Part shown: positions 1 to 8,099 of the stretch, piece after piece
How positions within the stretch are numbered: the stretch's first letter is position 1
Layout: the number at the start of each line of letters is the position of its first letter
Assembly: GCA_964463155.1 (NCBI GenBank)
Contig: CAYXAY010000032.1
Span: 1 to 8,099 of the forward strand
From: an uncultured archaeon
GTDB lineage: Archaea; Iainarchaeota; Iainarchaeia; Iainarchaeales; CSSED10-239
Direction of reading: 5' to 3'
Length of the DNA stretch: 8,099 nucleotides
Position numbers and translations under genes: made by a program
Notes under the pieces: generated by a model
Seen by the model: the letters and a program-made list of their open reading frames with translations, nothing else
Told to the model about the DNA's origin: nothing
Database searches by the model: none

Positions 1-1215
1 CAAAAACTATATGAAAAAGGATATATCTATGAATCCGTTTATGAGGGATTATATTGTGTAGGTTGTGAAGGATACTTCACACAAAAAGATTTAGTAGATG
101 GCAAATGTCCAATACATCAAAAAGAACCAATTGCAATTAAAGAAAAAGGATATTTCTTCAAATTATCTAATTTTAAAGAAAAACTAATAGAAGTATATGA
201 TAAAAACCCAGAACTAATTGTTCCAAAAGGAAAAAATACAGAAATATTAAATAGATTAAAAAATGAAGAACTAAAAGACTTATATATTAGTAGAAAAAAC
301 TTCAAATGGGGAATTCCTTTACCTTGGGATAAAGAATATGTATTATGGGTGTGGTCAGATGCTTTATTCAATTACTTATCAGCCCTTGAAAACACAGATT
401 CAGAGAAATTTAAAAAATATTGGCCTGCAGATGTTCATCTAATAGGTAAAGACATATTGTGGTTTCACACAGTTATTTGGCACTCTTATTTATTAGCTTT
501 AGAGTTACCACTACCTAAACAAGTATTTGCACACGGTTGGTGGACAATCTCTGGACAAAAGATGTCAAAGACTTTAGGTAATGTAGTTTATCCAGGGGAT
601 ATAGTAAAAAAGTATAGTAAAGATATTTTCAGATACATACTAATGAAAGAAATTGGCTTTGGAAGCGATGGGGACTTCTCAGAAGATAGAGTTATACAAT
701 ATCAGAACTCTGATTTAGCAGACAATTTAGGGAACTTAGTAAACAGAACACTTGTAATGACAAAGAAATACTTTGATGGAGTTGTTCCTAAACCTGCAGA
801 ACTAGAAGAAGTAGATAAAGAACTAATTGAAAAAGCAAATAATGTTATTAATATCTATAATCAAAATATGGATGATTTTAAATTTAATGTTGTATTAACA
901 GACATTTGGGCACTTCTAGATAATGCTAATGCTTATATTAATAAAACAGAGCCCTGGAATCTTGCAAAATCTGGAAAAATCGAAAGAGTACAAACAATTA
1001 TATATAATTTAAATGAAATAATTAGAATTGCAGGAATATTAATGTTTCCATTTATACCAGAAACTGCAGAAAAAATAGAATCAATCTATAATAAAAAGAT
1101 AAATTCTTTTGATGATGCAAAATGGGGGTTATTAGTTCCTGGATTTAAATTACAAAAAGACAATTTAATTTTATTTAATAAATTGAAAACAGATGAAATT
1201 ATAAAGAAAGAATAA
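1..1215 (+). CDS. metG: Methionyl-tRNA synthetase (class I), 5'-truncated by the window edge; no C-terminal Trbp111-like tRNA-binding extension
   Basis: Frame 1 is open from nt 1 with no stop before TAA 1213-1215, so the track's GTG start at 349 is internal. Zinc-knuckle region YCVGCEGYF...GKCPIH. Typical core HLIGKDILWFHTVIWHSYLLA...VFAHGWW. KMSKS loop present as KMSKT (nt 559-573). Anticodon-binding helical region DNLGNLVNR... Confidence 0.95.
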   Translation, partial: QKLYEKGYIYESVYEGLYCVGCEGYFTQKDLVDGKCPIHQKEPIAIKEKGYFFKLSNFKEKLIEVYDKNPELIVPKGKNTEILNRLKNEELKDLYISRKNFKWGIPLPWDKEYVLWVWSDALFNYLSALENTDSEKFKKYWPADVHLIGKDILWFHTVIWHSYLLALELPLPKQVFAHGWWTISGQKMSKTLGNVVYPGDIVKKYSKDIFRYILMKEIGFGSDGDFSEDRVIQYQNSDLADNLGNLVNRTLVMTKKYFDGVVPKPAELEEVDKELIEKANNVINIYNQNMDDFKFNVVLTDIWALLDNANAYINKTEPWNLAKSGKIERVQTIIYNLNEIIRIAGILMFPFIPETAEKIESIYNKKINSFDDAKWGLLVPGFKLQKDNLILFNKLKTDEIIKKE

Positions 1216-1217
1216 TT

Positions 1218-2153
1218 ATGAAATATACTAAAGACCTACTATGGACTAAAGGAATGGCTGTTTCTGAGCTTGTTGATGGATTTTCTTCTATTGGTTTTCA
1301 ATCAGCAGAGGTGTCAAGGGCAGCAACATTAATTGAGAAGATGAAAAAAGAAGGAGCAAAGGTTTACTTGTCTTTTACTTCTAATATGGTTACTTCGGGT
1401 CTTCGCGGTTTTTTTGCACAAATATTGAAACTAAAGATTGCTAGTGTTGTTTGTACAACTGTTGGGGCTGTTGAAGAGGATATAATGAAGGCAAATGGCG
1501 AAAAGTTTATCTTAGCATCCTTTAAGGTAGACGACCAAGAGCTTTATGAGAAAGGAGAAAACAGAGTCGGTAACATCTTAATTACAAACGAAAGCTACTT
1601 AAAATTTGAAGGTAGTATGCAGGGCAATCTCCTTGAGCTTTACAAGCAAAAGAAAGTTTGGTCTACTTGTGAACTTTTAAGAGAGATTGGGCTTAAGTTA
1701 AATGACGAAAACTCTTTCTTGTACCAAGCAGCAAAAAACAATATACCAGTATTTTGCCCAGCAATAACAGACGGTTCTTTTGGCTTCCACTTATATCTTT
1801 TCCAGCAAGACCATAAGGATTTTATGGTTGACATAATCTCTGACTTTAAACAAATAATCTTTTCAACAACACATGACGAGAAGAAAGGAATTATTGCGCT
1901 TGGTGGTGGCATTGCTAAGCACCACGTCATCTTAACAACACTAATCAACGGAGGAGCAGACTATGCCCTTTACATGACAACTGCTGGTTCTCGCTCAGGA
2001 AGCCTTTCCGGAGCAACAACAGACGAAGCAAAATCCTGGGGTAAGATTAAAGACGAAGCAGATGCTGTAACAGTTATTGGAGATGTTACAATCACATTCC
2101 CACTTGCAATGATAAAAGCACTTGAAGACCTAACAAAAGAAGGAATTATATGA
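1218..2153 (+). CDS. dys: Deoxyhypusine synthase
   Basis: 311 aa. Family-typical stretches: FTSNMVTSGLRG, VVCTTVGAVEEDIMK, NIPVFCPAITDGSFG and the NAD-site GGGIAKHH. TDEAKSWGKIK contains the catalytic lysine of the SWGK motif (AAG 2043-2045). Starts 2 nt after the metG stop. Confidence 0.95.
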   Translation: MKYTKDLLWTKGMAVSELVDGFSSIGFQSAEVSRAATLIEKMKKEGAKVYLSFTSNMVTSGLRGFFAQILKLKIASVVCTTVGAVEEDIMKANGEKFILASFKVDDQELYEKGENRVGNILITNESYLKFEGSMQGNLLELYKQKKVWSTCELLREIGLKLNDENSFLYQAAKNNIPVFCPAITDGSFGFHLYLFQQDHKDFMVDIISDFKQIIFSTTHDEKKGIIALGGGIAKHHVILTTLINGGADYALYMTTAGSRSGSLSGATTDEAKSWGKIKDEADAVTVIGDVTITFPLAMIKALEDLTKEGII

Positions 2154-2482
2154 GTGAAAAAACAACAAATCCAGAAACAAAAGAATACAATAAAAAATTA
2201 ATATTGGCATTTTTCTTAGTGGTGATAATTATCTTTACTGGAATTTTTATATTAAGTAAAATTGAAAACTGGACCAATGTAGATTCTGTTTATTTTACAA
2301 TTATGACTTTAACAATAATTGGTTTTGTGGGCATTGTTCTAAAAACTGTTGCCGACAAATTAATAATGTCTGTTTATGCACTTATTGGTGTCGCCACCTT
2401 TTTATTCTGTATTGGAATAATTGCTGAGCATTATTTCTTTAGAAGATTTAAAAATATAATACAAATATTGATAATAAAGTAA
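2150..2482 (+). CDS. Minimal two-TM pore-loop (K+ channel-like, Ion_trans_2-type) membrane protein with degenerate selectivity filter
   Basis: 110 aa. TM1 is LILAFFLVVIIIFTGIFILS. The pore-helix/filter-like segment DSVYFTIMTLTIIGFVG (filter nt 2306-2332) compares with the canonical YFsvvTlTTVGYGD. TM2 is MSVYALIGVATFLFCIGIIAEHYF. The ATG overlaps the dys stop (ATGA 2150-2153). Confidence 0.6.
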   Translation: MSEKTTNPETKEYNKKLILAFFLVVIIIFTGIFILSKIENWTNVDSVYFTIMTLTIIGFVGIVLKTVADKLIMSVYALIGVATFLFCIGIIAEHYFFRRFKNIIQILIIK

Positions 2483-2583
2483 AAAAAAGTAAGTGTAGGT
2501 CTAAAGACAATGGATAGAAAAATCAAATTTATTGAAAGAATGAAACTTGCAAAGAAAAAACAAAAAGAAGAAACTGATTAAAA

Positions 2584-3120
2584 ATGAAAGACCATTATGA
2601 AATTGAAGTTAAAGTTTTAGAGATTAACAAAAAAGAACTAGAAAGGAAACTAAAAGAAATAGGTGCAAAGAGGCTTTTCTCTTATAGAAAAATTATACAA
2701 GAAAACTATGAGAACTCTGAACTAAAAAAGAAAAGTGCAGCAATAAGAGTAAGACAACTCGGCAAAGAGGTTTTTATAACATTTAAGCAATTTAAAGAAA
2801 TAAAAAATAATATTAAATGTTGTAGAGAAATAGAGTTTCAAGCAGTTTCTGATTTTAAAACGATTCAAAATATTTTCACTTTTCTTGGCCTAAAAAGATA
2901 TCACAGGATAGAAAAAACAAGAACAACCTATATTCTTGGAACAACAACCTTTGACATAGACAGCATATCAAAACCATTCAAGATTCCTTGCTATTATGAG
3001 ATAGAGACAAAAACCTATAAAGACATAGATAAGATATTAAAGCAATTAGATGTTCCAAAAGAAAAGGTCTTGCCATGGGGAACAAAGCAACTTTTAGCTT
3101 ATTATAAAAAACTAATTTAA
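2584..3120 (+). CDS. CYTH-domain protein (CyaB-like class IV adenylate cyclase / triphosphate tunnel metalloenzyme family)
   Basis: 178 aa. N-terminal ExExK signature YEIEVK (nt 2599-2613). The remaining CYTH beta-strand motifs follow in order: AIRVRQ, ITFK, REIEFQ, IEKTRTTY, FDID, YYEIE. Confidence 0.85.
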   Translation: MKDHYEIEVKVLEINKKELERKLKEIGAKRLFSYRKIIQENYENSELKKKSAAIRVRQLGKEVFITFKQFKEIKNNIKCCREIEFQAVSDFKTIQNIFTFLGLKRYHRIEKTRTTYILGTTTFDIDSISKPFKIPCYYEIETKTYKDIDKILKQLDVPKEKVLPWGTKQLLAYYKKLI

Positions 3121-3594
3121 AAGAACAATCCAAAGATACAGGATTGTTGCAAAACATAACCAAACAAGATATGGTATCAAAAGATATGCTGCTTTCTCAT
3201 TTAGTTGATAGAACTTGATTATGGTTATTGAAACAAAACCAACAAGAACAAATATACAAATTAAACCAAAGACTGGTGATTCTAAGCCAAAGAACAGAAA
3301 TGACCAAGCAATATTGAGTATTAATTGTAAGCTAAAGAAAAGCATCGCTGATTTTTTTATTTCTGGATCTCTTCTGTATTTTTGTGGTTGTGACCAGACA
3401 ATGTAAAGTGCTAGACCCATCAAGATATAAAGAGTTGTCCAAACAATTGGAAAAACAAAATTTGGTGGAGTAATTGGTGGCTTGATTAGTGTCTCATACC
3501 AAGAACCAGGCCCGGTTTCTGTAACTAAAGAGCCAATAAATCCTGCCCCCAGGCATATTAAAATCGACACAGGAAATTTCCAATAATCTTTCAT
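3112..3594 (-). CDS. tspO: TspO/MBR family tryptophan-rich sensory protein (5-TM)
   Basis: 160 aa. Hallmark N-terminal region GAGFIGSLVT...GSWYETLIKPPITPPNFVFPIVWTTLYILMGLALYIVW, then NIAWSFLFFG. About five hydrophobic helices. The 3' end overlaps the CYTH gene 3' end by 9 nt (3112-3120). Confidence 0.9.
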   Translation of the reverse strand: MKDYWKFPVSILICLGAGFIGSLVTETGPGSWYETLIKPPITPPNFVFPIVWTTLYILMGLALYIVWSQPQKYRRDPEIKKSAMLFFSLQLILNIAWSFLFFGLESPVFGLICIFVLVGFVSITIIKFYQLNEKAAYLLIPYLVWLCFATILYLWIVLLN

Positions 3595-3637
3595 AAAATA
3601 TCACTCATAAATATATCTATTCTTGCAACAAAAGCAA

Positions 3638-3647
3638 TTTAAATATA
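3638..3647 (+). promoter_or_regulatory. TATA-box candidate for the small Cys-tail membrane protein gene
   Basis: TTTAAATATA lies in the divergent tspO/3710 intergenic region. The predicted TSS near 3670 leaves a roughly 40-nt leader carrying GAGGAG (3695-3700) before GTG 3710. Confidence 0.3.
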
Positions 3648-3709
3648 TGGAGTATATATATTATACAAAGAAATTTACAATTATAAAAATAATAAGAGGA
3701 GAAAAAAAT

Positions 3710-3937
3710 GTGGATAAAGAAAAAAATGAAAACCCAACAGTTGCTTTAGCAGGAACTATTTGTGCTTTTGCAGTAGGTATTGCAGCTTTAATTGTAATCT
3801 TTGCAAAAAATTATGCTTGGATAATTATATTTACAACATTAACTTTGTGTTTCTTTGGAATAGCACTAGCAAAGAAAGATTGTTCTTGTGGTCCAAATTG
3901 TGAATGTAATACAAAACCAAAAGATAAAAAAAAATGA
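3710..3937 (+). CDS. Small 2-TM membrane protein with Cys-rich C-terminal tail (CSCGPNCEC); start uncertain
   Basis: The ORF is open from 3623 (TTG), with an in-frame ATG at 3647. A GTG at 3710 sits 9 nt after the only strong SD-like element in the window (GAGGAG, 3695-3700) and downstream of a TATA box at 3638-3645. Two hydrophobic helices (TVALAGTICAFAVGIAALIVIFA and WIIIFTTLTLCFFGIALA) are followed by KKDCSCGPNCECNTKPKDKKK. Confidence 0.5.
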   Translation: MDKEKNENPTVALAGTICAFAVGIAALIVIFAKNYAWIIIFTTLTLCFFGIALAKKDCSCGPNCECNTKPKDKKK

Positions 3938-3947
3938 TGCTTAAATT

Positions 3948-4346
3948 ATGCCAACATTAAGACCAGCAAGAAGATTATCTTCTAAAGTCCTTGAAGATAT
4001 GAAAAAAAAGAGAATAGAGAAATCAAAGCCAAAAGTGCCTATTGATTATCAAACAAAAATATTAAGAGTTGATGCTGAAATTAAAGCTCTTAAGATTATT
4101 TCAGAATACGATTCTAAATTAATGAAAGGATTTACAGTTAACACTTTAGAGCAGATGAAAATAAATATTTCTGATTTACTAAAAAAAATAACAGAAGAAA
4201 TAGAGATATTAAAGAAAGCAAAATTAGAAAGAAGCAATCTTGCTGGCTTGAATATAGAGATAACTAATTTTGAAAGACAAAAGAAAGAATCAGAAAAGAT
4301 TATTGCTATTCTTGAATCTAAAATTAAAGAAAAAACAAGACAATAA
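3948..4346 (+). CDS. Hypothetical coiled-coil protein (basic N-terminus, Lys/Glu-rich helices)
   Basis: 132-aa ORF, 10 nt after the preceding stop. Heptad-like K/E/I/L-rich sequence. No motif I can recognise. An oligo-T tract (TTCTTTTTATT) follows the stop. Confidence 0.55.
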   Translation: MPTLRPARRLSSKVLEDMKKKRIEKSKPKVPIDYQTKILRVDAEIKALKIISEYDSKLMKGFTVNTLEQMKINISDLLKKITEEIEILKKAKLERSNLAGLNIEITNFERQKKESEKIIAILESKIKEKTRQ

Positions 4347-4365
4347 TTCTTTTTATTCTAAAAAC

Positions 4366-4375
4366 ATATATAAAT
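4366..4375 (+). promoter_or_regulatory. TATA-box candidate for the 4397 gene (leaderless geometry)
   Basis: ATATATAAAT is centred about 27 nt upstream of ATG 4397. No SD-like sequence lies in between. Confidence 0.35.
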
Positions 4376-4396
4376 CTTATTCTCTTTATATTTAAT

Positions 4397-4825
4397 ATGA
4401 ATAAAGGGTCTAAAATTTTTGTAATTGTATTATTAGCAATAATACTTATCTCTATTGTTTATATATTTAATAATAAAATTAATGATCTAGAAGACAAATA
4501 TAATATTCTAAATAATAAATATATAAAACTAAATCAAGAACATGAGCAACTTATTGAAGAAAAGCAAGAATTAGAAGATCAATTTAATAATCTTACAGCT
4601 GATTTTAAAGACTTAACAGAAAATTACAATTCTAAGGTCTTAGAAAACAAAGAAAAAGATCAAGAAATTAATTCTTTAACAAACAACTATAATAATGTTT
4701 TAGAAAACTATCAAACTCTTAATAACGAAGTAGGAATATTTAAAACAAGAATAGAAGAATCTATGGATTGGTTTAAGAATAATTCTACTCTTGATAATCT
4801 TTCAAATCAAAGAATTATAAAATAA
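4397..4825 (+). CDS. N-terminal portion of a TM-anchored coiled-coil protein; apparently continues in another frame (see 4821-5519)
   Basis: 142-aa ORF. Signal-anchor helix IFVIVLLAIILISIVYIF, then about 100 aa of N/E/K/L-rich coiled coil with an internal LTxNYNxxVLEN duplication. A TATA-like ATATATAAAT (4366-4375) lies about 27 nt upstream of the ATG, which suggests a leaderless mRNA. The ORF ends at TAA 4823-4825, immediately where frame 0 opens. Confidence 0.6.
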   Translation: MNKGSKIFVIVLLAIILISIVYIFNNKINDLEDKYNILNNKYIKLNQEHEQLIEEKQELEDQFNNLTADFKDLTENYNSKVLENKEKDQEINSLTNNYNNVLENYQTLNNEVGIFKTRIEESMDWFKNNSTLDNLSNQRIIK

Positions 4826-5519
4826 TCTTAAAAAATGTGTAACTTGTGAAGATGATTTATGTTATATAAAAACAGCATGTATTTATGTTATTAATCAAGA
4901 AGAACTAAATCTAAAATCTGCATTAGATTCTCAAACTTCAGGACAAGAAGACAAATTACAAACACTTGAGCAATTTCTTTTACAAAAAAAAGGAGACTGT
5001 GAGGATTTTTCTTTGTTTTTTGCTGCAGAGTTAAGATATTTGATTGAGTATGTTAGTTCTCAAGAAAAAACACCAATCATTGAAGCAATTGTAGAATCAG
5101 ATACTTCCAGAAGTTATGAAATTGTTGGCAGATGGTATTACCCTGAAGGTATAGAAAAAAAAATAATTTCTAAAGAATATAGTTATCCTTATGTTGCTGG
5201 TGGTAATATTTTTGATCCTAATACTCAAGAGATTGGAGGACATTGTTTGATAATGCTTTCAGAAGAAGAAATAAATGAAAGTCAAGATATTGAAGACTTA
5301 GACGACATAGAATTACTAGAACCACAAAACGGATTATATATTGGAAAAGCTAAAAACAATGGAATATTTGAAACAAAAAATTCAGAAAATCAAGTTGGGC
5401 AAATAATCACAAGTGCTGATTATTATATGCACAATTCCATTCTTTATAGCAATAATACAGAAAGTCATTGGTATAGTTCTGGTTATTATTACAATAAGAT
5501 TATAGAATTAGAACAATAA
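4821..5519 (+). CDS. C-terminal portion: transglutaminase-like / BTLCP-like cysteine peptidase core, lacking its own start codon (frameshifted gene or pseudogene)
   Basis: Frame 0 is open from 4821 and reads NNLKKCVTCEDDLCYIKTACIYVINQEELNLKSALDSQTSGQEDKLQTLEQFLLQKKGDCEDFSLFFAAELRYL... The first possible start in this frame is TTG 5013, which falls after the catalytic-Cys-type motif GDCEDFS (Cys codon 4998-5000). The candidate His is in GGHCLIML (5241-5243) and the candidate acid in LLEPQN (5319-5321). Confidence 0.55.
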   Translation, partial: NNLKKCVTCEDDLCYIKTACIYVINQEELNLKSALDSQTSGQEDKLQTLEQFLLQKKGDCEDFSLFFAAELRYLIEYVSSQEKTPIIEAIVESDTSRSYEIVGRWYYPEGIEKKIISKEYSYPYVAGGNIFDPNTQEIGGHCLIMLSEEEINESQDIEDLDDIELLEPQNGLYIGKAKNNGIFETKNSENQVGQIITSADYYMHNSILYSNNTESHWYSSGYYYNKIIELEQ

Positions 5520-5561
5520 ATTAATTATTTTATAATAACTCCCTTTTTGTGTTTTAATTGA

Positions 5562-5601
5562 TTTTCGGGTAAATAATTATCGCGATTAGAATCACCGAAA
5601 A
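5562..5601. terminator. Inverted repeat TTTTCGG / CCGAAAA (7-bp stem, 26-nt loop containing the palindrome ATCGCGAT) between convergent genes; possible bidirectional terminator or protein-binding site
   Basis: Stem arms are 5562-5568 and 5595-5601, and the loop palindrome is 5579-5586. An oligo-T tract CCCTTTTTGTGTTTT (5541-5555) lies just upstream on the + strand, the usual archaeal termination signal. Confidence 0.25.
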
Positions 5602-5641
5602 ATATTGTTTATGGAGATTTAAATCACAATACGTTTTCTTA

Positions 5642-6316
5642 CTATTTTAATTTCTTTTCTAATTGATCATAGTATTCTAAGCTTAGCTTTCTTATGTCTT
5701 TTAGTATTGGAATAACAATTTTTCTATCCTCTAAAAGATTTAATCTTTCTTCAAACCAAGTTATCCAAACATCTTTTCCTGATTTTTTCACTTGATATTT
5801 GATTTCATCTAAGATAACATTCCAGTTAGGGTTTGTTCTAGCAATTGATTGACAATCGCCAATATCTCCATCTCTGTCTGTGATGCTTTTGAAAACTAAG
5901 ATGTCTTCTAAGGAACAAGCAAATAGTTTTATGTTTTTATATTCTTTTATTAGTTTAGCTCTTTTAATCATGTTATCGCTAAGAAACAGATTATTACATA
6001 CAATTTTATTAAAAATATCAAATCTGTAGTTGTCTTTGATTAGTATATTTTCTAAATTTAGTTTGTGGTATTCTCTTGTTGGTTTTTCAAGTGTGAAATC
6101 ATTTTTCTTGAGTGTATTGATCAATGATTCATATTCTTCTTTAGAATTAACAATCAAGTCTATGTCTTTTGTTCCTGGTTTAAGGTTGTGATAAAGAAGT
6201 ACTGCTCCGCCTATCAGGTAGACATTTATCTTATTTCTAATATTTTTGTTAATTTCATCGAATGCTTCAGATATTTGAGTAAAATCAGTTATATATTTTT
6301 CCATTTTATTAATCAC
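5642..6316 (-). CDS. Pol-beta-superfamily nucleotidyltransferase, minimal (about 220 aa); putative toxin/effector of an AbiE-like pair
   Basis: The signature LIGGAVLLYHNLKPGTKDIDLIV (nt 6158-6211) fits G[GS]-x(9-13)-DxD. The probable third acidic residue is in YRFDIF. The C-terminal helical part with VFKSITDRDGDIGDCQSI resembles the K..R.kD..D motif of archaeal DUF2204/DUF6036-type NTases (from memory). The start is GTG 6316 overlapping the upstream TGA (GTGA), or ATG 6304, 8 nt after it. Confidence 0.7.
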   Translation of the reverse strand: MINKMEKYITDFTQISEAFDEINKNIRNKINVYLIGGAVLLYHNLKPGTKDIDLIVNSKEEYESLINTLKKNDFTLEKPTREYHKLNLENILIKDNYRFDIFNKIVCNNLFLSDNMIKRAKLIKEYKNIKLFACSLEDILVFKSITDRDGDIGDCQSIARTNPNWNVILDEIKYQVKKSGKDVWITWFEERLNLLEDRKIVIPILKDIRKLSLEYYDQLEKKLK

Positions 6317-7257
6317 ATCTTTATATCATATACTTTTGCTTTTTCTTTTATTTCTTTTAGTGGAGGATATCTTTCTATTTTTTCTCCAGAAAAGATTCTA
6401 TTTAGATTATCTAGTATTTCGTGTTTAATATCTTTAAATTCATTTTTATATTTATAGTAATAGAAAGCAAGATACATTCTATCTCTAAATTCTTTTGTTT
6501 TTTCTACAATTGCTAAGGTGTGTAGTAGTATATCTTGCTTAGTTAGTTGTTTCTTTGGTAGGTAATAGAAGTTTTCAAGAGTATAGATAAGTAGGTTATA
6601 GTCTTTAAACGCAGAAAAGGAAGTTAATGTTGCATCTATATTTTGTTTTATTGAAAACACTATTTCTTTTTCGTTTTTGTAGTAAATTGTTGAACCAACA
6701 GGCACTCTATAATCATAGTTATCTTGAAAACTTTTATATTCTTTTAAAAAATCAATTAAATCTGGCCAAACACTATAATTAACTATATATTCTTTATTTT
6801 CTTTAATAAATATAGATCTTCCTTGTGCTTTTTTTATAAATTGTTTTATAGTTATTTCTTTTAGTCCTGTTTCTTTTACGATTTCTGTTATTGTTTTTTT
6901 ATCAAGGGCAGTAGTTAGTATTTTTATTCCAGAGTTAGGTAATATTTCGATTAGATTTTTATTTACAAGTAGTTTTCTTAATTTCAAAGCAAAAGGATAT
7001 TCTGAGACAGAAAGTTTTTGTTTATCTTTAGTTATTAGTTTTTCTCTTATAAGTACACCAATCATTTCACTTATATGTGTTTTATTCATTTTAATATTTT
7101 CAAGTATTTTACTTAATCTGTTATTTCCTTGACAGATTTCATAAAACACAAGTAATTGAGTTCTCGTAAACATAAGTATATTTATATCCGAACTACATAT
7201 AAATGATTCGGTTTTCAGCACATTTTTAGTAGTGCATTCTAATATATTTAAAAGCAA
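6313..7257 (-). CDS. Tandem winged-helix (MarR/TrmB-like) DNA-binding protein with about 150-aa C-terminal domain of unknown family; putative regulator/antitoxin partner of the NTase
   Basis: wHTH-like segment 1 is FTRTQLLVFYEICQGNNRLSKILENIKMNKTHISEMIGVLIREKLI. Segment 2 is KKTITEIVKETGLKEITIKQFIKKAQGRSIFI. The track start is TTG 7257. ATG 7173 (MFTRTQLL...) is more plausible because a minus-strand TATA-like TTTAAATAT (about 7242-7250) lies inside the TTG extension. The gene is translationally coupled to the NTase gene. Confidence 0.7.
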   Translation of the reverse strand: MLLNILECTTKNVLKTESFICSSDINILMFTRTQLLVFYEICQGNNRLSKILENIKMNKTHISEMIGVLIREKLITKDKQKLSVSEYPFALKLRKLLVNKNLIEILPNSGIKILTTALDKKTITEIVKETGLKEITIKQFIKKAQGRSIFIKENKEYIVNYSVWPDLIDFLKEYKSFQDNYDYRVPVGSTIYYKNEKEIVFSIKQNIDATLTSFSAFKDYNLLIYTLENFYYLPKKQLTKQDILLHTLAIVEKTKEFRDRMYLAFYYYKYKNEFKDIKHEILDNLNRIFSGEKIERYPPLKEIKEKAKVYDIKM

Positions 7258-7328
7258 GTTTTTGAAATTTTGTAAAATTGAGAAAACATAACTTTTTTTA
7301 ACACAATTACAAAAAATCTAGACGGCAG

Positions 7329-7338
7329 ATTTAAATAG
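7329..7338. promoter_or_regulatory. Palindromic archaeal TATA-box candidate (ATTTAAAT core) in the divergent intergenic region between the HTH-NTase operon and hicBA
   Basis: GATTTAAATAGG matches the TTTAWATA consensus. The ATTTAAAT core reads the same on both strands. It sits 56 nt upstream of hicB ATG 7393 and 72 nt upstream of the minus-strand TTG 7257. Confidence 0.35.
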
Positions 7339-7348
7339 GTGGAGATAC

Positions 7349-7377
7349 ATGATTTACATATATTTTTAATGATTTAC
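7349..7377 (+). repeat. Direct repeat ATGATTTAC x2 (7349-7357 and 7369-7377), 20-nt periodicity, between the TATA box and the hicB start; possible operator
   Basis: The exact 9-mer is seen twice, two helical turns apart. In such an AT-rich spacer this is not statistically compelling alone. Confidence 0.25.
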
Positions 7378-7392
7378 TAGTTTAATAACTAT

Positions 7393-7623
7393 ATGAAAGG
7401 AAAGAGAAAGAAAATGGAAACTACATATAATATAATTATTGAGAAAGACAAAGCTGGTTGGTATATTGCAGAAGTTTTAGAATTACCTGGCTGTTATTCT
7501 CAAGCAAAAAGCATGGATGAATTAGTTAAGAGAACAAGAGAAGCAATTAAATGTCATTTACTTGAATCTAAGATAGAGGTTCCTGTTTCTAATTTTATCG
7601 GAATACAACAATTAAGGGTGTAA
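7393..7623 (+). CDS. hicB: HicB-family antitoxin (UPF0150 / partial RNase H-like fold), N-terminal domain only with no RHH/HTH DNA-binding extension
   Basis: YNIIIEKDKAGWYIAEVLELPGCYSQAKSMDELVKRTREAIKCHL matches the classic pattern y.v.ie.d.dG.y.a.vp.lpGc.sqG.t.eEa..n..eAi. The alternative start ATG 7414 (METTYN...) gives a more family-typical 69 aa. Confidence 0.9.
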   Translation: MKGKRKKMETTYNIIIEKDKAGWYIAEVLELPGCYSQAKSMDELVKRTREAIKCHLLESKIEVPVSNFIGIQQLRV

Positions 7624-7629
7624 ATCCTT

Positions 7630-7863
7630 TTGAAAGAATTACCTTTGTTAACTGGAAAAGAATTAGGAAAGGTAATAGTTAAACTAGGTTATAAGTATGA
7701 CCACACTTCTGGAAGCCATATGACCTTTATTAATTTAAAAGAAAACAAGAAGATAACGATTCCAAACCACGGTTCTGAATCAATAAGGCCTGGGCTTCTT
7801 CTAAAGATAATAAAGAAAGACCTAGGAATAACAAAAGAAGAATTCCTAGAACTATTAAAATAG
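7630..7863 (+). CDS. hicA: HicA-family mRNA interferase toxin (YcfA-like)
   Basis: TGKELGKVIVKLGYKYDHTSGSHMTFIN...KITIPNHGSESIRPGLLLKIIKKDLGITKEEFLELL has the GSH catalytic-His motif and the IP.H...i..g.l..Ilk..gi tail. TTG start 6 nt after the hicB stop. Confidence 0.9.
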   Translation: MKELPLLTGKELGKVIVKLGYKYDHTSGSHMTFINLKENKKITIPNHGSESIRPGLLLKIIKKDLGITKEEFLELLK

Positions 7864-7899
7864 TTACTTATTTAAAGAGTTTTAACTAATCTAATTAAT

Positions 7900-8085
7900 A
7901 TGAAACATCCAAATAAGGAAATAATGCTACAAGTTCTAAAGCTTTCAAAAGAGAACAAGAATACCTGTGCCGCATTTATTGTTAAGGATAATAAAATTAT
8001 TTCTAAGGATATTTGTCATTATAGTGAATACAAAAAAGGGCAATTTATTAAATCCTCGGCAGTATACTGCACATTTATGTGCTGA
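7900..8085 (+). CDS. Short ORF resembling the N-terminus of a CMP/dCMP deaminase; apparently truncated or degenerate
   Basis: KEIMLQVLKLSKENKNTCAAFIVKDNKIIS resembles the dCMP-deaminase N-terminus (..A.l.a.RStC....VGAvIVKd.rIis). No HAE or PCxxC zinc motifs follow. The ORF ends in tandem stops, TGATGA (8083-8088), at 61 aa. Confidence 0.3.
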   Translation: MKHPNKEIMLQVLKLSKENKNTCAAFIVKDNKIISKDICHYSEYKKGQFIKSSAVYCTFMC

Positions 8086-8099
8086 TGAATGCCGAATAA

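Follow-up and report, generated by a model that had tools for sequence, protein, structure and literature searches.

Is the 110-codon open reading frame that overlaps the 3' end of a deoxyhypusine synthase gene a miniature ion channel of a new kind, given that it reads TLTIIGFVG at the place of the K+ channel signature TxxT[VI]G[YF]GD? The locus lies in a stretch of 8,099 nucleotides (called the window below, as the whole DNA that was analyzed) from a relative of Candidatus Iainarchaeum, a DPANN archaeon of the phylum Iainarchaeota. The source assembly (G000) has 726 kb in 48 contigs, is 87% complete and has a G+C content of 31.6%. The original prediction, made from the letters of the sequence, had described a minimal pore-loop channel with a non-canonical filter, coupled to deoxyhypusine synthase (dys). 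The features of the locus are as follows.

1-1215, plus strand: 3' part of metG, an open-ended reading frame that we take, from its translation, to encode methionyl-tRNA synthetase; first gene of a tightly packed block.
1218-2153, plus strand: dys, deoxyhypusine synthase, 311 amino acids (Pfam DS, E 4.7e-98).
2150-2153, plus strand: ATGA overlap of the dys stop codon with the channel start codon, read from the sequence.
2150-2482, plus strand: pore-loop (Ion_trans_2) open reading frame with derived filter, 110 codons (Pfam, HMMER, AlphaFold2, Foldseek).
2192-2266, plus strand: predicted TM1, outer transmembrane helix, residues about 15-39 (within model helix 8-39).
2276-2311, plus strand: predicted pore helix, residues 43-54 (model helix 43-54).
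2306-2341, plus strand: filter segment T53-L64, TLTIIGFVGIVL, TLTTIGYGDxVP in the relatives (codon comparison with the genomes G002 and G004).
2348-2449, plus strand: predicted TM2, inner helix, residues about 67-100 (within model helix 67-109; aligns with TM2 of the relatives).
2480-2482, plus strand: in-frame TAA at codon 111, truncating the gene in comparison with its closest relatives (read-through translation; collinear codon alignment with G002).
2483-2581, plus strand: what is left of the ancestral C-terminal tail, with 32 codons and the ancestral TAA (2579-2581), in the frame of the open reading frame (Smith-Waterman).
2584-3120, plus strand: CYTH-domain gene (CyaB-like), the downstream neighbor (Pfam CYTH, E 3e-9).

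By profile and predicted fold, the 2150-2482 product is a member of the pore-loop tetrameric cation channel superfamily. The profile search that the original prediction had called for matched residues 22-93 to Pfam Ion_trans_2 (PF07885) with 40.6 bits (E 2.5e-10; the curated cut-off is 22.5 bits). Furthermore, the protein matches solved pore domains of K2P, NaK and Kv channels at E values of 5e-8 to 1e-4, and in the HMMER alignment to K2P chains TLTIIGFVG falls on TLTTIGFGD. The AlphaFold2 monomer model of the 110-residue protein, which was built on 44 family sequences and is driven by the alignment of canonical channels, has a pLDDT of 91.4 and consists of helices 8-39, 43-54 and 67-109; the top fold matches found for it in the PDB with Foldseek are NaK pores (probability 1.00, TM 0.72/0.81). 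Conserved residues are retained in TM1 (G31 and E39) and around the pore helix (W41, Y48 and F49). In a phylogenetic tree, the protein falls into a clade of small channels with 98/99 support, and its core is 49-54% identical to those of P0002, P0003/G004, G002 and MDD3244776.1, the last from a metagenome-assembled genome of a Candidatus ainarchaeum sp. The reading frame and its TM1/pore helix/filter/TM2 layout, as first described, are borne out by these results.

The departure from the K+ signature lies in five codons. Compared with G002 and G004, ACA is replaced by ATA, TAT by TTT, GGR by GTG, GAT by GGC and CCA by CTA, and the codons that flank these changes are identical to those of the relatives. 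The corresponding amino-acid changes are T56I (the S4 threonine), Y59F, G60V (the second glycine of GYG), D61G and P64L; G58 is kept, and the S4 threonine, the second glycine, the aspartate and the proline are all lost. These columns are nearly invariant. Among 288 aligned pore domains, which come from the 150 best of 1.84 billion cluster representatives, threonine or serine occupies the I56 column in 281 of 288, glycine the V60 column in 280 of 284, aspartate the G61 column in 254 of 285 and proline the L64 column in 233 of 276. On these column counts, the departures are far from chance, and the filter is indeed non-canonical, as had been noted. All four filter sites are needed for K+ selectivity: replacement of the S4 threonine abolishes it in NaK2K and MthK, and selectivity is absent from the NaK and CNG channels, which have only two or three of the sites (PMC12658365). 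Shaker needs the aspartate of GYGD in order to conduct, whereas BK does not (PMC2229624). Because the window protein has isoleucine at the S4 threonine, valine at the second glycine and glycine at the aspartate, we infer, in agreement with the original prediction, that it cannot be a K+-selective channel. With valine in place of the second glycine, the filter may be blocked or may collapse. As for the source of the new filter, gene conversion was considered and rejected, since G000 contains no second copy or similar stretch and therefore no donor. A single patch event was rejected as well, for at the nucleotide level the filter (0.25 per site) is no more divergent than the remainder of the gene (0.24-0.55 per site).

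The small size of the protein, in turn, is secondary. Relatives have uninterrupted frames of 142-182 amino acids, and behind the TAA at codon 111 the window still encodes a tail that is recognizably homologous to theirs. The Smith-Waterman score of this remnant is 77 against the tail of P0002 (shuffles 29.5 +/- 4.9) and 72 against that of G002 (shuffles 31.3 +/- 5.1); in neither case did any of the 5000 shuffles score as high. Its RKIKFIE block is identical to the relatives in amino acids and differs from them by synonymous changes in 5 of 7 codons. Since the tail is homologous and its identical residues carry synonymous differences, purifying selection acted on it, judging from the codons, until a short time ago, and the stop codon is a young one. 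The ancestral gene would thus have had ~143 codons; across this frame there is one stop codon and no frameshift. The description of a minimal design with essentially no cytoplasmic domain therefore fits the 110-residue reading frame as it stands, but not the ancestral gene: the sequence comparison points to a premature in-frame stop as the origin of the size. Note that the remnant tail contains a 23-codon open reading frame (2510-2581, ATG at 2510) that begins MDRKIKFIERMK and could, in principle, be translated alone.

How widespread is the variant? In a six-frame search of G000 and 60 related genomes, homologues were found in 15 of the 61, G000 included, i.e. the family is patchy. All 13 complete homologues (from 12 genomes) have the canonical filter T(L/V)(T/S)T(I/V)G(Y/F)GD..P, so the TIIGFVG filter, whose conservation in related archaea had been raised as a question, is not conserved there. 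Among 139 small homologues, 136 have a canonical filter; the three others are the window protein, P0071 and P0107, all of them singletons. In P0071 and P0107, only the outer filter is changed (GVVM and GHPN, respectively, in place of GYGD), and the scaffolds are intact. The 90% cluster of the window protein has one member from one contig, and the nearest of the 1.84 billion cluster representatives, P0002, is 53% identical and possesses a canonical filter. A word-based homologue search with the window protein alone returned only the protein itself, and most of what a profile search brought up were canonical channels. A scan with the canonical-filter pattern showed, among the matches listed, that channels of the small canonical type occur widely across CPR bacteria and DPANN archaea. 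A second instance of the new filter was sought with a back-translated pattern over metagenome contigs, which gave one chance match only. This match (L075:1958-2440) is TIIGFVGIVLK inside an unrelated 160-residue open reading frame on a metagenome contig; the sequence of this frame looks PIN-like to us, and a small antitoxin-like reading frame precedes it. The rewritten filter is thus, according to this survey, a derived trait of one assembly and not a mark of the family, which speaks against the distinct type of minimal channel that had been proposed. Its restriction to one assembly also counts against the view, considered below, that the protein was retained.

Two homologues deserve mention for their own state. 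The copy in G008 (L011:1483-1900; G008:C5, about 35990-36400), located in a second gene context, is broken by in-frame stops after the beginning of TM2 and in the tail, with its TLTTIGYGD filter intact; this is ordinary decay within the same family. The orthologue in G005 (L005:1480-1914; G005:C52) has a 143-codon open frame with no ATG, GTG or TTG upstream of TM1. The earliest start codon listed for it is a TTG that lies within the filter, and public gene calls for its cluster range from 77 to 140 amino acids.

The window protein can be compared with several known systems. The closest are the small two-helix proteins of DPANN archaea annotated as 'potassium channel family protein', which belong to the same clade and share the TM1/pore helix/TM2 scaffold and a homologous tail; within the genus, the small channels also share dys upstream and the CYTH gene downstream. 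These channels are, as far as found, experimentally uncharacterized. They differ from the window protein in having TLTTIGYGDxVP in a frame of 142-182 residues, compared with TLTIIGFVGIVL and a stop at codon 111. Viral Kcv-type miniature K+ channels (about 82-100 amino acids) consist of a bare TM1-pore-TM2 unit with the canonical filter TxxTxGFGD and work as K+ channels. The window protein resembles them in size and in this bare layout; its small size is, however, secondary and due to a nonsense mutation, and a specific relationship to Kcv channels was not seen in homology searches. The comparison with Kcv that had been drawn originally thus holds for size and not otherwise. NaK of Bacillus cereus (PDB 2AHY, 3E83) is the best structural match of the model and matches in sequence at E about 1e-5. 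It is not the closest sequence relative of the window protein, which is known from its sequence and a model. The NaK filter, TVGDGN, keeps the S4 threonine and both glycines, whereas the window protein has lost the threonine and the second glycine; the TVGDG(N) motif is absent (TIIGFVG), and the likeness is in the predicted fold only. NaK and its CNG-mimicking mutants are likewise two-helix pore-loop channels, in which loss of canonical filter sites makes the pore non-selective (PMC12658365). Substitutions in the same signature sequence are also known from Kir3.2 weaver G156S, Shaker D447N and the S4 Thr-to-Ala mutants of MthK and NaK2K, and single changes of this kind abolish selectivity or conduction (PMC12658365, PMC2229624). 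However, those changes are single and either engineered or disease-associated, whereas the window protein combines five natural ones, including the replacement of the second glycine by valine. Kv7.3 T313I was considered as a further analogue and discarded, for it concerns a different threonine, which our alignment places at T53 of the window protein.

As for the gene neighborhood, the ATGA overlap is real: the channel ATG (2150-2152) overlaps the dys TGA (2151-2153), as originally reported, and an identical four-base overlap is present in G002 (L003, reading frames 1312-1824 and 1821-2759, both on the minus strand). Against the NCBIfam models for deoxyhypusine synthase, the dys protein reaches E 1.7e-97, which is below their equivalog cut-offs, and the CYTH-domain gene, which starts 2 nucleotides past the ancestral channel stop codon, matches TIGR00318 at E 3e-12, below the cut-off of that model. 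A scan for bacterial promoters and terminators, a type of scan not applicable to archaea, gave results at chance level. The association of the channel with dys in an operon, proposed originally, did not extend far: dys adjoins the channel gene in G000 and G002 only, two open reading frames lie between them in G004, where the CYTH gene overlaps the 3' end of the channel gene, and dys was not found in the 1.5-kb flanks of homologues at 12 other loci (other genera and other gene contexts of this genus). The inserted reading frames of G004 (L004:773-1494; G004:C64) encode 145 and 70 amino acids. The two genes are linked through local synteny in a compact genome, within the genus only, and this linkage gives no evidence that they are functionally tied.

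K+ uptake in this archaeon is provided for by other genes. The 2150-2482 reading frame is the one Ion_trans_2 gene in G000, and Kup was looked for in this assembly and not found. Genes for TrkH and TrkA are present and intact:

G000:C4:12790-14410, minus strand: TrkH (493-codon open frame) and TrkA, adjacent, K+ uptake system.
G000:C2:50541-50888, plus strand: second TrkA_N domain, in a 581-codon frame.

Because TrkH and TrkA are intact, the channel is dispensable for K+ uptake in this genome.

Has the gene, then, been decaying or has it been retained? Outside the filter, it resembles its canonical relatives. Of the family columns conserved to at least 85%, 7 lie within residues 53-66 and 6 lie elsewhere; the window protein departs at 4 of the former and at none of the latter (Fisher one-sided p = 0.049). 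With the threshold set at 60% or more, 18 columns lie outside the filter and the protein departs at 4 of them, the family mean being 0.22. Relative-rate (Tajima) counts with a consensus outgroup and without the filter are 9-14 for window-specific changes and 10-13 for the relatives; the relative-rate ratio is about 1.0-1.8. The ratio of amino-acid to synonymous differences over TM1, pore helix and TM2 is 33:13 and 35:16 between the window gene and its relatives, and 28:11 for the two canonical relatives compared with each other. Gene-wide relaxation of constraint, looked for outside residues 53-66, was thus not found, the conserved columns being kept at the background rate of the family. Note that these constraint statistics have few sites and p values of about 0.01-0.05, for a gene that was chosen for its odd filter. 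The dys genes provide a clock: their four-fold-site p-distance is 0.33-0.35 for all three species pairs, which, after a rough correction, corresponds to about 0.25 neutral substitutions per site and lineage. This amount would be expected to change about 43% of unconstrained codons, and in the filter 5 of 10-12 are changed. Whole-gene neutrality would have added several stops, indels and many changes of the conserved scaffold, of which, beyond the TAA, none is seen. Uniform neutral decay therefore fits poorly, since the conserved residues, the substitution pattern and the frame outside the filter resemble those of canonical relatives; its rough joint likelihood is about 0.01 or less at any duration.

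The lineage itself may evolve quickly. The dys protein of the window (1218-2150, compared with L003 and L004) differs from those of G002 and G004 in 10-12% of its amino acids, and the latter two differ from each other in 3.5%, at equal synonymous distance; the window branch is the long one in dys as well, about 5-fold by a three-point estimate from identities. In this lineage, protein evolution thus seems to be faster or selection to be relaxed. In the maximum-likelihood tree of the channels, the window branch is also long (1.26; 1.0 without the filter). It was considered as a sign of acceleration of the gene, and this was rejected, the time since the split from the sisters being equal and the Tajima counts, with the filter excluded, near parity.

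Taken together, we favor, with a probability of roughly 0.45, the reading that a protein lacking a K+ filter was retained over a long period, in the role of a pore that is non-selective, conducts weakly or is silent, and that its truncation is a recent event. Its ancestor would have been a canonical small two-helix K+ channel of the kind found in many DPANN-type archaea. In this lineage, the five near-invariant filter positions would have changed (T56I, Y59F, G60V, D61G and P64L), while ordinary constraint continued to act on both transmembrane helices, the pore helix, the C-terminal tail and the reading frame. The protein would still insert in the membrane and form a tetramer on the conserved scaffold, and it would be co-translated with deoxyhypusine synthase through the ATGA overlap. 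As the four-site K+ filter is lost, K+ would not be selected, and the pore would be a non-selective or poorly conducting cation pore, in principle NaK- or CNG-like, or silent. Finally, a single recent nonsense mutation (TAA 2480-2482) would have removed the conserved tail, which may be the first step of gene loss. Of this picture, the sequence data show that the protein belongs to the family, that its filter is derived, that it is truncated and how constraint is distributed, whereas its assembly, its conduction and any present use are inferred. Nearly as likely, though itself tentative, is an early pseudogene, in which the channel was dispensable in a shrinking genome and a filter mutation killed it, followed by more filter changes and the nonsense mutation, the rest having not yet decayed. 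The premature in-frame TAA with a tail still recognizable downstream, the loss of four or five near-invariant residues, the singleton status of the sequence, the patchiness of the family with a broken copy in G008, the presence of TrkAH as the main K+ uptake system and the faster protein change of the lineage even in dys all agree with it. So does the character of the filter changes, each of the five being a single second-position change, three of them to T, as AT-biased mutation gives. However, neutral decay should strike conserved sites evenly, and 5 of ~10 filter codons would imply ~40% elsewhere together with stops and indels, whereas change outside the filter is at background level with no frameshift and one stop codon; moreover, the ordinary decay in G008 left TLTTIGYGD intact despite its stop codons. 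Both of these readings are among the options that had been named at the outset, namely a non-selective channel, a relic or a subunit of something else.

A bolder proposal, which we regard as rather unlikely, is that the TIIGFVG protein is a selected and working 'GYG-less' miniature pore, and that tiny DPANN channels repeatedly remodel the outer half of the filter on a kept scaffold, so that what was a K+ channel becomes either a non-selective cation pore or a membrane protein that does not conduct. Outer-filter changes have in fact occurred in three independent singletons, i.e. GFVG in the window, GVVM in P0071 and GHPN in P0107. In a variant of this proposal, the TAA would be read through or the 23-codon remnant would be made separately. 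A new class of minimal channels with a purpose-built non-canonical filter, working with the hypusine pathway in a metG-dys-channel operon, is very improbable and already largely refuted by the homologue survey: besides the ATGA coupling to dys in two genomes and the intact scaffold, which would suit it, there is no second example of the filter in public data, the closest relatives are canonical K+ channels, adjacency to dys is limited to one genus with two reading frames intervening in G004, and the minimal size is due to a recent stop codon. We give equally little credence to an artefact of assembly or consensus, according to which the TAA, the filter codons or both are sequencing errors or a minority variant and the real gene encodes a normal K+ channel of ~143 amino acids. 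The assembly is indeed fragmented (48 contigs) and 87% complete, the TAA lies at the edge of an A-run (AAG TAA AAA AAA), and one base change restores the continuous 143-codon frame; but sequencing errors do not typically take the form of six or more separate substitutions, as found in the filter, the codons on either side are identical to those of the relatives, and errors in A-runs are usually indels, whereas the frame is kept here.

In sum, the family is a known one, and the window protein is a lineage-specific variant of it whose filter has been rewritten and which was truncated a short time ago. Whichever reading is right, the suggestion that an ion channel is functionally linked to hypusine synthesis cannot be upheld. 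If the gene is only decaying, it documents the death of a channel gene in a reduced symbiont genome and calls for caution with 'minimal' or 'non-canonical' designs when one metagenome-assembled genome is their only source. Should the protein still be in use without its filter, it would amount to a natural experiment on a bare K+-channel scaffold that lacks its signature sequence, including the second glycine that is rarely lost in nature, and its compactness would suit it to work on selectivity and folding.

Follow-up and report, generated by a model that had tools for sequence, protein, structure and literature searches.

The stretch considered here, bases 4397-5519 of an archaeal contig, holds two open reading frames that meet at a short run of A's. 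Are these the halves of one gene, and if so, was the gene broken in the organism, in the assembly, or only in appearance, with translation passing from one frame to the other? The window, i.e., the whole stretch of DNA analyzed, is 8,099 nt long and is the entire contig. It belongs to a metagenome-assembled genome of 726 kb (48 contigs, 87% complete), is AT-rich (22-38% G+C, counted per 500 nt), and also carries genes for MetRS and a deoxyhypusine-synthase-like protein.

The two reading frames and the intact gene in relatives

The upstream ORF (4397-4825) is 142 aa long and is closed by a premature TAA at 4823-4825 that the frameshift created. In the other frame, a stop codon (TAA, 4818-4820) precedes an open stretch at 4821-5519. 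An earlier note on this DNA, which had read the region as a single gene split by a frameshift, gave both ORFs, that stop, the TTG at 5013, and the A4 run at 4819-4822, and all of these coordinates are exact. The features of the two fragments are as follows.

4397..4825, + strand: 5' fragment ORF, 142 codons, comprising a membrane anchor at the N-terminus and then a long coiled coil, the stalk
4415..4468, + strand: hydrophobic signal-anchor helix, residues ~7-24, IFVIVLLAIILISIVYIF, with basic MNKGSK before it
4821..5519, + strand: 3' fragment in the other frame, 232 codons plus stop, with a Cys-rich knuckle and a LapG-like (transglutaminase-like) domain
4992..5006, + strand: G-D-C-E-D motif; the predicted nucleophile Cys (4998-5000) is C202 in the 374-aa numbering
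5013..5519, + strand: 168-aa ORF from TTG 5013, the call in the public record (P0026), which begins past the nucleophile Cys
5241..5243, + strand: predicted catalytic His, H283 within GGHC, invariant (n=114 sequences)
5319..5327, + strand: E-P-Q (E309, P310, Q311), candidate third catalytic or oxyanion residues, with a putative role in the triad

The Cys cluster CVTCEDDLCYIKTAC, the motif KKGDCEDFSLFFAAELR, GGHCLIML, and LLEPQN are all found in the 3' frame. The first ATG, GTG, or TTG in this frame is the TTG at 5013, downstream of the G-D-C-E-D codons, and a start there would indeed drop the nucleophile, as the earlier note had pointed out. The 64 start-less codons ahead of it (4821-5012) are 97% identical to the corresponding part of intact orthologs, and the stretch is therefore more than a chance opening. 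The 5' fragment differs by 1 aa from residues 1-142 of an intact ortholog (P0023). The 168-aa protein recorded at NCBI (P0026) sits in a cluster of 374-aa proteins; the ORF from TTG 5013 is an annotation artifact of the frameshift.

The earlier note had called for a comparison with orthologs, and the outcome is uniform: the gene is a single ORF in every relative and the frameshift is conserved in none, which bears out the reading of one split gene. A protein search with the 232-aa downstream frame returned 19 homologs of 299-404 aa, 17 of them 351-404 aa long with 92-100% query coverage. Among 40 related genomes, 11 have a match and none has internal stops; the open frames in the 11 are 312-412 aa long, except for one weak partial match at a contig end in another family. 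In the nearest related genome (G009, same genus), the ORF is 374 aa long and its surroundings are syntenic. On a broader scale, 147 loci in GTDB species were confirmed by tblastn, again as single ORFs, with the labels Iainarchaeum, Woesearchaeota, Nanoarchaeota/Nanobdellota, Micrarchaeota, Aenigmatarchaeota, and "uncultured archaeon." Among cluster representatives, 859 matched at E≤1e-3; of these, 183 reached E≤1e-30, nearly all of the 183 being 340-420 aa long. Overall, the homologs found are single ORFs of ~350-400 aa; no split two-gene arrangement was seen among the relatives, with a few shorter proteins in the searches left aside.

The gene is accessory. It occurs patchily, in 5 of 10 genomes of the genus and 10 of 21 other searched genomes in the family, and this genome has no second copy. 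Its patchy presence, together with its decay here, indicates that it is dispensable. Across 80 loci, no conserved gene neighbor was found; those that are shared occur at no more than 12 loci and are housekeeping genes. The precomputed Pfam field is empty for all homologs, and a literature search combining DPANN with transglutaminase-like proteins found no paper on this family. The intact family is unannotated and DPANN-wide.

The shortened A run and the substitutions downstream

What exactly happened at the junction? The answer comes from 15 close-relative contigs, drawn from NCBI, ENA, JGI, and Logan assemblies and representing 5 distinct alleles; their source was the 90%-identity cluster, which holds four further 374-aa alleles. 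At 94-97% DNA identity to the window, all 15 read ACTATAAAAAATAAT where the window reads ATTATAAAATAAT. When the junction is compared across the 15 contigs, AGAACTATAAAAAATAATCTT is present in all and AGAATTATAAAATAATCTT in the window. The intact protein has 374 aa and the junction NQRTIKNNLKKCVTC (...NQRTIKNNLKK...). The lesion and the three most telling substitutions downstream are listed here.

4815, + strand: private C>T changing ACT to ATT (T140I), 4 nt ahead of the A4 run; C in 15/15 close relatives
4819..4822, + strand: frameshift site, A4 here and A6 in 15/15 close relatives
4918, + strand: private A>C, Y175S; Tyr at least 90% conserved (n=114), aligned with a Tyr of LapG
5199, + strand: private T>G, C269G; Cys invariant in 114 family members
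5479, + strand: private A>C, Y362S; Tyr at least 90% conserved (n=114), in W-Y-S-Y-G

The lesion thus consists of the loss of two A's from an A6 run, plus an adjacent C>T, with a net +1 change of frame. The earlier note had proposed that removing one A fuses the two frames. This is arithmetically correct, but because 15 close relatives have A6 where the window has A4, the real difference is a 2-nt loss, and the intact product is the 374-aa protein.

To tell decay from error, we then turned to private substitutions, i.e., changes that set the window apart from all five distinct alleles of its close relatives.

Target gene upstream of the break: private N 1, S 5
Target gene downstream of the break: private N 7, S 6
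DUF6036 neighbor: private N 6, S 23
orf314 neighbor: private N 8, S 15
HicA neighbor: private N 6, S 19

The downstream ratio of 7/6 compares with 21/62 for a pool of the three flanking genes with the portion of this gene upstream of the break (Fisher p=0.049, a borderline value based on 13 changes). The seven downstream replacements are E153D, E154D, Y175S, N221S, C269G, N304D, and Y362S. In the 21-sequence alignment, Y175, C269, and Y362 are all invariant. In the 114-sequence alignment, where mean column identity is only ~22%, C269 is one of eight invariant columns (G200, D201, C202, C269, H283, C284, E309, and Q311). Three of the seven replacements thus fall in conserved columns, which make up 25 of 232 (P(≥3)=0.03 under random placement, i.e., neutrality), and a protein under selection would not be expected to show any such changes. 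As a control, the intact DUF6036 neighbor has 0 of 5 private replacements in its 54 conserved columns (of 220). The 3' part still has a low whole-gene pairwise pN/pS (0.10-0.17), so any drift is recent.

We think it likely that bases 4397-5519 are a genuine, fairly recent pseudogene of one accessory gene, with a lesion that is biological rather than technical. We base this on the 2-nt loss, the private N/S of 7/6 against 21/62, and the replacement of three conserved residues. An A6 run in the linker between the stalk and the globular domain would have lost two bases, leaving A4 at 4819-4822. Translation would then stop at the TAA at 4823, past the stalk, with the catalytic domain out of frame and deprived of a usable start. 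After the break, or shortly before it, the catalytic part would have drifted, with the loss of Tyr175, Cys269, and Tyr362. At most, a 142-aa stub of anchor plus stalk would still be made. Ordinary frameshift pseudogenes of reduced and symbiont genomes likewise combine an indel in a short homopolymer, subsequent unconstrained substitutions, and a patchily distributed gene, and nothing sets this locus apart from them.

The main competing account is a sequencing or assembly artifact, in which the organism keeps A6 and a functional 374-aa protein, and the A4, perhaps along with some of the private substitutions, reflects errors at low coverage. We regard this as unlikely, though it deserves to be taken seriously. 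The lesion does lie inside a homopolymer, the genome is an 87% complete MAG in 48 contigs, and the sister MAG's contig of this locus has, by its name, only ~6x coverage. The A4 allele is known from a single contig and was in no other assembly searched: an exact-pattern scan of JGI metagenome contigs found no match to it, and exact look-ups of the products of both fragments found none in public assemblies, among which records of this genome itself may be missing. A scan of the JGI metagenome contigs for the A5/A6 patterns returned only 2 contigs, both with already-known intact alleles. In addition, the three damaging replacements are all A:T>C:G transversions, and such transversions can also come from base-calling errors.

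However, the form of the lesion is an awkward fit for an error, since two of only six A's are missing and a substitution 4 nt from the run is linked to their loss. Short-read data rarely yield a 2-nt loss in a 6-nt run together with a linked substitution, and the N runs in this assembly indicate scaffolds built from short reads. Nor is the assembly prone to homopolymer errors, as its 726 kb hold no comparable split gene elsewhere. It contains 3242 A/T runs of at least 6, yet a strict scan for split genes (an ORF ending where a long start-less frame begins) recovered only the target and one N-gap case. A looser genome-wide scan was also tried and gave only ordinary overlaps and antisense ORFs. 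The flanking genes show normal purifying selection, with pairwise pN/pS of 0.06-0.19, so the contig is not generally error-laden, and DUF6036 is free of conserved-residue changes. An artifact would therefore have to combine a frameshift with three conserved-residue changes within 700 nt, on a contig that is otherwise clean. Real breaks of this kind do occur in the lineage, as the adjacent DUF6036 gene has the same 1-nt deletion in contigs of 7 relatives, from JGI, ENA, and Logan assemblies.

Programmed recoding or phase variation, whether by a +1 shift at AAA-UAA, transcriptional slippage, or on/off switching at the A run, is very improbable. The frames overlap by 5 nt (4821-4825), and with the A run and the stop this formally allows a +1 shift at AAA-U; moreover, surface-protein genes are often phase-variable. 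However, the shift is conserved in 0 of 15 close and 0 of >140 distant relatives, all of which are in frame. Programmed frameshifting is defined by a shift that relatives share, and the absence of one from every relative effectively refutes that option, which the earlier note had left standing. Runs of A4 or A6 are far shorter than those known to slip, and the A5/A6 and A4 pattern searches turned up no allele of intermediate length. The loss of an invariant Cys and two conserved Tyr downstream would also be unexpected for a product in use. Among the three options in the earlier note, it is thus the recent inactivating mutation that we favor, because conserved residues have been lost downstream of the break as well.

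A last account, in which independent genes encode a small anchor/coiled-coil protein and a soluble 168-aa protein from TTG 5013, can practically be dismissed. The 168-aa product is in the public record for this contig, and a GGAG...GAGG stretch lies upstream of the TTG. However, the 64 codons before the TTG are conserved as protein and include the four-Cys knuckle as well as the invariant G-D-C, the Shine-Dalgarno-like bases are nothing other than the codons for G-D-C-E-D, and the relatives, a few shorter proteins left aside, show no split arrangement. We also weighed, and rejected, a non-canonical start for separate translation of the 3' part, on account of the same coding role of the Shine-Dalgarno-like bases and the lack of any ATG, GTG, or TTG before 5013.

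Architecture of the intact protein and its relation to LapG

What does the intact gene encode? The intact product would be a 374-aa type-II membrane protein with an anchor, a coiled-coil stalk of ~100 residues, a four-Cys knuckle, and an extracellular LapG-like domain. By the positive-inside rule, the anchor should lie N-in, C-out. The hydrophobic helix after MNKGSK and the eight conserved Cys suggest an extracytoplasmic location. An AF2 model of the ortholog P0025, built from 21 sequences, has a pLDDT of 86.9. In the model, residues 3-128 form a single helix comprising the anchor (~7-24) and the stalk, followed by a small beta-hairpin/helix unit with C148, C151, C156, and C162 and then by a globular alpha/beta domain. 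C202 is at the N-terminus of helix 202-222, H283 is on strand 279-289, and E309 is at the end of strand 304-309. This layout, with Cys on a helix and His on a strand, is usual for papain-like and transglutaminase-like enzymes. The window's 232-aa frame was also modeled alone (pLDDT 84.4, pTM 0.86). C269 lies opposite C284 in the beta-hairpin bearing the predicted catalytic His, and a disulfide between the two is likely, because the apparent register of strands 264-274 and 279-289 pairs them.

The closest known proteins that we could identify are LapG and its kin, the bacterial transglutaminase-like cysteine proteinases (BTLCP), such as LapG of Legionella pneumophila (PDB 4FGO, 4FGP, and 4FGQ) and DvhG of Desulfovibrio vulgaris. 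A profile of 114 family sequences matches LapG 4fgo at E=2.4e-5, the only match that is not a coiled-coil protein; with a 21-sequence profile the value is E=0.051, and when the 3' fragment was searched against the PDB as a single sequence, the matches were at chance level only. The profile alignment spans ~45 residues, from the conserved Tyr (the Y175S site) to GGDCEDF, and places GDCED on GDCED (family consensus ...lkYkeD...kgGDCEDySL, LapG ...NYETD...GGGDCEDFAI). Within the motif, G200, D201, and C202 are invariant among the 114 sequences, and the conservation of E203 and D204 is at least 90%.

Other comparisons are weaker. The Pfam model Transglut_core (PF01841) gives 18.3 bits with the window's fragment and 18.7 bits with an intact ortholog, where the gathering cut-off is 23. 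It matches in 21 of 21 members tested, in each case below threshold (best E 2.7e-4), and the match covers the Cys-containing half of the profile (positions ~18-67 of 108) while the His/Asp half is unmatched. Because coiled-coil proteins dominated the fold search with the full-length protein, we also folded the domain alone. In Foldseek searches with both models, LapG chains are the top globular matches, with a probability of 0.75-0.97 but weak scores (E 0.02-0.3, TM 0.32-0.48); these agree with a transglutaminase-like (papain-like) fold without being significant by themselves. Weaker neighbors in both searches are a putative cysteine protease of Cytophaga hutchinsonii (3ISR), Streptococcus pyogenes TglA (9CRN), and CPR-C4 (7PJO), all with E>0.08 and TM<0.3, which support the general fold class at most. 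The earlier note had proposed a transglutaminase-like/BTLCP-type peptidase. The relation is upheld by the LapG profile match and by the Transglut_core match in every member tested, but with the latter below threshold and the fold matches weak, we treat the family as a remote relative and do not file it as a BTLCP member.

How far might the likeness to LapG extend? Both have the Cys opening a long helix and an invariant His on a later beta-strand, and both would act outside the cytoplasmic membrane, a position that for the family is predicted. LapG-type enzymes need both a C-H-D triad and an adjacent calcium site formed by the residues flanking the Cys (PMC4359373, PMC13090378); in DvhG of Desulfovibrio vulgaris, D316 and E318 around C317 were mutated as this Ca2+ site and are required (PMC13090378). 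In the family, D201 and E203 flank the Cys at the positions of DvhG D316 and E318, a predicted Ca2+ site. The His and acid candidates of the earlier note have also held up, as H283, E309, and Q311 are invariant in the family (n=114). At the third catalytic position the family may depart from LapG: no invariant Asp follows where one is expected. The residues that never vary there are E309 and Q311, with D342 conserved in at least 90% of sequences, so that an E-P-Q stands against the demonstrated Asp of the LapG type; the LapG alignment itself stops short of the His half.

There are other differences. The family is archaeal (DPANN), whereas LapG is bacterial, and it carries a membrane helix and a ~100-residue coiled-coil stalk, whereas LapG is a soluble periplasmic enzyme. 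It has the extra four-Cys knuckle, and its Cys-His spacing of ~80 residues, including an inserted beta-hairpin, is unlike that of LapG. Unlike LapG, the family also has no LapD-like partner, adhesin, or conserved neighbor beside it at the 80 loci, and the window copy, unlike LapG, is broken. Altogether, the family is a remote relative of LapG that, judging from its sequence, probably works like a LapG-type peptidase. It is tempting to go further and see in it an archaeal counterpart of LapG across Iainarchaeota, Woesearchaeota/Nanoarchaeota, Micrarchaeota, and Aenigmatarchaeota. Such a stalked, Ca2+-dependent cysteine peptidase might trim surface adhesins or host-cell envelope proteins of episymbiotic DPANN and thereby control attachment and release, a function that the window's strain would recently have given up. 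We offer this as speculation and hold it to be rather doubtful.

Possible implications for gene loss and the DPANN cell surface

By itself, the frameshift matters little: a 168-aa "hypothetical protein" in the public record is the tail of a broken 374-aa gene, and the locus illustrates, on a small scale, the loss of a gene from a reduced archaeal genome. The family to which the gene belongs is of somewhat wider interest. In DPANN the protein is widespread and carries no annotation. The region of its catalytic motif has a clear relationship to LapG, a bacterial peptidase that releases biofilm adhesins, and in this family that region is set on an unusual anchor-plus-stalk architecture. If the family is active, it would be a candidate for cell-surface remodeling in organisms that live attached to other cells.

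Annotated ORF start and cysteine cluster of the peptidase gene

The codons for the predicted nucleophile motif G-D-C-E-D (GGAGACTGTGAGGAT; window 4988-5012) themselves form a Shine-Dalgarno-like GGAG...GAGG stretch, which lies 11 nt upstream of TTG 5013. This resemblance probably accounts for the start of the publicly annotated 168-aa ORF at TTG 5013.

N-terminal to the catalytic domain, the 114-sequence family alignment marks out a further feature of the 374-aa protein:

Residues 148-162 (window 4836-4880): C-x2-C-x4-C-x5-C cluster

C148, C156, and C162 are each at least 90% conserved in this alignment. No known module matched this cluster, whose cysteines may form either a small zinc knuckle or two disulfides.

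Other candidate genes in the window and genome

A strict scan of the window's own genome assembly returned, besides the peptidase gene, only one split-gene candidate:

Contig C4, - strand, about 29340-31358 (in genome coordinates of the scanned reverse strand): 263-aa ORF, then a start-less frame of 428 codons

Because a run of N adjoins it, this candidate is probably a scaffold-gap artefact.

Within the window lies a small ORF:

3623-3937, listed start TTG 3623: orf104, small membrane/Cys-tail ORF

In relatives, orf104 is alignable over only 249 nt, and near its 5' end (codons 25-30) their sequences differ from the window, some having TGA where the window has AGA. Its actual start probably lies 3' of the listed TTG.

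Neighboring genes and gene order

Adjoining the peptidase gene is a nucleotidyltransferase gene:

5642-6316, - strand: DUF6036 nucleotidyltransferase gene

The window copy is intact (220-224 aa). Seven relatives' contigs (L013 and L021-L026, from JGI, ENA, and Logan assemblies) share an identical 1-nt deletion at about nt 397 of the gene, outside any homopolymer, and in these contigs the gene callers' product is 131-135 aa. The deletion appears to be a genuine frameshift allele in circulation among sister strains.

Gene order was compared between window 3112-7863 and positions 1144-7860 of a relative's contig (L015), and the order of genes flanking the peptidase locus varies among close species. 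In contigs of the type found in G009, a same-genus genome with the intact ORF, the peptidase gene is preceded upstream by hicB-hicA-tspO and an ABC transporter; the window has tspO upstream and hicBA downstream; and a third allele group, made up of the seven deletion-bearing contigs, instead has a DUF7343 gene directly upstream. The peptidase gene is located in a rearranging accessory region.

Follow-up and report, generated by a model that had tools for sequence, protein, structure and literature searches.

An AbiE-like two-gene operon of Archaea encoding a predicted DUF6036 nucleotidyltransferase and a tandem-winged-helix partner

The operon and its two products

The window analyzed here, i.e., the whole stretch of 8,099 nucleotides, harbors a two-gene operon (Table 1) which, judged from its sequence, has an AbiE-like architecture and belongs to an uncharacterized gene pair widespread in Archaea. 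The product of the first gene, hereafter the partner, has two winged helices, and that of the second is a nucleotidyltransferase (NTase). Both open reading frames lie on the minus strand where an earlier note on this DNA had placed them, and the lengths that it gave for their products can be refined. Regarding the partner, for which 286 to 314 amino acids had been proposed, the lower figure stands. A start at TTG 7257 is very unlikely, the 314-aa form being disfavored by promoter geometry and by the family alignment, which begins at ATG 7173 and whose 54 homologues are mostly 287-290 aa long. Regarding the NTase, the partner reading frame ends in YDIKM followed by the TGA stop at 6315-6313, and the GTG at 6316 that overlaps this stop (GTGA), from which the note had begun a 224-aa protein, does exist in the sequence. 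However, it is probably not the start in use: the 224-aa form is disfavored by family N-termini, by the database gene call (P0001, a 220-aa NTase) and by promoter geometry, and ATG 6304 is favored, which leaves a spacer of 8 nt after the partner stop instead of the GTGA overlap. Despite this start, tight coupling of the two genes still holds. Among 72 related loci the distance between stop and start ranges from -17 to +10 nt, with an overlap in 42 of them, and falls into classes of -17 (26 loci), -4 (12), -1, -8 or -11 (4) and +1 to +10 (30). No tRNA gene and no Rfam match were found in the window.

Table 1. Features of the operon, in window positions
Feature	Positions	Strand	Remarks
Palindromic operator-like site, CCGAA-N14-TTCGG	7188..7211	-	Flanks the TATA box; centre 26.5 nt upstream of the partner ATG
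Partner gene	6313..7173	-	286 aa plus TGA stop; predicted autorepressor and NTase-controlling subunit (putative antitoxin)
Winged helix-turn-helix domain 1 (wHTH1)	7000..7173	-	Residues 1-58; AlphaFold2 model, HTH/TrmB matches
Winged helix-turn-helix domain 2 (wHTH2)	6778..6936	-	Residues ~80-132; AlphaFold2 model, Foldseek
Partner C-terminal domain	6316..6771	-	Residues 135-286, alpha/beta plus helical in the model; most conserved partner region; weakly HVO_2833_C-related
Gene junction	6305..6315	-	Partner stop TGA 6315-6313, 8-nt spacer, NTase ATG 6304
NTase gene	5642..6304	-	220 aa plus TAG stop; DUF6036 family; MenT/AbiEii-like (DUF1814-superfamily) fold; putative toxin
Catalytic motifs I and II	6158..6211	-	G32-G33, 13 residues, T45-K46-D47-I48-D49 (hG[GS]x13DhD, preceded by T-x)
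D96, third carboxylate (RFDIF)	6017..6019	-	Shared by at least 90% of the family
K139-x4-R144-D-G-D147-x-x-D150	5855..5890	-	Possible condensed counterpart of DUF1814 motifs III/IV; alignment not significant

The NTase had been read as closer to DUF2204/DUF6036 enzymes than to DUF1814 toxins, and Pfam scores agree. DUF6036 (PF19502) matches it with 28.5 bits, above the cut-off of 23.6, DUF2204 (PF09970) only marginally and more weakly (21.3 bits against a cut-off of 20.3), and AbiEii/DUF1814 (PF08843) gives no Pfam match at E <= 1; the protein is also shorter than typical DUF1814 toxins. Most of its 53 homologues have a precomputed PF19502 match, and relatives are labeled "DUF6036 family nucleotidyltransferase" in RefSeq. 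The expected NTase fold is found in the AlphaFold2 model (pLDDT 91.7), for which the best match in the PDB is the toxin MenT1 (Foldseek E = 1e-5 to 2e-4, query-normalized TM-score (TMq) up to 0.57; for 8an5_A, E = 7.5e-5, TMq 0.57 and a target-normalized TM-score of 0.63). At E <= 0.001 there are 16 matches in the PDB, which represent MenT1 (also within the MenAT1 complex), TM1012, Pb27, ANT(2'')-Ia, LnuA and JHP933. Of these proteins, MenT1, Pb27, ANT(2'')-Ia and JHP933, but not TM1012 and LnuA, have been grouped in a DUF1814 superfamily (bioRxiv 10.64898/2026.01.19.700257). The three-dimensional fold of the NTase, as modeled, is MenT-like.

The Pol-beta NTase signature that had been recognized earlier, 'LIGGAVLLYHNLKPGTKDIDLIV' together with RFDIF, is present in the protein. 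Around motifs I and II, the residues I31, G32, G33, K42, T45, K46, D47, I48 and D49 are invariant in an alignment of 30 sequences, and the two motifs fit the AbiEii definition hG[G/S]x9-15DhD (PMC3985639). The invariant T45-K46-D47 places a hydroxyl residue two positions ahead of the catalytic Asp, as do T39/D41 in MenT1, S78/D80 in MenT3 and T65/D67 in AbiEii. This T-x-D is laid out like the phospho-acceptor site T39-x-D41 of MenT1 (PMC11375011) and likewise like T65/D67/D69 of AbiEii (bioRxiv 10.64898/2026.01.19.700257; PMC3985639), T45 being assigned to the MenT phospho-acceptor position by motif spacing and by hhalign to the S-E-D-L-D of archaeal AbiEii, not by residue-level superposition. 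Further downstream, K139, T142, R144, G146, D147, D150 and C151 are also invariant. The stretch from K139 to D150 is placed by hhalign on the K...R...RDxxD of archaeal AbiEii with E = 0.35, which is not statistically significant; motifs III and IV of AbiEii are defined as KLxAaxxR and +DxxD, respectively (PMC3985639). In MenT1, T39, D41, K137 and D152 are paralleled by the T-x-D loop and the downstream Lys/Asp of the NTase (PMC11375011). The catalytic residues are likewise intact in haloarchaeal and fused forms, and the NTase is predicted to be catalytically intact.

The partner, described in the note as having two winged helices and a C-terminal domain that could not be placed, is modeled by AlphaFold2 (pLDDT 93.6) with exactly this layout, and its Foldseek matches are tandem winged-helix proteins, including WH2-WH4 of SelB. 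In the model, wHTH1 is composed of helices 4-14, 20-27 and 31-43 and strands 47-50 and 53-56, and wHTH2 of helices 82-88, 95-102 and 106-118 and strands 122-125 and 128-131. At the sequence level, wHTH1 of the window protein is weakly matched by the Pfam families HTH_45 and HTH_27, TrmB matches can be found in 23 of 28 members of the partner family, and a second HTH match occurs in homologues at residues ~88-143. The C-terminal domain displays 24 invariant columns, including D154, R156, P158, Y203-Y204-L205-P206, G263, Y269-P270 and E274. The Pfam family HVO_2833_C (PF24271) matches the window protein with 15 bits, below its cut-off of 34, and is matched in 26 of the 28 family members, always below the cut-off and with a best E of 9.5e-5, so that the domain is probably a distant relative of this family and not a member. 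A degenerate NTase and an AbiEi-like domain were also considered for this region: hhalign finds no relation to the NTase family and rejects the AbiEi likeness. When a word-indexed protein database was searched with a profile of the C-terminal domain, fragments of its own family were the only matches and no distant relative was reached, Foldseek with the full-length partner against the PDB and a viral library returned winged-helix matches only, and sequence and profile searches of PDB sequences with the partner, the NTase and the partner C-terminal domain gave nothing meaningful. The partner is basic (family median pI 9.5) and the NTase near neutral overall (family median pI 6.2). The partner family makes up 579 clusters at 50% identity among the 1.84 billion representative proteins of the library searched.

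The promoter and its palindrome

Upstream of the partner gene, a TATA box (tttatat, 7203-7197) lies about 27 nt ahead of ATG 7173, in a geometry conserved across the family, and the position of this box and of the surrounding palindrome relative to the ATG implies a leaderless promoter. The motif CCGAA-N14-TTCGG occurs a single time in the window and in none of 200 shuffled sequences. At 45 of 65 loci the first base of the TATA box is at -30, and at 34 of 65 the centre of symmetry lies at -26.5; this centre yields 808 complementary cells where 677 would be expected, and shifted centres give no comparable excess. Covariation is found at offsets 9-12 and 19-23, so that the palindrome has two tiers. 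The two-tier form over the TATA box also occurs at haloarchaeal plasmid loci, and the TATA-centred palindrome covaries across loci of DPANN archaea, methanogens and haloarchaea. An analogue is the inverted-repeat operator bound by AbiEi (PMC3985639). Such a covarying palindrome, lying across the TATA box of the operon itself, suggests autorepression by the partner.

Pairing, distribution and neighborhood

Co-localization of homologues of the two genes had been named as a check on the module, and essentially all genome, metagenome and plasmid loci carry both. The partner gene is directly upstream of the NTase gene at 76 of 80 genome loci and the remaining four are cut by contig ends, i.e., both genes are present at all 76 loci where this could be tested. 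Starting from the partner, an NTase is found at 77 of 78 metagenome loci. Ten plasmid loci of archaea were inspected, nine of them haloarchaeal and one from Methanohalobium, and each has either the pair or a fused version. Pairing of this regularity far exceeds what chance would produce. A partner without NTase is encountered at two loci (L158 and L084), and an NTase without partner at none of the loci examined. Single polypeptides combining partner and NTase are also known (P0274, P0278, L061 and the Halovenus protein).

The NTase is encoded in 142 of 185,579 species genomes and on 95 archaeal plasmid records, and by sequence the pair appears to span DPANN archaea, methanogens and haloarchaeal megaplasmids. 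The 362 flanking open reading frames fall into 290 clusters without any conserved neighbor, two copies can be found in one genome (L001 and L002), and the locus L076 has a tandem duplicate; the operon is probably self-contained and horizontally mobile. A viral origin is unsupported, as no NTase relative was found on IMG/VR viral contigs.

The hicBA genes that had been seen beside the pair are real (HicB_lk_antitox, E = 3e-8; HicA_toxin, E = 9e-13), but their adjacency is incidental, since relatives 94% identical to the window have none. The enrichment in defense islands that was to be surveyed is present but only modest: the most recurrent neighbor families are AbiEii, HepT, MNT and ParE, and toxin-antitoxin (TA) or defense genes make up a minority of neighbors, many flanking genes being housekeeping genes. 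On two haloarchaeal plasmids the pair adjoins orc1/cdc6; a role in plasmid replication or partition was considered on this ground and set aside, the adjacency holding at only 2 of the 10 plasmid loci.

Known systems and the function of the pair

AbiE (AbiEi/AbiEii; COG5340-DUF1814) is a TA and abortive-infection system of type IV, now proposed as type VII, whose toxins form the DUF1814 class (PF08843; COG2253/COG4849). The operon described here has in common with it a bicistronic layout in which a winged-helix regulator precedes a Pol-beta-superfamily NTase, hG[GS]x(n)DhD motifs with a Thr two residues ahead of the first Asp, inverted repeats in the promoter, and both plasmid and variable chromosomal contexts. 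In contrast to AbiE, the NTase is of the DUF6036 family, shorter (220 aa) and with only a shortened look-alike of motifs III/IV, two winged helices and an HVO_2833_C-like C-terminal domain make up the partner where AbiEi has one winged helix and its own C-terminal domain, and an archaeal TATA box lies at the centre of the two-tier palindromic operator. The opinion that this is an uncharacterized NTase module and not a canonical AbiE is borne out, as the AbiE models of Pfam and PADLOC match neither protein and PADLOC assigns neither to a defense system, these same models recognizing canonical archaeal AbiE pairs that adjoin homologues of the module. AbiEi in particular does not match the window partner in Pfam (E <= 1) or PADLOC and is not among the 25 families most commonly matched by 28 partners; hhalign aligns the partner with archaeal AbiEi over a winged-helix segment only (probability 11%), the C-terminal domain being unrelated.

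The MenT proteins are tRNA-NTase toxins. MenAT1 and MenAT3 from Mycobacterium tuberculosis (PDB 8AN4, 8AN5, 8RR5) provide the best structural match, MenT1, which is of similar size. The NTase is no more than 13-15% identical to MenT1, and neither sequence nor profile comparison detected any similar PDB chain; unlike MenA1, which is small and without transcriptional autoregulation, the partner has 286 aa and is predicted to bind DNA. The pairs annotated in RefSeq as "MarR family transcriptional regulator" and DUF6036 protein on haloarchaeal megaplasmids and on Methanohalobium pMETEV01 are the same system: their NTases are ~33% identical over 94% of the length, their regulators are matched by the partner profile with E = 1e-19, and their genes overlap by 4 nt (by 1 nt at L089), are separated by 2 nt in Methanohalobium (L082) or are fused in Halovenus (L083). 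Compared with the window NTase, the plasmid NTases have an additional C-terminal winged helix (267-280 aa), and some copies are fused (~550 aa). A literature search turned up no study devoted to these plasmid pairs.

From these comparisons we infer, with a slight leaning only, that the operon represents a new family of TA or addiction systems, similar in kind to AbiE and MenAT but assembled from other protein families. The sequence gives the pair the genomic features of a self-repressing TA module, in which the toxic activity is putative. A dimer of the partner would set four winged helices on four half-sites, one outer and one inner on each side, so that the bound protein would occlude TBP/TFB and the operon would be repressed. 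The C-terminal domain of the partner would bind the NTase and keep it inactive by sequestration and/or by induced auto-phosphorylation at Thr45, which is invariant and lies in the T-x-D-x-D loop; MenA1, MenA3 and AbiEi act in these ways on MenT1, MenT3 and AbiEii. Depletion or displacement of the partner by plasmid loss, virus infection or stress would free the NTase, which would then add nucleotides to an essential RNA, most plausibly at tRNA 3' ends, leading to growth arrest and hence to addiction or abortive-infection behavior. The more specific proposal of a pan-archaeal type VII-like TA family, in which the partner autorepresses through four winged helices and silences the NTase by Thr45 auto-phosphorylation through the HVO_2833_C-like domain, is tentative and may well not hold in full.

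Points in favor of a TA function are the MenT-like fold, the invariant active site, the obligate pairing with coupling and fusions, the asymmetry of orphans, the operator, the mobility and the company of TA modules. Points against it are the near-neutral charge of the NTase, the scores of ANT(2'')-Ia and LnuA, which are about those of some MenT1 chains, the profile-profile E of 0.35 with archaeal AbiEii, and a likeness of partner and AbiEi that stops at the winged helix. To these can be added that no relative was found among IMG/VR viral contigs and that TA and defense neighbors are in the minority. Fusions of partner and NTase are also atypical of classic TA pairs, a precedent among TA systems being found in HEPN-MNT (PMC3632139).

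The structural matches to ANT(2'')-Ia and LnuA (E 3e-4 to 8e-4, TMq 0.45-0.49), with which the NTase has overall fold and size in common, are also what a non-toxic operon of enzyme and regulator would lead one to expect. The NTase would then modify a small molecule (antibiotic-like, metabolite or cofactor) and the partner would be a ligand-sensing autorepressor with an inducer bound to its alpha/beta C-terminal domain, which could accommodate a ligand; a repressor-first, autoregulated layout is usual in resistance and catabolic operons, and the NTase is not basic overall. ANT(2'')-Ia and LnuA, however, act alone as resistance enzymes, with no DNA-binding partner to which they would be obligatorily and translationally coupled, whereas the strict 1:1 coupling, the stop/start overlaps and the repeated fusions argue for a physical complex and not for a regulator and its target. 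With a partner that occurs without NTase but never the reverse, multiple and tandem copies, plasmid carriage, TA-module company and a toxin, MenT1, as the nearest structure, this explanation is unlikely.

The strongly basic partner next to an NTase that is not basic, the RNA-binding tandem winged helices of SelB among the best structural matches of the partner, the single-polypeptide fusions, the two orc1/cdc6-adjoining plasmid loci and the high conservation of both proteins among distant archaea are all compatible with a two-subunit, nucleic-acid-directed NTase. The partner would in that case be a targeting subunit, for plasmid or chromosome maintenance or for RNA repair or tagging, and not an inhibitor. 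This seems somewhat less likely still: orc1/cdc6 was seen to adjoin the pair at only 2 of the 10 plasmid loci, the patchy distribution and variable neighborhoods argue against a core function, and DNA binding is already explained by autoregulation through the palindrome that spans the TATA box of the operon itself.

HEPN-MNT (HepT/MntA) is also a two-gene, NTase-containing TA system, abundant in archaea and often sharing neighborhoods with the module. There the NTase is the antitoxin and a HEPN RNase the toxin, whereas the NTase described here is MenT-like and not a minimal MNT, and the partner gave no match to HEPN, the RNase family with the motif Rx4-6H, or to HepT. A reversed polarity of this kind, in which the NTase would be an antitoxin that modifies (e.g., AMPylates) and silences a toxic partner, has the precedent of MNT-HepT, occasional fusions included (PMC3632139), and MNT/HepT pairs near several homologues of the module, but is highly improbable for a partner that consists mostly of winged helices and an alpha/beta domain without nuclease-like signature, that occurs alone at some loci, which a toxin would not permit, and that stands beside an NTase of MenT/AbiEii fold.

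To return to the TA or addiction reading, defense and TA modules with NTase toxins like those of AbiE and MenAT rank among the most frequent in prokaryotes. To our knowledge, experiments on them have been made on bacterial DUF1814 members only, with the exception of the archaeal DUF1814 system PygAT. DUF6036 and HVO_2833 have no mention in about 8 million searchable papers and preprints, and the lone match to DUF2204 is unrelated. As judged from the sequences, DUF6036 together with its tandem-winged-helix/HVO_2833_C partner is a separate protein pair, widespread in Archaea and annotated only generically. Its operator would provide a clean, testable case of archaeal repression through occlusion of the TATA box by a predicted four-winged-helix dimer. 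Should the pair prove to act in TA or addiction, it would become a candidate for the maintenance of haloarchaeal megaplasmids and for a mobile stress or defense element in small DPANN genomes, and would allow antitoxin-induced auto-phosphorylation to be tested beyond DUF1814. If the reading of Thr45 is true, the regulatory mechanism of MenT and AbiEii would extend to a distinct NTase family and to the Archaea.

Gene starts and linkage of the pair

Deoxyhypusine synthase, a C-terminal portion of MetRS, TspO and a CYTH protein are encoded in the window, which is archaeal and AT-rich (G+C about 28%). Its segment 5642-7257 (-) is occupied by two co-directional ORFs, namely those of a double winged-helix protein (the partner) and a nucleotidyltransferase (NTase). 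Homologues of the partner are mostly 287-290 aa long, their alignment begins at ATG 7173, and the promoter of the pair is located between this codon and TTG 7257. The partner is therefore a 286-aa protein, the lower of the two lengths (286-314 aa) given in the earlier note; in view of homologue lengths, alignment and promoter position, the 314-aa form from TTG 7257 is very unlikely. The GTGA overlap reported in that note is present in the sequence, but the family data favour ATG 6304 as the NTase start, because the gene call is 220 aa (P0001, the NTase of the window contig), homologues measure 215-223 aa and N-termini align at MEKY... Three further ORFs are without family assignment: two are lysine-/glutamate-rich and coiled-coil-like, one of them with an N-terminal hydrophobic segment, and the third encodes a 168-aa protein with no Pfam match.

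Features of the window and of homologous loci (L-numbers)
Feature	Position	Strand or orientation	Remark
Partner stop TGA	6315-6313	-	preceded by ...VYDIKM
NTase start options	GTG 6316 or ATG 6304	-	from sequence; GTGA overlap, or 8 nt past partner stop
Inner palindrome tier	CCGAA 7211-7207, TTCGG 7192-7188	-	pattern unique in window
hicB	7393-7623	divergent, upstream of pair	HicB/HicA pair
hicA	7630-7863	divergent, upstream of pair	HicB/HicA pair
Unassigned ORFs	3948-4346, 4397-4825, 5013-5519		syntenic with module in close relatives; homology reaches window 3688
Second NTase and its winged-helix protein	L014:3742-5033; L029:1993-3335; L073:6666-7939		beside main pair
Fused genes	L061:3014-4657; L083:2119-3780
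Region with partner but no NTase	L158:134-2262
~107-aa gene	L081:1589-1912; L083:1621-1938; L088:2089-2412; L089:2088-2411	divergent	haloarchaeal plasmids

By scanning one genome per GTDB species, NTase relatives were found in 142 species, from which 80 loci were retrieved. Most are DPANN (Woesearchaeota, Nanoarchaeota, Pacearchaeota, Diapherotrites, Aenigmatarchaeota, Iainarchaeum), the other lineages being Methanosarcinales (including a 182-kb Methanosarcina contig), Methanofastidiosum, Thermoplasmatota and Methanobacteriota. Co-localisation of homologues, a check proposed in the earlier note, holds almost without exception: in 76 of the 80 loci the NTase has the partner directly upstream on its own strand, and in the remaining 4 it is at a contig end; a search from the partner's C-terminal domain found the NTase directly downstream in 77 of 78 testable metagenome loci. 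No NTase without a partner was seen among the loci surveyed. In 26 loci the NTase ATG falls inside the partner's conserved ...YDIK tail (gap of -17 nt); other gaps are -4 nt (12 loci), -1, -8 or -11 nt (4 loci) and +1 to +10 nt (30 loci), a range that bears out the tight coupling first noticed in the window.

In the lone exception among the 78 metagenome loci (L158), the NTase is gone: behind the partner come a 43-aa remnant ORF and, in convergent orientation, a canonical AbiEii/AbiEi pair. On the Halapricum plasmid pHSR-Est01 (L084), a partner without NTase is followed by transposases.

Partner and NTase are also found fused into one protein of about 550 aa (proteins P0274 and P0278, locus L061 and the Halovenus plasmid locus L083), and these fusions show that the two work together physically. 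They are compatible with a toxin-antitoxin (TA) system, since HEPN-MNT pairs also occur as fusions (PMC3632139). The four fused proteins (547-563 aa) combine wHTH-wHTH-HVO_2833_C with a DUF6036 NTase and carry an extra winged helix at the end; in L061, an unfused pair lies directly downstream of the fused gene.

The nucleotidyltransferase and its partner

The NTase belongs to DUF6036 (28.5 bits against a Pfam cut-off of 23.6) and is marginal in DUF2204, with no DUF1814/AbiEii match in Pfam and no match in PADLOC, which agrees with its earlier placement closer to DUF2204/DUF6036 than to DUF1814. In a 30-sequence alignment, I31-G32-G33, K42, T45-K46-D47-I48-D49, K139, T142, R144, G146, D147, D150 and C151 are invariant and D96 is kept in at least 90%. 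These residues fit the Pol-beta/AbiEii motif hG[GS]x9-15DhD, and the Pol-beta signature read from the sequence is thereby confirmed; motifs III and IV of DUF1814 (definitions of PMC3985639) also occur, in shortened form.

The structure check suggested in the earlier note came out in favour of an NTase fold: for the AlphaFold2 model (pLDDT 91.7), Foldseek matches in the PDB at E <= 1e-3 are MenT1, TM1012, Pb27 (5UVD), ANT(2'')-Ia, LnuA and JHP933 (4OK0), the best being MenT1 (8AN5, 8AN4, 8RR5; E = 1.2e-5, query-normalised TM-score up to 0.57). MenT1, Pb27, ANT(2'')-Ia and JHP933 have been grouped in a 'DUF1814 superfamily' (bioRxiv 10.64898/2026.01.19.700257). No PDB chain was detectable for the NTase by sequence or profile search. 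The predicted fold and catalytic competence are well supported by model and alignment, while membership of DUF1814 or AbiEii is not supported by sequence. Another Foldseek match of the model is 6Y8Q_A, a structure of the AbiEi antitoxin (rank 20, probability 0.99, query-normalised TM-score 0.41, 183 columns), and this likeness to an antitoxin is unexpected.

Antitoxin binding leads to auto-phosphorylation of MenT1, MenT3 and AbiEii on a Thr/Ser located two residues ahead of the first catalytic Asp (T39, S78 and T65, respectively; PMC11375011; bioRxiv 10.64898/2026.01.19.700257), and the invariant T45-x-D47 of the NTase has the same spacing. By hhalign it is set on S-E-D-L-D of archaeal AbiEii in an alignment that is not significant (E = 0.35).

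Regarding the partner, both winged helices proposed in the earlier note appear in the AlphaFold2 model (pLDDT 93.6; residues 1-58 and ~80-132), followed in residues 135-286 by helix, beta-hairpin, helix, strand and helical bundle. Foldseek retrieves winged-helix proteins only, with the SelB tandem winged helices on top. The C-terminal domain is the most conserved region (24 invariant columns); of 28 family members, 26 have a sub-threshold match to Pfam HVO_2833_C in this domain, and no relation of it was found to the NTase family, AbiEi or any PDB sequence. With a family median pI of 9.5 and a net charge of about +17, the partner is strongly basic, unlike the NTase, which is near neutral. An exhaustive search of 1.84 billion representative proteins with the partner profile gave 579 clusters (E <= 1e-3), nearly all of about 280-300 aa with the full architecture.

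Candidate operator and genomic setting

In the upstream regions of 65 loci, anchored on the partner ATG, the TATA box starts at -30 in 45 and between -28 and -32 in 64; leaderless transcripts are therefore implied. It is surrounded by a two-tier palindrome with the consensus ATTCCAC-aaaa-ATGCGAA-aaa-TTTATATA-tta-TTCGCAT-tttaa-TGGAAT-t-ATG, whose best symmetry centre lies exactly at -26.5 in 34/65 loci and at most 1 nt off in 43/65. In 61 TATA-anchored sequences, this centre has 808 complementary cells where column composition predicts 677; at the eight shifted centres the excess is only -34 to +41. Several Watson-Crick pair types occur at offsets 9-12 and 19-23, i.e., covariation. The inner-tier pattern of the window was found in 0 of 200 shuffles and is kept in two relatives 94% identical to the window (L091, L092). 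In haloarchaeal plasmid loci the layout is the same and the sequences differ, e.g., TGTAACA...CGAAACTT-ct-TTATATAc-AAGTTTCG...TGTTACA in Natrinema, and in the fused Halovenus gene perfect 19-bp arms flank the TATA box. The four half-sites could be read by a dimer of the two-winged-helix protein, which would fit these data.

The hicB/hicA genes singled out in the earlier note do lie beside the pair in the window, but this adjacency is not conserved: homology with the 94%-identical relatives ends at 7243, just upstream of the operator, and the junction looks like an insertion or rearrangement boundary. In L092, two other ORFs, both recognised by eye, stand in place of hicBA: one is hydrolase-like and has an HExxH motif, the other resembles a P-loop ATPase.

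Clustering of the 362 ORFs that flank the pair gave 290 clusters, with no conserved neighbour. Among 150 genes within two positions of it, AbiEii, HepT, Polbeta/MNT, ParE and further DUF6036 paralogues recur most often, and the others are a wide mix of housekeeping genes; neighbouring canonical AbiE pairs are recognised by PADLOC. In four genomes (L023, L030, L051, L078), canonical archaeal AbiEi/AbiEii pairs are no more than three genes away from the module. Other genes that recur in these surroundings are MNT/HepT, ParE-like, Fic and AAA_14/DUF4143, and the flanks resemble hotspots of TA genes in DPANN and euryarchaeal genomes. Two copies of the pair (L001, L002) occur in one metagenome-assembled genome, and L076 contains a tandem duplicate. 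In three loci, a second, paralogous DUF6036/DUF2204-like NTase (hhalign probability 99.7% against the NTase family) has a partner of its own, another type of winged-helix protein that measures about 210 aa and has no Pfam match, which suggests a wider set of winged-helix and DUF6036 modules.

By tblastn, 95 archaeal plasmid records carry the NTase (identity about 33%); most of them are haloarchaeal megaplasmids, and Methanohalobium pMETEV01 is also included. The viral contigs of IMG/VR yielded no relative. A regulator was present in all 10 plasmid hits inspected: as a separate upstream gene with a 4-nt overlap in 7 haloarchaeal loci, with a 1-nt overlap in L089, with a 2-nt gap in Methanohalobium (L082) and fused in Halovenus (L083). 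Six of the separate regulators are about 308 aa long, that of L082 has 242 aa and that of L085 about 180 aa; their RefSeq label is 'MarR family regulator' or 'hypothetical protein'. The partner profile matches all three plasmid regulators tested (Natrinema L081, E = 1.5e-19; L082, E = 1.7e-19; fused L083, E = 2.3e-25). Plasmid neighbours include orc1/cdc6 (2/10 loci), VapC, IS66 transposase and helicases. On four haloarchaeal plasmids, the pair has a divergent hypothetical gene (about 107 aa) upstream of it, and two of these loci also have orc1/cdc6 adjoining; the translated copies of this gene, in L081 and L083, are closely alike (MSYEPP...ITIKEINDNRYYYWQWREGD...).

Interpretation of the module

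Several points are well supported: the promoter is of the autoregulation type, co-expression of the two proteins is obligate and translationally coupled, the NTase is catalytically intact and has a MenT-like fold, the pair is mobile, and the partner occurs without NTase but never the NTase without partner. Together they fit a TA or addiction module. The pair is, on balance and with considerable reserve, probably such a module, comparable in kind to AbiE/MenAT but assembled from other protein families. A ligand-responsive repressor combined with a small-molecule NTase is an unlikely account of the same pair, a two-subunit nucleic-acid NTase with the partner as targeting subunit is somewhat less likely again, and reversed polarity, as in HEPN-MNT, is very improbable. 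In a TA module, the partner would be repressor and neutraliser at once and the NTase would be the toxin; by extrapolation from MenT and AbiEii, neutralisation may proceed via auto-phosphorylation of T45 and the target may be tRNA.

In the papers and preprints searched, no mention of DUF6036 or HVO_2833 was found, the lone DUF2204 match being an unrelated paper, and RefSeq names for both proteins are generic only. While the architecture of a regulator with an NTase toxin is an already-known element, the NTase family, the partner architecture including its C-terminal domain, and the palindrome-over-TATA candidate operator are new.
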